A DNA stretch of 64,000 nt from an uncultured Nitrososphaerota archaeon (GTDB taxonomy: Archaea; Thermoproteota; Nitrososphaeria; Nitrososphaerales; Gagatemarchaeaceae): assembly GCA_963703285.1 (NCBI GenBank), contig OY969807.1:2176001-2240000 (forward strand), in the 5' to 3' direction. Shown in pieces: positions 1 to 64,000 of this stretch (position 1 is its first letter; the number at the start of each line of letters is the position of its first letter). A program made the translations under genes and the position numbers. The notes beneath the pieces were generated by a model, which worked only from the letters and a program-made list of their open reading frames with translations, ran no database searches and was not told where the DNA came from.

Positions 1-2
1 AA

Positions 3-776
3 GACTCGAACTACCCGCAGACGGTGGGCCTCCAGTCGTGCGTCTCATACGGCGGCTACGTCTATTGCGTGGGGGGCTCCTACGACGATGCTGGGGATGA
101 CATTAGCTCGAGCTACTACGCCCCGCTGTCCAGCTCCACCGTAGGTTCGTGGGCACCCACCACGGCCTACCCCGTCCCGATAGACAGTCAGACGTGCGCG
201 GCAGCCTCCGGTTACGTCTACTGCCTGGCGGGAGAGAACGAGACGGACGGAACCAACTCCACTGTGACCCCCAGCAACTCGGCTTACTACGCGCCCCTCT
301 CCTCCACGGGAATCGGTGCCTGGGTTCACACCACGGCGTACCCGCAAGCCGTGTCCTTCGAGGATTGCGCCGCCTCGGCTAGCGACATATTCTGCGTCGG
401 GGGACTCGACATCAACGGCAACGGGGTCAGCGACGTCTACTACGCCCCCATCTCGGCCTCGGGCATCGGTCAGTGGTCGTCCACTAACGCCTATCCCTTC
501 CTGGCGTACGGGCAGACCTGCGTCGTATCCTCCTCGAGCATAATTTGCGTAGGCGGTATTCCGAACGGGACTACGTCTGCGTCCGACAGCGTCTACTCGG
601 CGCCCATCTCCGCGAGCGGCGTCGGGACGTGGCATCGCGCGCCGAACTACCCGGTCGGCGTGGAGACGGCGTGTGCCGTGGCCGCGGGGAACCTGTACTG
701 CGTCGGGGGCTATCAGGACAGCTCCACGATATCTTATGCGACCTACTACGCGACGGTCCAGTCCCTGCTGGGCTAG
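3..776 (+). CDS. Kelch-like Cys-rich beta-propeller repeat protein (5' partial), probably extracellular
   Basis: Frame open from window edge; ~5 repeats of C-x5-Y/IxCVGG...YYAP(L/I)S-x2-G(I/V)GxW-x4-YP. Confidence 0.75.
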   Translation, partial: DSNYPQTVGLQSCVSYGGYVYCVGGSYDDAGDDISSSYYAPLSSSTVGSWAPTTAYPVPIDSQTCAAASGYVYCLAGENETDGTNSTVTPSNSAYYAPLSSTGIGAWVHTTAYPQAVSFEDCAASASDIFCVGGLDINGNGVSDVYYAPISASGIGQWSSTNAYPFLAYGQTCVVSSSSIICVGGIPNGTTSASDSVYSAPISASGVGTWHRAPNYPVGVETACAVAAGNLYCVGGYQDSSTISYATYYATVQSLLG

Positions 777-807
777 GCTGACCAAGACCCGGGCGACCCG
801 GACGGCG

Positions 808-2947
808 TCATCTCGTCGCCTCTTCCTTGATCTTCCTCGCGACCGTTGGACCGATCTTCTCGACGCCCGCGAGCCTCTCCGCGCTAGCCTCCCTGATCGA
901 CTTCAGGGTGGTGAAGCCCGCCGAGTAGAGCGAGCGCGCCCTCGCCCTCCCGACGCCCTCGAGCTTCGTGAGCTCGACGAGCTCTCCCCTTATGCCGCTC
1001 TGGACCCGCTTCCGGAGGAACTCGGCCTCCTTGATCAGCTCGTGCTTACCGTAGAGCCTGGCCAGCTCCGAGAGGCAGTAGAGGAGCCAGTCCGCGTTCT
1101 CCACCGCCCGGTGGAGGTCCCCGGGCTCGACCCCGAGCTTCTCCAGTATAGCGTCGTCCCTCCACTCCTGTATCCACGAGTCGATCACCATGACCGTCCG
1201 CATCTCCTGGAGCAGGTCGTCGAGGTCGAGGCGAGACGAGGAGCCGCCCTCGGTGATGAAGGACCCCCGGTTGGCATCCAGGAACTCGTAGGCCTGGTCG
1301 TACTGCTTCTCGCGGAGGGGGAACTTCGGCTCGAAGTCGGGGCTCCTCGTGAACAGGTGTATCAGGCCCAGAGTGTGGTCCTCCGTCTTCTCGATGGCTC
1401 CCATGCTCTTCCTGAAGAGGACCCCGGTCATAGGGTCGATGTACAGCGTGGAGACCCTCTTCCCGAATCCGGTCGCATGGAAGACGCCGCTCTTGTCGAG
1501 GATGAGCCCCTCGCTGAGGAGGTACCCGAGCGCCGTGTCGATGTGCCTGCCCACCCTCTCGGCCCCCACCTGCGCCGCCAGCAGCGTCTTGGAGAAGAGG
1601 TCCTCGATCTGTGCCCTCGAGGACCCGAAGCTGCTCGCGATCGCCGCCAGGAGGTGTATCCGCATCCCCCTCTCCCCCCCAAGCCCCGACTCGATTGGCT
1701 CCGGCTCAGACTTGGTGAAGTGCTCGAGGACGTCCAACGGCACGTAGGTCGAGGGAGGGACGATCACCGCCTCGCCGTGGTCGTCGTACTGGGGCCGGCC
1801 CGCGCGCCCTGCCATCTGCCTGTACTCCAGGACCGATATCATCGAGTTCATCCCCGTCTCGACGTCGTAGCGCCCCAGGTCCGCGATGACGACCCTCCTC
1901 GCGGGGATGTTCACGCCCGCGGCAAGCGTGGGAGTGCTGGACAGGACCTTTATCGCCCTCAGCCTGTAGTAGTCCTCGATTATCTTCCTGTGCTCGTAGG
2001 CCAGGCCGGCGTGGTGGAAGGCCGAGCCCCTCTCGACTATCTCCGCCAGGAGCCTGCTCAGCCCGGTCTCCTCCCCGCTGTCGCGTATCCTCGACGCCGC
2101 CTCCCGGCAGAGGCCCCGCTCCGGCTCGCTCAGGAACCTCGAGGTAAGCTCAGATGCCTTTGTCGCCAGGCTCACAGCCCTCCGCCTCGTGCCCGCGAAG
2201 ATCAGCGACTGACCTCCTCCCTTCACGGAGTCTATCGCCACGTCGATGGGCGGCCCCTGGTTCGACCTGACGACGGGGACCTCGCTGTCCGGGTTGAAGA
2301 TTATCCTCCCGTAGTCGTAGACCCCCTCCCTGAGGGGGACGGGCCTCCAGTCCACAGCTACAAGGTCCGACCTGAGCCAACGCGCTATCTCGCCGGAGTT
2401 GCTTATGGTCGCCGAGAGCGATATGAGCTGGGCGCCGAGGCCGAGGTGGATCACCTTCGTCAGAATCATCTCGAGGGTGGGTCCCCTGTCGCCGCTCCCC
2501 GCGAGATGGACCTCGTCTGAGACGAAGAGGCCCACGGAACGAAGCCAGCTGACGCCGTGGCGTGAGGATCGAGTCGAACTTCTCGTTCGTGAGCACGAGG
2601 AAGTCGAACCTGCCCAGAGCCTCGCCGCTCCCGTCGAAGTCCCCCGTCGCTATGGCGCACCTTATCCCGAACCGCTCGAGCTTCTTGAACTCCGCGTACT
2701 TCTCGGAGGCTAGCGCCCGGAGGGGGCTGAGGTAGACGACCTTCCTCCCCTCCTTCAGCTTCTTGTAGGCGGCCATCATTGCGATGAGCGTCTTCCCCGA
2801 GGCCGTCGGGGACGCGATGACGAGGTTCTTCCCCTCCAGGAGCCCTGCCTTGACGGCGGCCTCCTGCGGCGGGTACAGCTCCCTGAACCCTTCCTCCGCC
2901 AGGAAGGCGGAGAACTCGCTGGGAAGGCCCAGGTCTTCGAAGTTCAT
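808..2947 (-). CDS. hel308: Ski2-like DNA helicase Hel308/Hjm (one apparent +1 error near 2562)
   Basis: ASPTASGKT, DEVH, FHHAGL, QMAGRAGRP and C-terminal HhH; two ORFs joined by removing one base (ATC CTC [A] CGC CAC). Confidence 0.92.
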
Positions 2948-2962
2948 GCGACCAGCCCGGTT

Positions 2963-5900
2963 CTAGGCTTGCACCCTTCTGTAGAACCCTGGCTTGTTCT
3001 CCCAGATTATCCCTTCCTTGATGAGCTTCTGAATCATGCTTGTCGACCTCGTCGTCGTTCTTGAACCTCCCGGTCTTGTTCAGCTCCTCCCTGAAGAGCT
3101 TGAGCTCCACCGGCTTCTTGTCCTGCCCCTCCATCGTCCTGAAGATGTCCATCGAGGTCGAGAGCTTCCCCCTCTCTCCGGCGGGCTGCCCTATCAGTAT
3201 CCCGAAGTCCGCCTTCGTCTTCGTCTCGGTGTCCGTGAGGACGTCCTCGACCATCCTGTTCATGAGCGAGATGGCCGTCGAGCGCGTCCTCCTCCAGGAC
3301 CAGCTCCCTGAGCATCAGCCTGGCCTTGGCGCTCGAGAGCCGGATGAGCGACTCTAGGGTCCTCGGCGTCGCGCCGATCTGCCCCTCGGCGACGCTCCTC
3401 CTGAGCTGGAGGTAGTACTCCTTCAGGCGGTTCTCCGCCTCCTTGGTGAGCGTCGGCGAGATCTTCTTCGCGTAGGCGATGTACTTCTTCATGAGGTCGA
3501 ACTGGACCGGGGGAGGCTCGCTGTAGCCCCTCCGCCTGTGGACGTCGAGTATGTGCGTTGCGAGCCTCTCGTCCTGGGCGGGGCTGGGGTTGTCCTTGAT
3601 CACGAAGATGAGGTCGAACCTGGTCAGCAGGGGGATGGGGAGCGTTACGTTGTCGGTGAGGTTCTTGTACGCATCGTACTTCCCGAAGATGGGGTTGGCG
3701 GCCGCAAGGATCGAGGTCCGCGCGTTGAGCGTGGCGTAGATCCCCCCCTTTGCTATGGTGACTGTGTTGTGCAGGATCACGCCAGCCGAGACGAAGTTGT
3801 GGCTCGGTTCGACCGTGACGTCGTACGTCCACTCGACCTTCTCGGGTCCGGAATTATCGACGCGTTCGATGCCTGTAACCCTGAGGAAACGCAGCCTCAT
3901 GAGACCATTTAGATGTGACATGATATCGACAGACTCGAACTGCATCCTGAGTGCCGCCCTGACTCTGGTCACGACGTTCCGCCTCTCCTCTCTTGTGTAG
4001 CCCCCACGCTCAGCATAGTCTATCGCCCCTCGCGGGATGCCCGCCAGGTCCGCCAGTCTCTGCTGCGACCATCCCGACGCTTTGCGCAGCTCCCGAAGAG
4101 AACATGTGCTCTCATCCAACTTATGAAGCACACTGATGCGTCTCCGCTCCAGCGATTGGAGGCGGTTCGCCATCACCAAGACGGTGATCCCATGCCCAGA
4201 CGACAAATGCCTGTGGAATTCTCCGTCGTATCGGAGACCGAGCTGCTTGAGGAGGGAGATGTACATCCTCGCTGCGTTCGCAGGCAATACGTCGTGCTTG
4301 CGATTGTGCCTCCCGCTCCTCTGTACGAGCCTGCTGATCGCGCCGTATCTAGGGTCCAGAGGATGCACCACCGTTGCGAAGAACTTCTCTAGGGAGTCCC
4401 CGGTTATGTAGACCTTGAAAGAATCGTTGGAGCGGTCGACGTTTATCCTCGATGCAACCCCGAGCTTTAGCAGAAGGTCCTGATAGTCCTCCGCCAGTCC
4501 CTGCGAAGCCGTCCTGTAGCAGACTGCTTCGGTCTCCACGCTACCGTCTCCGAGGAATGCCGAGGTCAGGAACTCGTTGATGTGCGCGACAGATGCTCCA
4601 AGTATCTTTGCGGGGGCCCTCTTCTGCCTAGCTTTGTGAACCATTTCCGGGAAGTTGAGCCGGAGCCACGCGTGAAGGGTTGTCGAGACGTATCGGAGGC
4701 CCGCGTCCCTGCCTTCCGACTTCCTGAGGGTCGGTTCAATCTTGAACTCGTCCCGCATCAACCCTCGCATCTCGTCGAGCAGCCGTAGATCAAGATTCGT
4801 GAAATCGACCTCCACCGAAGACCCCTCGTAGAAGTTCCCCTCCGAGATCAGGTATCCTAGGATCCTGGCAGTCCTGAGTGAGAGGGTCGAGGGCTGGGCT
4901 ATCTCCTTCCTTTGCGGCGTAGTGGCCTGTTCCGTAAGCTGCACGGGGAGCGAGGAGTTTGGAATCGACCTCGGGGCGGGGGCGAAATCTCCAACCTGCA
5001 GGTCCTCGGCCTTCACGGTGGCGATGCCGGCGTCGCGGTAGACGAACACGGGGTGTTCAGGCGTTACCAAGATGGACCTTCCGTTCGTGTAACTTATCCT
5101 CACGAAGTATCTTGGAGCCTTGTGCCGGCTGACGCAATCGATAGGCGTCTTTGCGATGCTTCCGTCGCTCAGGCTCGCAGAGAACAGCTGAACCGGGCGT
5201 CCAAGCCGTGCGACCTCACAGTACTGTCCCTTTACCGTCCTGGTATCCTTTTCACGGAGCGCGCCTTCGACGAAGTCACCTATCCTCACCTTCCTTCCAT
5301 CCGAGAGCAGAATCTCGGTGGAAGGGTGGTACGACTGCTGCTCCATCTGCTCATGGAGGGCGCTGCGGTCGTCCTCCTTCATCTTGTCAAATTCGTCTAT
5401 GCAGGCGATTCCTTGGTCCGCCAAGACCACCACTCCCGCCTCAAGCATGAACGTGTTCTTCTCGCGTATGACCGCCGCCGACAGACCCGCAGCCGTCGAA
5501 CCCTTGCCACTGGCGAACATCCCTCTCGGAGCGACCTGGGCTGCGAACTTCAGCATCTCCGACTTGGCCACGCCCGGGTCGCCGACGACGAAGACGTTGA
5601 TGTCACCCCTCAGCTTCGTCCCGTCAGGAAGTATGGTCTGCGGCCCTCCGACGAGGAGCAGCAGTATCGCCTCCTTCACCGCCTCGTGCCCGAGTATCGC
5701 CGGCGCGACCGACCTTATGAGCCTCTGGTAGGCGTCCGGGTTCGCGGCCACGCTCCTGATCAGGAACTCGTCCTCCTTCGTGATCTGGATCTGGCCTGGG
5801 TCCTTCCCAGCGACCTCGATGAGGTTGGCCTCGATCTTCGACCTGAAGACCCTCGTCCTCGCCTGCCCAGGCGTGATGTCGGGCTCCGCCCTTACTACGC

Positions 5901-6582
5901 CGCTGAGCACTATCCTGTCTCCTGGCCGCGCGGTGTTCACGATGTCCCCAATCACGTCGACGTCGAAGAAACGGGGAAGCTGTCCCGGCGGCAGCTCCTC
6001 GGGAAGCTCCTGCACCCTCAGGATCTGGCTGTCGATAAAGGAGCTCTTCTTCTCGTCCAGGGCCAGGTTCCTCGTCTCCTCGCACCCGTCGCACTTCAGG
6101 GGGTGCTTTATGACGAAGCCGTCTTGGAGGACCTTTGTGATGTGTCCGTTGGGGCAGACGAAGGCCCCGTCGGTGAGCAGCGGCCTGAGCTCCGAGCTCC
6201 GGACCACCATCCCGGCGACGGCGATCATCTTGTCGAGGTGGGAGGTGTTCACCTTTCGTAGCGAGATCTTGTCGGTGATCCCCCTTATCCTGACCTCGAG
6301 GGCGCCCTGCACCTGCACAGCGTAGGAGGCGTTCTCCGTGCTTAGGACCTCGAAGGCCGCCGTCTTGAACTCCCTCAGCGAGTCGTCGGGCTGCGAGAGC
6401 AGCCTCTCGCCGAGGTCGGTGTTGAACTGTATGATGTCCTCGTAGTCGACCACGACCGAGCTCTCGCCGGTGGCCGCGAGCTGCGCCATCCTCTCCCTGT
6501 ACTTGTAGGTCCCTCCCTTATCCTGCCACGTCCTCAGGAACTCCTCGAAGAGCTCAGACAGCTTCCGCGTTATCACGGCCAT
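2963..6582 (-). CDS. mcm: MCM replicative helicase, intein-containing (two apparent +1 errors near 3280 and 3038 in the C-terminal region)
   Basis: Zn finger, GDPGVAKS Walker A, CIDEFDKM Walker B, AAANP, LLTRFDL; corrected C-terminus ...GIIWENKPGFYRRVQA. Confidence 0.95.
3766..5334 (-). mobile_element. Intein (523 aa) in MCM with LAGLIDADG homing endonuclease and XRE-type HTH
   Basis: Interrupts MEQQ|TVTIAK; starts SYHPSTEILL, block B VTPEHP, LAGLIDADG-like LGYLISEG and AFLGDGS, ends YDVTV..HNFVSAGVILHN before Thr; codon usage differs from the host gene. Confidence 0.95.
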
Positions 6583-7150
6583 CTAGGACTCCCCCAGCAA
6601 CGCGCTCTTCCACTCATCGGAGGCCGACCGCGAGGCAGTAAAAAAGACCCTCTCCTCCGGAGTTATCTTGTCCCCGACCGACTGAAGGCTCGCGGAGGAG
6701 CTCATAGAGAGCAGCTTGGACAGCCTGCGGCCAATAAGGTCGTAGCACGTCTGCCTCAGCCTCTCGTAGTCTTCCCTCCTGTACCTCCCCTTCTCCGACC
6801 CCTCCCTTATCGCCGCGAGCCTCCTGCGCATCCTCAGGTAGAAGTTGGCCTGGAGGGGCGAGAGCTGCGGGGCGCTCAGCATCTTCTCCCTGGTGAGTGC
6901 CTTGAAGATCTCGGTCTCGAACGGCTCCTCTTCTATCTCGGCTATGCTTCAGTTCGGCCAGCTCCTCGGCGACCCACCGGGGAAGCTCCGCCGCCTCGCC
7001 CTGCCTCATCTTCGGGATGGCCACGTCGCCCACCTCCATTCCGTCGAAGGAGGACTTGGCGCTCACCCTCACTGGGGCGAGCAAGAACTCCCGCTCGCGC
7101 CGCATGAAAAGTTCGGTGATGACCTTCCCGCCTTCTCCAACAGAGCTCAA
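6583..7150 (-). CDS. gins23: GINS subunit (Gins23/Psf2-like; apparent +1 error near 6946)
   Basis: ELPRWVAEEL B-domain motif, LSPLQANFY, R-x2-KLL, ITPEE; directly upstream of mcm. Confidence 0.8.
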
Positions 7151-7206
7151 GGCAATCTCCTAGCAGGGAAAATCCGAGACGTTCAATGGATTAAATAAGT
7201 GTATAT

Positions 7207-8187
7207 CTAGAAATCGACCCATCCGCCGACCCCGGACTTCACCGCGCTCGAATAGACCATCCATCCGACCGCGTTGTCCTCGAAGGCGAGCCCGACAGCC
7301 TTGAAGACGGTGACCTCCGAATCGTCGCGCCTCCCTCCCACGCTCCCGGACACCAGGCCCGCGAGGTCGCCCCGCACCCGCTCCCTGGAGATGGCTCCTT
7401 CCCGGATGGGTATCAGGACGTCCCCCGCCTCCTCCATCGCCGCCTCGACCGAGTCGACGTAGAGCGATGCCTTCGAGACCAGGCTCGTCCCGAGCTCCCT
7501 GGCGTCGGGGGTGTACGCGCCGATGGCTATGACGTGGGTCCCGGGGCGCACGTCGTCGGCGTCGAGGAGCGGGTTCTTCGAGGTGGTAGCCGTGACGACC
7601 ACGTCCGCCCGGGAGGCCGCGTCCCTGACCGTGTCGCTGGCGGACGCCTCAAGCCGAAGCTCCTTCTCGCACCTCTCCACGAGCCTCTTCTGCCTCCCCC
7701 TGTCTACGTCGAAGATCGAGACCCTCCTTATCCCCAGCTGTGACGCGACACCGCCTATCTGGAAGAAACCCTGCCCCCCGGCGCCTATCATCGCCAGGCT
7801 CTCGGAGTCCCTCCTCGCGAGATACCGACAGGAGAGACCGGAGACCGCCCCAGTCCTGATGCCTGTGAGGCCGGTGCCCCCCATGATGCACTTGATCTGC
7901 CCGTCCTTGCCGTCTATCAGCAGGAGGACGGCGCGGGTGGAGGGCACGTCCCTCCCCAGGTCGGGGTAGACGCTTACGATCTTGAGGCTCGCCGTCTCGC
8001 GCCTCTCCCTGATCAGGGACGGCATGAGCAGGATGTTCCTCACGTCCGACATGCGGAACCTCGTCCGTGTTGGTGACTCTACGCTGCCGCTCGGAACGAG
8101 CTGGAACGCCCTCTGAAGCTCATCCACCGATCCCCGCATGTCTGCCAGGGAGAGCACCTGTTCGTCAGTGAGCGTGAGGATTCTCAA
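7207..8187 (-). CDS. Ornithine cyclodeaminase/mu-crystallin family protein
   Basis: LTGIRTGAVSG, GAGGQG, VFKAVGLAFED; likely TTG start at 8187. Confidence 0.88.
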   Translation of the reverse strand: MRILTLTDEQVLSLADMRGSVDELQRAFQLVPSGSVESPTRTRFRMSDVRNILLMPSLIRERRETASLKIVSVYPDLGRDVPSTRAVLLLIDGKDGQIKCIMGGTGLTGIRTGAVSGLSCRYLARRDSESLAMIGAGGQGFFQIGGVASQLGIRRVSIFDVDRGRQKRLVERCEKELRLEASASDTVRDAASRADVVVTATTSKNPLLDADDVRPGTHVIAIGAYTPDARELGTSLVSKASLYVDSVEAAMEEAGDVLIPIREGAISRERVRGDLAGLVSGSVGGRRDDSEVTVFKAVGLAFEDNAVGWMVYSSAVKSGVGGWVDF

Positions 8188-8298
8188 GGCCGGCCCGCGT
8201 GTCGGTTCCCCCTCCACGACCCTATTTATGCAGCCCGCGACGTCTTGAGGTGCTTTATTATATCCTGATTCCGGGCGATGTGACATCATGCTCCTTCG

Positions 8299-9270
8299 GT
8301 GGTGTCAACCGGAATGCCGATAGAGGACCTGATGTGGGTCGAGAAGTACAGACCACACAACCTAGACGATGTCGTCAACCAGACCGAGGTCAAGGTCAGG
8401 CTGGGCCCCCTGCTGGAGAAGCAGCAGCAGATGCCCCACCTGCTGTTCGCCGGCCCGCCCGGGACTGGGAAGACGACCGTAGCGCAGATAGTCGCCGAGA
8501 AGATACTGGGAGACCTGAAGTCGGACTACACGCTCTCGCTCAACGCGAGCGACGAGCGAGGCATCAACACGGTAAGGGAGCGAGTCAAGACCTTCGCGAG
8601 CTACTCCGACAGGAGGGAGGGCGTGCCGTTCAGGCTCGTCATACTCGACGAGAGCGACGAGATGACCCGTGACGCCCAGACCGCTCTAAGGCGCATCATG
8701 GAGGAGAGCTCGCGGTTCACGAGGTTCATACTCATCTGCAACTACACGTCCAACATAATCGAGCCCATCCAGAGCAGGTGCGCCATCTTCAGGTTCCAGA
8801 GGATCGGCGCCGAGGAGGTCGTGGGCTACCTCAAGAAGATAGCCAAGAGCGAGAAGATCAAGGCGAGCGAGAAGGTCCTGGAATCCATCTACGAGGCCAC
8901 CAACGGGGACCTGAGGCAGGCGATCAACATCCTCCAGGCCGCCTGCTCCGAAGGGGAGGTGACCATCGAGACCGTCGACTCCGTGACCGGCGCGATGGTG
9001 AAGCAGAGGGCCGCCGAGATAATCAACCTCGCGCTCGACGGCGACTTCGGCGGGGCCAGGCAGAAGCTCGTGGAGCTCACCAGGGTCTACGGGATACCGG
9101 AGTCAGACTTCCTGCGCTACTCGAACGAGGCCATCGCCTCGACGGGCCAGCACCGGGCGGAGGCCATCAAGGTCCTCGCAGAGTACGATTACCGCCTCGT
9201 GATGGGCGCGAACCCGGAGATCCAGCTGACAGCGATGCTCGCCGAGCTGGCCGCCCTGAAGGGCAAGTGA
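8299..9270 (+). CDS. rfcS: Replication factor C small subunit
   Basis: WVEKYRP, GPPGTGKT, LNASDERG, IQSRC. Confidence 0.97.
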   Translation: MVSTGMPIEDLMWVEKYRPHNLDDVVNQTEVKVRLGPLLEKQQQMPHLLFAGPPGTGKTTVAQIVAEKILGDLKSDYTLSLNASDERGINTVRERVKTFASYSDRREGVPFRLVILDESDEMTRDAQTALRRIMEESSRFTRFILICNYTSNIIEPIQSRCAIFRFQRIGAEEVVGYLKKIAKSEKIKASEKVLESIYEATNGDLRQAINILQAACSEGEVTIETVDSVTGAMVKQRAAEIINLALDGDFGGARQKLVELTRVYGIPESDFLRYSNEAIASTGQHRAEAIKVLAEYDYRLVMGANPEIQLTAMLAELAALKGK

Positions 9271-9274
9271 CGGC

Positions 9275-10543
9275 ATGGACCTCTCCCTCCCCAGGGGCAT
9301 CCGAGATATAGACCCCGACGAGCACGAGCTCCACGACCGCATAAGGGCCGCCTTCGACGAGGTGGTGAGAGCCTACAACTTCAGGTCGATGGAACCCGCG
9401 CCGATCGAGACACTCTCGGTGCTGCGCGCCAAGAGCGGGACCCAGGTGGACGAGCAGATCTACCACTTCAAGGACAAAGCGGAGAGGGACATCGGCCTCA
9501 GGTTCGACCTCACGGTGGGGATGACGAGGTACGTTGCAGGGAAGAAGGGCCTCCGGCCCCCGGTCAAGCTCGCCTCCTACGGTGGGGTGTGGAGGTACGA
9601 CGAGCCGCAGCACGCCAGGTACCGGTGGTTCTACCAGTGGGACGTCGAGATCTTCGGCGACCCGACGACCGAGGCCGACGCCGAGGTGATGGACCTCTCC
9701 TACAACCTCTTCAAGAGGCTCGGCCTCGGGGATGTCACGCTCCACGTGGGCGACAGGAGGGTCGTCGAGGAGTACATCAGGAAGGCGCTCGGGGTCGCCT
9801 CTGAAGACCGCGCGCTCGAGATGATGAGGGCCCTGGACAAGGTGGGCAAGAAGACCGAGGAGGAGCTCATCCAGGAGTACGAGGCGAAGGGCGTGGGTCG
9901 CAGTGAGATGCGGGACCTCCTCGACTTCGGGAGGACGTCTGGGGAACCCGACGACGTCCTGGCTAGGCTCCAGGAGGACGGGCTCGAGTCAGCCGGCGGG
10001 CTGGCGGAGCTGAGGGACTCGCTCGCCCAGAGGAACGTCTCGAACGTGAGGTACGACCTGAGCATCGTCCGCGGCCTCGACTACTACACCGCGATCGTCT
10101 TCGAGGTGAAGGATGGTTCCCGCCCGGACCTAGGCTCGCTCTGCGGAGGGGGGCGGTTCGACGTCCTTCCGAGGATCTTCGGGAGGCCCGAGCTCTCCGC
10201 GACGGGCGCTGCGGGAGGCGTGGAGAGGATAGCTCTCTCCCTCGGCCCGAAGGTCGACCGTCCCCTCTCTGTCTACGTCGCCTACACCGAGCCCCAGCTC
10301 ATGAAGACCGCCCTCGGGGCCCTCGCGAAACTGAGGGAGGAAGGCATCAGGAGCGAGGTGGGGCCGCGTGGGAAGTCGCTCAGGAAGCAGCTCGAGGTGG
10401 CGGGCTCGTCCGGTTTCGACTGGGTCGTGCTCGTCGGCAGGAAGGAACTCGACTCAGGGAGCTTCCTCCTAAGGGATCTGAGGGACGGGAGGGAGATACT
10501 CGTCCCCGCTAAGGATTTCGTCTCGCACGTAAGAGCTAGATGA
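9275..10543 (+). CDS. hisS: Histidyl-tRNA synthetase
   Basis: PRGIRD, LRFDLT, VRGLDYYT, GGGRFD, anticodon domain. Confidence 0.96.
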   Translation: MDLSLPRGIRDIDPDEHELHDRIRAAFDEVVRAYNFRSMEPAPIETLSVLRAKSGTQVDEQIYHFKDKAERDIGLRFDLTVGMTRYVAGKKGLRPPVKLASYGGVWRYDEPQHARYRWFYQWDVEIFGDPTTEADAEVMDLSYNLFKRLGLGDVTLHVGDRRVVEEYIRKALGVASEDRALEMMRALDKVGKKTEEELIQEYEAKGVGRSEMRDLLDFGRTSGEPDDVLARLQEDGLESAGGLAELRDSLAQRNVSNVRYDLSIVRGLDYYTAIVFEVKDGSRPDLGSLCGGGRFDVLPRIFGRPELSATGAAGGVERIALSLGPKVDRPLSVYVAYTEPQLMKTALGALAKLREEGIRSEVGPRGKSLRKQLEVAGSSGFDWVVLVGRKELDSGSFLLRDLRDGREILVPAKDFVSHVRAR

Positions 10544-13500
10544 GGCTCTTCAGGGGCGACCTCACGCACATCAGGACCGCCTCGCCCTCCTCGGCTGTCG
10601 TCAGGAAGGGCACCTGCATCTCCACCGCCTTCCTCCTGACCTTGAAGAGGTCCTTCCTCATCCTCGAGAGGTTCGTGCTGAGGGAGATGACGAACGAAGC
10701 CTTGCCTCCCGAGAGCATGGAGACCATCTCGTCGACGGTCGACGCCCTGACCGCGCCGGGCTCCAACCCTGCAGCGAACGATTCCGTGCTCGCGAGCACT
10801 ATCCCCGCCTCCCGGAACCCTTCGACGAGGGACCGCATCTTGTCCGGGTCGGACTTCTCGTCGGCGAGGATTATGCCCGTCTCGCCCTTCTGAGGTATCC
10901 TCAGCCCGGCGGCTATGAGAGCCCTGCTCATGGCCTCCGGGAGGGTGTCCCCGAAGCAGGCGACCTCCCCCGTCGAGCGCATCTCGACGCCCACCGTCGG
11001 CTCGGCGCCCGCCATCTGCATGAACGAGAACTGGGGCGCCTTTACCGCGAACCCCTTTGGCTCGGGCGCGTCCTTCATCCCGGTGAGCTTCCCCCCGAGG
11101 AGCACGGGAGCGACGAGCTCGATCAGGTTCATCCCCGTCGCCTTGGAGACGAAGGGCATCGACCTGGAGGCCCTTAGGTTGCACTCGATAACCTGGACGT
11201 CGTCCTTGACGACGAGATACTGGATGTTGAACGGCCCCTTCACGCCGAGCTCCCGGGCGATGGATCGGCTGTAGTCCCTCATCCTCTCCTTGGCGACCTC
11301 GCCCACGGATACCGTTGGGATCGTCATGATGGCGTCCCCCGAGTGGACGCCCGCGTTCTCGACGTGCTCCATTATCGCGCCGATGACCGTCGTCTCACCG
11401 TCCGAGATTCCGTCGACCTCGACCTCCTTCGCATCCTCGATGAACTTGCTGACCGTCACGGGATAGTTGGGGTTCACCTCCACCGCCTTGGCGAGGAAGG
11501 TGTCGAGTTCCCGGGACCCCCAGATGACCCTCATCGCTGACCCGCTGAGGACGTGCGAGGGCCTCACTATCACGGGATACCCGACCTTCTCGCAGAAGTC
11601 CCTGGCCTGCTTCGTGGACCTGAAGCTCCCCCACCTGGGCTGCGGGATCCCGAGCTTGTCGAGGAGGAAGCCGAACCTCTCCCTGTCCTCCGCCCGCTCG
11701 ATCGAGTCCGCCGTCGTCCCCAGGATGCTGATCCCGTTCTGATCGAGCTCGAGTGCGAGGTCGTTGGGGATCTGGCCCCCAACGCAGAGGACCAGGCCCA
11801 TCGGCCGCTCCCTCTCGTAGATCGCCAGGAGCCTCTCGACCGTGAGCTCCTCGAAGTAGAGCCTGTCGCTCATGTCGAAGTCCGTCGAGACCGTCTCGGG
11901 GTTGCAGTTGACCACCACGACCTCGTCGACGCCGTTCGCCTTCAGCGCCCAGGCCATGTTCATCGTCCCCCAGTCGAACTCGACCGAGCTTCCGATCCTG
12001 TAGGGGCCCGCTCCGAGGACGACCACCTTCTCAGCGCCGGTCGGCTTGGCCTCGTCGACCGCGCCGTTGTGCGTCATGTAGAGGTAGTTGGTGCGCGCGG
12101 GCCACTCCGCCGCGAGCGTGTCTATCACCTTGGTGAATGGTCTGATGTCCATCCGCTCCCTGAGGGACCTGGCGTGCTCCTCGTCCATGCCGACGGCCGC
12201 GGCTATCTGCTTGTCAGAGAACCCCAGCTTCTTCGCCTCCAGGATCAGCTCCGGGTCCCTCTCCACCCCGTCCTTCCCACTCCTCGTTATCCGGCCGTGC
12301 ATGTCCACGATGTTCTTCAGCTTGCTCACGAACCAGGGGTCGATCACGGACAGCCTGCTCACCTCGTCCTCCGGCAAGCCGACCATGAGCGCCTCGACCA
12401 CGTCGAAGATGATCTGGTCGGTCGGGTTCCTCAGCCTCTCCTTCAGGACGGCGGTGTCGTCGGTCTCGACGAAGCGCCTTATGGCGCCGTCGTACCTAAT
12501 GTTGAGCATCCTAGCGGCCTTCTGGACCGCCTCCTCGAAGTTCCTGCCTATCGCCATCACCTCTCCGATGGACTTCATGGCGGTCCCGATGTTCCTCGAG
12601 GCGCCCTCGAACTTCTTCGTGTCCCACCTCGGCATCTTGACGACCACGTAGTCGAGCGAGGGTTCGAAGAGCGCCGTCGTCACCCCAGTGACCTTGTTCT
12701 TCAGCTCGTCGAGCGAATACCCGAGGCAGAGCTTGGCCGCGATGTACGCGATCGGATACCCGGTGGCCTTCGAGGCGAGGGCCGAGGACCTCGAGAGCCT
12801 GGCGTTGATCTCGATGGCGTTGTACCTCTCCGAGTTGGGCTCGAGCGCGAACTGCATGTTGCACTCTCCGAGCACGCCGCACCTCGCCGCGGCCTTGAGC
12901 GAGAGCGACCGGAGCATGTGGTACTCCCTGTTGGTTATCGTCAGCGAGGGGGCGACCACTATGTTGTCCCCCGTGTGGACCCTCATGGAGAGGACGTTCT
13001 CCATGTTGCAGACGACCATGCTGTTCTCCTTCCTGTCCCTCATCACCTCGTACTCGATCTGCTTCCAGTGCCCGATGTACTCCTCGATGAGGACCTGGTG
13101 CGCGAGGCTCAGGTTGAGCCCCCGCTGGACGATGTCGGCCAGCTCCTTCTCGTTCCGGGCCACGCCCCCTCCCCTCCCGCCTAGCGTGTACGCGACCCTC
13201 ATGATGACCGGGTACCCTATCTCCTTGACTATCCTCCGGGCGTCTTCGAGCGAGTATGCCGGCTTGCTCCTCGGGACGGAGATCCCAACGTCCTGCATGG
13301 CCTCCTTGAATAGCTCCCTGTCCTCGGTGATGTCGATCCCCGAGATTGGCGTCCCCAGGACCCTCATGCCGTACTTCTCGAGGGTGCCCCTCCTGGCCAG
13401 GCCGACGCCGCAGTTCAGGGCGGTCTGCCCGCCGAACCCCAGCAAGATCGCGTCGGGCCTCTCCTTCTCTATCACCGCGGAGACGAAGTCTGGGTTGACG

Positions 13501-13706
13501 GGGAGGAAGTAGATCTTGTCCGCCATCCGCGGGTCGGTCTGGATGGTCGCGATGTTCGGGTTGACGAGCACGGAACGGACGCCCTCCTCCCTGAGGGCCT
13601 TGAGGCACTGGCTGCCGGAGTAGTCGAATTGGCGGCCGCTTTAGCGGCTCTCGCCGGCTTCTCCGATCTTGATTGCCCCGCTGCCCAGAACTATCGCTTT
13701 CTTCAC
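10536..13706 (-). CDS. carB: Carbamoyl-phosphate synthase large subunit, interrupted by a 21-nt candidate intron (13629-13649)
   Basis: N-terminus VKKAIVLGSGAIKIGEAGE|FDYSGSQCLKAL in frame with ORF 10536-13571; two ATP-grasp halves; GTG start overlaps the corrected carA stop (GTGA). Confidence 0.95.
13629..13649 (-). other. Candidate archaeal BHB/BHL-type mRNA intron in carB
   Basis: mRNA GGCG-AG^A-GCCGC-UAAA-GCGGC-CGCC-AA^U: 4-bp central helix, 3-nt bulge, 5-bp intron hairpin, in-frame UAA; excision gives GAG|UUC = E-F. Confidence 0.8.
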
Positions 13707-14873
13707 GCTCTCATGGTTCGAACTTTCTCACCTACCAACTTCCTGTCCTCCATGAGCGAGGCAAACCTGTCGAAGACGAACTCGCGCGTCGTAGGGGCCC
13801 GGTGAAGCCTCAGGGTGGAACTGGACCGTGATGCAGGGCTTGTTGAGGTGAATCAGCCCCTCGATGGACTTGTCGTCGGCGTTCACGAACCACGTCTTCA
13901 GGTCCGTCTTCGCGAGGCTCTCCCCGTCGACCGAGTACCCGTGGTTCTCGCTGGCCACGAACCCCTTGCCCGAGTCGAGGTCGACGATCGGCTTGTTCTG
14001 CCCCCTGTGACCGTACTTGAGCTTGTAGGTGGTTGCTCCCTGTGAGATCGCCACCAGCTGCTGCCCTAGGCAGATTCCCAGGGTCGGCATCCCCGATTCG
14101 ACGAGCCTCGCCGTCGTCGCTATGGTGTCCGAGCAGAGCACGGGGTCGCCCGGCCCGTTGCTGACGACGACGCCTGCCGGGTCGTGCCTCATCACGTCGG
14201 CGTAGGAGTAGTCGTACGGGGCCCTGACGACGCTGTATCCCCTGAGGAGGAGGTTGCGTATTATGCTCAGCTTCGTCCCGCAGTCCAGCAGGACGACCCT
14301 CCTCTCCGAGTCCCCGTAGACCTGGGCCCTCCTCGGGGAGACCTTCCTCACGAAATCGATAGAGCCGTACTTCGTCGACTGCTTAAGGAGCCTCATCAGC
14401 TCTGCCTTCGAGGAGAGCTCCACGCCGTTTGCCAGGACACCCATCATGACCCCCCTCTCCCTCAGCTTCGTGACGAGGGCCCGCGTGTCGATATCGCTAA
14501 TCCCCGGGATCCCCTCGCTGCGCATCCACTCCGAGATGTTGCGCTTCGAGTCCCAGTGGTTCGGGCGTTCGCAGTACTCCTGGACCACTATCCCGCTGAC
14601 CTTGATCGATTCCGATTCGAACTGCCTCGGCATGCCCATGAGGTCGAGGTCCTTCATGCTCGGGACGCCATAGTTTCCTATCAGCGGAAATGTGAACGTC
14701 AGGACCTGGCCCGCGTAGGAAGGGTCGGTCATCGACTCCGGATATCCGACCATCCCCGTGGTGAAGACAACCTCCGCGACACTCGTCGTCTCTGCCCCGA
14801 ACCCCCTCCCGAGGAAGAGTGAGCCATCCTCGAGAAGAAGGACGGCCGGGTTGCTCCCCTCAGTTTTGTCCAT
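13703..14873 (-). CDS. carA: Carbamoyl-phosphate synthase small subunit (apparent +1 error near 13784)
   Basis: GEVVF-like AEVVFTTGMVGY, SNGPGDP, GICLG, QFHPEASPGP. Confidence 0.96.
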
Positions 14874-14896
14874 AGGGTCTCTTAAAGAATATGGGC

Positions 14897-15598
14897 TCAG
14901 GCCCTTGTCTTTTTAAACGCTTTGACGGTTTCCGCGTCTTCGCGCAGCCTGTCGCTGTTCGCGAGACGCTTCCGCTCCTCAGTGATGAGGTCCGTCAGCG
15001 CTGTGAAGGCCTTCCCGACCTCCTTCATCTTCACCACTATGATGGTGTCCGTGTGGCAGCTCACGGTGTCCTCGATGTTGACGTGCCGCCTGGCTATCTG
15101 GTTGTAGAAGTTGATTATCGTCCCCGGGGTCGTCCTTATCGTGATGGGGCTCTGGACGATGATGGCTGCATAGTCGTCCCCCTCCTCAAGGATCACAGAG
15201 TCCGGGAGCCTCTCCCTGATGCGGCTGTGCAGCTTCTGGTCGAAGATGAGCGTGATCGAGGAGATGCTCTCGGAGACGTGGAGGAAATCGTGCTGGTAGG
15301 TGGCCAGCATCCCGCTGACGGCCTCGAGCGTCTTCCGCGTCTTCTCGACCGAGATCTTGGAGACGTGTGTCCTCACGTTCACCACGCTCTCCGCGATCAC
15401 CGTCCTGATCTCCTCGGACGCTGCCGTGTAGACCCCCCGGAGCCTCTTCAGCGACGTTATGATGCTCTCCAGGTTGACCTCCCTCCCCAGCTTCTCTGAT
15501 ATCCTCGGCTGCATCATCCTCGCGACCGCGCTTATGTTCGCGTAGTCCCTCGCCAGGGCGTCCTGCAGCGAGAGGTCGTAGTCAATCTCGTCCCTCAC
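14897..15598 (-). CDS. ACT-domain-containing putative amino-acid-sensing regulator (start uncertain)
   Basis: N-terminal ANISAVAR helix motif plus C-terminal ACT-like TPG...INIEDTVSCHTDTIIVV; lies between argG and carA. Confidence 0.7.
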   Translation of the reverse strand: MRDEIDYDLSLQDALARDYANISAVARMMQPRISEKLGREVNLESIITSLKRLRGVYTAASEEIRTVIAESVVNVRTHVSKISVEKTRKTLEAVSGMLATYQHDFLHVSESISSITLIFDQKLHSRIRERLPDSVILEEGDDYAAIIVQSPITIRTTPGTIINFYNQIARRHVNIEDTVSCHTDTIIVVKMKEVGKAFTALTDLITEERKRLANSDRLREDAETVKAFKKTRA

Positions 15599-15706
15599 CG
15601 CCGCTACTATCCCTCCCGGGATGACCGATTTCGTAACACTCGACCCCTAAACTGGGTCCATTATGGCCAAAATCTATAAAAACGTTTCATTCAGGGTCAA
15701 AAAACC

Positions 15707-16936
15707 TTGAGAGAGAAGATAGTCCTCGCCTACTCCGGCGGGCTCGACACGTCGGTGATCATCCGCTGGCTTCAGGAGAAGTACGACGCGGAGGTGATCA
15801 CGCTGACGCTCGACCTAGGCCAGAAGGAGGACTTCAGGGAGATAGCGGCTAGGTCGAAGGCCGCAGGCGCCGCGAAGCACTACCAGCTGGACGTCAAGGA
15901 GGAGTTCGTCAGGGACTACGTCATCCCCTCCATTCGCGCCAACGGGATGTACGAGGGCAAGTACCCTCTCGCGACCGCGCTGGGGCGGCCGCTGATCGCC
16001 ACCAAGCTCGTCGAGGTCGCCGAGAAGGAGGGCGCGACCGCCGTCGCGCACGGTTGCACCGGCAAGGGCAACGACCAGGTGAGGATGGACGTCACCGTCA
16101 GGTCGCTGAACCCGTCCCTCCGGGTCATCGCTCCGGTGAGGGAGTGGAACATGTCCAGGGACGAGGAGCTGGTCTACGCGAGGAAGCACAAGATACCCAT
16201 CAAGCCGTCAAATTCGATCTTCAGCATCGACCAGAACCTCTGGGGACGGTCCATAGAGAGCGGACCGATGGAGGACCTCGCCACCGAGCCCCCGGCCAGC
16301 GCCTTCGAATGGGTGACGCAGCCCAAGGACGCCCCCGACTCCCCCGGCTACATCGAGCTGGGCTTCGTGGGAGGCGCGCCGCGCACGGTCAACGGTGTGG
16401 AGAAGGGAAGCCTCGCCCTCATCAGGCACGTGAACGAGTTCGCCGGGCGGCACGGCGTCGGGATAATCGACCACATCGAAGACAGGCTGGTCGGGATAAA
16501 ATCGCGCGAGGTCTACGAGGCCCCCGCCGCGGTCTCGATAATCGAGGCCCACAGGGACCTCGAGCAGCTGGTGCTGACGAGGCACGAGCTCGCCTTCAAG
16601 GCCGGCGTGGAGAGAGAGTGGTCCTGGCTGGTCTACTCGGGGCTCTGGATGGAGCCCCTGCGCCACGCCCTCGACGCTTTCATCGAAGCGACCCAGAAGC
16701 GGGTCACGGGGAGCATACGCCTGAAGCTCTACAAGGGCGGGCTCCGGGTAGTCGGAAGATCGTCCCCCAAGTCGCTCTACGACGTCAGGCTGTCAACCTA
16801 CCACAAGGGGTCCACCTTCGACCAGAGCTCTGCCGTCGGCTTCATCGAGCTGTGGGGTCTCCAGTCACGCATTGCGGCGAGGATGGCGTCCAAGGCCACG
16901 AGAAGTAGAAATGCCGAACATACTAAGGGGAAGTAG
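15707..16936 (+). CDS. argG: Argininosuccinate synthase
   Basis: AYSGGLDTS, HGCTGKGNDQVR, KSREVYEAP. Confidence 0.98.
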   Translation: MREKIVLAYSGGLDTSVIIRWLQEKYDAEVITLTLDLGQKEDFREIAARSKAAGAAKHYQLDVKEEFVRDYVIPSIRANGMYEGKYPLATALGRPLIATKLVEVAEKEGATAVAHGCTGKGNDQVRMDVTVRSLNPSLRVIAPVREWNMSRDEELVYARKHKIPIKPSNSIFSIDQNLWGRSIESGPMEDLATEPPASAFEWVTQPKDAPDSPGYIELGFVGGAPRTVNGVEKGSLALIRHVNEFAGRHGVGIIDHIEDRLVGIKSREVYEAPAAVSIIEAHRDLEQLVLTRHELAFKAGVEREWSWLVYSGLWMEPLRHALDAFIEATQKRVTGSIRLKLYKGGLRVVGRSSPKSLYDVRLSTYHKGSTFDQSSAVGFIELWGLQSRIAARMASKATRSRNAEHTKGK

Positions 16937-18398
16937 GGTCAAGCGCTCGAGCAAGAGAGCGAACGACTTCATCTCCTCGATAGCCTTCGACGGCCCCATC
17001 TCAAGGCACGTGGTCTCGATAAGCATCGCTCACGTGATCGCACTTCGCAGGTCGAAGGAGGTGAGCCCGGAGGTCGCCTCCGCGTTGCTCGGGTTCCTCT
17101 CCCGGCTCCCGGAGGGCCCCGCCCTGGACGCGGAGACGGAGGACGTCCACCACATGCTCGAGCAGGAGGCGATAAGGTCGATAGGGATCGAGAAGGCGGG
17201 CTACCTCAACCTAGGGAAGAGCAGGAACGACCAGGTGGCGACCGCGCTCCGGATGGAGACGAGGGAGCGGTTGCTCGCGCTCTCCGCCTCCCTCTGCAGC
17301 GTCCAGGAATCCCTGGTCCGGTTGATCCGCGGGTCGGGAAGGCTCCTGATGCCGGGCTACACCCACCTCCAGCACGCCCAGCCCATCACGCTCGCCCACC
17401 ACCTGCAGGGATACTTCGAGGCCCTGCAGCGGGACGTAGAGCGTGCCCAGCAGACATTTCGCCGCGTGAACCTCTCGCCCATGGGGGCGGCCGCCCTCGC
17501 TGGGACCTCAGTCCTCCTCGACAGGGACTACGTCGCTTCCTTGCTCGGTTTCGAGGGTCTAGCCGAGAACGCGATGGACGCGGTCTCATCGAGGGACTTC
17601 GCCCTCGAGACGGTCGCCGTCTCGGCCATCGCCATGGTCGACCTCAGCCGGATCGCCGAGGAGGTTGTGCTCTGGTCCTCGTCCGAGTTCGGGTTCGCCG
17701 AGGTCGCCGACGAGTACAGCGCCACCAGCAGCATCATGCCCCAGAAGAAGAATCCGGTGGTCGCGGAGACCATAAGGGCCAAGTGCGGATCGGTGATAGG
17801 CGAGCTCGCCGCGTCGTTCGCGATAACCAAGGCCCTACCGAACTCCTACAACCTCGACCTTCAGGAGGTGACGCCACACCTCTGGAGGGCGCTTGACGCC
17901 GCTGTCGACTCGGCTACACTGATGGGAGAGATGCTCTCGTCGCTCCGGTTCGATTCCGCCAGGCTCGCGGGTTCGGTGCGGGGGGACATGTCGACGGCGA
18001 CGGAGCTCGCGAACTACCTCGTCAGGGAGCACCAGGTCCCCTTCCGGCAGGCGCATGCGGTGGTGGGCGAGCTCGTGAGGAAGTCCATCGAGAAGGGCTC
18101 CCCGCTGGAGGCGACGGTCGAGGCCTACCTTCCCGCGGTCTCGTCAAGGGTCGTCGGCCGGACGCTAAAGATTGATAAATCCCGGCTCCGGAGCGTGCTC
18201 GATGCACTCAAAACCCTGGAGTTGACGCGCACCGCAGGCGGGGCGAACCCGCGTTCTATCCCTGGCCTGCTCCACAAGGACTCCATCACAGTCAAGAACA
18301 ACCTCTCCTGGATAACGCAGACGAAGAGTCTCCTGAGCGAGGCAGCCGAGCGACTGAGGGAACTGGCGGGCAAGAAACAAGTCGAGGTGAGAAGATGA
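16911..18398 (+). CDS. argH: Argininosuccinate lyase
   Basis: GKSRNDQV, MPGYTHLQHAQP, SSIMPQKKNP. Confidence 0.96.
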   Translation: MPNILRGSRVKRSSKRANDFISSIAFDGPISRHVVSISIAHVIALRRSKEVSPEVASALLGFLSRLPEGPALDAETEDVHHMLEQEAIRSIGIEKAGYLNLGKSRNDQVATALRMETRERLLALSASLCSVQESLVRLIRGSGRLLMPGYTHLQHAQPITLAHHLQGYFEALQRDVERAQQTFRRVNLSPMGAAALAGTSVLLDRDYVASLLGFEGLAENAMDAVSSRDFALETVAVSAIAMVDLSRIAEEVVLWSSSEFGFAEVADEYSATSSIMPQKKNPVVAETIRAKCGSVIGELAASFAITKALPNSYNLDLQEVTPHLWRALDAAVDSATLMGEMLSSLRFDSARLAGSVRGDMSTATELANYLVREHQVPFRQAHAVVGELVRKSIEKGSPLEATVEAYLPAVSSRVVGRTLKIDKSRLRSVLDALKTLELTRTAGGANPRSIPGLLHKDSITVKNNLSWITQTKSLLSEAAERLRELAGKKQVEVRR

Positions 18399-18568
18399 TA
18401 GCAAAGTGCGAAGAATGTGACGCAGACATAACCATCCCCGAGGACGCCATCGTCGGCGAGATAGTCCAGTGCAAGGAATGTAGCGCCGAGTACGAGGTTG
18501 GGTCGGTGGGCGACGGGAAAGTCACGCTCAAGGAGGCAGAGGTCGCCGAGGAGGACTGGGGCGAGTAG
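18395..18568 (+). CDS. lysW: Amino-group carrier protein LysW (57 aa; not in ORF track)
   Basis: MIAKCEECD...QCKECS...EEDWGE: two CxxC and the C-terminal EDWGE. Confidence 0.96.
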   Translation: MIAKCEECDADITIPEDAIVGEIVQCKECSAEYEVGSVGDGKVTLKEAEVAEEDWGE

Positions 18569-19423
18569 TTGAAGATCACCATCCTCTACGACAGGATAAG
18601 GGGCGAGGAGAAGTGGCTAGCCACTGAGGCCAGGAAGGCGGGGTGCACAGCGGAGCTGGTGGACGGGAGGACGCTGTCGTTCGAGCTCACCGACGGGGCC
18701 GCGAAGAGCCCCTTCGGTGACGTCGTCCTTCAGCGCTGCATCAGCTACTACCGCTCCCTCTTCCTGACAAAGATCCTGGAGAACTTCGGCGCGCGGGTAA
18801 TCAACACCTCGAAGGTCTCCGAGGTCTGCGGGAACAAGATGGTCTCCTCCATGGTCCTTGCCAAGGCAGGGGTCCCGACCCCCCGGACCTACGTCGCCCT
18901 ATCCTCCGAGGCCGTCGGGGAGACGGCGAAGCTCCTCGGCTACCCCATCGTCCTCAAGCCTTTCGTCGGGAGCTGGGGCCGGATGATAAGCGTCGCCAGG
19001 GACGCGCAGGCCCTGGACACAATCGTCGAACTGAGGGAGGTTATACCGAACCCGCTCGAGCACATGTACTACCTCCAGGATTTCATAGAGAGGCCGCCCC
19101 GCGACATAAGGGCGATAGTCGCCGGCGAGGAGATAATCGCGACCGTCTACAGGAACGCCTCCGAGAACGAGTGGAGGACCAACGTTGCCCGCGGCGCCAC
19201 CACCACCGCCTTCAAGCCGGACAGAGAGCTCACGGAGATAGTCCACAAGGCGGCCCACGCCGTGGGGGGCGGGATTCTCGGGGTGGACGTGATGGAGTCG
19301 AAGGAGGGGTACGTCGTCCACGAGGTCAACAACACCGTGGAGTTCAAGGGCGCCCAGGCGGCGTCGAAGACGAGGATCGCCAAGAAGATGATCGATTTCG
19401 TCGTGAGGAGCGCGAAGCGATAG
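18569..19423 (+). CDS. argX: Glutamate--LysW ligase ArgX (RimK/ATP-grasp)
   Basis: KPFVGSWGR, RDIR, WRTNVARG, EVN; follows argH-lysW. Confidence 0.8.
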   Translation: MKITILYDRIRGEEKWLATEARKAGCTAELVDGRTLSFELTDGAAKSPFGDVVLQRCISYYRSLFLTKILENFGARVINTSKVSEVCGNKMVSSMVLAKAGVPTPRTYVALSSEAVGETAKLLGYPIVLKPFVGSWGRMISVARDAQALDTIVELREVIPNPLEHMYYLQDFIERPPRDIRAIVAGEEIIATVYRNASENEWRTNVARGATTTAFKPDRELTEIVHKAAHAVGGGILGVDVMESKEGYVVHEVNNTVEFKGAQAASKTRIAKKMIDFVVRSAKR

Positions 19424-20485
19424 ATGGTCCGGGTCGGAGTCGTCGGAGCGTCGGGCTACGCTGGCGGAGAGCTCGTCAGGATCCTCCTCGGGCACGGTAA
19501 GGTGGACCTCGCCTTCGCGACCTCCAGGAAGAACGCCGGGGAGTACCTGTTCCGTGTCCATCCAAACCTCAGGGGGATTACGGAGATGCAGTTCATCGAC
19601 AACGACTTCTCGAAGATGACCGCGATGGCCGACGTCGTGCTTACGGCGCTGCCCCACGGCCAGTCTCTGGACCTCATCTCTCAGCTCGCGGCCTCGGGCC
19701 TCAAGGTCGTCGACCTGAGCGCCGACTTCCGGCTCAAGGATCCAGCTGCCTACGAGACCTGGTACGGCTTCAAGCACCCCAACCCCGACCTCCTCGCGAA
19801 GTTCGTCTACGCGGTCCCCGAGCTTAACGGGGAGGAGATCGCGAAGGCGAGCCTAGCCTCCTCGCCCGGGTGCATGGCGATAACCTCGATCCTGGCGATG
19901 GCCCCTCTCTTCAAGCAGCGCGAGCTCCGCGTCGACAGGGAGCACGTCGTCGTCGACGCCAAGATTGCCTCGTCAGGAGCTGGAGGGAAGCCTTCCCTCT
20001 CCACGCACTTCTCGGAGCGGTACGGCGTGGTGCGCCCCTACAAACCCGCAGGCCACCGACACACCGCGGAGATCGAGCAGGAGCTGTCGTGGTTGGGCGA
20101 GGGGAGGGTGACCGTGTCCATGTCTGCGCACGCGATCAACATGGTCAGGGGCATCCTCTCGACGTGCCATGTCTTCTACGAAGGGGAGGTACAGAACACC
20201 GCTATCTGGAAGATGTACCGCTCCCTCTATGGCGGCAAGCCGTTCGTGCGAGTCATCAAGGACAGGAAGGGACCGTTCCGGCTCCCCGACCCGAAGGTTG
20301 TCATAGGATCCAACTTCTGCGACGTCGGGTTCGAGCTCGACGAGCGCGGCCACAGGATCGTGGCCATCGGGGCGATTGACAACCTCCTGAAGGGGGCCGC
20401 AGGCAACGCCGTCCAGGTGATGAACCTGATGCTCGGCCTCGACGAGAGACAGGGGATCAGCGCCGCCCCCCTCCACCCCGTGTGA
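19424..20485 (+). CDS. lysY: LysW-aminoadipyl/glutamyl-phosphate reductase (LysY/ArgC)
   Basis: GASGYAG, SPGC, SSGAG, DNLLKGAAGNAVQ. Confidence 0.93.
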   Translation: MVRVGVVGASGYAGGELVRILLGHGKVDLAFATSRKNAGEYLFRVHPNLRGITEMQFIDNDFSKMTAMADVVLTALPHGQSLDLISQLAASGLKVVDLSADFRLKDPAAYETWYGFKHPNPDLLAKFVYAVPELNGEEIAKASLASSPGCMAITSILAMAPLFKQRELRVDREHVVVDAKIASSGAGGKPSLSTHFSERYGVVRPYKPAGHRHTAEIEQELSWLGEGRVTVSMSAHAINMVRGILSTCHVFYEGEVQNTAIWKMYRSLYGGKPFVRVIKDRKGPFRLPDPKVVIGSNFCDVGFELDERGHRIVAIGAIDNLLKGAAGNAVQVMNLMLGLDERQGISAAPLHPV

Positions 20486-20490
20486 TTCGA

Positions 20491-21299
20491 TTGAGGATCG
20501 TGATCAAGCTCGGGGGCGACATGGTGAAGGGCCAGTTCCCCGCGGGCCTGCTGGCGGACCTCAAGAAGCTCGGCCCGGCTCACCAGCTGATCCTCGTCCA
20601 CGGAGGAGGCGACGTCGTCACCGAGATTGCTACGAAGCTCGGGAAGGAGCAGAGGTTCGTCGTCTCTCCCGACGGCATCAGATCCCGCTACACCGACAGG
20701 GAGACGATGGACATCTTCACGATGGTCATGTGCGGCCTCATCGCCAAGAAGCTCGTGGAGACACTCTCGACCAACGGGATCAGGGCGGTCTCCCTCTCGG
20801 GGCTCGACGGGGGAATTCTCAGGGCCACGAGGAAGAAGAAGCTCCTCATAGTCGACGAGCGCGGGAGAAAGGTCGTGATAGACGGCGGCTACACCGGTAG
20901 GATGCAGTCTGCGGACGGGACCGTCCTGGACGCGCTGCTCGAGAGAGGGTTCGTCCCCCTCGTCTCGCCCATCGCGATGGGCGACGACTCCGAGCCTCTC
21001 AACGTGGACTCCGACAGGGCCGCCGCCTACGTCGCGATGGGGCGCGGGCGGACGCCGTACTCTTCCTCACCGACGTGAAGGGGCTGAAGCTCGACGGGAA
21101 CGTCGTCGGGAGCATGACGATAGACGAGGCCAGGATCTCGATGCCGAGGATAGGGTACGGGATGCAGAAGAAGATCCTGGCAGGAATCGAGGCGATGGAG
21201 GGTGGTGTGAATGAGGTGATAGTGGCCTCGGGGTTCGGTCCCTCTCCCCTCTCGGCGGCGATGGCTCACGAAGAGTGCACGGTGATTACTTCGAGATGA
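20491..21299 (+). CDS. lysZ: LysW-aminoadipate/glutamate kinase (LysZ/ArgB; apparent -1 error near 21040)
   Basis: VIKLGG, VHGGG, SRYTD, LNVDSDRAA; C-terminus GMQKKI in the next frame. Confidence 0.9.
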
Positions 21300-22483
21300 A
21301 CACGATCGAGACGGAGGACCTCCACGGTCCGCAGACGTATCAGAAGTTCCCCGTTGTGATAGTCCGGGGTTCGGGGGCCGAGGTGTGGGACGACCACGGG
21401 AACCCCTACATCGACTGCATGGGAGGGTACGGGGTGGCGATCGTCGGCCACTGCAACCCCGACGTCGTGGAGGCCATACGAGCGCAGGCCGGGAAGCTCA
21501 TAACCTGCCACGCGTCCCTCTACAACGACGCCAGGGCGACGTTCCTCGAGAAGCTCGTCTCGTGCACCCCCAGGGGGCTCGACGCGGCCTTCCTCTCCAA
21601 CAGCGGGGCCGAGGCCAACGAGGTGGCCATAAAGCTCGCCAAGAAGTTCACAGGGAAGAGGGGGATAGTCGCAATGAAGGGCGCCTTCCACGGAAAGACC
21701 GCCGGCGCGCTCTCCGCCACGTGGTCGAAGAAGTACAAGGAGCCGTTCGAGCCCCTCCTCCAAGGGTTCAAGCACGTGGAGTTCGGGAACCTCGCCGAGC
21801 TCGAGGCCGCGATCGACCCCGAGACGGCGGGCGTGATGCTGGAGCCAATCCAGGGCGAAGGAGGGATCATCCTGCCTCCCCCCGACTACCTGAAGGGTGT
21901 CAGGGAGCTCTGCGACAGACGCGGGCTCCTGATGATCGCAGACGAGGTCCAGTCGGGCCTCGGTCGCACGGGCAAGATGTGGGCGGTCGAGAACTGGGGG
22001 GTCGTCCCCGACGTGCTTGTGGTCGCAAAGGGGCTCGCCGGGGGAGTCCCCATAGGAGCCACGGTTGCGAGGAGCGATATCCTGTGGTCGCTGAAGAAGG
22101 GGGAGCAGACCAGCACCTTCGGGGGGAACCCGCTCTCCTGCGCGGCGGGGACCGCGACGCTCGACTACATCATACGGAACGACCTCCCCGGCCAGGCTGC
22201 CTCCAAGGGGTCGCTCTTCTTGGACCGGCTCCGAGCGCTCGTGGGGAGACACAGGATCGGGAGGGAGGCGAGGGGCCTCGGGCTCATGCTGGCCCTGGAG
22301 ATGAGGGTGGACATCCAGAACATACTGATGCGGTCGCTCGAGGAACGCGTCCTCTTCACGTACTCCGGGAGGACCGTGGTCCGCCTGCTCCCGCCGCTCG
22401 TCATCTCCGAGCAGCAGATACTGCGCACTGTGGACGCCCTCGACAGGGTCATCTCGGCGGAGGAGGCGAAGCCAGCTGGATAG
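21296..22483 (+). CDS. lysJ: LysW-semialdehyde aminotransferase (LysJ/ArgD)
   Basis: NSGAEANE, FHGKT, EPIQGEGG, DEVQSG, AKGLAGG, TFGGNP. Confidence 0.93.
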   Translation: MNTIETEDLHGPQTYQKFPVVIVRGSGAEVWDDHGNPYIDCMGGYGVAIVGHCNPDVVEAIRAQAGKLITCHASLYNDARATFLEKLVSCTPRGLDAAFLSNSGAEANEVAIKLAKKFTGKRGIVAMKGAFHGKTAGALSATWSKKYKEPFEPLLQGFKHVEFGNLAELEAAIDPETAGVMLEPIQGEGGIILPPPDYLKGVRELCDRRGLLMIADEVQSGLGRTGKMWAVENWGVVPDVLVVAKGLAGGVPIGATVARSDILWSLKKGEQTSTFGGNPLSCAAGTATLDYIIRNDLPGQAASKGSLFLDRLRALVGRHRIGREARGLGLMLALEMRVDIQNILMRSLEERVLFTYSGRTVVRLLPPLVISEQQILRTVDALDRVISAEEAKPAG

Positions 22484-22889
22484 TATCGACGAGCGGATAC
22501 TGGAACTCCTCCGGGCCGACTCGCGCACTTCGTTCGTGAAAGTCGCCTCCAAGGTCGGCCTGTCCGAGGCGGCGGTCCGGCGCAGGATATCCATCCTTCT
22601 CAAGGATGGGACCATAAAGCGGTTCACAATCGAGGTCAACGAACCGGAGCTCACGAGCGCGATAACATACGTCTCCGTGAGCCCGTCGTACCCCACATCC
22701 GAGGTTAGCCGGAGCATAAGGACGGTCGCGGGGGTGGAGACTATCTACGAGACCACGGGGCAGTTCGACATTGCAGCCATAATCAGGGGACCGAACATCG
22801 CAGAGGTCAACAAGTCCGTCGAGGAGATCCGCAGGATAGGCGGGGTTCTCAACACCAACACCACAATAATACTCCGCACAATCCGCTGA
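22476..22889 (+). CDS. Lrp/AsnC family regulator (LysM-like), probable CTG start
   Basis: (M)DSIDERILELLRADSRTSF..VASKVGLSEAAVRRRI, YETTGQFD; GGAGG upstream. Confidence 0.88.
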   Translation: MDSIDERILELLRADSRTSFVKVASKVGLSEAAVRRRISILLKDGTIKRFTIEVNEPELTSAITYVSVSPSYPTSEVSRSIRTVAGVETIYETTGQFDIAAIIRGPNIAEVNKSVEEIRRIGGVLNTNTTIILRTIR

Positions 22890-22952
22890 AGGGAGTCGAG
22901 TATCGTTAATAACGTCACGAAGAGACCATCCGAATTGCGGTAGCCGCTAGAG

Positions 22953-23801
22953 ATGACATCGTTCACCCTCCTGTACGACGTGATACGCTGGGAAGAGAAG
23001 GCGATAGCGAACGCCGCTAAGCGGAAGGGCGTGGACCTCCATCTCGTCGACGCGCGCGAGCTAGCTCTGGACGTAACCGCCAAGTCTAGCGGGATTGCCG
23101 ACCACCTTATCCTCGAGAGGTGCGTCTCCCACTACAGGAACATCCACGCCACGGCGGCGCTCGAGTCGCTGGGGCACCGGGTCGTCAACTCGTTCCAGGC
23201 GGCCCAGATCTCCAGCGACAAGCTCTTCGGGAGCCTGGCGCTCGCCCGCGCCGGGATTCCTACGCCGCGGACATTCGTCGCCTTCACCCAGGAGGCCGCG
23301 CTGAGGTCGCTGGAGAAGCTCGGCTATCCCGCCGTCCTGAAGCCGGTGGTCGGCAGCTGGGGCAGGCTCTCAGCCCTGCTCAAGGACAGCGACTTCGCGA
23401 CCGCCATACTCGAGGACAGGGAGTACATGTACCCGATGTACCAGGTCTACTACCTCCAAGAGTTCGTGAAGCGCCCGCCCCGGGACATCAGGTCGTTCGT
23501 CGTCGGCGACAGGACGGTGGCCGCCATCTATCGCCTATCCTCGTCGGACTGGAGGACCAACACCGCGAGGGGAGGAAAGGCCCTGGACTGCCCGGTAACG
23601 CCGGAGCTGGACGAGCTCTCGCTCAGGTCCGCCAAGGCGGTCGGGGGCGAGATAGTGGGCGTCGACCTGATGGAATCCCCCGATGGCCCGGTGGTCCACG
23701 AAGTGAACAACACGACCGAATTCAAGAACACCGTGCCGGCGACCGGGGTAGACATCCCCGGACTCATCGTGGACTACCTCGTCTCGCTGGAGAAGAGATG
23801 A
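22953..23801 (+). CDS. lysX: Alpha-aminoadipate--LysW ligase LysX
   Basis: KPVVGSWGR, WRTNTARGG, EVNNTTEFKN. Confidence 0.85.
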   Translation: MTSFTLLYDVIRWEEKAIANAAKRKGVDLHLVDARELALDVTAKSSGIADHLILERCVSHYRNIHATAALESLGHRVVNSFQAAQISSDKLFGSLALARAGIPTPRTFVAFTQEAALRSLEKLGYPAVLKPVVGSWGRLSALLKDSDFATAILEDREYMYPMYQVYYLQEFVKRPPRDIRSFVVGDRTVAAIYRLSSSDWRTNTARGGKALDCPVTPELDELSLRSAKAVGGEIVGVDLMESPDGPVVHEVNNTTEFKNTVPATGVDIPGLIVDYLVSLEKR

Positions 23802-23805
23802 GCCC

Positions 23806-24894
23806 TTGGAGGACGAAGTCAGTCTCCTCCTCGACTCGCTGAGGATCTACTCGCCTTCGAGGAAGGAGTCTCGGCTCTCCGCCATGCTCCAATCGAGGAT
23901 GCGAGGCCGCGGCTTCAGGAACGTGCGGACGGACGGGGCCGGGAACGCGATAGGCGAGGTGGGGAGCGGGCGCCGTCACCTGCTGCTCTGCGGACACATG
24001 GACACTGTTCCGGGCATGATGAGCGTGCGCACCGAGGGCGAGAGGATCTACGGCCGGGGGGCCGCCGACGCCAAGTCGCCACTCTGCGCGATGATGTCCG
24101 CGGCCGCCTCTTGCAGGGACGCCCCCCTGAGGGTGACCATGGCCTGCGTGACGAGGGAGGAAGGCGACAGCCTCGGGGTGAACACGCTGATCGACGCCGG
24201 GGGTGACTACGACGCAGCGGTCTTCGGGGAGCCGGGAGGCGCTCACCGGGTGGCGGTCGGCTACAGGGGCCGGTTCGAGGGCGTGCTCCGCGTCGAGACG
24301 CGCGGAGGTCACGCCTCCTCGTCCTGGGCGCACGCGAGCGCCGTCGACGAGGCGCTGGAGGTCGTCTCCGCGATGCGTCAATACGAGAAGGGCAGGTCGC
24401 TCGAGGGGGACCACTACCGCTCGGTGAACGTCTCTGTCACCATGATTCGAGGCGGGAGTTACTCCAACGTCATCCCAAAGTCTTGCTCTGTGACGCTCGA
24501 CGTGAGGACCCCGCCAGGGACGGCGTCGGCCGAGGTCCAGTCCAGCCTTGCGGGAATCGTCGAGGCTCGCGCGAGGGAGCGACCCGACGTCGGTTTCGAC
24601 CTCAGGTTCTCCGAAGCCACCGAATCCTATGAGGCTCCCAAGGACTCCCTGATCGTCAGGGCGTTCCAGCGGTCGATCATCAAGAACCTCTCCACGAGGC
24701 CCGTCCTCTCCCACAAGACGGGGACCGGGGACATGAACACCCTCGCTCAGCGGATGAGAATCCCCTGCGTGACCTACGGGCCGGGCGACTCCAGACTCGA
24801 GCACACCGAAGGCGAATACGTCGAGGTTCACGACTACCTGAACTCGATTGCCGTCCTCAAGGGCGCGATCCTCGAGTTCGCCTCCATGAAGTGA
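23806..24894 (+). CDS. lysK: LysW-lysine/ornithine hydrolase (LysK/ArgE, M20 peptidase)
   Basis: GHMDTVPG, GRGAADAK, REE, GEP, TGDMN, YGPGD...H. Confidence 0.93.
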   Translation: MEDEVSLLLDSLRIYSPSRKESRLSAMLQSRMRGRGFRNVRTDGAGNAIGEVGSGRRHLLLCGHMDTVPGMMSVRTEGERIYGRGAADAKSPLCAMMSAAASCRDAPLRVTMACVTREEGDSLGVNTLIDAGGDYDAAVFGEPGGAHRVAVGYRGRFEGVLRVETRGGHASSSWAHASAVDEALEVVSAMRQYEKGRSLEGDHYRSVNVSVTMIRGGSYSNVIPKSCSVTLDVRTPPGTASAEVQSSLAGIVEARARERPDVGFDLRFSEATESYEAPKDSLIVRAFQRSIIKNLSTRPVLSHKTGTGDMNTLAQRMRIPCVTYGPGDSRLEHTEGEYVEVHDYLNSIAVLKGAILEFASMK

Positions 24895-24971
24895 TCGTCC
24901 GCGGTCGCGAACCGAGGAAAAGGAGATAGACGCCGCGCGACGGGGTCACGCTCACCCCGAGTCCCATACAG

Positions 24972-26327
24972 ATGAGCGGCAACGAACCCCCCATAGACAA
25001 CCACCGGCCCGGCCGGACCGCCTGGTCCCTCACGCTCCTGCCCCTGAACGCAGGCGTCCAGGGGTTCAGCACCATGGTCCCTCTCTACATCCTGAGCCTC
25101 GGCGGGTCCGTCGTCGACGTGGGGCTCATCACAACGCTGTACAACCTCGTGATAATACCGTCCTCGATCTTCTGGGGTAGGCTTACCGACAGGCTTGCAC
25201 GGAGGAAGCCGTTCTTCTTCGTCACCTGCGGCGGGTGCACCTTCATCTTCTTCCTCATGTACCTCTTCCCCCACCTCGGCTCCCTGGCTGTCCTCTACAC
25301 CTTGCTGGGCGTCGTCATAAGCGCGAACTCTGCTGCGACGAACCTGCTGGTCATGGAGACCTCCGAGAAGAAGCACTGGATGTCGTCCTTCTCAAGGCTC
25401 AACCTGATCGCCAGCGTCGGCTCGGTCATCGGCCTCGCTGTCGGGTCGTTGTGGACGACCGCGCTCCCGCTGAGGGAGTTCCTCCTCTTCTGCACGGCCG
25501 CCACAGCCTTCTCGATACTCCTTACGTACACGCGCATCTCCGAGCCCCCCGTCACCCTCGAGACCGCGCAACTCTCCGCGCACCCGTCGGGTTACCTGGC
25601 CAGGATATACTACGGGATGACCTCGGTCCTGAGCCATCTGGTCGTCTCCCCGCCCTCTCCGAAGGAGGTCCTTCGCTCTATCCGGGCGACGAAGGCCGGA
25701 GCGATGACCGGGCGCTCGCTGCTCTTCGTCTCGATGTTCCTCTTCATGATCGCGACCGCGCTCCTCAACACGTCGTTCGCCCCATTCCTCTCGGAATACG
25801 GGGTGATGTACAACGAGATTTTCGCTGTCTCCCTGATCAACATAACCCTCCAGATCGGGATATACAGGTGGGTCGGCGACATCATCCGCCGGTTCGGAGG
25901 GGTGCGCCTCGCATCCTACGTCGTGATGATTCGTGCCGCGCTCTACATGGTCTTCGCCGTCTCGGCCCTCGCCTTCCACGGCCTTCCCCTCTTCGTCATC
26001 GCCGCGGCGTTCTACGGCCTCATAGGCGTGGTCTACGCCATCTGGAACTCCGCGACCTCGGTTACGCTGATGTCCACCCTGGGGCAGGCGAGGCAGGGGA
26101 ACGTTCTGGGAGGCTACGCAGCCCTGGGTGCGCTCGGGACGGTCGTGGGTTCCCTATTCACGGGGTACATATCCTACTACCAGGGATACTCGACGACGTT
26201 CACGACAGCAGCCGCCGTCATGCTCGTCTCATTCTTCGTGCTCGAGGCGTCGCTGAAGGCGCTGGGCTACGCGACCAGACGTCCGAAGGGACCCGAGCCG
26301 CCCGGGGACGGGTCCGCTAGTCGATGA
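24972..26327 (+). CDS. MFS transporter
   Basis: 12 hydrophobic segments, WGRLTDRLARRK motif A. Confidence 0.88.
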   Translation: MSGNEPPIDNHRPGRTAWSLTLLPLNAGVQGFSTMVPLYILSLGGSVVDVGLITTLYNLVIIPSSIFWGRLTDRLARRKPFFFVTCGGCTFIFFLMYLFPHLGSLAVLYTLLGVVISANSAATNLLVMETSEKKHWMSSFSRLNLIASVGSVIGLAVGSLWTTALPLREFLLFCTAATAFSILLTYTRISEPPVTLETAQLSAHPSGYLARIYYGMTSVLSHLVVSPPSPKEVLRSIRATKAGAMTGRSLLFVSMFLFMIATALLNTSFAPFLSEYGVMYNEIFAVSLINITLQIGIYRWVGDIIRRFGGVRLASYVVMIRAALYMVFAVSALAFHGLPLFVIAAAFYGLIGVVYAIWNSATSVTLMSTLGQARQGNVLGGYAALGALGTVVGSLFTGYISYYQGYSTTFTTAAAVMLVSFFVLEASLKALGYATRRPKGPEPPGDGSASR

Positions 26328-27537
26328 GCTTGTACTTCAGCCGCGCCTTGCCGAGGGCGGAGACGAGCGACTTCGTGTGCTCGATGTTCTGTGTCTCCAG
26401 GTTCAGCGTGACCTCGGCCCTTCCTATGGGGACGTCGCGGCCCGCCCTCTCGTGCTCCACGCTTATGACGTTCGCCCGCGTCTCCGCGACCACCGTGAGC
26501 ATGTCGCTCAGGGCTCTAGGCTTGTCAGAGAGGGTGATCCTCACCCTGAGGAGGCGGTGGGCATTCTCGAGACCCTTGGTGACTATCTGTTCGAGGATGT
26601 ACATGTCTATGTTCCCGCCGCTGACCACCACCCCGCACTTCTCACCCTTCGCCTTCACGAGGCCCGCCAGGCACGCCGCGACGCCGACAGCCCCAGCCGG
26701 CTCCGCGACCGTCTTCATCCTCTCCAGCATCAGGAACTCGGCCTCGGCGATCTTGCTGTCGCTGACGAGGACGAAGTCGTCCACGAGGTTCCGGATGAGC
26801 CTGTAGTCCAGCTTCCCCGGGTGCTTCACAGCTATGCCGTCGGCTATAGTCTCCTCCGCCTTGAACGGCACTATCCTCGCCGTCTTGAAGGCCATGTACA
26901 TCCCCGGGAACGCCTGGGACTGGACGCCCACTATCTTCGTCCTCGGGCTGATCGCCTTCGAGGCGACGGCAATCCCGGCGATGAGACCCCCTCCTCCCAC
27001 CGGGACGATCAGCGTCCCCAGGTCCGGCTGGACCTCGAGCATCTCGAGCCCCACCGTCCCCTGCCCCGCGATGACCTTGGGGTCGTCGAACGGATGGATG
27101 AACGTGCTCCCCTCCTTGGATGATATGCTCCTCGCCATCTCCACGGTCTCGTCGAAGGATGACCCGTAGAGGACCACCCTCGCCCCGTAGCCCTTCGTCG
27201 CGTCAATCTTCGCCGGCGACGCGCTCTCGGGCATGACTATCGTGGACTTCGTGTCGAGCAGCGTGGCTGCGTGGGCCACCCCCTGGGCGTGGTTCCCAGC
27301 CGAGGCTGCGATGACGCCCTTCCTTCTGTCCGATTCGGAGAGCGAGTAGATCTTGTTGTAGGCGCCCCTTAGCTTGAAGGACCCCGTCCTCTGGAGGTTC
27401 TCCATCTTGAGGTACAGGTCCATCCCCGAGAGGTCGCCCAGCGTCCTGGAGGTGTCCAGCGGTGTCTTCCTCGCCACCCCCGCCAGCACCGCCGCGGCCT
27501 CCTCCACGTCCTTCAGCGTAACTTCCTGCTCGGTCAA
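26317..27537 (-). CDS. ilvA: Threonine ammonia-lyase with C-terminal ACT domain
   Basis: ENLQRTGSFKLRGA, SAGNHAQG, VGGGGLI, SGGNID. Confidence 0.93.
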   Translation of the reverse strand: MTEQEVTLKDVEEAAAVLAGVARKTPLDTSRTLGDLSGMDLYLKMENLQRTGSFKLRGAYNKIYSLSESDRRKGVIAASAGNHAQGVAHAATLLDTKSTIVMPESASPAKIDATKGYGARVVLYGSSFDETVEMARSISSKEGSTFIHPFDDPKVIAGQGTVGLEMLEVQPDLGTLIVPVGGGGLIAGIAVASKAISPRTKIVGVQSQAFPGMYMAFKTARIVPFKAEETIADGIAVKHPGKLDYRLIRNLVDDFVLVSDSKIAEAEFLMLERMKTVAEPAGAVGVAACLAGLVKAKGEKCGVVVSGGNIDMYILEQIVTKGLENAHRLLRVRITLSDKPRALSDMLTVVAETRANVISVEHERAGRDVPIGRAEVTLNLETQNIEHTKSLVSALGKARLKYKLID

Positions 27538-28292
27538 ACTCTCCTTCCCTCGAAAGGATCTCCCAAGTTCCAGGCTGGGTCGAGGTACCTGGGCAGGACG
27601 GAATCCATCACGGTCCTCTCCCCTGGAGTGGGCGTACCGAGCTCAATCTCTCTCCCAATCTCGTCCTCCACGACGTGCCGCATCGAGGCGATAAATGCAT
27701 CTGACCTCATGCCCGTGTTCGCCATCGTCGCCACCCTCGACCTCGTGTACCTCCTTTGCAGCCGCACGTCCGCAGGGCTCGTGAGGCTCGCCGCCTCGGC
27801 GAGGTCGGCTTCGAGCAGCATGGTCCCGTGGCAGAGGAGGCCCGACCTGGAGATGTACGCGGCCATCCCGCTCACCTTCCCTCCCTCCGAGAGGATCCTG
27901 TTTGGCTCCTCGAACCAGGTCTCGACGTCGCAGGCCGCGGCCGCCTTGACGACGACGCGGGAGCACATCCTGAACACCTCGCGAGCGTCCCAGAGGTACC
28001 TTATGCCCCCGGCCGCGTACCCGCTCCCGATGAAGATTGACCAGTTGGTGTTCCCGGGACCGTTGTAGACAGCCCCGCCCGCCGTCATCCTCCTCACCAC
28101 GGGTATCCCCTCCCTCTCGCACCGTCCCAGGTCCGTCTCATGGGCCGCTAGCTGGGCCCGGCCGATTATCACGGACCTCTCGTTGCTCCACAGTCTCAAG
28201 ATCAACCCCCGGTTCTCCTTGAGCAGCGCCTCCTCGAGCGCAAGGTTGGCACGAGCGCCCGCCCCTCCATCCACTATCAGCCTTGGCTCCAA
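27534..28292 (-). CDS. Lipoate-protein ligase A family (catalytic domain only)
   Basis: NLALEEALL, RRMTAGGAVY, KVSGMA, HGT. Confidence 0.85.
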   Translation of the reverse strand: MEPRLIVDGGAGARANLALEEALLKENRGLILRLWSNERSVIIGRAQLAAHETDLGRCEREGIPVVRRMTAGGAVYNGPGNTNWSIFIGSGYAAGGIRYLWDAREVFRMCSRVVVKAAAACDVETWFEEPNRILSEGGKVSGMAAYISRSGLLCHGTMLLEADLAEAASLTSPADVRLQRRYTRSRVATMANTGMRSDAFIASMRHVVEDEIGREIELGTPTPGERTVMDSVLPRYLDPAWNLGDPFEGRRV

Positions 28293-28351
28293 GCTACAAC
28301 TCCCTGCGGCGCGGCGCGTCTTTAAAGGCGATGTGGCAGCCCTCCCCTTGC

Positions 28352-28780
28352 TTGAGACACGACTACCGCTTCCTCCCGAACGTCGCCCTCGCCGACGTCG
28401 CGTTCCTCGCCAGGGGAGACTCGCCCGATACGCTTTTCGGGGCGTGCGCGGTGGCGCTCACCAGCGTGATGGTCGACCTGAGGAGCGTGCGGCCGGCGGT
28501 CGAGAGGGAGGTCAGCATCAGGGCGGGCGACCTCGACGGCCTCCTCTACGACTTCCTCACGGAGCTCATCGTGATGAAGGACGTAGAGTCGCTCCTCTTC
28601 AAGACCTTCGAGGTACGGGTCTCCCCCGACCTGCTCGGCCTCGTCTGCAGGATGAAGGGGGAGCGCATAGACCGAGTCAGGCACAGGCTCAGAAACGACG
28701 TCAAGGCGGTCACGATGCACATGTTCGGGGTGAGGCACGAGGAAGGGCGGTGGAAGGCCACAGTGGTCCTCGACATCTGA
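28352..28780 (+). CDS. Archease (RtcB cofactor)
   Basis: ADVAF, DVKAVTMH, C-terminal VVLDI; TATA (tttaaa) at 28321; upstream of rtcB. Confidence 0.92.
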   Translation: MRHDYRFLPNVALADVAFLARGDSPDTLFGACAVALTSVMVDLRSVRPAVEREVSIRAGDLDGLLYDFLTELIVMKDVESLLFKTFEVRVSPDLLGLVCRMKGERIDRVRHRLRNDVKAVTMHMFGVRHEEGRWKATVVLDI

Positions 28781-28838
28781 CAGCGGCAAAGACTTAAAGT
28801 CTGTCGCGAAGCGTGGCGAGCGAATCCGGTAGATCCTG

Positions 28839-30296
28839 ATGCCAGTTCCTCCGCAGACGAAGCAGATTTCAGAGGTAGTATGGGAGATTCCCCCAACCTA
28901 CAAGGAGGGAATGAACGTCCCGGCGCGGATCTATGCTACGAAGAAGCTACTCGGGGGTATGGACCAGGGCGTCATAGAGCAGGTCACGAACGTCGCATCC
29001 CTTCCGGGTATTCAGCGCTACTCCTACGCGATGGCCGACGCGCACTGGGGGTATGGGTTCCCGATAGGAGGAGTCGCCGCCTTCGACCCAGAAGTTGGAA
29101 TTATTTCGCCTGGAGGGATTGGTTTCGATATAAATTGCGGTATGCGCCTGATCCGCACGAACCTGAGGTTCAAGGAGGTCCAGCCCAAGGTCAGGGAGCT
29201 CGTCGACCTCCTCTTCCAGCTCGTCCCGACCGGGGTGGGCGTCAAGGGGTTCGTGAAGGTGAACCAGAACTCCTTCGAGGAGGTCATGAGGTGGGGCGTC
29301 AAGTGGTGCGGCGAGAACGGATACGGGTGGGAAGAGGACGCGCGGATGGTCGAGGAGGGAGGGTTCCTCAAGGGCGCCGACCCTTCCACGGTCAGCAGGC
29401 AGGCCTCGAGCCGCGGCATCTCCCAGCTCGGGACGCTGGGGTCGGGGAACCACTACCTGGAGATACAGGTCGTCGACCCGGGCCGTTTCTTTGACGCCAA
29501 GATGGCCAAGAACTTCGGCCTGGTGTATGAGGACCAGGTTGTCGTCATGATTCACTGCGGGTCGAGGGGGTTCGGCCACCAGATCGGCTCGGACTACCTT
29601 AGGGTCTTCGACGGCGCGATGAAGCGCTATGGCATCACCGTGAGGGACAGGGAGCTCGCGTGCGCCCCGTTCGCTTCCAAGGAGGGCCGTGACTACTACG
29701 GCGCGATGGCCTGCGCGGCAAACATGGCCTTCGCCAACCGCCAGGTGATAGTGCACCGGGTTAGGGAGGCGTTCCAGAAGGTCTTCCGCCGCGACCCGGA
29801 GGCGCTTGACATGCACATAATCTACGACGTCTGCCACAACATCGCCAAGGTGGAGAGGCACGCCCTCGACGGCGCGACCAGGGAGCTCGTCGTCCACAGG
29901 AAGGGGGCGACCAGGTCGTTCGGTCCGGGGCACCCAGACATCCCCGCGCACTACCGTCAGATCGGCCAGCCGGTAATCATCGGCGGCTCGATGGAGACGG
30001 GGTCGTACCTGCTCCTCGGGACGGCCAAGGCCATGACGGACACCTTCGGGTCGACCGCCCACGGCTCGGGGAGGACCATGTCCAGGACGGCCGCCAGGAG
30101 GGAGGTGAGCGGCGAGGCCCTGCAGAAGTCGATGGAGAAGAAGGGCATCTACGTGAAGGCGGCCACCTACGATGGGCTCGCCGAGGAGGCCGGGATGGCC
30201 TACAAGGACATCTCGGAGGTCGTGGAGACGATGCACACGGCCGGGATATCGCTCAAGGTCGCCGCCCTGCGACCCATAGGGAACATCAAGGGTTAG
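28839..30296 (+). CDS. rtcB: RNA-splicing ligase RtcB
   Basis: DAHWGYGFPIGG, GFDINCG, GSGNHY, HCGSRG, HNIAK, HRKGAT, HGSGR. Confidence 0.98.
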   Translation: MPVPPQTKQISEVVWEIPPTYKEGMNVPARIYATKKLLGGMDQGVIEQVTNVASLPGIQRYSYAMADAHWGYGFPIGGVAAFDPEVGIISPGGIGFDINCGMRLIRTNLRFKEVQPKVRELVDLLFQLVPTGVGVKGFVKVNQNSFEEVMRWGVKWCGENGYGWEEDARMVEEGGFLKGADPSTVSRQASSRGISQLGTLGSGNHYLEIQVVDPGRFFDAKMAKNFGLVYEDQVVVMIHCGSRGFGHQIGSDYLRVFDGAMKRYGITVRDRELACAPFASKEGRDYYGAMACAANMAFANRQVIVHRVREAFQKVFRRDPEALDMHIIYDVCHNIAKVERHALDGATRELVVHRKGATRSFGPGHPDIPAHYRQIGQPVIIGGSMETGSYLLLGTAKAMTDTFGSTAHGSGRTMSRTAARREVSGEALQKSMEKKGIYVKAATYDGLAEEAGMAYKDISEVVETMHTAGISLKVAALRPIGNIKG

Positions 30297-31066
30297 CCGA
30301 TGTAACCGGGCTGACCTGAGCGGTTGGCCCCGCGCGGGTCGACGCCTTGGTCCGACATGCTCTGGATCTGGCTCATAACCTGCTTCGCCTCAATCGCCCT
30401 GTCCCTGAGGGTCCTGAGGTCGATGCTGAGCTTCAGGACCCTGGAGAGGGACTCGAGCACGATCTGGGAGGCGACGGGGTCGACGAGGTACCCCGAGGTC
30501 TCCCCCAGGAGGCACGCCCCGTCCATCCCCAGCAACCCGGCCATAGCTATCACTATCCCGTTCATCCCGCTTATCCCTCCCTCCTTCATCGGCCTGACTC
30601 CGCTCTCCGTTAGCTCGGCGAGAAGCTCCTGCGAGGTCGCCGCGCCGAAGACGCGCTGCTCCGTCGTGAACCCCCCTGTGATGTAGGCTGCGAGGGAGAA
30701 GACCACCGTCGCCCCGAGCTTCTTCGCGGCCTGGAGGACCGCCTGCGAAAGCTCGTACTCGCCCTCGGATGTCGTGGGCTGGGCGTCGGCGGTGAAGACG
30801 AGCAAGTCGTTCCTCTGGCCGGTCTCGCAGTGGTAGAGCTCACCCCTGATCGCCCTCGCTACCCCCTGCTCGTTGACGTTCGCGTGGGGCGGGAAGCTGC
30901 CGGAGTAGAACTCCTCGAAGAGCACCCCCTTGAAGGACTCGATGAGGTGATCCGCCGCGAGCTTGCCGACGTAACCGCTGCCCGGCAGGCCGCAGACCAG
31001 GACCGGGCTCCTCACCTTCGGCTCGAGGAGGACCCGGGAGACTATCTCCTCCAGTCTGTCACCCAA
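30293..31066 (-). CDS. Proteasome assembly chaperone (PAC2/PbaB family)
   Basis: GLPGSGYVGKLAADHL, GACLLGETSGY.VDP. Confidence 0.88.
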   Translation of the reverse strand: MGDRLEEIVSRVLLEPKVRSPVLVCGLPGSGYVGKLAADHLIESFKGVLFEEFYSGSFPPHANVNEQGVARAIRGELYHCETGQRNDLLVFTADAQPTTSEGEYELSQAVLQAAKKLGATVVFSLAAYITGGFTTEQRVFGAATSQELLAELTESGVRPMKEGGISGMNGIVIAMAGLLGMDGACLLGETSGYLVDPVASQIVLESLSRVLKLSIDLRTLRDRAIEAKQVMSQIQSMSDQGVDPRGANRSGQPGYIG

Positions 31067-31448
31067 CTTGCTCTTCTTCCTTGTTGAACTTGAACTTGTC
31101 CTTCAGGTCGACGAACTTGCCCCTCTCCTCAACCTTGATCGAGGTCTTGAGGCTGAACCTAAGCCCCAGGGACCTGAAGACCTCCATCAGCTCACCGCCG
31201 CTTATCTTTCCCCCGTCCTTGTGCTCCTTGAGGTACTTGGCCAGGTAGTCCACCACGACCGGCGCCTCCTTGGGGTAGTAGGAATACGCGGCTTCGAGCA
31301 CCTCGTCGCCGCGGTCGTAGAGGTTCTCTAGCACAACCTCCCTGCTCGACTTCTCCTGGGGCTTCGGCGCGGTGGCCCGCTCCACGCGTCTCTTGAGTTG
31401 GGCCATCTTCCTCGCGTTGATCATCCGAAGCTCTGCGTCATCTTCCAA
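31059..31448 (-). CDS. PDCD5-like double-stranded DNA-binding domain protein
   Basis: DAELRMINARKM, DRGDEVL, ISGGELMEVFRSLG. Confidence 0.65.
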   Translation of the reverse strand: MEDDAELRMINARKMAQLKRRVERATAPKPQEKSSREVVLENLYDRGDEVLEAAYSYYPKEAPVVVDYLAKYLKEHKDGGKISGGELMEVFRSLGLRFSLKTSIKVEERGKFVDLKDKFKFNKEEEQVG

Positions 31449-31551
31449 GGTAGTTTGACAGCCCCCGGTCTCCAGTTAAATCCCTTTCTGGCGGCGCGGT
31501 CTATCGGGTGTCTCCCCTGGTGCTTATAGGGCCCACCGAGTTCGGACGACG

Positions 31552-31791
31552 ATGATACGCGGATACTGCTGGAAGTGCAAGACCGCCGTCGGAGGCTTCC
31601 GAAGACCCGTTCCGTGGCAGTGCCACAAGTGCAGGAGCCTCTTCTGCGAGAGATGCTGCAGGAAGAAGGTGGGTTGGATCTTCAAGAAGCCCGTGTGTCC
31701 GGAGTGCGGGATAGAGCTGGCGGAGGGGGGCTCGAGGTTCGGGGGCGGATACCCGACGTCCGGCGGATCTTCGAGTTGGGCCCCGTGGTGA
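31552..31791 (+). CDS. Small Cys-rich zinc-finger protein (FYVE/RING-like spacing)
   Basis: Four CxxC pairs: CWKC, CHKC, CERC, CPEC. Confidence 0.7.
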   Translation: MIRGYCWKCKTAVGGFRRPVPWQCHKCRSLFCERCCRKKVGWIFKKPVCPECGIELAEGGSRFGGGYPTSGGSSSWAPW

Positions 31792-31797
31792 CGTGGT

Positions 31798-31986
31798 TCA
31801 GCCGTCATCCGAGAGCGCGTCCAGGTTGTAGTAGACGAAGGCCTTGGCGTCGATCTTGTTCCCGCACTTGGAGCACTCGAAGTACTCGATCCCTGTCTTG
31901 CTCTTCCGAACGAAATGAGCCCTCCTGCGGTTGCACCTGATGCAGTTGCCCTGGACGGTCTCTTCGTCCTCCGACCTCCTGCTCAG
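31798..31986 (-). CDS. Small zinc-ribbon protein (~62 aa, probable CTG start overlapping the TetR stop; not in ORF track)
   Basis: Translation ..GNCIRCNRRRAHF...YFECSKCGNKIDAKAFVYYN; host-like codon usage. Confidence 0.65.
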   Translation of the reverse strand: MSRRSEDEETVQGNCIRCNRRRAHFVRKSKTGIEYFECSKCGNKIDAKAFVYYNLDALSDDG

Positions 31987-32648
31987 TTCTCGCGCTTGTC
32001 CCGCGAACCCTCGGCCGTCAGGATTCGAGGCTCAGGCCGAGACGCGTCCGTCCCACGCTTCCCATGCGGATCCACACTGACAATCATGGCGAACGACTCC
32101 GTCCAGATTCTGTGAATCATGGAGGGCGGAAGGCCCAGTACAGACATGCGTGCGAGCCCGGAGTAGAGAGCGGTGAGCATCTCCGCCATGAGTCGCGTGT
32201 CACCCTTCTTCACCAGTCCCTTCTTGGCCTGCTCACGCACCAGTTCGTGAACGATGGCGAAGTAACTCTCCTGGTACTGCCTCAGGATCGACCTGACCCT
32301 CTCGTCGTACGTAGCGATGCCAGTCATCTCGAACATGATCCTGAATTGCGGTTGCCTCTCCTCGAACAGCTGCTTGTAGGCCTCCTCAAGCGCCGAATCA
32401 AGGTCCTTCCCTCGAAAGGCCGACTGCAGCCCGTCCCTCGACTTCTCCTGGGTCCACTTGTAAATCGCCTCAAGGAGGTCCTCCTTCCCGCCGAAGTAGA
32501 GGTATATCGCCCCCTTGCTGACCCCCAGCTCGGCGGCGACGTCGTCCATTGTCGACTCGCTGTAGCCCTTGGTAGAGAATATCTTGAAGCCGGCCTCCAC
32601 TATCTTCGACCGGGCCGCCTCCTTGTAGCCTGGGACGACCTTGGGCAT
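31983..32648 (-). CDS. TetR/AcrR family regulator
   Basis: KGYSESTMDDVAAELGVSKGAIYLYFGGKEDL. Confidence 0.93.
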   Translation of the reverse strand: MPKVVPGYKEAARSKIVEAGFKIFSTKGYSESTMDDVAAELGVSKGAIYLYFGGKEDLLEAIYKWTQEKSRDGLQSAFRGKDLDSALEEAYKQLFEERQPQFRIMFEMTGIATYDERVRSILRQYQESYFAIVHELVREQAKKGLVKKGDTRLMAEMLTALYSGLARMSVLGLPPSMIHRIWTESFAMIVSVDPHGKRGTDASRPEPRILTAEGSRDKREN

Positions 32649-32713
32649 GGGCAGGAATAAGATTACGAGAGCATTTAAACTATCTCATAGTCAGCTACGA
32701 TAAGTATATTAAG

Positions 32714-32726
32714 TGACTTACGGTCA
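32714..32726. promoter_or_regulatory. Putative TetR operator TGAC-N5-GTCA adjacent to TATA box
   Basis: tgacttacggtca directly after tatattaa (32705-32712) in the divergent tetR/MFS spacer. Confidence 0.6.
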
Positions 32727-32745
32727 GTATGTCAGGTCGACACAG

Positions 32746-34230
32746 ATGGAATCTCCGAAGTCCGGGGCCTCCCCAGCGCTGACCGGACAGCCGTCTGCAC
32801 GGCTTGACCCCCGCTACCCGACCAAGGTCCTGCTGACGGCGACAGCCGTCGCCCTCCTCCTCAACTACGTAGAGACGATGGTCATCCCCGGAATCCCCAA
32901 GATTCAGAATGACTTCGGGACCACATCTACCGTCGCCTCCTGGATAACGTCCGCCTTCCTCATCGTGGGGAGCGCGGTCGCGCCGCTCTTCGGGAAGCTC
33001 GGTGACACACACGGGAAGAAGAGGATGGTCCTGGTCTCTCTCGCATTCTACACCTTCGGGGTGGGGATAGCCGGCTTCTCACCGTCGATATACTTCCTAC
33101 TCCTCGCCAGGGCGGTCCAGGGGGTCGGGTTCGCGATAGTGCCGCTCTCTTTGGCCATAATAGCCGACACCTTCCCGAGGGAGAGGATAGCCGCGGCCCA
33201 GGGAGTGATCAGCGGGACTTTCGCAATAGGGGCAGCGGCGGGCCTGATAATAGGTTCCTACGTCGTCCAGGACCTCGGATGGCAGTACGCCTTCCATAGC
33301 GCTTTCATCCTCAGCATCGTCCTGGCCATCATCGTCTGGCGGGTCATCAAACCAGACACCCCCGGGCCCAGCCGTTCGGTCGACTATGCGGGGGCGGTGG
33401 TGTTGATGTCGGGCGTCACGCTTCTCCTCGTCTACGCGACCGAGGGACCCACTCTGGGGTGGCTCGTCCCCGAGGAGCTTGTCTTCCTCTTGCCGGGCGT
33501 AGCCCTTACCGTGGCCTTCTTCTTCTTCGAGAGGGGAAGGGTCGAGCCCCTCATCCGCCTCGACCTCCTGCGAATAAGGAACGTCCTGGTCGCAAACCTC
33601 ATCGGAATCGTCTCGGGTACCCTCATGTTCCTCCTGTTCTTCGCAGTGGTCTACTACGCCGAGATACAGTCGCCCTTCGGCCTCGGCCTCGGGATAATAG
33701 CCACCGGACTGACCATGGCCCCTGCGACGCTGGCTATGCTCGCTATCGGACCAGTCGCTGGCAGGGCCGTCGCCCACCTGGGTCCGAGGCCGATCCTGTT
33801 CCTCAGCGCCTTGGTCATGATGGCGGGACTCGGCCTCTTCATATTCCACAGGGCCACGCCCGAGGACCTCACCGTCGATACGATCTTCGCGCTAATCGGG
33901 GTCGTCTGCATGATAATACCGATCGTCAACATGGTAACCATCTCGCTGCCGAGGGAGACGACGGCGGTAGGGCTGGGAATCAACACTATGCTCAGGAACC
34001 TCGGGGGCGCCATCGGGCCTGTGGTCGCAACGGCCATCATGACGACCTACACGACCCCTCTGGTTGTCCAGGGCCACACCGTGGCGGAACTTCCTTCCGC
34101 TACTGCGTTCGACATCGTCTTCGAGGTCGCCCTGGTGCTCGCCGCAGGGGTGATCGTCCTCGCCTACACCAGCAGGAACTACACGTTCAGGCGCAACGGG
34201 AAGGGCTCGCCATCCCCAATGGCGTCTTGA
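32746..34230 (+). CDS. MFS drug-efflux-type transporter (14 TMS)
   Basis: GKLGDTHGKKR, ARAVQGVG, hydrophobic pattern; divergent from tetR. Confidence 0.9.
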   Translation: MESPKSGASPALTGQPSARLDPRYPTKVLLTATAVALLLNYVETMVIPGIPKIQNDFGTTSTVASWITSAFLIVGSAVAPLFGKLGDTHGKKRMVLVSLAFYTFGVGIAGFSPSIYFLLLARAVQGVGFAIVPLSLAIIADTFPRERIAAAQGVISGTFAIGAAAGLIIGSYVVQDLGWQYAFHSAFILSIVLAIIVWRVIKPDTPGPSRSVDYAGAVVLMSGVTLLLVYATEGPTLGWLVPEELVFLLPGVALTVAFFFFERGRVEPLIRLDLLRIRNVLVANLIGIVSGTLMFLLFFAVVYYAEIQSPFGLGLGIIATGLTMAPATLAMLAIGPVAGRAVAHLGPRPILFLSALVMMAGLGLFIFHRATPEDLTVDTIFALIGVVCMIIPIVNMVTISLPRETTAVGLGINTMLRNLGGAIGPVVATAIMTTYTTPLVVQGHTVAELPSATAFDIVFEVALVLAAGVIVLAYTSRNYTFRRNGKGSPSPMAS

Positions 34231-34374
34231 GCAAGCGCGATCCCGATAATCCATTCAAGGGGAACCCGATACCCGTGAAGCGGAGCAGAAGCTACTTCCA
34301 GCGACTCGTCGTCAAAAGGACGATTTCGCGACCTACCCACGCCTCGCATCCCCGGGTTGGATGATACAATAATT

Positions 34375-34803
34375 CTATGGTTGAGTGATTTTTATGGCCA
34401 AAGTCGGGCAGCTGGTCTCGCAGGCCATGCAAAATATACAATCAGCCTCTCGTACGGGGTCGGACTTGTCGGTCCTCCACTGGTCCCACTCCGGGGTGCC
34501 AGGGTCCACCAGCTTCTCCTTGCCCGTGCCAGCCTGGCCCGGGTTCAGGAGCCACTCGAAGACGAACACGGGGCAGACGTCCATGCACACTCCGTCCGCG
34601 ATGCACGCTTCGAAGTCCACGGCGACAGCGGTACCGTGGATGCCGTTCGTGGTGGGATAGGGCTTGCCATCGGCGTCCATCCTGGCCTTGCCTCCGCTCC
34701 TGACTATGTGGGAGGCGTGCGTGCCGGTCTCAGGGAATTCGTCCGGTTTTTGGAGGAAGTTAGGGTCTATGGCCTTGGTCTTGTAATCCACTTCATGAAC
34801 CAT
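34375..34803 (-). CDS. Zinc-containing dicluster ferredoxin (Zfx-type)
   Basis: IDPNF, HxxH, GIHG, CIADGVCMDVCP, SDP, CIFCMACETSCP. Confidence 0.9.
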   Translation of the reverse strand: MVHEVDYKTKAIDPNFLQKPDEFPETGTHASHIVRSGGKARMDADGKPYPTTNGIHGTAVAVDFEACIADGVCMDVCPVFVFEWLLNPGQAGTGKEKLVDPGTPEWDQWRTDKSDPVREADCIFCMACETSCPTLAIKITQP

Positions 34804-34849
34804 TTAGGCTGTCTCGTGCCGGACCACCTAGGCCCGGTTATAAGTTTGT

Positions 34850-35557
34850 TCAATCACGCCGGCGCTTCCTCTTCAAAACCCTGAAGCCGCCGTCCTGCTG
34901 TATGACGTAGACCTCCACCTCCCCGGGGGTGAAGATGCCCGACTCGACGACCCCGTCTATCGACTTGATCTCGGCCTCGAGGACCGCGGGCCTCTCGATG
35001 GGCTCAAAGCCTACGTCGAAGAGCAGGTTCCCATTCTCCGTGTAGAAGGGGAACCCCCTCTCGCCGAGCCTTATCCTGGGCTCGCCCCCTATCTCGCGCA
35101 GCCTCTCCGCGACCGGGACGCGGGCGAAGGGGTGCGCCTCGACCGGGACCTTCACGCCTCCGCTGCAGAGCTTCCCGGCGAGCTTCCTCTCGTCCGCGAC
35201 AATCAGCGCCCGGGCGGCGTTGCCGATCACCACCTTCTCCCTGAAGAGCGCCCCGCCGCCCCCCTTGATGAGGTTCAGTTCGCGGTCGATCTGGTCGGCA
35301 CCGTCAAGGACCAGGTCGAGCGCCGGCCTGTCGATGGAAGAGATCTCCTGATGGAGGGCCTGCGCCACGAGCTGTATCTGCAGTGACGTCGGAACCCACC
35401 GCGCCCTGACATCCCTCCGCTTCATCTCCCTGGTTATCGTCGGCAGGACGGCGGCAACCGTGGTCCCGGACCCCAGTCCCAGGAGCGCACCCCTCCTGAT
35501 TCTCGTGGATATCGCGACGCCGATCTTCTCGATGCTCTCGGCTCGCAGGTCCTTCAA
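34850..35557 (-). CDS. rpiA: Ribose-5-phosphate isomerase A
   Basis: GLGSGTT, DGADQ, IKGGGGALFREK, GVVESGIF. Confidence 0.95.
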   Translation of the reverse strand: MKDLRAESIEKIGVAISTRIRRGALLGLGSGTTVAAVLPTITREMKRRDVRARWVPTSLQIQLVAQALHQEISSIDRPALDLVLDGADQIDRELNLIKGGGGALFREKVVIGNAARALIVADERKLAGKLCSGGVKVPVEAHPFARVPVAERLREIGGEPRIRLGERGFPFYTENGNLLFDVGFEPIERPAVLEAEIKSIDGVVESGIFTPGEVEVYVIQQDGGFRVLKRKRRRD

Positions 35558-36246
35558 GCGGTCTCGTTCTCTTTCCTTGTGTCAATCTGCTCGAGCTCGG
35601 CGAGGGCGTCCATCACCTCGTCCCGCAGGGCCCTAACCCGCTTCTCGCCCTCGCTGTCGTCCCTCTTGACCGGAGCCTTCCTCTCGATGACCTCCTCCAG
35701 GTCGTCTGTCTGTGGAATCGGGGCCACGGCGACGGCCCTTGCCGGCCGCTGGGGCTCCTGCCTCAGCTCCTCCCTCATGGGCTGCAGCCTCTCCTTGGCC
35801 TGGTCTAGTCGTGATTCGATGTTCTGTATCTTGTCCCTGAAGAGAGAGACGAGCTCATCTCTGAGGTTCTCGAGCTCGCCGACCTCGACCACGAGCTCCT
35901 TGTCCCTCAGCTTTGCCTCGAACTCCCTTATCTGAGAGCTGTACTTGCGCGCGATGATCTCCCTCTCCTCCCTCGTTATCTGGCCGTCGCTCTCCGCCTC
36001 GTAGACTTTGGTCAGGGCGGCCGAGAGCAGGTCCCGCTCGAGCATGAGGGTCCGCATCTCCCTCTTGGAGGCGTCGAGCTGGTCGACGGTGACCGACTTC
36101 CTCCTGATCTGGCCGGTCTCGTCCCGCTGGATTACCTGCACCTTCGTCCTCCCTCCCCTCCTGTAGAACACGAAGTACGAGACCCCGAGCCCGACGGCCG
36201 CCCCGCCAGCGACCCCGACGGCGAGCGTGGCCGGGTCTAGAGACAT
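35554..36246 (-). CDS. Membrane-anchored coiled-coil hypothetical protein
   Basis: N-terminal TM helix followed by E/K/R-rich heptads. Confidence 0.75.
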   Translation of the reverse strand: MSLDPATLAVGVAGGAAVGLGVSYFVFYRRGGRTKVQVIQRDETGQIRRKSVTVDQLDASKREMRTLMLERDLLSAALTKVYEAESDGQITREEREIIARKYSSQIREFEAKLRDKELVVEVGELENLRDELVSLFRDKIQNIESRLDQAKERLQPMREELRQEPQRPARAVAVAPIPQTDDLEEVIERKAPVKRDDSEGEKRVRALRDEVMDALAELEQIDTRKENETA

Positions 36247-36335
36247 GTCCCAATCCCCGCAGATATCGCGCTAAATCGGTCTGACAATTGACGCGCTCTA
36301 GACAAGCCCTTGCTCAGGATATTAAGCTTAGGTGG

Positions 36336-36566
36336 TCATCCGGGGGGAGGAGAGATCATGATGATGTTGTCTCCCCTGACGATGAGCGTTCCGAGCGTCG
36401 TCGAGGTGCCTTCCTCCGTGACCTCTTCCGCGTTCTCGAGCGAGAGGTTCATGTGCTGGTCGAACCCCTGAAGAGAGCCGCGTATGATCTTCCCGCCCTT
36501 CAGCTTGATCAGGACGACCTTCCCGAGGCTCCTGTCGAGCTCCTTGATTGCCATGTCGACCGACAC
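36336..36566 (-). CDS. Sm-like archaeal protein (SmAP/Lsm)
   Basis: VLIKLKGG..IRGSLQGFDQHMNLSL, IVRGDNIIMIS. Confidence 0.94.
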   Translation of the reverse strand: MSVDMAIKELDRSLGKVVLIKLKGGKIIRGSLQGFDQHMNLSLENAEEVTEEGTSTTLGTLIVRGDNIIMISPPPG

Positions 36567-36637
36567 TAGGGGATCACTAAGCGTTTCGTGGCTTTCGGGA
36601 GTGGCTTTATTAAACTGATGGGTAGAGCGGCCCGAGC

Positions 36638-37120
36638 TTGAAGAGACAGGTCGCGTCGAAGCGAGAGTCCCGTGACTACATCGAGACCGTGCGGTCCTCC
36701 TCGGGGATGAAGCTCGACGTCCCGCGCTCCGCTCAGGTCGAGGTCGTTGAGCCACAGCCAGGGGTCAGGTTCCTCGTGATCGACGGCAGGCACACCTTCG
36801 TGGAGAAGGACGGATCGCTCATCCCGTACGTCGGCTCCCAGGAGACCGTCGCCCTGCTGCCGTCGGCATTCATCGACGACGGTGCCGTGAGGTTCATCCT
36901 GAAGGGTGCCGACGTGATGCGTCCCGGGATTGTGAGGTACGACCCCTGGGGCGCGAAGGACTCGCTCGTCGTCATCAGGGACGACGCGAAGGGGAGGGCG
37001 CTGGCCATCGGGAAGGCGAGCGTCGCGAGCGACGAGATGCTGGGGATGAGCAAGGGCGTCTCGATAAGGAGCCTGCACCACGCCGGGGACGCTTTCTGGG
37101 AGTCCCACAAGCTGATGTGA
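36638..37120 (+). CDS. PUA-domain RNA-binding protein (DUF1947/MCT-1-like)
   Basis: IDDGAVRFILKGADVMRPGI, LHHAGD. Confidence 0.9.
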   Translation: MKRQVASKRESRDYIETVRSSSGMKLDVPRSAQVEVVEPQPGVRFLVIDGRHTFVEKDGSLIPYVGSQETVALLPSAFIDDGAVRFILKGADVMRPGIVRYDPWGAKDSLVVIRDDAKGRALAIGKASVASDEMLGMSKGVSIRSLHHAGDAFWESHKLM

Positions 37121-37254
37121 GAGTGAGCGCGGCTTTGGCCTCGGGGGAACGCGAATCTGAGGCGCCACCCGTCTCAGGCGCCCGACTGACCGGTGGGAAC
37201 TGTCTTCGTTTAGGTTTAAAAAGGGGACGCGGTCTGTTTGGCTGACAGATTTAG

Positions 37255-37560
37255 TTGGAATCGGGTTTGAGCGAAGAGACAGACTCCCAGGAGAAGGGGA
37301 CCGATATCCTCCTCAAGGCTCTGCAGCTGAAGAGCCTCGACGAGATACCGAAGATCGAGGAGGACGTGGCGAAGAGGGTGATAGTCATACTCAGGGTCAC
37401 TCCGCTGGCCCAGAAGAGCGTCGAGGAGTTGAAGGGGGCTGTGGAACAGCTCTACGAGTTCTCGACCTCGATCGGCGGAGACATGGCGAGGCTGGGCGAG
37501 GAGAGGATAGTCATAACCCCTCCAGGGGTGCGGATCTGGAGAGGGTCGCTCGCTCAGTAG
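37255..37560 (+). CDS. sepF: Cell-division protein SepF
   Basis: IVILRVTPL, IGGDMARLGEERIVITPPGVRI. Confidence 0.85.
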   Translation: MESGLSEETDSQEKGTDILLKALQLKSLDEIPKIEEDVAKRVIVILRVTPLAQKSVEELKGAVEQLYEFSTSIGGDMARLGEERIVITPPGVRIWRGSLAQ

Positions 37561-39467
37561 AGCCTGATTGCTTCCTGGACTGCGGGCCTCAGCGTGGGGA
37601 CCCGGTAGATTCTCTGTATCACGTAAGAGAGGTTCTCGAGCTTCCTCTTCTCCCCGTGGTTTACGATGACCTGCTGCAGCTTCGGCCTCATCTTCCCGAT
37701 GAAGCGTATTATCTGGTTGTAGTCGCTGTGCCCGCTGAACCCCTCGACCTTCTGTACCTGGCACTTGACGTCCACTATCTTGATTTTCCCGTTGTCTCCC
37801 AGCAGGCTGGCCTGGTGCGCGCCGTCGAGGACCCTCCTGCCTAGCGTCCCTTGGACCTGGTAGGAGACGAAGAGGATCTTGTTCCTCTCGGAGGGCGCGA
37901 TCTGCTCGAAGTACTGGAGGACCGGGCCCCCCTCGAGCATCCCCGAGGTGGCCATGATGACCGCCGGACCCTCCCTCAGGGCCTCCTCCCTCCCCGACGG
38001 GTGCTCTATCGACGTGAAGTACTCGGAGACGAACGGGTTGATGCCCTGGTCGAGCATCTTGGACCTGAGTTCCCTGGACAGGTAGTCGGCGTATGAGACG
38101 TGGATGGCCGTCGCCTCCGATATCATCCCCTCGAGGAAGACCGGGGCCTCGGTGAGCACCTTGTTCCTCATGTACTGGTCGAGGACGAGGATGATCTCCT
38201 GCGCCCTTCCGACCGCGGGTATCGGTATGACGACCTTGCCGCCCTCGGAGAGGGTCCTGTTGATGGCGTTGACGAAGTTCATCTCCACCTCCTCCCGCTG
38301 TGGCATGATGTCCTCCTTGGCGCCGTAGGTGCCCTCGGTTATCAGAGTCTCGACCCTGGGATAGTTCCAGGCGGCGGAGTCGAAGAGTTGCGTCCGCCCG
38401 TACTTGTAGTCGCCCGTGTAGACGATGTTGTGGACCCCCTCCCCTATGTGGAGGTGAACGGTCGCCGAACCCAGGATGTGACCCGCGTTGTTGAAGACGA
38501 GCTTGATGTCCGGCGAGACGTCGGTGACCGTGCCGTACTGGAGCGTTACGGCGTGCTGGATCATGTCCCGGATGTCCTTCTGGTCGTAGAGGATCCGCCC
38601 TCCCTCGATCTGTGCGATTTTGATGTAGTCGCTCTGGAGCAGCGTCATCAGGGGGAGCGTCGGCTCGGTGCAGTAGACGGGCCCCGAGTACCCGAACTTG
38701 AAGAGGGCGGGGAGGAACCCCATGTGATCCAGGTGGGCGTGGCTTATGATCACTGCGTCGAGCTCGTTGAGCTGGACGTCCGCCCAGTCGAGCCTGGGGT
38801 ATGCGTCCCAGGCGTTCCTTGACCCCGGATGGATTCCCGCGTCGAGGAGTATCTTGCTCTCCGACGTCTCGACGAGGAAGCACGAACGCCCGACCTCCTG
38901 CCCCGCGCCGAGGCACTTTATCGTGATCTGCTCCGACGTCGTGAACCTCGGCCTGAAGATGGTCTCCCCGAGGTCGCGGTAGAACCTCTCCCTCTCGTCC
39001 GCCCCCGTCTTCAGGGCGTAGTGGATGGTCTGGATGGCGCTGGAAGCGACGTGCGGAGACTTCCTGACCTTGATCTTCCAGCCCGTCTGCTCCATAAGCC
39101 CCGCCACGTCGTAGCCGTTCTCGGAGGCCAGCAGCTTCGGAGTATTGGCCTCGATGGTTATCTCGCCCGTAGCGTCGTCGAAGAAGTAGTTGGTGGCCCC
39201 AGCCTCGACCGGGATCGCCTTGTCGAGGATGGACCGGACGTCCTGCTCCGGCTTCCTGATCGACTTCTCGGTGCGGGTGACGACGCGCTTCTTGACGGAG
39301 TTGACTATCTCGGAGATGATGTAGTTGTTCTGGTGGAGGTACTTGGGGTTCTTGGTGTAGAGGGCGATCCTCGGACCCTCGTACTCTATCCTGGTGATCT
39401 GAGCCTCCGCTGGGATACTGTTGAGTATCGTACTCATTAGGCTGACTTGACTTGCCTTCTGCGCCAA
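37554..39467 (-). CDS. fttA: Beta-CASP ribonuclease aCPSF1/FttA
   Basis: N-terminal KH domains, EVGRSC, HAHLDH, AGHILGS, FSGHSD, NHGE. Confidence 0.96.
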   Translation of the reverse strand: MAQKASQVSLMSTILNSIPAEAQITRIEYEGPRIALYTKNPKYLHQNNYIISEIVNSVKKRVVTRTEKSIRKPEQDVRSILDKAIPVEAGATNYFFDDATGEITIEANTPKLLASENGYDVAGLMEQTGWKIKVRKSPHVASSAIQTIHYALKTGADERERFYRDLGETIFRPRFTTSEQITIKCLGAGQEVGRSCFLVETSESKILLDAGIHPGSRNAWDAYPRLDWADVQLNELDAVIISHAHLDHMGFLPALFKFGYSGPVYCTEPTLPLMTLLQSDYIKIAQIEGGRILYDQKDIRDMIQHAVTLQYGTVTDVSPDIKLVFNNAGHILGSATVHLHIGEGVHNIVYTGDYKYGRTQLFDSAAWNYPRVETLITEGTYGAKEDIMPQREEVEMNFVNAINRTLSEGGKVVIPIPAVGRAQEIILVLDQYMRNKVLTEAPVFLEGMISEATAIHVSYADYLSRELRSKMLDQGINPFVSEYFTSIEHPSGREEALREGPAVIMATSGMLEGGPVLQYFEQIAPSERNKILFVSYQVQGTLGRRVLDGAHQASLLGDNGKIKIVDVKCQVQKVEGFSGHSDYNQIIRFIGKMRPKLQQVIVNHGEKRKLENLSYVIQRIYRVPTLRPAVQEAIRLY

Positions 39468-39470
39468 ACG

Positions 39471-40131
39471 TTAACTGCGACCCGCAAACTGACCCAGGAG
39501 CTTCTCCTTGTCCTGCTCCGAGACCTCCCTGAAGCCCGACTCGTCCATTATGGCGATGTCAAAGTGGTCTCCCGTGAACACATTCCTCCTCATGGCAGCG
39601 ATGATCGCGTTCGCCGCCACGGGCAGCGCCTTTGCAACTGTCATGCCCTCGTGATAGCCCTCCTCGAGGACGCCCCAGCGCCACGGGGGAACCGCTCCCC
39701 GTCGAGGTGACGTTCTCCTTGAGCACCGACCCGAAGAAGTCCAGGTTGTATATCGAGCCCCCGGACCTGTCGTAGCCCCCGACGATTACGGACGCGATGA
39801 AGGGGTAGTAGCGGGACGAGAAGAGGATGTTCGAGAGTATCCTCGCAGCCGACTTGACCGGCAGCGGGACGCCCTTCTCTATCTGGTAGCTCCTGGAGTA
39901 GTACTTCAGAGTGTCAATCACGTTCTGGGCGTCCGCGACACCACCCGATATCGTGACGGCCAAGTTGTCGGAGACCTGGAGGAGCTTCTTGCCCCTCTTG
40001 TGCGCAATGAAACCGCCCGCCGTGACCCTCGTGTCCGTGGCGAGTATGACTCCGTCTGAACAGACGAGACCGACCGTCGTCGTCCCGTGGTACGTCGCGT
40101 TACCTGGCTGTTCTTGGTTCAGCTTGTTCAA
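39471..40131 (-). CDS. psmB: Proteasome beta subunit, catalytic (apparent +1 error near 39676)
   Basis: Propeptide then G|TTTVG, DTRVT, STGSGSP; adjacent to fttA. Confidence 0.93.
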
Positions 40132-40267
40132 CTTGTCTCACAATAATCCGACAGGTCGCCCCCGGAGGGACGAACCTGGGAGCGCCGGGTCTCTTAATTA
40201 ACTTTTGCATTGACGAAGGCGAACTTCTGGACGAAGCTTATTATCTCGTCCGCGGGCGCTCGCCCTC

Positions 40268-41306
40268 ATGCGTCCTCGCTGGCATTTGATGGAGCTGCCG
40301 CAGAGGATCCTGATCGGGGAGGACATCCTCCGGCTCCTGGGCGAGTTTCTGGAGATGCCGAAGAGCGCGAGGATCGTCGTGGCCTCGGGGCTGAACGTCC
40401 AGCAGAAGGTCAGGGAGGTCGTGGCCGCCTCCCTAAGGGGGAGGGTGAGCTGGGTGGACGTCGAGTCGTCGGACATGAAGAACGTCCACTCGGTGATGAG
40501 GGCCTCCAAGGAGGCGAGGTGCATAATCGGCCTCGGGGGAGGCAAGTCGGTCGACGTCGGCAAGCTAGCGGCGTCGAAGCTGAACCTCCCTTTCTTCTCC
40601 GTCCCGACCAGCGCGTCCCACGACGGGATAGCGAGCCCCTTCGCCTCGATCCGGGGGACTGAGAAGCACTACTCGATCAAGGCGAAGCCGCCGGTCGGGA
40701 TTCTCGCCGACGTTGAGCTGATAGCGGCTGCGCCTCCCCGGCTCTTCGCGGCTGGCTGCGGGGACCTGGTCGCGAAGCTGACCGCCGTCAACGACTGGCA
40801 GCTGGGGCACGATCCAGACGGGGGAGTACTACGGGGAGTACGCTGCGAATCTTGCGCTCATGAGCGGCAGGCTCGTGATAAACAACTCGAAGAGGATGGC
40901 GCCCGGGGACATGTCGGCGGTCCGCGACCTCGTCGAGGCGCTGATAAGCACCGGCGTCGCGGCCGGCATAGCAGGGAGCAGCAGGCCGTGCAGCGGGTCA
41001 GAGCACCTGTTCAGCCATGCCCTGGACGTGATCTCGCCGGGCAACGGACTCCACGGCGAGAAGTGCGGGATCGGGACGATAATGGTCGCAAAGCTGCAGG
41101 GGCTCGACTGGCGCTCGGTCAGGTCGGCGCTCAATGACGTAAAGGCCCCGGTCACCGCCGACGCCATCTCGGTCTCGGACAGCGAGGTGGTCGAGGCGCT
41201 GGTGAGAGCCTCGGAGATCCGCCCCGACCGCTACACTATCCTCTCGAAGGTCAGGCTGACGGGGAGCACGGCCCGGGAGCTCGCCGAGGACACGGGCGTT
41301 ATCTAG
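40268..41306 (+). CDS. egsA: Glycerol-1-phosphate dehydrogenase (apparent +1 error near 40814)
   Basis: GGGKSVDVGK, PTSASHDGIAS, SRPCSGSEHLFSH, HGEKCG, RPDRYTIL. Confidence 0.94.
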
Positions 41307-42082
41307 GCCTTGGGTTCTACCGTGGCCTCTTCCTTCTTCTCTTCGACCGGCGCGGGCGCTTCCTTCGCCTCCTCGGGCTTCTCCTCCTTCCCCTCGCCCT
41401 TCCTCGAGTAGACCTCCTCGAAGGTCACCTTCCTGACGGAGGGCAGGAAGTGCATCATGTCATTGGCGATCCCGCGCTTTGTAACCTGTAGCCCTTCGGC
41501 CATGAAGGCCGCGTCCGGGACAATCACCGTGAGCTCGGCGGGCGCGAGCGTGAACTCGATTTTCTCGCCAACCTCTCCCGGGAACCTCCTCTTGATGAGC
41601 GACCGCGCCTTCTCCTCGTCGGTCTCCACCTTCCTGACGACCTCAACGTCGTAGATCAGCGTCTTCCCCGCGAGCCTGTGGTTGAAATCCACCTGAGTCC
41701 TCCCAGACCCGATGAACCTCACGACGCCCATTCTGTTGTCGACCTCCACCACGTCCCCGACGGACATCTCGGACGCCTTCTCGCCGAACTTCCTTATGGG
41801 GATCATCCTCAGGAGGGAAGGGTCGCGCTCCCCCCAGGCCTTCGCGGGTGGCAGCTCGACGGTCTTGCGCTCGCCGGGCTCCATCCTGCTGATCTCCTCG
41901 TCGAGGCCCTTCAGCACCCAGTCTTCGCCTACGGAGACGAGGCGTGGCTCGTACCTCCTCTCCGAGTCGTAGATGTCGAGCTTCTTTGCTTCGTCCTCGA
42001 GCGTACTCTCTATGGCCTCGCCAGTGTCTTTCACCTTGGCCGTGTAGTTCACGTAGATCAGGGTGCCTTTCTCGAATGGCAA
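41303..42082 (-). CDS. slyD: FKBP-type peptidyl-prolyl isomerase (long archaeal SlyD-like)
   Basis: VNYTAK, LPPAKAWGERDP, VDFNHRLAGKTL. Confidence 0.92.
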   Translation of the reverse strand: MPFEKGTLIYVNYTAKVKDTGEAIESTLEDEAKKLDIYDSERRYEPRLVSVGEDWVLKGLDEEISRMEPGERKTVELPPAKAWGERDPSLLRMIPIRKFGEKASEMSVGDVVEVDNRMGVVRFIGSGRTQVDFNHRLAGKTLIYDVEVVRKVETDEEKARSLIKRRFPGEVGEKIEFTLAPAELTVIVPDAAFMAEGLQVTKRGIANDMMHFLPSVRKVTFEEVYSRKGEGKEEKPEEAKEAPAPVEEKKEEATVEPKA

Positions 42083-42126
42083 TTTCTTTTGAAGCACCAC
42101 CGTGCTTTTGGCTCGCCTTAAATGCT

Positions 42127-43272
42127 TTAGCGGCCGGCCTCGAGGACGGCGACGAGCCGCTTCGTGTCCACCTGGTGGTCGAACTTGCCGAATGTCAACG
42201 CCATCGCCGCGGCGGTCCTGTTGACGTGCGCCGTGTTGACCTCCCCCATGTTCCCGATCCTGAACATCTTGCTCTTCATCGCGCCGAAGCCCGCCCCCAG
42301 GATGATATCGTGCTCCTCGTTCATCCTCTTCCTGAAGAGCTTGTCGTCGAGCCCATCCGGATAGAGGCCGGCGATCACGGTGTTCGACCTGACCTGGGGG
42401 TCTGCGTATGCCCGCAGGCCCATGGCCTCCAGCGCGTTGTAGAACGTCCCTGCGTGGCGCGCGTGCCTCTCGACCCTCTTCTCGAGACCCTCCTCGATGA
42501 GCATCTCGAGCGCCTCGTCGAGCGCGTAGTAGAGCGGGATCGCGGGGGTGAATGGCGTCTCCCCTCGGGCGAGGAAGTCCAACTGGCGCCCGAGGTCGAA
42601 GTACCTTACCCTCGGCGGGTCCTTCCGGACGTAGTCCGCCGCCTTCTTGCTTAGCGAGAGGAGGGCGAGACCGGGCGGCGCCGCGAGGCACTTCTGGCTG
42701 CCCGTGATGCAGACGTCCACGCCCCACCTGTCGACGGGGATCGAGTATCCCCCCAGGGACGATATGGCGTCCACGATGTAGAACGCTCCCTTCTCGCCGA
42801 CGACCTTGCCCAGCTCCTCGACGTACGGGACGGCGCAGCCGGTGGAAGTCTCGTTGTGGACGACGTAGACCGCCTTGAGGTCCTTGGTGTTCCTCACCGC
42901 CTCCTCGACGGCCCCTAGGCTGGGGACCTTCCCGAACTCTGAAGCGACCCTCGTGACCTCGCCGCCTGCGAGCTCCACGGCCTCGGCGAGGCGAGCGCCA
43001 AACTCTCCGAAGACGGTCACCACCACCCTGTCGCCGGGCCGGACCAAGTTCCAGACCGCGGCCTCGACCCCGCCGGTCCCCGACGAGCTGAGGATGAGCG
43101 GGCTCTCGGTGGTCTGGAAGAGCGCCTTCGACTTCTCCGTGACCTCCTTCAGCAGCTCCGCGAACGCCTCCCCCCTGTGGTTGATCATGGGCTTGATCAT
43201 CGCGGCCATTACCCTGTCGGGGACGTTCGTCGGGCCTGGCAGCATTATGAGCTTCCGCCTGGGGTAGTCCAT
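42127..43272 (-). CDS. Class V PLP aminotransferase (serine-pyruvate/alanine-glyoxylate type)
   Basis: PGPTNVP, HNETSTG, DAISSLGG, GSQKCLAAPPG, RIGNMG. Confidence 0.93.
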   Translation of the reverse strand: MDYPRRKLIMLPGPTNVPDRVMAAMIKPMINHRGEAFAELLKEVTEKSKALFQTTESPLILSSSGTGGVEAAVWNLVRPGDRVVVTVFGEFGARLAEAVELAGGEVTRVASEFGKVPSLGAVEEAVRNTKDLKAVYVVHNETSTGCAVPYVEELGKVVGEKGAFYIVDAISSLGGYSIPVDRWGVDVCITGSQKCLAAPPGLALLSLSKKAADYVRKDPPRVRYFDLGRQLDFLARGETPFTPAIPLYYALDEALEMLIEEGLEKRVERHARHAGTFYNALEAMGLRAYADPQVRSNTVIAGLYPDGLDDKLFRKRMNEEHDIILGAGFGAMKSKMFRIGNMGEVNTAHVNRTAAAMALTFGKFDHQVDTKRLVAVLEAGR

Positions 43273-43273
43273 C

Positions 43274-43819
43274 CTAGGACGCCTCCAGGTCCTTCGTGAT
43301 CATGCTCCTGACCCTCCCTACGCCGTCCAGGTCCTTCACCATCCTCTCCACGGCCGGGGGCACGAGCGTCTCCCAGTCCTTCCGCTCGAGTATCCTCGTC
43401 CTGATGTTCGTTGCCGAGTACTCTCCCCTGTTGAGGTACGGTATCGGGGTCACCCTGATGCCCTCCTCCTTGAGGAGGCGTATCGTGAGGCTGTCGTTGG
43501 AGAATACGATGTCGAACCGGGGTACGGTCGACCTGAGCGTCGCGGTCCAGACCGAGTGCGACTGCGCGTCGTTGATGGGGATCAACATCCACCGCCTCGC
43601 GTCTACCTTCGCTTCGTCGAGAGCCGCCTTGATCATCATGATCCTCTCGCCCGCCGTGAACGGGTTGTCGCGCTCGTGGCTCCTCTGGGCGCTGCCCACA
43701 ACTATGTACAGGTAGCCTACCTCCTTCAGCGCATATCTGACTGCCGCAAGGTGTCCGTTGTGAAAGGGCTGAAACCTCCCGACGAGTAGTCCCACCCTGC
43801 TCTTGGGCATCTCTGACAA
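43274..43819 (-). CDS. nadM: Nicotinamide-nucleotide adenylyltransferase
   Basis: GRFQPFHNGH, NPFTAGER, SATNIR. Confidence 0.94.
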   Translation of the reverse strand: MSEMPKSRVGLLVGRFQPFHNGHLAAVRYALKEVGYLYIVVGSAQRSHERDNPFTAGERIMMIKAALDEAKVDARRWMLIPINDAQSHSVWTATLRSTVPRFDIVFSNDSLTIRLLKEEGIRVTPIPYLNRGEYSATNIRTRILERKDWETLVPPAVERMVKDLDGVGRVRSMITKDLEAS

Positions 43820-43890
43820 ACGGGTTTTCGTTGACTATTTAAGCGGTTTTCGGGGAGGCGCCTCCGGCAGTAGGTCCTTGGAGGCGCGGG

Positions 43891-44922
43891 TTGTCCACAG
43901 TTGAGATCGATGGCTCCTTTGGCGAAGGCGGAGGGCAGACCGTTCGCATCGCGACCTCCTTCTCCATCATCCTGAACCGGCCGATCCATGTCACAAACGT
44001 CAGGGCCGGGAGGCAGGTTCCGGGCCTCAGGCCGCAGCATGCGTCGACCCTGAAGATCCTGGGGGATGTCACCGGCGGCGCCGTGGAGGGCGGCGGGATC
44101 GGCTCGACGGAGTTCGCCTTCACCCCCGGTCGCCCTGAGAGCCGGACTATGACCCTCGACATGGGGACCGCCGCGAGCATCACACTCGTCCTGCAGGCCC
44201 TCGTGCCCGCCATCGCCCTCTCCGGGGTGTCCCTCGATCTCGAGCTCGTGGGGGGGACGGACGTCCCTTGGAGCCCCACCCTGGACTACGTCAGCACGGT
44301 CCTTGCCCCGGGCCTCGGCCGGATTGGCATCGTCTTCTCCGTCGCGGCGACGAGGCGCGGTTACTACCCGAACGGAGGAGGAATGGCGAGCATAAGGATC
44401 GAACCCTCCCACGGGGTGAGCGCGATGGAGCTGGTCGCGAGGGAGACCGACCCCACAATCAAGATCATCAGCAGGGCGGGGATGCTGCCGAAGCGGGTGC
44501 CGGAGCAGCAGGTCACCTCGGCCCAGGAACTGCTCGGGCGGCATGGCCTGCACGCCGATGCGGAGGTCCACCTCGAGGAGTCCTCCTCTCCGGGTAGCTC
44601 GATACTAGTAAGCTCGGTAGACGGCTCCTGCTTCATCGGAGCGGATTCGATCGGCGCCAGGGGCAAGCCGGCCCTGCGGGTGGGGTCGGAGGCCGCGTGG
44701 CGCTTCTCCCGGGCCTTCCTGTCAGGAGCCTGCGTCGACGCGCACTTCGCCGACATGCTGGCCCCCCTGCTGTGCCTCGCCGGCGCAAGGTCGACCATCC
44801 TGGCTTCGGAGGCCACCGACCACCTCAGGACGAGCCTCTACGTGGCCCAGCGGTTCGTGCGCGCCGTTTGCGCGATCGAGCCACGCGGAGCCGCGCAGCT
44901 GGTCACCATCGACCCGCGCTAG
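43891..44922 (+). CDS. rtcA: RNA 3'-terminal phosphate cyclase
   Basis: DGSFGEGGGQ, GLRPQH, GGTDV, RGYYPNGGG, TDHLRT. Confidence 0.92.
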   Translation: MSTVEIDGSFGEGGGQTVRIATSFSIILNRPIHVTNVRAGRQVPGLRPQHASTLKILGDVTGGAVEGGGIGSTEFAFTPGRPESRTMTLDMGTAASITLVLQALVPAIALSGVSLDLELVGGTDVPWSPTLDYVSTVLAPGLGRIGIVFSVAATRRGYYPNGGGMASIRIEPSHGVSAMELVARETDPTIKIISRAGMLPKRVPEQQVTSAQELLGRHGLHADAEVHLEESSSPGSSILVSSVDGSCFIGADSIGARGKPALRVGSEAAWRFSRAFLSGACVDAHFADMLAPLLCLAGARSTILASEATDHLRTSLYVAQRFVRAVCAIEPRGAAQLVTIDPR

Positions 44923-44957
44923 CAAAATAGCTAATAAGGTGCTGGCGGCGGCTTCCA

Positions 44958-45569
44958 ATGGCGTTTTACTTGTCGTTCGATGCTTACATCCCCGGCGCGA
45001 CCGCGGTCGGTGTCACCTACAAGGATGGTGTCGTGCTGGGGGCCGAGAGGAGGATAACGCTCGCCAACTACGTCCTAAGCAAGACGGGCAGGAAGGTCTT
45101 CAGGGTGACGGACTCGACGGGAGCCGTCTGCGCCGGCATGATCTCGGACATGCAGAACCTGGTAAGACAGGTCGGCGTCTACGCCAAGCTGAAGGAGCTC
45201 GAGGTGAAGAGGACGCTGAGGCCGGGTGCGGTGGCGAAGCTGATGTCGGTCATAATGTTCGAGCAGCGGTTCGCACCCTTCATCACGCAGGTCATCCTGG
45301 GTGGCATCGACGTCAAGCCCAAGGTGTGGGTGCTGGACCCGCTGGGGTCGATAATCGCGGACGAGTACGCCGCAGTCGGGACGGGGGCCGAGATGGCCGT
45401 CGGTGTCATCGAGCAGGGGTTCGCCCCATCCATGTCTTACAAGGACGCCAAGGAGCTTCTGGTCACGTCGATCAGGGCCGCCATCGCAAGGGACTCGATG
45501 AGCGGAAACGGGATCGACTTGCTGACGATAGACAAGTCCGGAATCAAGGAAGACGAGGCCGAAGTCTAG
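44958..45569 (+). CDS. psmB: Second proteasome beta subunit (catalytic Thr replaced: PGATAVG)
   Basis: GVVLGAERR, AVGTGAEMA, RDSMSGNGID. Confidence 0.88.
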   Translation: MAFYLSFDAYIPGATAVGVTYKDGVVLGAERRITLANYVLSKTGRKVFRVTDSTGAVCAGMISDMQNLVRQVGVYAKLKELEVKRTLRPGAVAKLMSVIMFEQRFAPFITQVILGGIDVKPKVWVLDPLGSIIADEYAAVGTGAEMAVGVIEQGFAPSMSYKDAKELLVTSIRAAIARDSMSGNGIDLLTIDKSGIKEDEAEV

Positions 45570-45634
45570 AACTCAGACGGGCGGCTTCTGCCAACGTCGC
45601 CCAAAGCGATCGCTTGCGGTTCTCCCGGGGCGCT

Positions 45635-45781
45635 CTACTCGGGGACGCTCTCTGCGTGTACCTTTCCGTCCTTGAGGGAGACGAACAGGTACCTGTTGTC
45701 CTCGAAGACGAGCGTGAGTTCGTTTTCCTTCTCCGTGACCGTCAGCAACCTCTTCTCGACTATCCCGTCGAACTTGGCCAT
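45635..45781 (-). CDS. Small hypothetical protein (48 aa; not in ORF track)
   Basis: MAKFDGIVEKRLLTVTEKENELTLVFEDNRYLFVSLKDGKVHAESVPE, host-like codon usage. Confidence 0.6.
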   Translation of the reverse strand: MAKFDGIVEKRLLTVTEKENELTLVFEDNRYLFVSLKDGKVHAESVPE

Positions 45782-45824
45782 CGGTTTCCACGTCCCCGCG
45801 TCTGGATATTTCTGTGTTACGAAG

Positions 45825-46010
45825 TCATTCGATGAAAGAAGTCAGCTTCGAGTTCTTCTGCAGGACGAACTGCTCCACGCTCTTCCCGGTGGCGGCCCTG
45901 ACCAGCTCTCTGACGACCTCGTCCATGGACTTGGCCCTCCTCTGGTCCCTGAGCAGCTTTAGTACCTTGTGGGTGTCGCCGTGCACCTTCACGCTTTTGA
46001 TTACGAGCAT
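45825..46010 (-). CDS. Small ribbon-helix-helix/antitoxin-like protein
   Basis: SVKVHGDTHKVLKLLR...SMDEVVRELV. Confidence 0.65.
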   Translation of the reverse strand: MLVIKSVKVHGDTHKVLKLLRDQRRAKSMDEVVRELVRAATGKSVEQFVLQKNSKLTSFIE

Positions 46011-46062
46011 CCCGCCGTTTCTCCCGCCGGCCCCTTGAATACTTTGTTGGCCGGGTATTGAC

Positions 46063-46137
46063 TCAGTATCGTCGCGAGTTCGTCATCTGCACCGGAGCTA
46101 ACTGGTGCTAAGACTGGGACGGCGTTGACCTCATCGT
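46063..46137 (-). ncRNA. Candidate C/D-box sRNA
   Basis: ACGAUGA (C-like) ... internal hairpin GCACC/GGUGC ... AGAUGA (C'-like) ... 16 nt ... CUGA (D); intergenic. Confidence 0.35.
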
Positions 46138-46197
46138 CTTCCCTGCCTGATGGCCCGTTTCTTTTAGGTTTTATGCGCCGCCGTCGGCACCCATGGC

Positions 46198-47334
46198 GTG
46201 CTCCCTCTCAAGGGAATCAGGGTGCTCGACATATCCAGGCTCCTGCCCGGCGGCTTCTGCTCCCACCTGCTCTCGGAGTACGGTGCGGAGGTCATCAAGG
46301 TCGAGGAGCCGGGCCTGGGAGACTACATCCGCGACGTCCCTCCCCTCCTCGACGGCGTCAGCCTCGTCCACACGATGATCAACCGGGACAAGCAGTCTAT
46401 CGCCCTCGACCTCAAGAAGGAAGGGGGGAAGGACGTGCTCAGGGCCCTCATAAAGCGCTCAGACGTCTTCCTGGAGGGCTTCCGCCCCGGGGTGGCGGAA
46501 GGTCTCGGCTTCTCGTTCGAGGAGGTGAGGAGGCTCAACGGCAGGATCGTCTACTGCTCCATCTCGTCCTTCGGGAGGGAGTCCAGCCTGAGCTCGATGC
46601 CCGCCCACGACCTCAACCTCGAGGCTATGAGCGGGCTCCTGGGGTCGGTGCGCAAGCCGGAGGTCCCGTTCGTGCAGTGGGCGGACTACGTCTCCGGTCT
46701 GTACGCCGCCATCGGGATACTTGCGGCCCTGAGGCGCAAGAGCGCGAGGGCCGTCCACATCGACGTGCCGATGGTCCAGTCGTTGATGTCCCTCCTGATG
46801 CTCCCCGCCTCGTCTTACTTTGCGACGGCTGAGCCTCCCGCCCGCGGCCAGAGCCTCGTCTTCGGCTCTGAACCTTACTACTGCGTCTACAGGACGGCTG
46901 ACGACAGGTACGTGGCTGTCGCCGCCATCGAGCCCCACCTTTGGGAGAACCTGATGGAGGCACTCGGCCTCTCCCGTCTGGCTCCCCTAAGGTCGGGGAA
47001 CGCTCGCCAGCGGGCCAGGCTGGGAAGGGAGTTGAGGCGGGCGTTCGCCTCGAGGACCCAGGAGGCCTGGTCGTCGCTGCTGATGGGCAGGGACTCCGCG
47101 GTCACCCCGATATTGGACATCCACGAGGCTCTGGACTCAGCGTGGGCGAGGGAATCGGGGGTGGTCGGGAGCCTGAACGGAAGGCGGGTCCTGAACCAGC
47201 CGCTGAGGTTCTCTCCCAGGACGAGGACGAAGGGCGCCCCCCGTCTGGGCGAGCACACCGCTCGGGTACTGAGGTCCCTCGGATACACGCCCTCGGAGAT
47301 TGAAGCGCTCCGCAGGGCCGGTGCGGTCGCATGA
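46198..47334 (+). CDS. CaiB/BaiF family III CoA-transferase
   Basis: PLKGIRVLD, GAEVIKVE, NRDKQS, EGFRPGV, HDLN, PRLGEHT. Confidence 0.93.
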   Translation: MLPLKGIRVLDISRLLPGGFCSHLLSEYGAEVIKVEEPGLGDYIRDVPPLLDGVSLVHTMINRDKQSIALDLKKEGGKDVLRALIKRSDVFLEGFRPGVAEGLGFSFEEVRRLNGRIVYCSISSFGRESSLSSMPAHDLNLEAMSGLLGSVRKPEVPFVQWADYVSGLYAAIGILAALRRKSARAVHIDVPMVQSLMSLLMLPASSYFATAEPPARGQSLVFGSEPYYCVYRTADDRYVAVAAIEPHLWENLMEALGLSRLAPLRSGNARQRARLGRELRRAFASRTQEAWSSLLMGRDSAVTPILDIHEALDSAWARESGVVGSLNGRRVLNQPLRFSPRTRTKGAPRLGEHTARVLRSLGYTPSEIEALRRAGAVA

Positions 47335-47430
47335 GGTCCCCTGCGGACCCCCCCACCTGAGCCCGGCACGTCCGGCTGCAATCACGGCACGTTTAGAAAC
47401 CCCGCGGACCCGAACGCCACGGACGTAAGA

Positions 47431-49407
47431 TTGGCAGCTGAGATTCGAAGCGTCGGTGTCCTCGGCGCGGGCACCATGGGGCACGGCATTGCGGAGGCGG
47501 CCGCTCTTGCAGGTTACCAGGTCACGGTCTACGACGTCGAGCAATCGTTCCTGGACAGCGGGATGCAGAAGCTGCGCTGGTCCGTCTCGAAGCTCACAGA
47601 GAAGGGCGTCCTGTCCGCGGAGCGAAGCGCCGAGGTGCTCGCACGGGTGCGCGGGACGCTGGACCTGCGAGAGATGGCCCCCGTCGGTCTCATAATAGAG
47701 GCCGTGCCGGAGGACCTCGCCGTGAAGTCCAAGGTCTTCCACGACGTGGAGGAACTGAACAAGGGCGCCGTCCTCGCTTCCAACACGAGCACGATACCCA
47801 TCTCGGAGATAGCGAGAACCAGCTCCACCCCTGAGCGCTATGTGGGGATGCACTTCTTCAACCCCCCCGTCCTCATGCCCCTCGTCGAGGTGATCAGGGG
47901 TGAGAAGACCGACGAGCGGACGGTCGACCGAGCCGTCTCCTTCGCCAAGTCCCTGGGAAAGCAGGTGGTGCTCTGCAGGAAGGACGTCCCCGGATTCATA
48001 GTCAACAGGATTCTCGGCCCCCTCCTGAACGAAGCGGCCTGGGTGGTGGCCCGCGGCCAGGCCACGGTCGAAGCGGTCGACTCCGCCACCGTCCAGAAGG
48101 TGGGGCTTCCGATGGGCCTCTTTGAGCTAGCCGACTACACCGGGATTGACGTGATCTACAAGGCCGGGGAGGCCGTGAGATCCCGCGACCCGACTTCCAT
48201 ACCCGGGGCGCCCGTCTTCCAGGAGCTGTTCAAGGCAGGGAAGCTCGGGAAGAAGTCCGGCGAGGGATTCTACTCATATTCGGACTCGAGCCCGAGGCCG
48301 AAGATCGCAGCCGAGGCAGGGCGGAATGTCGACCCCCTCCTCGTCTTCTCAGTCGCCGTGAACTCGGCGGCGTGGCTCCTGAGAAACCAGGTCTGCTCGA
48401 AGGAGGACCTGGATCTCTCGGTGAAGCTGGGGCTCGGCTTCCCCGACGGCCTGCTCCGGATGGCGGACTCGTGGGGGATAGACAACGTCGTTGCAGCTCT
48501 CAAAGAGAAGCAGAGGCTCTACGGTCAAGAATACTCCCCCGATCCGCTGCTCGAGGAGATGGTGAAGGACGGCCGGCTCGGCGTCGTCGCGGGGAGAGGG
48601 TTCTTCGAATACTCGAAGACGGATTGGTCGTTCGACGAGTTGATACTCACCAAGTCTCCCCCGCTCGCCTGGATACGGCTCAACAGGCCCCACAAGCTGA
48701 ACACGATGACCCCGAAGATGATTGAGGAGCTGGAACTCGCCGCCGAGGACGTCGCCCGCGACGAGACCATACGGGTGGTCGTGATAACGGGAGAGGGGGG
48801 CAGGGCGTTCAGCGCGGGCGCCGATCTCACCAGCTTCGGATTCGGGACCGACATCAAGGCCTTCGGCGCGTCGCGCCGAATGTACGAGGCGTTCAGCTCC
48901 TTCGAGAGGATGACCAAGCCTGTCGTCGCGGCGATCGACGGCTACGCCCTGGGCGGAGGATGCGAGCTCGCCCTGGCCTGCGACTTCCGTCTCGCCTCCG
49001 AGTCGAGCCAGATTGGTCTGACGGAGACCAACCTGGGCATCATGCCAGGGGCGGGCGGGACGCAGAGGCTGCCCAGGCTGGTCGGGCTGGCCAAGGCGAG
49101 GGAGATGATCTACTTCGGGAGCAAGCTCCCCGCCGGTGAGGCGCTGAAGATCGGCCTCGTGGACAGGGTCTTCCCCAATTCCGAGTTCAGCACCCTAGTC
49201 GAGCAGTTTGCGAAGAGCCTGGCGAAGAGGGCCCCCCTCGCGCTGAAGTTCTCCAAGCTCGCCCTGAACGTAGCGAGCCAGTCCCCGCCAGACATGGGGG
49301 AGCTCTTCGAGGCGGAGAGCTTCGCCATGCTGCTCTCGACGCAGGACGCGTCGGAGGGAATCTCCTCGTTGTTCTCCAAGAAGGAGCCCGAGTTCAAGGG
49401 CGAGTGA
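47431..49407 (+). CDS. 3-hydroxyacyl-CoA dehydrogenase / enoyl-CoA hydratase fusion
   Basis: GAGTMGHGIA, SNTS, GMHFFNP; C-terminal FSAGADL, ALGGGCELALACD. Confidence 0.94.
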   Translation: MAAEIRSVGVLGAGTMGHGIAEAAALAGYQVTVYDVEQSFLDSGMQKLRWSVSKLTEKGVLSAERSAEVLARVRGTLDLREMAPVGLIIEAVPEDLAVKSKVFHDVEELNKGAVLASNTSTIPISEIARTSSTPERYVGMHFFNPPVLMPLVEVIRGEKTDERTVDRAVSFAKSLGKQVVLCRKDVPGFIVNRILGPLLNEAAWVVARGQATVEAVDSATVQKVGLPMGLFELADYTGIDVIYKAGEAVRSRDPTSIPGAPVFQELFKAGKLGKKSGEGFYSYSDSSPRPKIAAEAGRNVDPLLVFSVAVNSAAWLLRNQVCSKEDLDLSVKLGLGFPDGLLRMADSWGIDNVVAALKEKQRLYGQEYSPDPLLEEMVKDGRLGVVAGRGFFEYSKTDWSFDELILTKSPPLAWIRLNRPHKLNTMTPKMIEELELAAEDVARDETIRVVVITGEGGRAFSAGADLTSFGFGTDIKAFGASRRMYEAFSSFERMTKPVVAAIDGYALGGGCELALACDFRLASESSQIGLTETNLGIMPGAGGTQRLPRLVGLAKAREMIYFGSKLPAGEALKIGLVDRVFPNSEFSTLVEQFAKSLAKRAPLALKFSKLALNVASQSPPDMGELFEAESFAMLLSTQDASEGISSLFSKKEPEFKGE

Positions 49408-49507
49408 GGCCCCCGCCTCTTCGTCCGATGACCTGCTTTCCCGGGAGGTGACGGAGGGTCAACGAAACCTGAACCGATAAATACGGAATGGGGCGGTCTC
49501 CCGCTCC

Positions 49508-50662
49508 ATGTCCTCACCGGAGATCCTCCTCAAGGCCGAACATGAGGAGCTCAGGACCTGGGCACGGGATTTCGCAGCTAGGGAGATCGCTCCGCTCGCA
49601 GAGAGGATCGACAGGAACGACGAGTATCCGAGAGAGCTCATCCGGAAGATGGGCGAGTACGGGCTGCTGGGGATCAACATTCCCATGGAGTACGGCGGCC
49701 TGGGGCTGGACCTCCTCAGCTCCGTGGTCGTGGGGGAGGAGATAGCCAAGGTCAGCCTCTCGGTGGGGCTCCTGATCGGGGTACAGAACGGACTGGTGGG
49801 CTACCCGCTGGCCCAGTTCGGCACGAAGGAGCAGAAGGAGACGTACCTGCCCAGGCTGGTGAAGGGCGAGATCATCGGGTGCTACGGGCTGACGGAACCT
49901 GGGGTGGGCTCCGACGCCGCCAACATTCAGACGAGGGCGGAGAAGGTGGGCGACTCGTACAGGATAAACGGCTCGAAGATGTGGATCTCACAGGGCTTCT
50001 ACGCGGACTTCGTCGTCCTCTTCGCCAGGACCGGGACCGTCGAGGACAAGGCGGCCGGCATGAGCGCCTTCGTCGTCGAGAAGGGGACGAAGGGGTTCGA
50101 CGTCGGCGGGAAGCTCGAGGTGATGGGTGTGCGGGGGACCGGCACGGCGGAGCTGGTCTTCAACGACTGCGTGGTGCCGTCGACGAGCCTGCTCGGCTCC
50201 CCTGGCGACGGCTTCCTCATAGCGATGGCCGTGCTCAACCAGGGGCGCGTGGCAGCGGCCGCAGGAGCGGTCGGCGTCGCGGAGGCGGCTCTCGAGGCGT
50301 GCATATCGTACTCGAAGAAGCGGGTGCTGTTCGACAGGCCGCTCAGCAGGCTCGAGGCCATCCGTTTCCTGATAGCCGAGATGGCGACGAGGACCGAAGC
50401 AGCGAAGCTGCTGACGTACCGTGCCGCGTGCGTCCGCGACAAGGGAGAGGACTTCATCAGGGAGGCCTCGATGGCCAAGCTGTTCGCGACCGAGACGGCC
50501 GTCTGGGCGAGCGAGCGCGCGATCCAGATACACGGAGGAATAGGGCTTAGCAAACAGCTCCCCATCGAGAGGTACCTTCGGGACGCCAAGGTCATGGACA
50601 TCGTCGAAGGGACCTCCGAGGTCCAGAAGTGGATACTCGCGAGGGAGCTGATAGGCAACTAG
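49508..50662 (+). CDS. Acyl-CoA dehydrogenase
   Basis: LTEPGVGSD, NGSKMWIS, IQIHGGIG, IVEGTSEVQ. Confidence 0.95.
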   Translation: MSSPEILLKAEHEELRTWARDFAAREIAPLAERIDRNDEYPRELIRKMGEYGLLGINIPMEYGGLGLDLLSSVVVGEEIAKVSLSVGLLIGVQNGLVGYPLAQFGTKEQKETYLPRLVKGEIIGCYGLTEPGVGSDAANIQTRAEKVGDSYRINGSKMWISQGFYADFVVLFARTGTVEDKAAGMSAFVVEKGTKGFDVGGKLEVMGVRGTGTAELVFNDCVVPSTSLLGSPGDGFLIAMAVLNQGRVAAAAGAVGVAEAALEACISYSKKRVLFDRPLSRLEAIRFLIAEMATRTEAAKLLTYRAACVRDKGEDFIREASMAKLFATETAVWASERAIQIHGGIGLSKQLPIERYLRDAKVMDIVEGTSEVQKWILARELIGN

Positions 50663-50663
50663 G

Positions 50664-51839
50664 GTGGCTGCTTTGAGGCAGGTCGCCATCGTAGGGTTAG
50701 GGCACTCGAAGTTCGGCAGGAGGACCGATGTGAACCTCGGGGAGCTCGCGTTCGAGTCGATCAAACAGGCCGTGCAGGACGCCGGCATAGAGAAGAAGCA
50801 GATAGAGAACGTGACTGTCGGGAGCGCGGGAGGATGGTACGAGGAGTCCCTCCCGGCGGTGATAGTCAACGAGTACGCAGGTTTCGACAAGGTCGGCACC
50901 ATGAGGGTCGAGGCCGCGTGCGCCAGCGGTAGCGCGGCGGTCCGCTCCGCCTACCTAAGCATAGCGAGCGGAGAGTCTGAGGTCGCCTTGGCGGTGGGTC
51001 TCGAGAAGATGACCGAGGTCGACACGCTCACCTCCGTCGAGCTCATGGGGAGGGCCGGCTCATACCTCTGGGAGTTCGAGAACTTCGGGATGACCTTCCC
51101 GGCATACTATGCCCTCTACGCCGTCGCCCACATGAAGCGCTTCGGGACCACCGAGGAGGACATGGCTAGGGTCGCCGTCAAGGCCCACCACTACGCGTCG
51201 ATGAACCCGCTCGCCCAGTTCCAGAAGGAGGTGTCGCTCGAGAAGGTGCTCGCCTCCCAGGTGGTGTCGTGGCCGCTCAAGCTCTATGACGCCTGCCCGA
51301 TAACAGACGGTTCGGCCTCCGTCGTCCTCGCGAGCGAGGACGTGGCCCGGAAGCTCACCGATACGCCGATCTGGATCAGGGGCATGGGCGTCTCCTCGGA
51401 TTCGGCGAACCTCAGCAAGAGGGACGACTACGTCGGGCTCGCCGCGACTGTCGACGCGTCGAAGAAAGCCTACTCCAGAGCCGGGATCGGCCCCGGAGAC
51501 CTCGACGTCGCGACGTGCCACGACTGCTTCACGATTGCAGAGATAATGGCCTACGAGGACCTCGGGTTCTGCGCCAAGGGGGACGGTCCGAAGCTCATCA
51601 GGGACGGCGAGACGGAGATCGGGGGGCGGATACCCGTGAACATGGACGGCGGGCTGAAGGCCAAGGGGCATCCCGTCGGAGCGACCGGGGTCTCGATGAT
51701 GGTGGAGATATCGAAGCAACTCAGGGGCGGCGCCGGAAAGCATCAGGTCCCGATCAGGAAGGGGAACGGGCTGGTCCACAACGTGGGGGGAACCGGGCAC
51801 TACTGCTACGTGACGGTGCTATCGAGGGACCAGCGATGA
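50664..51839 (+). CDS. Thiolase (archaeal/SCP-x type)
   Basis: VEAACASG, HDCFT, GGLKAKGHPVGATG. Confidence 0.94.
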   Translation: MAALRQVAIVGLGHSKFGRRTDVNLGELAFESIKQAVQDAGIEKKQIENVTVGSAGGWYEESLPAVIVNEYAGFDKVGTMRVEAACASGSAAVRSAYLSIASGESEVALAVGLEKMTEVDTLTSVELMGRAGSYLWEFENFGMTFPAYYALYAVAHMKRFGTTEEDMARVAVKAHHYASMNPLAQFQKEVSLEKVLASQVVSWPLKLYDACPITDGSASVVLASEDVARKLTDTPIWIRGMGVSSDSANLSKRDDYVGLAATVDASKKAYSRAGIGPGDLDVATCHDCFTIAEIMAYEDLGFCAKGDGPKLIRDGETEIGGRIPVNMDGGLKAKGHPVGATGVSMMVEISKQLRGGAGKHQVPIRKGNGLVHNVGGTGHYCYVTVLSRDQR

Positions 51840-52276
51840 CCGACTCGGAACCGCCGACGCTGCACTCGCGCCGGTCGCTCAACCTCCGCTTCAACGTGCC
51901 CATCTCCAGGACGAACCGGTTCTGGGTCTCCCTGAGCGAGGGCAGGTTCGTCACGACCAAGTGCAGAGACTGCGGAGAGGTCAGCTTTCCTCCCCAGTCC
52001 GACTGCCCGAGGTGCATGGGCGGCAACGTCGACTGGGTGGACCTGGGCACGGATGCCGAGCTGGTCACCTTCACGTACGTGCAGGTGACGCCAACGAGCT
52101 TCGTCGACCACGACCCCTACGTCGTGGGCATAGGCCGGCTGCCCCAGGGGGTGAAGGTCCTCGCGTGGATCGAGGGCGCGCCCCTCGAGAGGCTCAGTCC
52201 CGGCATGAAGCTGAGGCTGGAGGCCAGGAGGACGGGTGACGGCTCTCCGTACTACGTCTTCGTCCCGGCGGTCTAG
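51836..52276 (+). CDS. DUF35 Zn-ribbon/OB-fold thiolase partner
   Basis: CRDCG..FPPQSDCPRC plus OB fold; overlaps thiolase stop. Confidence 0.9.
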   Translation: MTDSEPPTLHSRRSLNLRFNVPISRTNRFWVSLSEGRFVTTKCRDCGEVSFPPQSDCPRCMGGNVDWVDLGTDAELVTFTYVQVTPTSFVDHDPYVVGIGRLPQGVKVLAWIEGAPLERLSPGMKLRLEARRTGDGSPYYVFVPAV

Positions 52277-52650
52277 AACTCGACCGGGGTGGCTCGGATT
52301 ACCTCTGCTATCCTCGTGAACCTGTCCTTGTAGAACAGGATCTTGGTTATCGAACCCCTGAACTTCAGCTGTCCCTTGAGGACCGCCGACTGCAGGTCGA
52401 CCTCCCCCCGAGCAACCTTCGTCCAGACATCGTAGGGTCCCTCGAAAGAGAACTCGACCGTCACGCCAGGGTCTGCCCTTGCGATGGTCGTCGCGCCTCC
52501 CTCGACCCTGATCAGGAAGAGCGCGTTCTGGTCGGGCGCACCCAGGAGGATCGTCGTCTTGATGTCCTTGGTGTCGGCCTGCCACTTGGGGTCCGCCGCG
52601 AGCCTCTGCTCGACTTCCTTGAAGAACTCCTCCGTGAAGTACTTTACCAT
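52273..52650 (-). CDS. SCP2 sterol/lipid-binding domain protein
   Basis: EGPYDVWTKVARGEVD..AVLKGQLKFRG. Confidence 0.85.
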   Translation of the reverse strand: MVKYFTEEFFKEVEQRLAADPKWQADTKDIKTTILLGAPDQNALFLIRVEGGATTIARADPGVTVEFSFEGPYDVWTKVARGEVDLQSAVLKGQLKFRGSITKILFYKDRFTRIAEVIRATPVEF

Positions 52651-52664
52651 CCTGGCGCCGCCCA

Positions 52665-52943
52665 TCATCCAGCTAGTCTTTTGAGCTTGCCTATTGAGCC
52701 CGAGACCCTCCTCGTCACCAGCTCGACTCCTCCGGCCTTCATTGCGAGGGACTCCTTCATCTCGGGCAGCCGCAGGTGATCCGTCCTGACTATCAGGCTT
52801 CCGTTCACCCAGACGACCCTGTTCTTGCCAAGGTCTGGGTACCTCTGGAAGATCAGCCTGGTGATCTCCTTCTGGGACTCCGGGTCCACCGGCCGGTCCC
52901 CCGAGAGCAGCAGGTACCTCTTCCTACCGCGGCTGGCGGTCAT
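52665..52943 (-). CDS. Rpp14/Pop5 family (RNase P protein 2-like)
   Basis: RKRYLL, LIVRTDH, VSGSIGKLK. Confidence 0.7.
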   Translation of the reverse strand: MTASRGRKRYLLLSGDRPVDPESQKEITRLIFQRYPDLGKNRVVWVNGSLIVRTDHLRLPEMKESLAMKAGGVELVTRRVSGSIGKLKRLAG

Positions 52944-53380
52944 GGCTGGGCACTCCCGATGATCCTCTCGTAGAAGTCCGCCGGCGGTCCCTTCATCATG
53001 AAGCTCCGTGGCTTGACACGCACCCTCACCGGGTCGCTCGACGAGAACGATGCGACGCCGGTCACCAGCGTCTGCTTGTTGAGCCTGATGTAGAGAGCGC
53101 CGTGTTCGTCGATGCATGCCCCGAGCTCCCTTTCGAGTTCCCTTCTCCCGTCCCTCCCCAGGAGGGAGATGAGGGCCTGGAAGGACGTCCACGCCTCCTC
53201 CCCCGTCACGCGCCACCTGAGGCTCGCCATCCTGTTCCCGAAGTGCCCCTCGAGGACCTCCTCCTCCGGTTGCTGCTCGATGCGAAGGGCGCGCATGATG
53301 GAGTCGCTGAGCTTGGTCTCATCCTCGGTCGCCTGCACAAAGCAGGAGACCTCCAGGGACTGTATCTCTCGCTGCGCCAC
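52940..53380 (-). CDS. DUF54-family RNA-binding protein
   Basis: QATEDE.K, EGHFGN, LYIRLNKQ. Confidence 0.8.
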   Translation of the reverse strand: MAQREIQSLEVSCFVQATEDETKLSDSIMRALRIEQQPEEEVLEGHFGNRMASLRWRVTGEEAWTSFQALISLLGRDGRRELERELGACIDEHGALYIRLNKQTLVTGVASFSSSDPVRVRVKPRSFMMKGPPADFYERIIGSAQP

Positions 53381-53460
53381 CCCGCTCTCGAACTCGCGGC
53401 CGGCAGCTCCGTTGATAACTTTATCAGCCCTCGGCCTTCGCGGGACCGAAGGAAAGTGTC

Positions 53461-54465
53461 GTGAGGGGCAATCTCTGCGTCTTGGGGATCGAGAGCACCG
53501 CCCACACCTTCTCGGCCTCGGTCGCGACCGAGGGGGAGGGTCTCCTCAGCGACGTGAAGGACGTCTACGTCCCTCCCGAGGGCAGCGGGATCCACCCGAC
53601 CGAGGCGGCAAAGCATCATGCGGCCGTCGGAGCGAGGGTCATCGGGGACGCAATCGCCGCCTCCGGGGTGAAGGCGGGGAGGATAGACGCCGTGGCCTAC
53701 TCCATGGGTCCCGGTCTGGGTCCCTGCCTCAGGGTGGGCGCGGTCTCGGCGCGGGCCATGGCCCTGGCACTGGGGAAGCCCCTTGTGCCGGTCAACCACG
53801 CCGTTGGTCACATCGAGCTCGGCTGCATGCTCACGGGCGCCAAATCGCCTCTGGTCCTCCTGATATCCGGCGGCCATACCATGGTCCTCTCGTGCTCGTC
53901 CGGCATGTGGCGGGTGCTGGGCGAAACGCTGGATCTCACCCTCGGACAGCTGCTCGACCAGCTCGGAAGGCACTTCGGCTACTCCTCGCCCTGCGGGAGG
54001 CGGATAGAGGAGGCAGCCTCTCGCTCTAGCAGATACGTCAGGCTTCCCTACACGGTCAAGGGGAACGACGTCTCGTTCTCGGGGCTGCTCACGGCAGCGA
54101 AGAGGCTCGTCGATGGAGGGGTCCCGTTCGAGGACGTCTGCTTCTCGGTCCAGGAGAGCGCCTTCGCCACCACAGTCGAGGTGACAGAGAGGGCGCTCGC
54201 CTTCACAGGCTGCGAGGAGGTCATGGTCGTTGGCGGGGTTGCCGCGAACAGGAGGCTCGCCGAGATGCTCGACATCATGGTTCGAAGGCACTCCGCCCGG
54301 CTGAGGGTTGTTCCCCTGCGCTACAGCGGCGACTGCGGTGCGCAGATCGCTTGGACGGGGCTGCTCGCCTTTCGATCGGGGACGACCGTGCCCCTCGAGA
54401 AGAGCATAATCAGGCAGTCCTGGCGGCTCGACACCGTCCCCCTCCCCTGGAGGTCTGACCCGTGA
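53461..54465 (+). CDS. kae1: KEOPS t6A threonylcarbamoyltransferase Kae1
   Basis: GIESTAHT, GPGL, NHAVGHIE, SGGHT, GGVAAN. Confidence 0.95.
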   Translation: MRGNLCVLGIESTAHTFSASVATEGEGLLSDVKDVYVPPEGSGIHPTEAAKHHAAVGARVIGDAIAASGVKAGRIDAVAYSMGPGLGPCLRVGAVSARAMALALGKPLVPVNHAVGHIELGCMLTGAKSPLVLLISGGHTMVLSCSSGMWRVLGETLDLTLGQLLDQLGRHFGYSSPCGRRIEEAASRSSRYVRLPYTVKGNDVSFSGLLTAAKRLVDGGVPFEDVCFSVQESAFATTVEVTERALAFTGCEEVMVVGGVAANRRLAEMLDIMVRRHSARLRVVPLRYSGDCGAQIAWTGLLAFRSGTTVPLEKSIIRQSWRLDTVPLPWRSDP

Positions 54466-55088
54466 GGCTCGTCTACAGGGGCGCGGAGGCCGACATCTAC
54501 TCGGGAGAGTGGACCGGACAGGGGGCCATCTTCAAGTTCAGAAAGCCGCTCCCCTACAGGCATCCCGAGCTCGACGCGGAGATCCGCGCGCAGCGCACGG
54601 TCCGGGAGGCCCAGATGATCGGCGACGCCAAGCGCGCCGGGGTGCGGGCGCCGTACCTCTTCTATGTCTCCCAAGAGGAGTCCCTGATCGTGATGCAGGA
54701 GATACAGGGCCCCAGGCTCAAGTCGGTTCTGGCGTCGGGGCGTGATGGGGAAGAGGTATCGACCGAGTTCGGCGTCGCTGTGGGGAGGCTCCACCGCGGA
54801 GGGATAATGCACGGCGACCTCACCACCTCGAACGTGCTCGTGAACCAATCGGGGGTGCACCTGATCGACTTCGGGCTGTCGGTTCATTCGTCGAGCGTGG
54901 AGGATCACGCCGTTGACCTGAGGCTCATCAAGGAGACGCTCGTCGGCGCCCACTCCGAGATAGCCTCCGCGGTCCTGGGTTCCTTCATGCGCGGCTACGC
55001 GAGCGAGGTCGGGGTCCCCAGGGCGAGGACGGTCGGAAAGAAGCTGGTCGAGATCGAGAGGAGGGGGAGGTATGCGAGGGTCGAGTAG
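54462..55088 (+). CDS. bud32: KEOPS kinase Bud32
   Basis: GAEA, HGDLTTSN, IDFGL, RGRY. Confidence 0.95.
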   Translation: MRLVYRGAEADIYSGEWTGQGAIFKFRKPLPYRHPELDAEIRAQRTVREAQMIGDAKRAGVRAPYLFYVSQEESLIVMQEIQGPRLKSVLASGRDGEEVSTEFGVAVGRLHRGGIMHGDLTTSNVLVNQSGVHLIDFGLSVHSSSVEDHAVDLRLIKETLVGAHSEIASAVLGSFMRGYASEVGVPRARTVGKKLVEIERRGRYARVE

Positions 55089-55650
55089 GTCGGTCACGTT
55101 CGCGACCTCCAACGCGGGCAAGGTCCGCGAGGCGCGCGCCGTCCTCTCTCCCCTCGGTATCGAGGTGGTTGCCTTCGACGGCAAGGGCGAGGAGATACAG
55201 TCGGATACGGTCTCCGAGGTCGCGGCCTACTCCGCGCGTGCGGCCTCACGGAGGTACGGCCGCCCGCTCTTTGTGGAGGACGCGGGCCTCTTCGTCGAGG
55301 CCCTCGGAGGCTTCCCCGGACCGTCGTCCTCCTACGTCTTCCGGACGATCGGCATCCGGGGGCTGCTCTCGCTCCTCGAGGACCGCAGTTCGAGGCGCGC
55401 GTGCTTCAGGAGCGCGGTCGCATACTGCGACCCAGCGAGAGAGCCCCGGGTCTTCGAGGGGATGGTCAGGGGCGGGATCCTGAGGTCCCCCGTCGGAGCC
55501 AACGGCTTTGGGTTCGACCCCGTCTTCGTCCCCTCCCGCGCCCGAAGGTCCTTCGGAGAGCTCACCCTCGAGGAGAAGTGCGCAGTCTCACACAGGGGGG
55601 AGTCGCTCAGGAGGTTCGCCGCGTGGTACTCGGCCCGCCGGCCTGGGTAA
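55072..55650 (+). CDS. rdgB: Non-canonical purine NTP pyrophosphatase (RdgB/HAM1)
   Basis: ATSNAGK, EDAGL, GFGFDPVF, SHRG. Confidence 0.93.
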   Translation: MRGSSRSVTFATSNAGKVREARAVLSPLGIEVVAFDGKGEEIQSDTVSEVAAYSARAASRRYGRPLFVEDAGLFVEALGGFPGPSSSYVFRTIGIRGLLSLLEDRSSRRACFRSAVAYCDPAREPRVFEGMVRGGILRSPVGANGFGFDPVFVPSRARRSFGELTLEEKCAVSHRGESLRRFAAWYSARRPG

Positions 55651-55693
55651 CGGTTTTAAACAGGCCGCGCTCGGAGTCGCTTCGGTTTTAGAA

Positions 55694-56143
55694 TTGGCGA
55701 GGATACATTCCCATCGGCATGGGAAGAGCCACCAGACCAGGCCGACGAGCAAGAGGCCCCCGAGCTGGCTCACCTACAGCCCCGATGAGGTAAGCTCCAT
55801 GACGATAAAGATGGGCAAGGAGGGGCTTACGCCCAGTCAGATAGGTGTGAGGCTGAGGGACGAATACGGCATTCCCCTCGTGAAGCCGATAATCGGCAAG
55901 TCGATCTCTACGCTTCTGAGGGAGAACAAGCTCGCGCCCGCGATCCCCGAGGACCTCCAGAACCTCCTCGAGAGGGCCAAGCGCGTCCAGCTACACCTCT
56001 CCACCTTCAAGTCGGACAGGAGGAACGTCCGCTCGCTGGAGCTGATAGAGGCCAAGATCTACAGACTCTCGAAGCACTACAAGAAGGTGGGGCTCCTGCC
56101 GAGCGACTTCAAGTACGCGGCCGTTGTAGCTCAGCTGACATAG
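55694..56143 (+). CDS. rps15: 30S ribosomal protein S15 (uS15/S13e)
   Basis: (M)ARIHSHRHGKS, SQIGVRLRDEYGIP, IPEDL; TTG start. Confidence 0.95.
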   Translation: MARIHSHRHGKSHQTRPTSKRPPSWLTYSPDEVSSMTIKMGKEGLTPSQIGVRLRDEYGIPLVKPIIGKSISTLLRENKLAPAIPEDLQNLLERAKRVQLHLSTFKSDRRNVRSLELIEAKIYRLSKHYKKVGLLPSDFKYAAVVAQLT

Positions 56144-56162
56144 GCCAGGTCCGGCATCGGGC

Positions 56163-57569
56163 ATGCCCGACCTTGAAGCTCTTAGGGAAAGGATGTCGGA
56201 GGCGTCTCGGCTCCTCATCGGTCTGTCCAAGCAGAGAAAGCGGATAGTCGTCGTGACCCACATCGACGCCGACGGCCTTTCGGCCGGGGCAGTCGCCTTC
56301 GACGCACTCGCGAGGACGGGCGCTATCGCCTCGGTCAGGGCTATCCCCGACCTCGACCCCCGGGCGATTGGCGAACTCAAGGACGCAGGGTTCGACTTCT
56401 ACCTCTTCACGGACCTGGGGTCCGGGCTGGTCGACCAGCTGTCGCAAGCGCTTGGCGACGACTTCCTGATCGTCGATCACCACCAGATGCCACCCGAATA
56501 CTACCGTCACCCCAACGTCGTGAACGCATGGGCCTACGGGTACGACGGCGGGACCGAAGCTAGCTCCTCGACGATGGCGTACATGCTCGCGCTCTCCATC
56601 GACGAGAAGAACACGGACCTCTCGACCAACGCGGTCATCGGCGCGGTGGGGGACAGGCAGGACAGGGGGCCTGGGCGCTCTCTCACGGGTCTCAACAGGA
56701 AGGCCCTGGAGGACGGCGTGAAGGACGGTCTGATAGGCGTCTCCAAGGACTTCCTCTTCCACGGACGGGAGACGAGGCCTATCCACGAGGCGATCGCCCT
56801 CACCTACACACCATACCTCAACGGTCTCTCCGGCGCCAAGGACGCGTGCCTCGCGGTCCTCTCCAACTCGGGGTTCGCCCTCAAGGAGCACGGGCGCTGG
56901 CGCAACCTCTCCGAGCTCTCCGCCGAGGAGAAGCAGAAGCTGCTGGAGGTCCTGACGAGCTTCGTTGGGTCCGGCGCCGGCGGTTCGGCCGTCATCTCCG
57001 AGATAATAGGCGAGATCTACCTCCTTCGGGAAGAGGACCCCCTGACACCCCTGCGCGACGCGCGCGAGTTCGCCACCCTGATGAACGCGTGCGGCAGGAT
57101 GGACGCCACAGGCGTCGGGATTGCCATCGGGCTTGGCGACAGGGACGGGGCCCTCTCCGAAGCGCTGAGGCTTGTCGTCGAATACCGCGTGAAGATCAAC
57201 AAGGCCCTCCAGATGCTGCAGACGTCGAACGAGATGGTCTCCACGCACGGCCACGTCGCCGTCGTCAGGGGCGACGAGTTCATAGAGGAGCGGATGACCG
57301 GCTCGATATCCTCGCTCCTGGCTTCATCTGAGAAGTACAAGGACAAGATGGTCCTCGCGTGCGCCAGGTCCGGCGAGCTCGAACTCAAGTACTCCTCGAG
57401 GCTCGGAGACTCGTTCCCGAAGGACGTCAACCTCGGCGTCATAATGAAGGAGGCCGCGGAGCTCGTCGGCGGTGTCGGGGGCGGCCACAGCAGGGCCGCG
57501 GGGGCGAAAATCCTGATAACGAGGAGAGACGAGTTCACGAGCGCCGTCCTGGAGAGGTTCTCGGAGTGA
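56163..57569 (+). CDS. RecJ-like DHH phosphoesterase
   Basis: HIDADG, TDLG, DHH, NACGR, GGGH..AAG. Confidence 0.92.
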   Translation: MPDLEALRERMSEASRLLIGLSKQRKRIVVVTHIDADGLSAGAVAFDALARTGAIASVRAIPDLDPRAIGELKDAGFDFYLFTDLGSGLVDQLSQALGDDFLIVDHHQMPPEYYRHPNVVNAWAYGYDGGTEASSSTMAYMLALSIDEKNTDLSTNAVIGAVGDRQDRGPGRSLTGLNRKALEDGVKDGLIGVSKDFLFHGRETRPIHEAIALTYTPYLNGLSGAKDACLAVLSNSGFALKEHGRWRNLSELSAEEKQKLLEVLTSFVGSGAGGSAVISEIIGEIYLLREEDPLTPLRDAREFATLMNACGRMDATGVGIAIGLGDRDGALSEALRLVVEYRVKINKALQMLQTSNEMVSTHGHVAVVRGDEFIEERMTGSISSLLASSEKYKDKMVLACARSGELELKYSSRLGDSFPKDVNLGVIMKEAAELVGGVGGGHSRAAGAKILITRRDEFTSAVLERFSE

Positions 57570-57808
57570 CCCTCACCATCGAGATCCTCTTCGAGTGCTA
57601 CGGGGAGAGGGAGGCCGCCGCGCTCGAGGCCGCCCTGGGCCCCGACAACCACCCCCTCCCGAGGCAGCAGCGCTTCTCCTCGAACCGCAAGGGGAGGCTC
57701 CTAGCCTTCCGGATTCGCTCCGTCCGACACGCGACCTGCGTCTCCTCGGCCATCAGCCTGCTCTCTGACGCAAGGCTCTTTGGGGAGGTCTGGTCGCTAG
57801 CGTCATGA
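57566..57808 (+). CDS. pcc1: KEOPS subunit Pcc1
   Basis: ALGPDN motif; small; in rps15-recJ-pcc1-serS-rps3ae context. Confidence 0.7.
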   Translation: MTLTIEILFECYGEREAAALEAALGPDNHPLPRQQRFSSNRKGRLLAFRIRSVRHATCVSSAISLLSDARLFGEVWSLAS

Positions 57809-57841
57809 TTATCTCCCGGGGCGAGGCGGGGTGGGCGTAAG

Positions 57842-59116
57842 ATGCTCGACGTGAAACTGCTCCGGGAGTCTCCTGAAGTGATCAGGCACGACCTCCGCAA
57901 GAGGGGGTGGGACGACCGTCTTCCTCTGGTGGACGAAGCCATCGCGCTGGACAGCAGGTGGCGCCAACTGAAGAAGCAGGCCGACGACTCCAGGCACAAG
58001 CAGAACCAGCTCACGGCCGAGATAGCGGCTCTGAAGCGTACCGGCGGGGATTCCACCGCCAAGCTCGAGGAGGTGAAGGGGATACCGCAGAACATCAAGG
58101 AACTCGAGGCGAGCGCTGACACAGCCCAGAAGCGGGTTACCGAGATCCTCATGGCGCTGCCGAACATCTTGGACGAGTCGGTCCCCATCGGCCCAGATGA
58201 CAGCGGCAACGTCACGATTCGCACCTTCGGTGCCCCGAGGTCGGCCGAGTTCCCGCTCCGCGACCACATAGACGTCATGACCGGCCTCGGGCTCGTCGAC
58301 ATGGAGAGGGCGGCCAAGGTCGCGGGTGCCCGCTTCTACTTCCTCAAGGGCGACGCACTGCTCCTGGAGCAGTCGATAATGAGGTTCGCCATCGATTTGC
58401 TCGTGAAGAGGGGGTTCACCCCGGTCGGACCTCCCCTGATGCTGAAGAGGGAGGCGTACCAGGGGGTCGTCGACCTCAACGACTTCGGGCCGGTCATCTA
58501 CAAGGTCGAGGGAGAGGACCTCTACCTGATTGCGACCTCGGAGCACCCCCTCGTCTCGATGCACATGGACGAGATTCTCGACGGCCGCACCCTGCCCCTG
58601 AAATACTGCGGGTTCAGCCCGAACTTCAGGGTCGAGGCGGGCGCACACGGCAAGGACACCAAGGGGATCTTCAGGACGCACCAATTCTACAAGGTCGAGC
58701 AGGTGGTCTTCTCGCGCCCCGAGGAGAGCTGGGCCATCCACGAGCAGCTCATCGCCAACGCCGAGGCCATCTTCCAGAGCCTGGGCCTCCACTATCGCGT
58801 CGTGAACGTCTGCACCGGAGACATGGGGACCGTGGCGGCGAAGAAGTACGACCTCGAAGCCTGGATGCCGGCGCAGGGCAAGTTCAGGGAGATGGTCTCC
58901 TGCAGCAACGTCACGGACTACCAGGCGAGGAGGCTCATGATCCGCTACAGGGAGAAGCCATCGGCCGACCCACGGCTGGTCCACATCCTGAACTCGACCG
59001 CCGTCGCAACGAGGGCGCTCGTGGCAGTCGTGGAGAACTTCCAGCAGGCCGACGGCTCAATCCTAATCCCGGGACCGCTCGTCCCGTACATGGGCGGGAA
59101 GGAAAGGATCGCCTAG
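57842..59116 (+). CDS. serS: Seryl-tRNA synthetase
   Basis: MLDVK, LIATSE, FRVEAG, KKYDLE, SCSN. Confidence 0.97.
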   Translation: MLDVKLLRESPEVIRHDLRKRGWDDRLPLVDEAIALDSRWRQLKKQADDSRHKQNQLTAEIAALKRTGGDSTAKLEEVKGIPQNIKELEASADTAQKRVTEILMALPNILDESVPIGPDDSGNVTIRTFGAPRSAEFPLRDHIDVMTGLGLVDMERAAKVAGARFYFLKGDALLLEQSIMRFAIDLLVKRGFTPVGPPLMLKREAYQGVVDLNDFGPVIYKVEGEDLYLIATSEHPLVSMHMDEILDGRTLPLKYCGFSPNFRVEAGAHGKDTKGIFRTHQFYKVEQVVFSRPEESWAIHEQLIANAEAIFQSLGLHYRVVNVCTGDMGTVAAKKYDLEAWMPAQGKFREMVSCSNVTDYQARRLMIRYREKPSADPRLVHILNSTAVATRALVAVVENFQQADGSILIPGPLVPYMGGKERIA

Positions 59117-59164
59117 GGGACTGCTGAGTTTTTAAGCCGGGAAAATCGGGGGGCGTTTCCTAGC

Positions 59165-59803
59165 TTGGTAAAGAAGGGAACGGGCAAGGTAAAGGACAAG
59201 TGGAAGGCGAAGCAGTGGGTCACCGTGCTCGCTTCCCCTTCGTTCGGCAACGCACCCATCGGGAGGGTCCCCCTCACCGACGTGGCGACCCCGGGAGGGC
59301 GCGTCGTCGAGACGACCCTCTATGACATACTCAAGCAGGATCCCCAGCACTACAGCTTCAAGCTCTACTTCCAGATCGACAGGGTCGAGGGCGATACGGC
59401 CTACACCGTCCTGAAGGGCCACGAGTACTCCAGGGAGTACCTGAGGTCCCTCATGAGGAGGGGCTCGTCCATGTCCGACTTCATCAAGGACTACACGACC
59501 AAGGACGGGTACGTGGTCCGAGTCTACTGCATCGCGCTCTCACAGGGGAGGATGAACTCCTCGAAGAAGCACGGGATCAGGGCCGTCATGGACAGGATCA
59601 TAGCGGAGCGGGCGGCCTCGCTGACCTACGACCAGTTCGTCCAGGAGACGGTCCTACAGAAGGTGGCGTCCGACGTCTACAACGAGGCGAAGAAGGTGAC
59701 CAGGCTGAGGCACGTCGGCGTCCGAAAGACAAAGCTCGTGAGCAGGCCCGCGACCCCGCCTGCCGCCCCAGCGCCCGAAGTCCTAGCCGCGCCTGCTGCT
59801 TGA
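59165..59803 (+). CDS. rps3ae: 30S ribosomal protein S3Ae (eS1)
   Basis: KDKWKAKQW, GRVVETTL, EYLRSLMRRGSS. Confidence 0.95.
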   Translation: MVKKGTGKVKDKWKAKQWVTVLASPSFGNAPIGRVPLTDVATPGGRVVETTLYDILKQDPQHYSFKLYFQIDRVEGDTAYTVLKGHEYSREYLRSLMRRGSSMSDFIKDYTTKDGYVVRVYCIALSQGRMNSSKKHGIRAVMDRIIAERAASLTYDQFVQETVLQKVASDVYNEAKKVTRLRHVGVRKTKLVSRPATPPAAPAPEVLAAPAA

Positions 59804-60988
59804 GACTATCTTCAGTATGTCCCCGTTCTTGAGGACGTAGTCCCCGGAGACCCTCATCCCGCTCCTGGCGTCGATGGCGTAGAGGAACCCCTTTGCGAGG
59901 TCGGTGTGGATCTTCCTCGCGAGGTCCATGGCGGTCGACCCGCCGCTCATCACGTATGCGTCGGGGAGCACGTTTCCGTTCTTGTCGGAGAGCTTCGTCT
60001 CGTCCTCGACTGGGTACGCCACGACGGCCCGAAGGAGCCCGAAGTACGCCAAATCTATCGCCTGCTGGACCCCGGTGCCGCCGTAGGACTCGAGCACCCT
60101 CTCCTTCACGAGCTGGAGCGCCCTCGCCTGCTGTGGGGTGAGGTCGGGCCTGATGACCTCGAACGAACCGTCTCCGGGGACGTAGCTGATGAGCCCGTGC
60201 TCCGAGGCCCTCCTCAGCATGAGCTCGGCCTCTGCAGCGCAAGGGATCACCGTCTTCCCCGTCTTGCGGAGCTCCTCCATCCTGCCTGCGGCGGCCGGGA
60301 GGTCCGCCTTGTTGGCTGCTATCAGGCTCGGTTTGTTGGTCTCCCTGAGGTGCTTCACCAGGGCCATCAACTCCTCCTCCTTCCATGTCGTCGGCTTGTC
60401 TGGTCTGAGCTTGAGGTGGAGGAGGGCCTGCTCGATGCCCTCCTCATCAAGACCGAGCCCCGAGAGCCTCTGTGCCAGGTGCGCCACGATGCTGGAGCCT
60501 GTCTGCTCCGCCAGGCGCGCCGACTTCTCCCAGTCCTTGGCTATTATCCCCAGGACCCAGAGGTCCAGTTCGTTCTCCACCATCCCGACGTCCGCGACCG
60601 GGTCGTGGCTTCCCGTCTCGACCTTTCGCCCCTCCTCGTCGGTCCCTCCCGAGGCGTCGACGACGTGGATGAGGGCGTCCGCCTGCCTCAGCTCGTCCAG
60701 GAACTGGTTCCCCCTGCCCCTTCCTAGCGAGGCTCCCGCGACGAGGCCCGCGACGTCGACCAGCTTCACGGGTACGAGCCGGACCCCGTCGTTGCAGACC
60801 GAGTTCTTGGGTGCGTCGGTGACTCCCATCTCCTTGCAGACGCACTTCGTCCTGAGGTATCCCATGCCGACGTTCGGATTGATCGTGGTAAACGGGTAGT
60901 CGGCGATCGGGACGTTCTTGAGGGTGGCCGCCGAGAAGAAGGTCGACTTGCCCACGTTGGGTTTGCCCACTATTCCGACTAGCAACAC
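59783..60988 (-). CDS. ychF: YchF/Obg-family ATPase/GTPase with TGS domain
   Basis: GKPNVGKST, YPFTT, DVAGL, NKAD, IHTDL. Confidence 0.93.
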   Translation of the reverse strand: MLLVGIVGKPNVGKSTFFSAATLKNVPIADYPFTTINPNVGMGYLRTKCVCKEMGVTDAPKNSVCNDGVRLVPVKLVDVAGLVAGASLGRGRGNQFLDELRQADALIHVVDASGGTDEEGRKVETGSHDPVADVGMVENELDLWVLGIIAKDWEKSARLAEQTGSSIVAHLAQRLSGLGLDEEGIEQALLHLKLRPDKPTTWKEEELMALVKHLRETNKPSLIAANKADLPAAAGRMEELRKTGKTVIPCAAEAELMLRRASEHGLISYVPGDGSFEVIRPDLTPQQARALQLVKERVLESYGGTGVQQAIDLAYFGLLRAVVAYPVEDETKLSDKNGNVLPDAYVMSGGSTAMDLARKIHTDLAKGFLYAIDARSGMRVSGDYVLKNGDILKIVSSSRRG

Positions 60989-61137
60989 TTGACCGCCCGC
61001 AATCTTCGTGATAATGAACGCTTCGGAGCAAGGGTCCTCGGGCGAGCCGGCGGAACGCACACTTTCAACCATCCCTCCTAGGCCCACCCGGGGCAAGAGG
61101 GGCTACCGCTATAGGCCGGACTGACCGAGTCCCGGGT

Positions 61138-62443
61138 GTGACGCGGGTCGTTGTCGCCGGCGGTGGCCCCCGCCGGGGTCGCGGCGGCGCTGGCGGCCAG
61201 CAGCATGGGCGCTCGAGTGACGCTGGCCGAAGCGTCCGGCCGCATATCCCCTGACCGGAGCCTGCTGCCGGGGCTCCTCTCAGGCTCGACGCCACCTGAC
61301 GAGCTATACGACACCACCCTCGACTACCTGACGGGACTCGGGGTAGACGCGAGGCTCGAAGAACCAGTCCTCTCCGTCGAAGCGGGTGGCAGGTTCGTAC
61401 GGTCGAGAAACGGCAGGATTGACTTCGACTCCCTGGTACTGGCGACAGGTTCCGTCCCGAACCCCGTCGATCTAAGGGGTGTCTCGAAACCGGGGGTCTT
61501 CATCATGAGGTCGGCGGGCGACTACCTGGCACTCTCGGCAGCGCTGCGGCGTTGTGCCCGGGTGGTCCTCGCCGGCCCCCTCCCGTTCTCGCTCGTCCTC
61601 GCCCAGGAGATCGCACGCACCTCAGCCGTCTCCGTCTTCTTGGGCGACATCGCCCCGTCGAGGTTCGCGCGTCGCACCATCGGAGCCATAGCCGAGGCAG
61701 CGTCGTCCCGCGGCGTTAGGCTCCTACAACACCCCATCGAAGCGATTGTCGGAGTCGGACGGGCGGAGGCCGTCGTATCGAGGAGGTCAGTGCATCCCTG
61801 CGATGCTGCCGTCGTGCTACCGTCCTACAGGCCCTTTCTCCCGGAGGTCGATTGCTCCAGGGGGGACCAGGGGGGAGCGATCGTCGACGAGGCGATGCGG
61901 ACGTCGTTCAGGAGCGTCTACGCGGCCGGGGAGTGCGCCGAGGCGAGGTGCGGGTCTGGGTCCCTCCCCACGAGGCTACGATCCTCGTCGCTCGTCATGG
62001 GAGGGGTCGCCGGCACTAACGCTTCAGGGGGGATCGCCAGGGTGTCGGTCTCCAGGTGCATGGCCGTCGAGCTGTTCGGTGTCGAGCTCTGCGCGGCCGG
62101 GATCGACGCTGAAGGTGCCAGGAGGTTGGGACTGGATGCCGAAGAGTTCGAGACCGACCAGGACGAGGGCGGTCTCTTTGTCTCGCTCGCCTACGACAGG
62201 GCCTCCCTCCGGCTCTGCGGCCTGCAGATCGTTGGAAGGGGCGCCACCCTCCTCTCGGAGTTCGTCTCGCTCGCGGTCTCCACGGGGCGCACCCTCGAGG
62301 ACCTCGCCCGCAACGAGTCCCCCCACATCCCGCGGTCCCGCCGGGGCTCCTCTCCAATAGCCTTAACAGCAAGCAGAGCGCTCGCCAGGGCTCGAGGCTA
62401 CACCATTGGCGAATCGCAAGGTACTGATCTGCGACACGGTTGA
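61138..62443 (+). CDS. Divergent FAD-dependent pyridine-nucleotide-disulfide oxidoreductase-like protein (apparent +1 error near 61170)
   Basis: Corrected N-terminus MTRVVVAGGGPAG, LVLATG, VYAAGEC, dimerisation domain. Confidence 0.72.
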
Positions 62444-63326
62444 CGTGGCCTCCCTTGCGCTTCCAGCGGATTTCGAGGTCGACTACGTTCCCGGGATAAC
62501 GCCCGAGGAACTCCTCCAGAGGGTCGCGGAATACGACGTCGTCGTAGTGAGGAGCAGGACGAAGATCGACTCCACAGTAATCGAGAGGGCCGCGAAACTC
62601 AAGCTCATCGCCAGACCGGGGACGGGCCTCGACAACATCGACATCCGCGCCGCCAACGCCAGAGGAATCGAGGTCGTCAACAGCCCAGAGGCCCTCGTGG
62701 AGGCGGTCGCCGAAGATGTGGTCGGATTGATGCTCGCGCTGGCGAGAAAGACCCCGGCGGCCGACGCATCCACCCGATCGGGGCTCTGGGAGAAGGAAAG
62801 GTTCGTCGGGGTCGAGCTCCGGGGGAGGACCATCGGGATAGCGGGGTTGGGAAGGATAGGGAGGCGAGTCGGCGAGATAGCCAAGGTCCTCGGGATGACC
62901 GTCATGGGCTACGACATCATAGAGATCAGCAGGGATGTCCTCTCGTCCATCGGCTGCACCATGGTCGACCTCGACACGCTCTTCGCCTCCTCCGACTTCG
63001 TCACGCTCCACGTGCCCCTGACTCCGGAGACGCGCAACCTCGTCGACTCCCGGCGTCTCGCGCTGATGAAGAAGAGCGCCTTTCTGATCAACGCGTCCCG
63101 CGGGGAGGTCATAGACGAGGCGGCCCTCACCCTGGCGCTAGCCAGCGGCACGATTGCGGGCGCCGCCCTCGATGTTTTCGAGAAGGAGCCCCCCGGCGCC
63201 AAACTCCTGGCCTCGCCCAACCTCATAGCGACGCCCCACATCGCCGGGCAGACGGCGGAGGCTCAGAGGATGGCGATAACCGTTACCGGGTCGAAGATAG
63301 TCCAGTTCTTCCAGCCGAAGAGTTAG
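62406..63326 (+). CDS. D-2-hydroxyacid dehydrogenase (phosphoglycerate dehydrogenase-like)
   Basis: GLDNID, GLGRIG, INASRG, DVFEKEP, TPHIAG. Confidence 0.92.
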   Translation: MANRKVLICDTVDVASLALPADFEVDYVPGITPEELLQRVAEYDVVVVRSRTKIDSTVIERAAKLKLIARPGTGLDNIDIRAANARGIEVVNSPEALVEAVAEDVVGLMLALARKTPAADASTRSGLWEKERFVGVELRGRTIGIAGLGRIGRRVGEIAKVLGMTVMGYDIIEISRDVLSSIGCTMVDLDTLFASSDFVTLHVPLTPETRNLVDSRRLALMKKSAFLINASRGEVIDEAALTLALASGTIAGAALDVFEKEPPGAKLLASPNLIATPHIAGQTAEAQRMAITVTGSKIVQFFQPKS

Positions 63327-63415
63327 GCGTTCGTCTGGCTCCTCGGGCCTATGGCTTGCCGGGCCCCGCCAGAGAAGATTTATCTGCTCCTCCCGAAACG
63401 GGCCACCGTCTTACG

Positions 63416-63868
63416 TTGTACTCTGAGATCGGAAAAACCTGGCAGAGGGTCTTTCACGAGAAGGCGGGAGACATCTCGTCCAGGGCGGTCCTCCTGAGAA
63501 AGGGACCAACCATCGAGAGGCTCGAGAGGCCGTCGAGGCTGGACCGCGCAAGGATGCTCGGTTACAAGGCGAAGGATGGCGTCGTCGTCGTGAGGATAAA
63601 GGTCTCGAGGGGGGGCATGAGGAGGAAGAGGCCGACCTCGGGCCGCAGGCCGAAGCACCTCGGCGTGCTGAGGATGAAGTCGGACGAACCTACTCAGGGG
63701 GTCGCAGAGAGGAGGGTCCGCGAGAAGTTTCCGAACCTGAGGATGCTGGGGTCCTACATATTCTACAAGGACGGGAAGCACGCCTGGTACGAGTGCGTCC
63801 TCATCGACCCGAACAACCCGTCGATATCGAAGGACTACAACTACAGGCGGGCCCTGGGCCTGAACTAG
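63416..63868 (+). CDS. rpl15e: 50S ribosomal protein L15e
   Basis: [30 protein letters not shown]; TTG start. Confidence 0.95.
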
Positions 63869-64000
63869 ACCTTCATCTCACTGCTGTGCCCAGGGAAGAT
63901 CCTCGACTTCGGGTCGATGTAGTTCTTTGCGACGTTGACCGCGACAGCAGCCTGCGCGAAGCCAACGGCTATGAGGTTGAGCTTCACTGTACCATCGGGC
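63865..64000 (-). CDS. TrxB-family ferredoxin--NADP reductase-like protein (3' end only)
   Basis: [35 protein letters not shown]. Confidence 0.7.

Follow-up and report, generated by a model that had tools for sequence, protein, structure and literature searches.

The cbf5 pre-mRNA of Crenarchaeota contains a bulge-helix-bulge (BHB) intron, reportedly described by Watanabe in 2002 and by Yoshinari in 2006. According to the available part of a 2009 account by Yokobori, splicing has been confirmed for no archaeal gene other than cbf5, and a table in the same source gives zero cbf5 introns for both Cenarchaeum symbiosum and Nitrosopumilus maritimus (PMC2738675). The accessible portion of a second source reports only cbf5 besides its own case in a 5' untranslated region (PMC7714728), and the reference list of a 2025 paper, as far as the available excerpt of that paper extends, still cites only cbf5 papers for mRNA introns (PMC12397907). 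Full-text searches of literature outside subscription journals turned up neither a carB intron nor any mRNA intron in Thaumarchaeota, and the carB intron proposed here was apparently unreported before.

Three kinds of described element come close to the one in carB. The cbf5 intron of Desulfurococcales and Sulfolobales is, like the carB insert, a short intron in a coding sequence with a relaxed BHB motif, and its hosts, like those of the carB insert, have a hetero-oligomeric splicing endonuclease and show gain and loss of the intron among close relatives (available sections of PMC2738675). The two differ in that cbf5 encodes an RNA-modification enzyme and its intron is found in Crenarchaeota, whereas carB encodes a metabolic enzyme and the host belongs to Nitrososphaerales; moreover, cbf5 splicing has been shown experimentally, whereas we infer that of carB. 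The noncanonical (BHL/HBh') tRNA introns of Crenarchaeota and Thaumarchaeota belong to the same relaxed motif class as the carB insert and share its presumed (alpha-beta)2 splicing endonuclease (EndA). Unlike in tRNA introns, the carB substrate would be an mRNA, and the cuts would have to preserve a reading frame. A BHL mini-helix from the pre-tRNA-Tyr of Cenarchaeum symbiosum is described, in the part of the paper that is available, as a tested substrate of (alpha-beta)2 enzymes (PMC3241643). Finally, the BHB element in the HVO_1309 mRNA of Haloferax volcanii is, in the accessible text, a case in which the splicing endonuclease acts on an mRNA, as we propose for carB, although that element lies in the 5' untranslated region and the carB element lies in the coding sequence (PMC7714728).

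The carB gene considered here lies in a window of 64,000 nucleotides, by which we mean the whole stretch of DNA that was analyzed, and its host is probably a Nitrososphaerales archaeon close to "Ca. Gagatemarchaeum". The positions of the carB exons, the predicted intron, the parts of its RNA motif, and two further genes are collected in Table 1.

Table 1. Genes and RNA features discussed in the text (positions in the window; "-" denotes the minus strand)
Feature	Position	Strand	Remarks
carA (small subunit)	13728..14873	-	directly upstream of carB; TIGR01368, 408.6 bits
carB exon 1	13650..13706	-	19 codons, from the likely GTG start at 13706-13704 (start predicted) to GAG at 13652-13650
21-nt intron (predicted)	13629..13649	-	homologous inserts at the same site in 90/102 loci
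carB exon 2	10536..13628	-	1030 codons plus stop codon; TIGR01369 CPSaseII_lrg match, 1328.9 bits
Whole relaxed bulge-helix-bulge motif	13616..13665	-	from single-sequence fold, pair counts, and RNAalifold
Outer exon-exon helix	13661-13665 with 13616-13620	-	
Central helix	13652-13655 with 13631-13634	-	
5' bulge	13649-13651	-	
Intron hairpin	13635-13648	-	
3' bulge or loop	starts at 13630	-	
rtcB	28839..30296	+	485 aa, uninterrupted; PF01139, 565.6 bits, no internal stops

Read on the minus strand, exon 1 ends in GGA GAA GCC GGC GAG, with its final G at position 13650; the insert, from 13649 to 13629, is A GCCGC TAAA GCGGC CGCC AA and contains an in-frame TAA; and exon 2 begins with TTC GAC TAC TCC GGC at 13628 and keeps an open frame down to 10536. 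Without splicing, the frame from the GTG at 13706 yields 19 CarB residues followed by Ser-Arg and a stop, that is, a peptide of 21 residues. The TIGR01369 match of exon 2 begins at profile position 25, exactly at the junction, and the missing N-terminal residues are therefore those that exon 1 supplies. Only 21 nt separate the carA stop from the carB start, which leaves no room for another gene between the two. The gene is single copy in the single-contig genome of 2.25 Mb, in which the next best match is an ATP-grasp fragment of 31% identity.

These observations agree with an earlier sequence-only reading, which had described a stop-containing 21-nt insert in carB, with correct coordinates (13629..13649) and wording, and had given 21 amino acids as the product of the unspliced mRNA, the same length as that obtained from the likely GTG start. 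It had also held that the insert splits a conserved GE-FDYSG motif, which intronless relatives indeed read unbroken as GEAGEFDYSG, and it had named an intact second carB, with the present copy decaying, as grounds for doubting an intron; a second carB was looked for in this genome, and there is none.

To place the insert among its relatives, we assembled a locus set from the carB loci of 40 relatives and 80 more from public genomes, and both flanking motifs could be located in 102 of 110 loci. At the same Glu-Phe boundary, an insert is present in 90 of these 102 loci and absent from 12, and the 90 loci with an insert reduce to 62 distinct sequences carrying 54 distinct inserts of 17 to 52 nt. 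All 16 same-genus genomes whose locus reaches the site have the insert (two further loci end before it); it is missing from five genomes that belong to other families of the order, and these read GEAGEFDYSG with no break. All 62 distinct sequences are unreadable across the insert: in 34 the insert length is divisible by three and there is an in-frame stop, in 24 there is another length together with a stop, and in 4 there is a pure frameshift. Nearly half of the distinct inserts (26 of 54) are not a multiple of three, a count on which we rejected both a change of code in which TAA is read as sense and a simple insertion of seven residues. Across relatives, exon 2 stays open over about 1030 codons, and in one genus, carriers and intronless species have the same exon-1 peptide. 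Because the inserts are unreadable in 62 of 62 sequences while exon 2 is kept open and the exon-1 peptide is conserved, production of CarB requires removal of the insert, and selection shows that CarB is made.

Removal would be superfluous if the insert were kept and CarB were made from an internal start downstream of it, without the first ~19 to 38 residues, leaving the short upstream frame as a leftover. A 1011-codon open reading frame from a GTG at 13571 does lie downstream of the insert, yet we consider this arrangement very improbable: the 19 exon-1 codons are intact and identical as protein while their synonymous sites vary, the CarB profile match starts exactly at the junction, and intronless relatives read straight through the motif. 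An internal start would also leave unexplained the hairpin and helix geometry, the compensatory changes, and the exact register described below.

The minimum-free-energy fold of 71 nt around the site contains a 4-bp GGCG/CGCC helix, a 3-nt AGA bulge, and the 5-bp hairpin GCCGC-UAAA-GCGGC. On its 3' side, the same fold has a 5-nt loop, AAUUC, and no strict 3-nt bulge, and the exon-exon pairing consists of CGGAG/CUCCG, AG/CU, and one C-G pair. The intron itself contributes the third nucleotide of the 5' bulge (A), the hairpin, the CGCC strand, and the first two nucleotides of the 3' bulge (AA). The energy of this single-sequence fold is unremarkable (z = -1.43; 18 of 200 shuffles fold as well), and the case for a structure therefore rests on the comparison of relatives.

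As defined in the available part of the literature, the canonical hBHBh' motif has a 3-nt 3' bulge that an exonic helix h, two or more Watson-Crick pairs long, closes directly (PMC7714728). The carB element has the 4-bp central helix of such a motif (GGCG/CGCC) and its 3-nt 5' bulge closed by an intronic helix h' (AGA and the 5-bp hairpin), and at the 3' side it has no exonic helix of at least two Watson-Crick pairs directly closing a 3-nt bulge, so that it is to be classed as a relaxed (HBh'/BHL-like) motif and not as a canonical one. The archaeal splicing endonuclease cuts after the second nucleotide of each bulge. Cuts placed by this rule would join GAG to TTC, which is the sequence of intronless relatives and thus a functional product. 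Judged from the sequence, a symmetric shift of both cuts by one base also yields Glu-Phe.

The fold bears out most of what the sequence-only reading had drawn. Its GGCG/CGCC helix, AGA bulge, and hairpin are all recovered, and the GAA/UUC exon pairing that it had added gives way to CGGAG/CUCCG, AG/CU, and C-G. Its view that the exon side pairs loosely, making the motif a relaxed one, is matched by the 5-nt 3' loop seen in both the single-sequence fold and the RNAalifold consensus. It had further calculated that cuts at AG^A and AA^U remove exactly the 21 nt and restore Glu-Phe, and the comparative geometry and the intronless relatives point to the same cuts.

For the comparative test, the junction was fixed from the protein alone (Glu-Phe), and we asked whether exon bases -6 to -3 pair with intron bases -6 to -3 and whether a hairpin stands beside a 3-nt bulge; a register was scored as positive when at least 3 of 4 central-helix pairs form and a hairpin of at least 3 bp adjoins the 3-nt bulge. 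This geometry is found at the protein-defined junction in 61 of the 62 distinct sequences, compared with none of the 62 in any of the 10 registers shifted from it. Two independent lines, one from the reading frame and one from the shape of the RNA, thus lead to the same two bonds. All four central-helix pairs form in 39 of the 62 sequences and three of the four in 23; the outermost pair of this helix is a G-A mismatch in 23 of 62.

Covariation was assessed in the 29 distinct sequences that carry a 21-nt insert. There, 91.7% of cells pair versus 85.2% after shuffling, and none of 500 shuffles reaches the observed value, the compared genomes being related and the shuffle statistics overstating their independence; controls in which the same 29 sequences were slid against the structure give 18 to 54% pairing (maximum, 54.2%). 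The intron hairpin pairs in 95.2% of its cells and shows changes on both sides in four of its five pairs, with compensatory examples such as U-A in 14 sequences and C-G in 12 or A-U in 15 and G-C in 13. RNAalifold, given no structure, arrives at this hairpin as well, together with a core of three base pairs in the central helix and the outer helix; in 29 of 29 sequences, it joins the initial G of GGCG to the second nucleotide of exon 2. The Gly-Glu codons leave the central helix almost no room to vary. Where the Gly codon is GGT, GGCG/CGCC has become GGTG/CACC in one relative (L026) and GGTG/CACT in another (G025), and in a third (L021) a U-G pair forms. The exon helices (helices 1 and 2) barely vary, and their pairing is not fully separable from coding constraint. 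An alignment of the carB 5' ends of relatives, a check that had been proposed from the sequence of this genome, thus found same-site inserts that keep the helix and bulge geometry and carry compensatory changes.

Codon choice in the exons differs between the two states of the gene. Of the 62 insert-bearing sequences, 60 use GGC and 2 use GGT for the glycine that falls within the central helix, whereas the same codon in 10 distinct intronless sequences is GGG in 4 and GGT, GGC, and GGA in 2 each. Within genus g23, we compared 9 insert-bearing with 11 intronless genomes, whose peptides around the site are identical. Third-position G+C at codon -6 is 1.0 with the insert versus 0.27 without it, and at codons -3, -2, and -1 it is 1.0, 1.0, and 0.89 versus 0.27, 0.18, and 0.27. 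Downstream of the junction, at codons +2, +3, and +4, the values are 1.0, 1.0, and 1.0 versus 0.0, 0.18, and 0.09; the third positions of these codons are pairing bases of the outer helix (alignment columns 51, 54, and 57). The G+C excess in g23 runs on to about codon +13, which the structure model does not explain, and the background third-position G+C over codons +14 to +40, estimated by eye, is ~0.43 in insert-bearing and ~0.25 in intronless genomes.

The enzymes that would be needed are encoded in the host genome. Two genes have both tRNA-intron endonuclease domains and are thus EndA paralogues; from a reading of their sequences, one (L003) shows the catalytic Tyr/His/Lys pattern, and the His is missing from the other (L004). 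End to end, L003 aligns with the alpha subunits 2cv8_A, 3p1z_B, and 2zyz_B (E = 2e-41 to 8e-37), which we take to belong to the heterotetrameric enzymes of Sulfolobus tokodaii, Aeropyrum pernix, and Pyrobaculum aerophilum, respectively. Residues K44 and R46 of the A. pernix specificity loop face Lys and Lys in L003. In the sections of the source that are available, this loop, and K44 above all, is what confers cleavage of noncanonical BHB and BHL substrates (PMC3241643), and the (alpha-beta)2 EndA, found mainly in TACK archaea, is described in the accessible part of another source as accepting BHB motifs of various bulge lengths (PMC7714728). In its intron mode, ARAGORN predicts introns in 29 of the 41 tRNA genes of this genome, including ones of 12 to 40 nt, several being 12 to 20 nt; some of the long predictions are implausible. 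RtcB is the archaeal splicing ligase, and the rtcB product is presumably the enzyme that would join the carB exons; the host thus encodes an EndA of the broad-specificity type together with an RNA ligase.

That something other than EndA and RtcB, for instance another nuclease or a self-cleaving element, takes the insert out of the RNA appears to us just as improbable as an internal start. The noncanonical 3' side of the motif would be in keeping with a different remover. However, at 17 to 52 nt the inserts are far too short for a group I or group II intron, the core of which comprises hundreds of nucleotides, the window has no Rfam match at gathering thresholds, the EndA rule fits the geometry in 61 of 62 sequences, and the present host has the broad-specificity enzyme type. 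Still less credible is translational bypassing, in which ribosomes would hop over the insert in the style of phage T4 gene 60. As in the gap of gene 60, a hairpin and a stop codon in the carB insert follow directly on the take-off point, but matched take-off and landing codons are missing (upstream GAR as against a last intron triplet of CAA, CAG, TAA, TAG, AAA, AAG, CAT, or others), the gap would have to vary in length from 17 to 52 nt, and the conserved features fit a bulge-helix-bulge motif instead.

The distribution of the insert was surveyed in a class-wide sample of 401 Nitrososphaeria genomes drawn evenly, with an insert defined as 12 to 60 nt between the two halves of the motif. The insert is present in 231 of the 401 genomes and the motif, in either state, in 326, and the pattern read backwards, which served as the control, gave no match anywhere in the class sample. 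These tallies include the unpublished genomes G267, G169, G361, G319, and G399, all with the insert; leaving them out gives 226 and 321 of 396. By family, and given as genomes with the insert/with the motif/scored (this genome not counted), the tallies are 150/221/223 in f12, which is probably Nitrosopumilaceae, and 70/75/78 in f15, probably Nitrososphaeraceae, with 3/8/11 in f1, 4/4/4 in f4, 1/1/1 in f13, 1/1/1 in f2, 0/6/10 in f9, and 0/3/4 in f14; in f18, which belongs to another order, one genome has the insert (1/1/9). Genera in which both states are present are g23 (22 of 83 with the insert), g45 (18 of 24), g31 (3 of 8), g20 (2 of 9), and g27 (4 of 5), and other genera are uniform, with the insert in every genome: g35 (32/32), g25 (16/16), and g17 (15/15). 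Named carriers among the matches listed include "Candidatus Nitrosotenuis chungbukensis" MY2 (NZ_CP130341.1), "Candidatus Nitrosopumilus salarius" BD31, and Nitrosopumilus sp. b1, and the metagenome-assembled genomes among the same matches are labelled as Cenarchaeum, Nitrosotalea, Nitrosarchaeum, Nitrosocosmicus, Nitrosopelagicus, and Nitrosomirales. Overall, the carB intron looks old, mostly vertically inherited, and lost many times. The 21-nt insert is not a sequencing or assembly error, nor is carB a decaying gene, the least probable of the readings considered: single-base frameshifts do occur in other genes of this genome, but inserts of the same type recur in 231 of 401 genomes from many assemblies, including NZ_CP130341.1, and carB is single copy with an intact exon 2 of 1030 codons.

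From the sequence of this genome, it had been suggested that mRNA introns may be wider in this lineage. A low-power scan of the present genome did not support this: among BHB cores that, once excised, would leave two open, coding-like frames joined, it found no second mRNA intron. The raw scan returned 56,137 candidates, compared with 52,968 to 56,303 with shifted cut sites, and hence no enrichment; under a tight-hairpin model, carB ranks third of 53 candidates. Several other candidates were rejected as introns. At window positions 2506-2527 (minus strand), in a gene for a Hel308-like helicase, the real break is a 1-nt frameshift ~45 nt upstream, and at genome positions 486310-486334 (minus strand), in a DNA ligase gene, it is a frameshift after the residues GLAL, placed with the aid of what we assume to be the expected ligase motif. 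A candidate at genome positions 420947-420968 (minus strand) has no family match and lies in a low-complexity frame. The cbf5 gene of this genome is uninterrupted, with its TruB_N matches in one open frame of 351 codons and no stops.

We also probed metagenomes for the exon-exon junction and found 16 contigs that have it together with intron-type codons, several of them 39 to 377 kb long. Compared with the locus set, no junction contig is nearly identical to a carrier while being without the insert, the best match being 81% over 258 nt. We rejected these contigs as spliced transcripts; the simplest reading is that they are intronless alleles, many of them of other lineages, and they therefore have no bearing on splicing.

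Taken together, we propose that the carB pre-mRNA contains, in these 21 nt, an intron of the endonuclease (bulge-helix-bulge) type, excised by EndA, with the exons joined by RtcB, a reading to which we give a probability of roughly 0.88. In the pre-mRNA, the GGCG of exon 1, the four bases before the final AG of the Glu codon, would pair with the CGCC of the intron to form the central helix. The 5' splice site, AG^A, would lie in the 3-nt bulge between this helix and the intron hairpin, and the 3' splice site, AA^U, in a bulge or loop of 3 to 5 nt, with the exon-exon helix closing a few bases further out. A two-subunit, (alpha-beta)2-type splicing endonuclease may cut both sites, and RtcB may then join the exons into GAG^UUC, upon which full-length CarB would become translatable. 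The sequence itself, the conserved geometry with its covariation, the need for removal, and the presence of the enzymes are shown here; it is cleavage, ligation, and the exact cut positions that we infer.

We saw no evidence for a function of the carB intron beyond its being tolerated, and nothing observed speaks either for or against the post-transcriptional switch that the sequence-only reading had considered. As to its origin, a speculative and rather doubtful idea is that tRNA-type mini-introns have repeatedly entered the carB genes of distant archaeal phyla at the Glu-Phe boundary in their GE-FDYSG motif, where homing endonucleases that recognize conserved coding DNA would have seeded introns and a mini-intron would protect its allele from cutting; in Nitrososphaerales, the endonuclease gene would have been lost and the intron would remain as a fixed passenger. 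A homing endonuclease gene was not found beside carB, and none of the 14 LAGLIDADG_3 matches in this genome adjoins carB. In 100 of 103 related loci, no more than 305 nt separate the C terminus of carA from the site; L102 has it as well, and the other two have too little flank. If an endonuclease brought the carB intron, its gene is no longer there. Should this origin be true, arginine and pyrimidine synthesis in many ammonia-oxidizing archaea would depend on the tRNA-splicing machinery.

If it is spliced as we propose, carB would be the second archaeal host gene with a coding-sequence intron of the cbf5 kind, and one that is not confined to a single genome, since many ammonia-oxidizing archaea carry it. 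Standard gene callers cannot read the interrupted carB and report it as truncated or broken, and an auxotrophy for arginine or pyrimidines could be wrongly inferred for such organisms. With named strains and enrichments among the carriers, splicing can be tested directly, and the switches between presence and absence of the insert within g23, g45, g31, g20, and g27 offer a natural system for studying intron loss.

Two genes of the single-contig genome that holds the window (G000) have interrupted reading frames. The Hel308-like helicase gene is broken by an apparent single-base frameshift near window position 2560, with the frames on either side reading ...NEKFDSIL and then RHGVSWLRSVGLFVSDEVH..., and this break is probably an assembly indel rather than an intron. 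In the ATP-dependent DNA ligase gene, the frame is lost directly after the residues GLAL, where the match to the C-terminal domain model still has about 13 positions to go; a run of G at this point seems to have gained or lost a single base, again as an indel.

Coordinates of features in the window and elsewhere in G000
Feature	Location	Strand	Details
Hel308-like helicase gene	window 2350-2962	-	domains DEAD, Helicase_C, archaeal helicase domain 4, HHH
ATP-dependent DNA ligase gene, frame break	L263 (G000:C1:486000-488200), about 486300-486340	-	
LAGLIDADG_3 match	window 4372-4578	-	in one of the seven very long open frames
tRNA-Cys	G000 221581		near short-frame LAGLIDADG_3 match
tRNA-Gln	G000 859505		near short-frame LAGLIDADG_3 match
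tRNA-Ser	G000 1312220		near short-frame LAGLIDADG_3 match

LAGLIDADG_3 matches numbered 14 in G000. Half of them (7/14) lie within very long open frames of 929 to 1680 codons, which suggests inteins; the other seven are in short frames (185 to 332 codons), three of them at most about 200 nt from tRNA genes. ARAGORN in intron mode called 41 tRNA genes in the genome, 29 with a predicted intron, and none in the window. Some of the predicted introns are implausibly long (781 to 2998 nt) and may represent hidden inserted genes or false calls.

Several observations concern carriers of the carB insert. A thaumarchaeal-type insert was found on a 2.5-kb contig labelled Candidatus Heimdallarchaeota (L158, JALUTL010000388.1), which is probably mis-binned. 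Genomes G345 and G425 each contain two insert-bearing carB motif matches, which could reflect two carB copies or mixed bins. In g23, a genus with both insert-bearing and intronless carB (5' ends L243-L262), the third-codon-position G/C excess of insert-bearing alleles extends past the predicted outer helix to about codon +13. The structure could be longer than predicted, or a conversion tract could have arrived together with the intron.

Sixteen metagenome contigs (L265-L280) carry the carB exon-exon junction without the insert, although their codons are G/C-rich in the way that is typical of alleles with the intron. One of them (L278) resembles the family of G000, and four others resemble Nitrosopumilaceae. 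These insert-free junctions may represent recent, precise intron losses.
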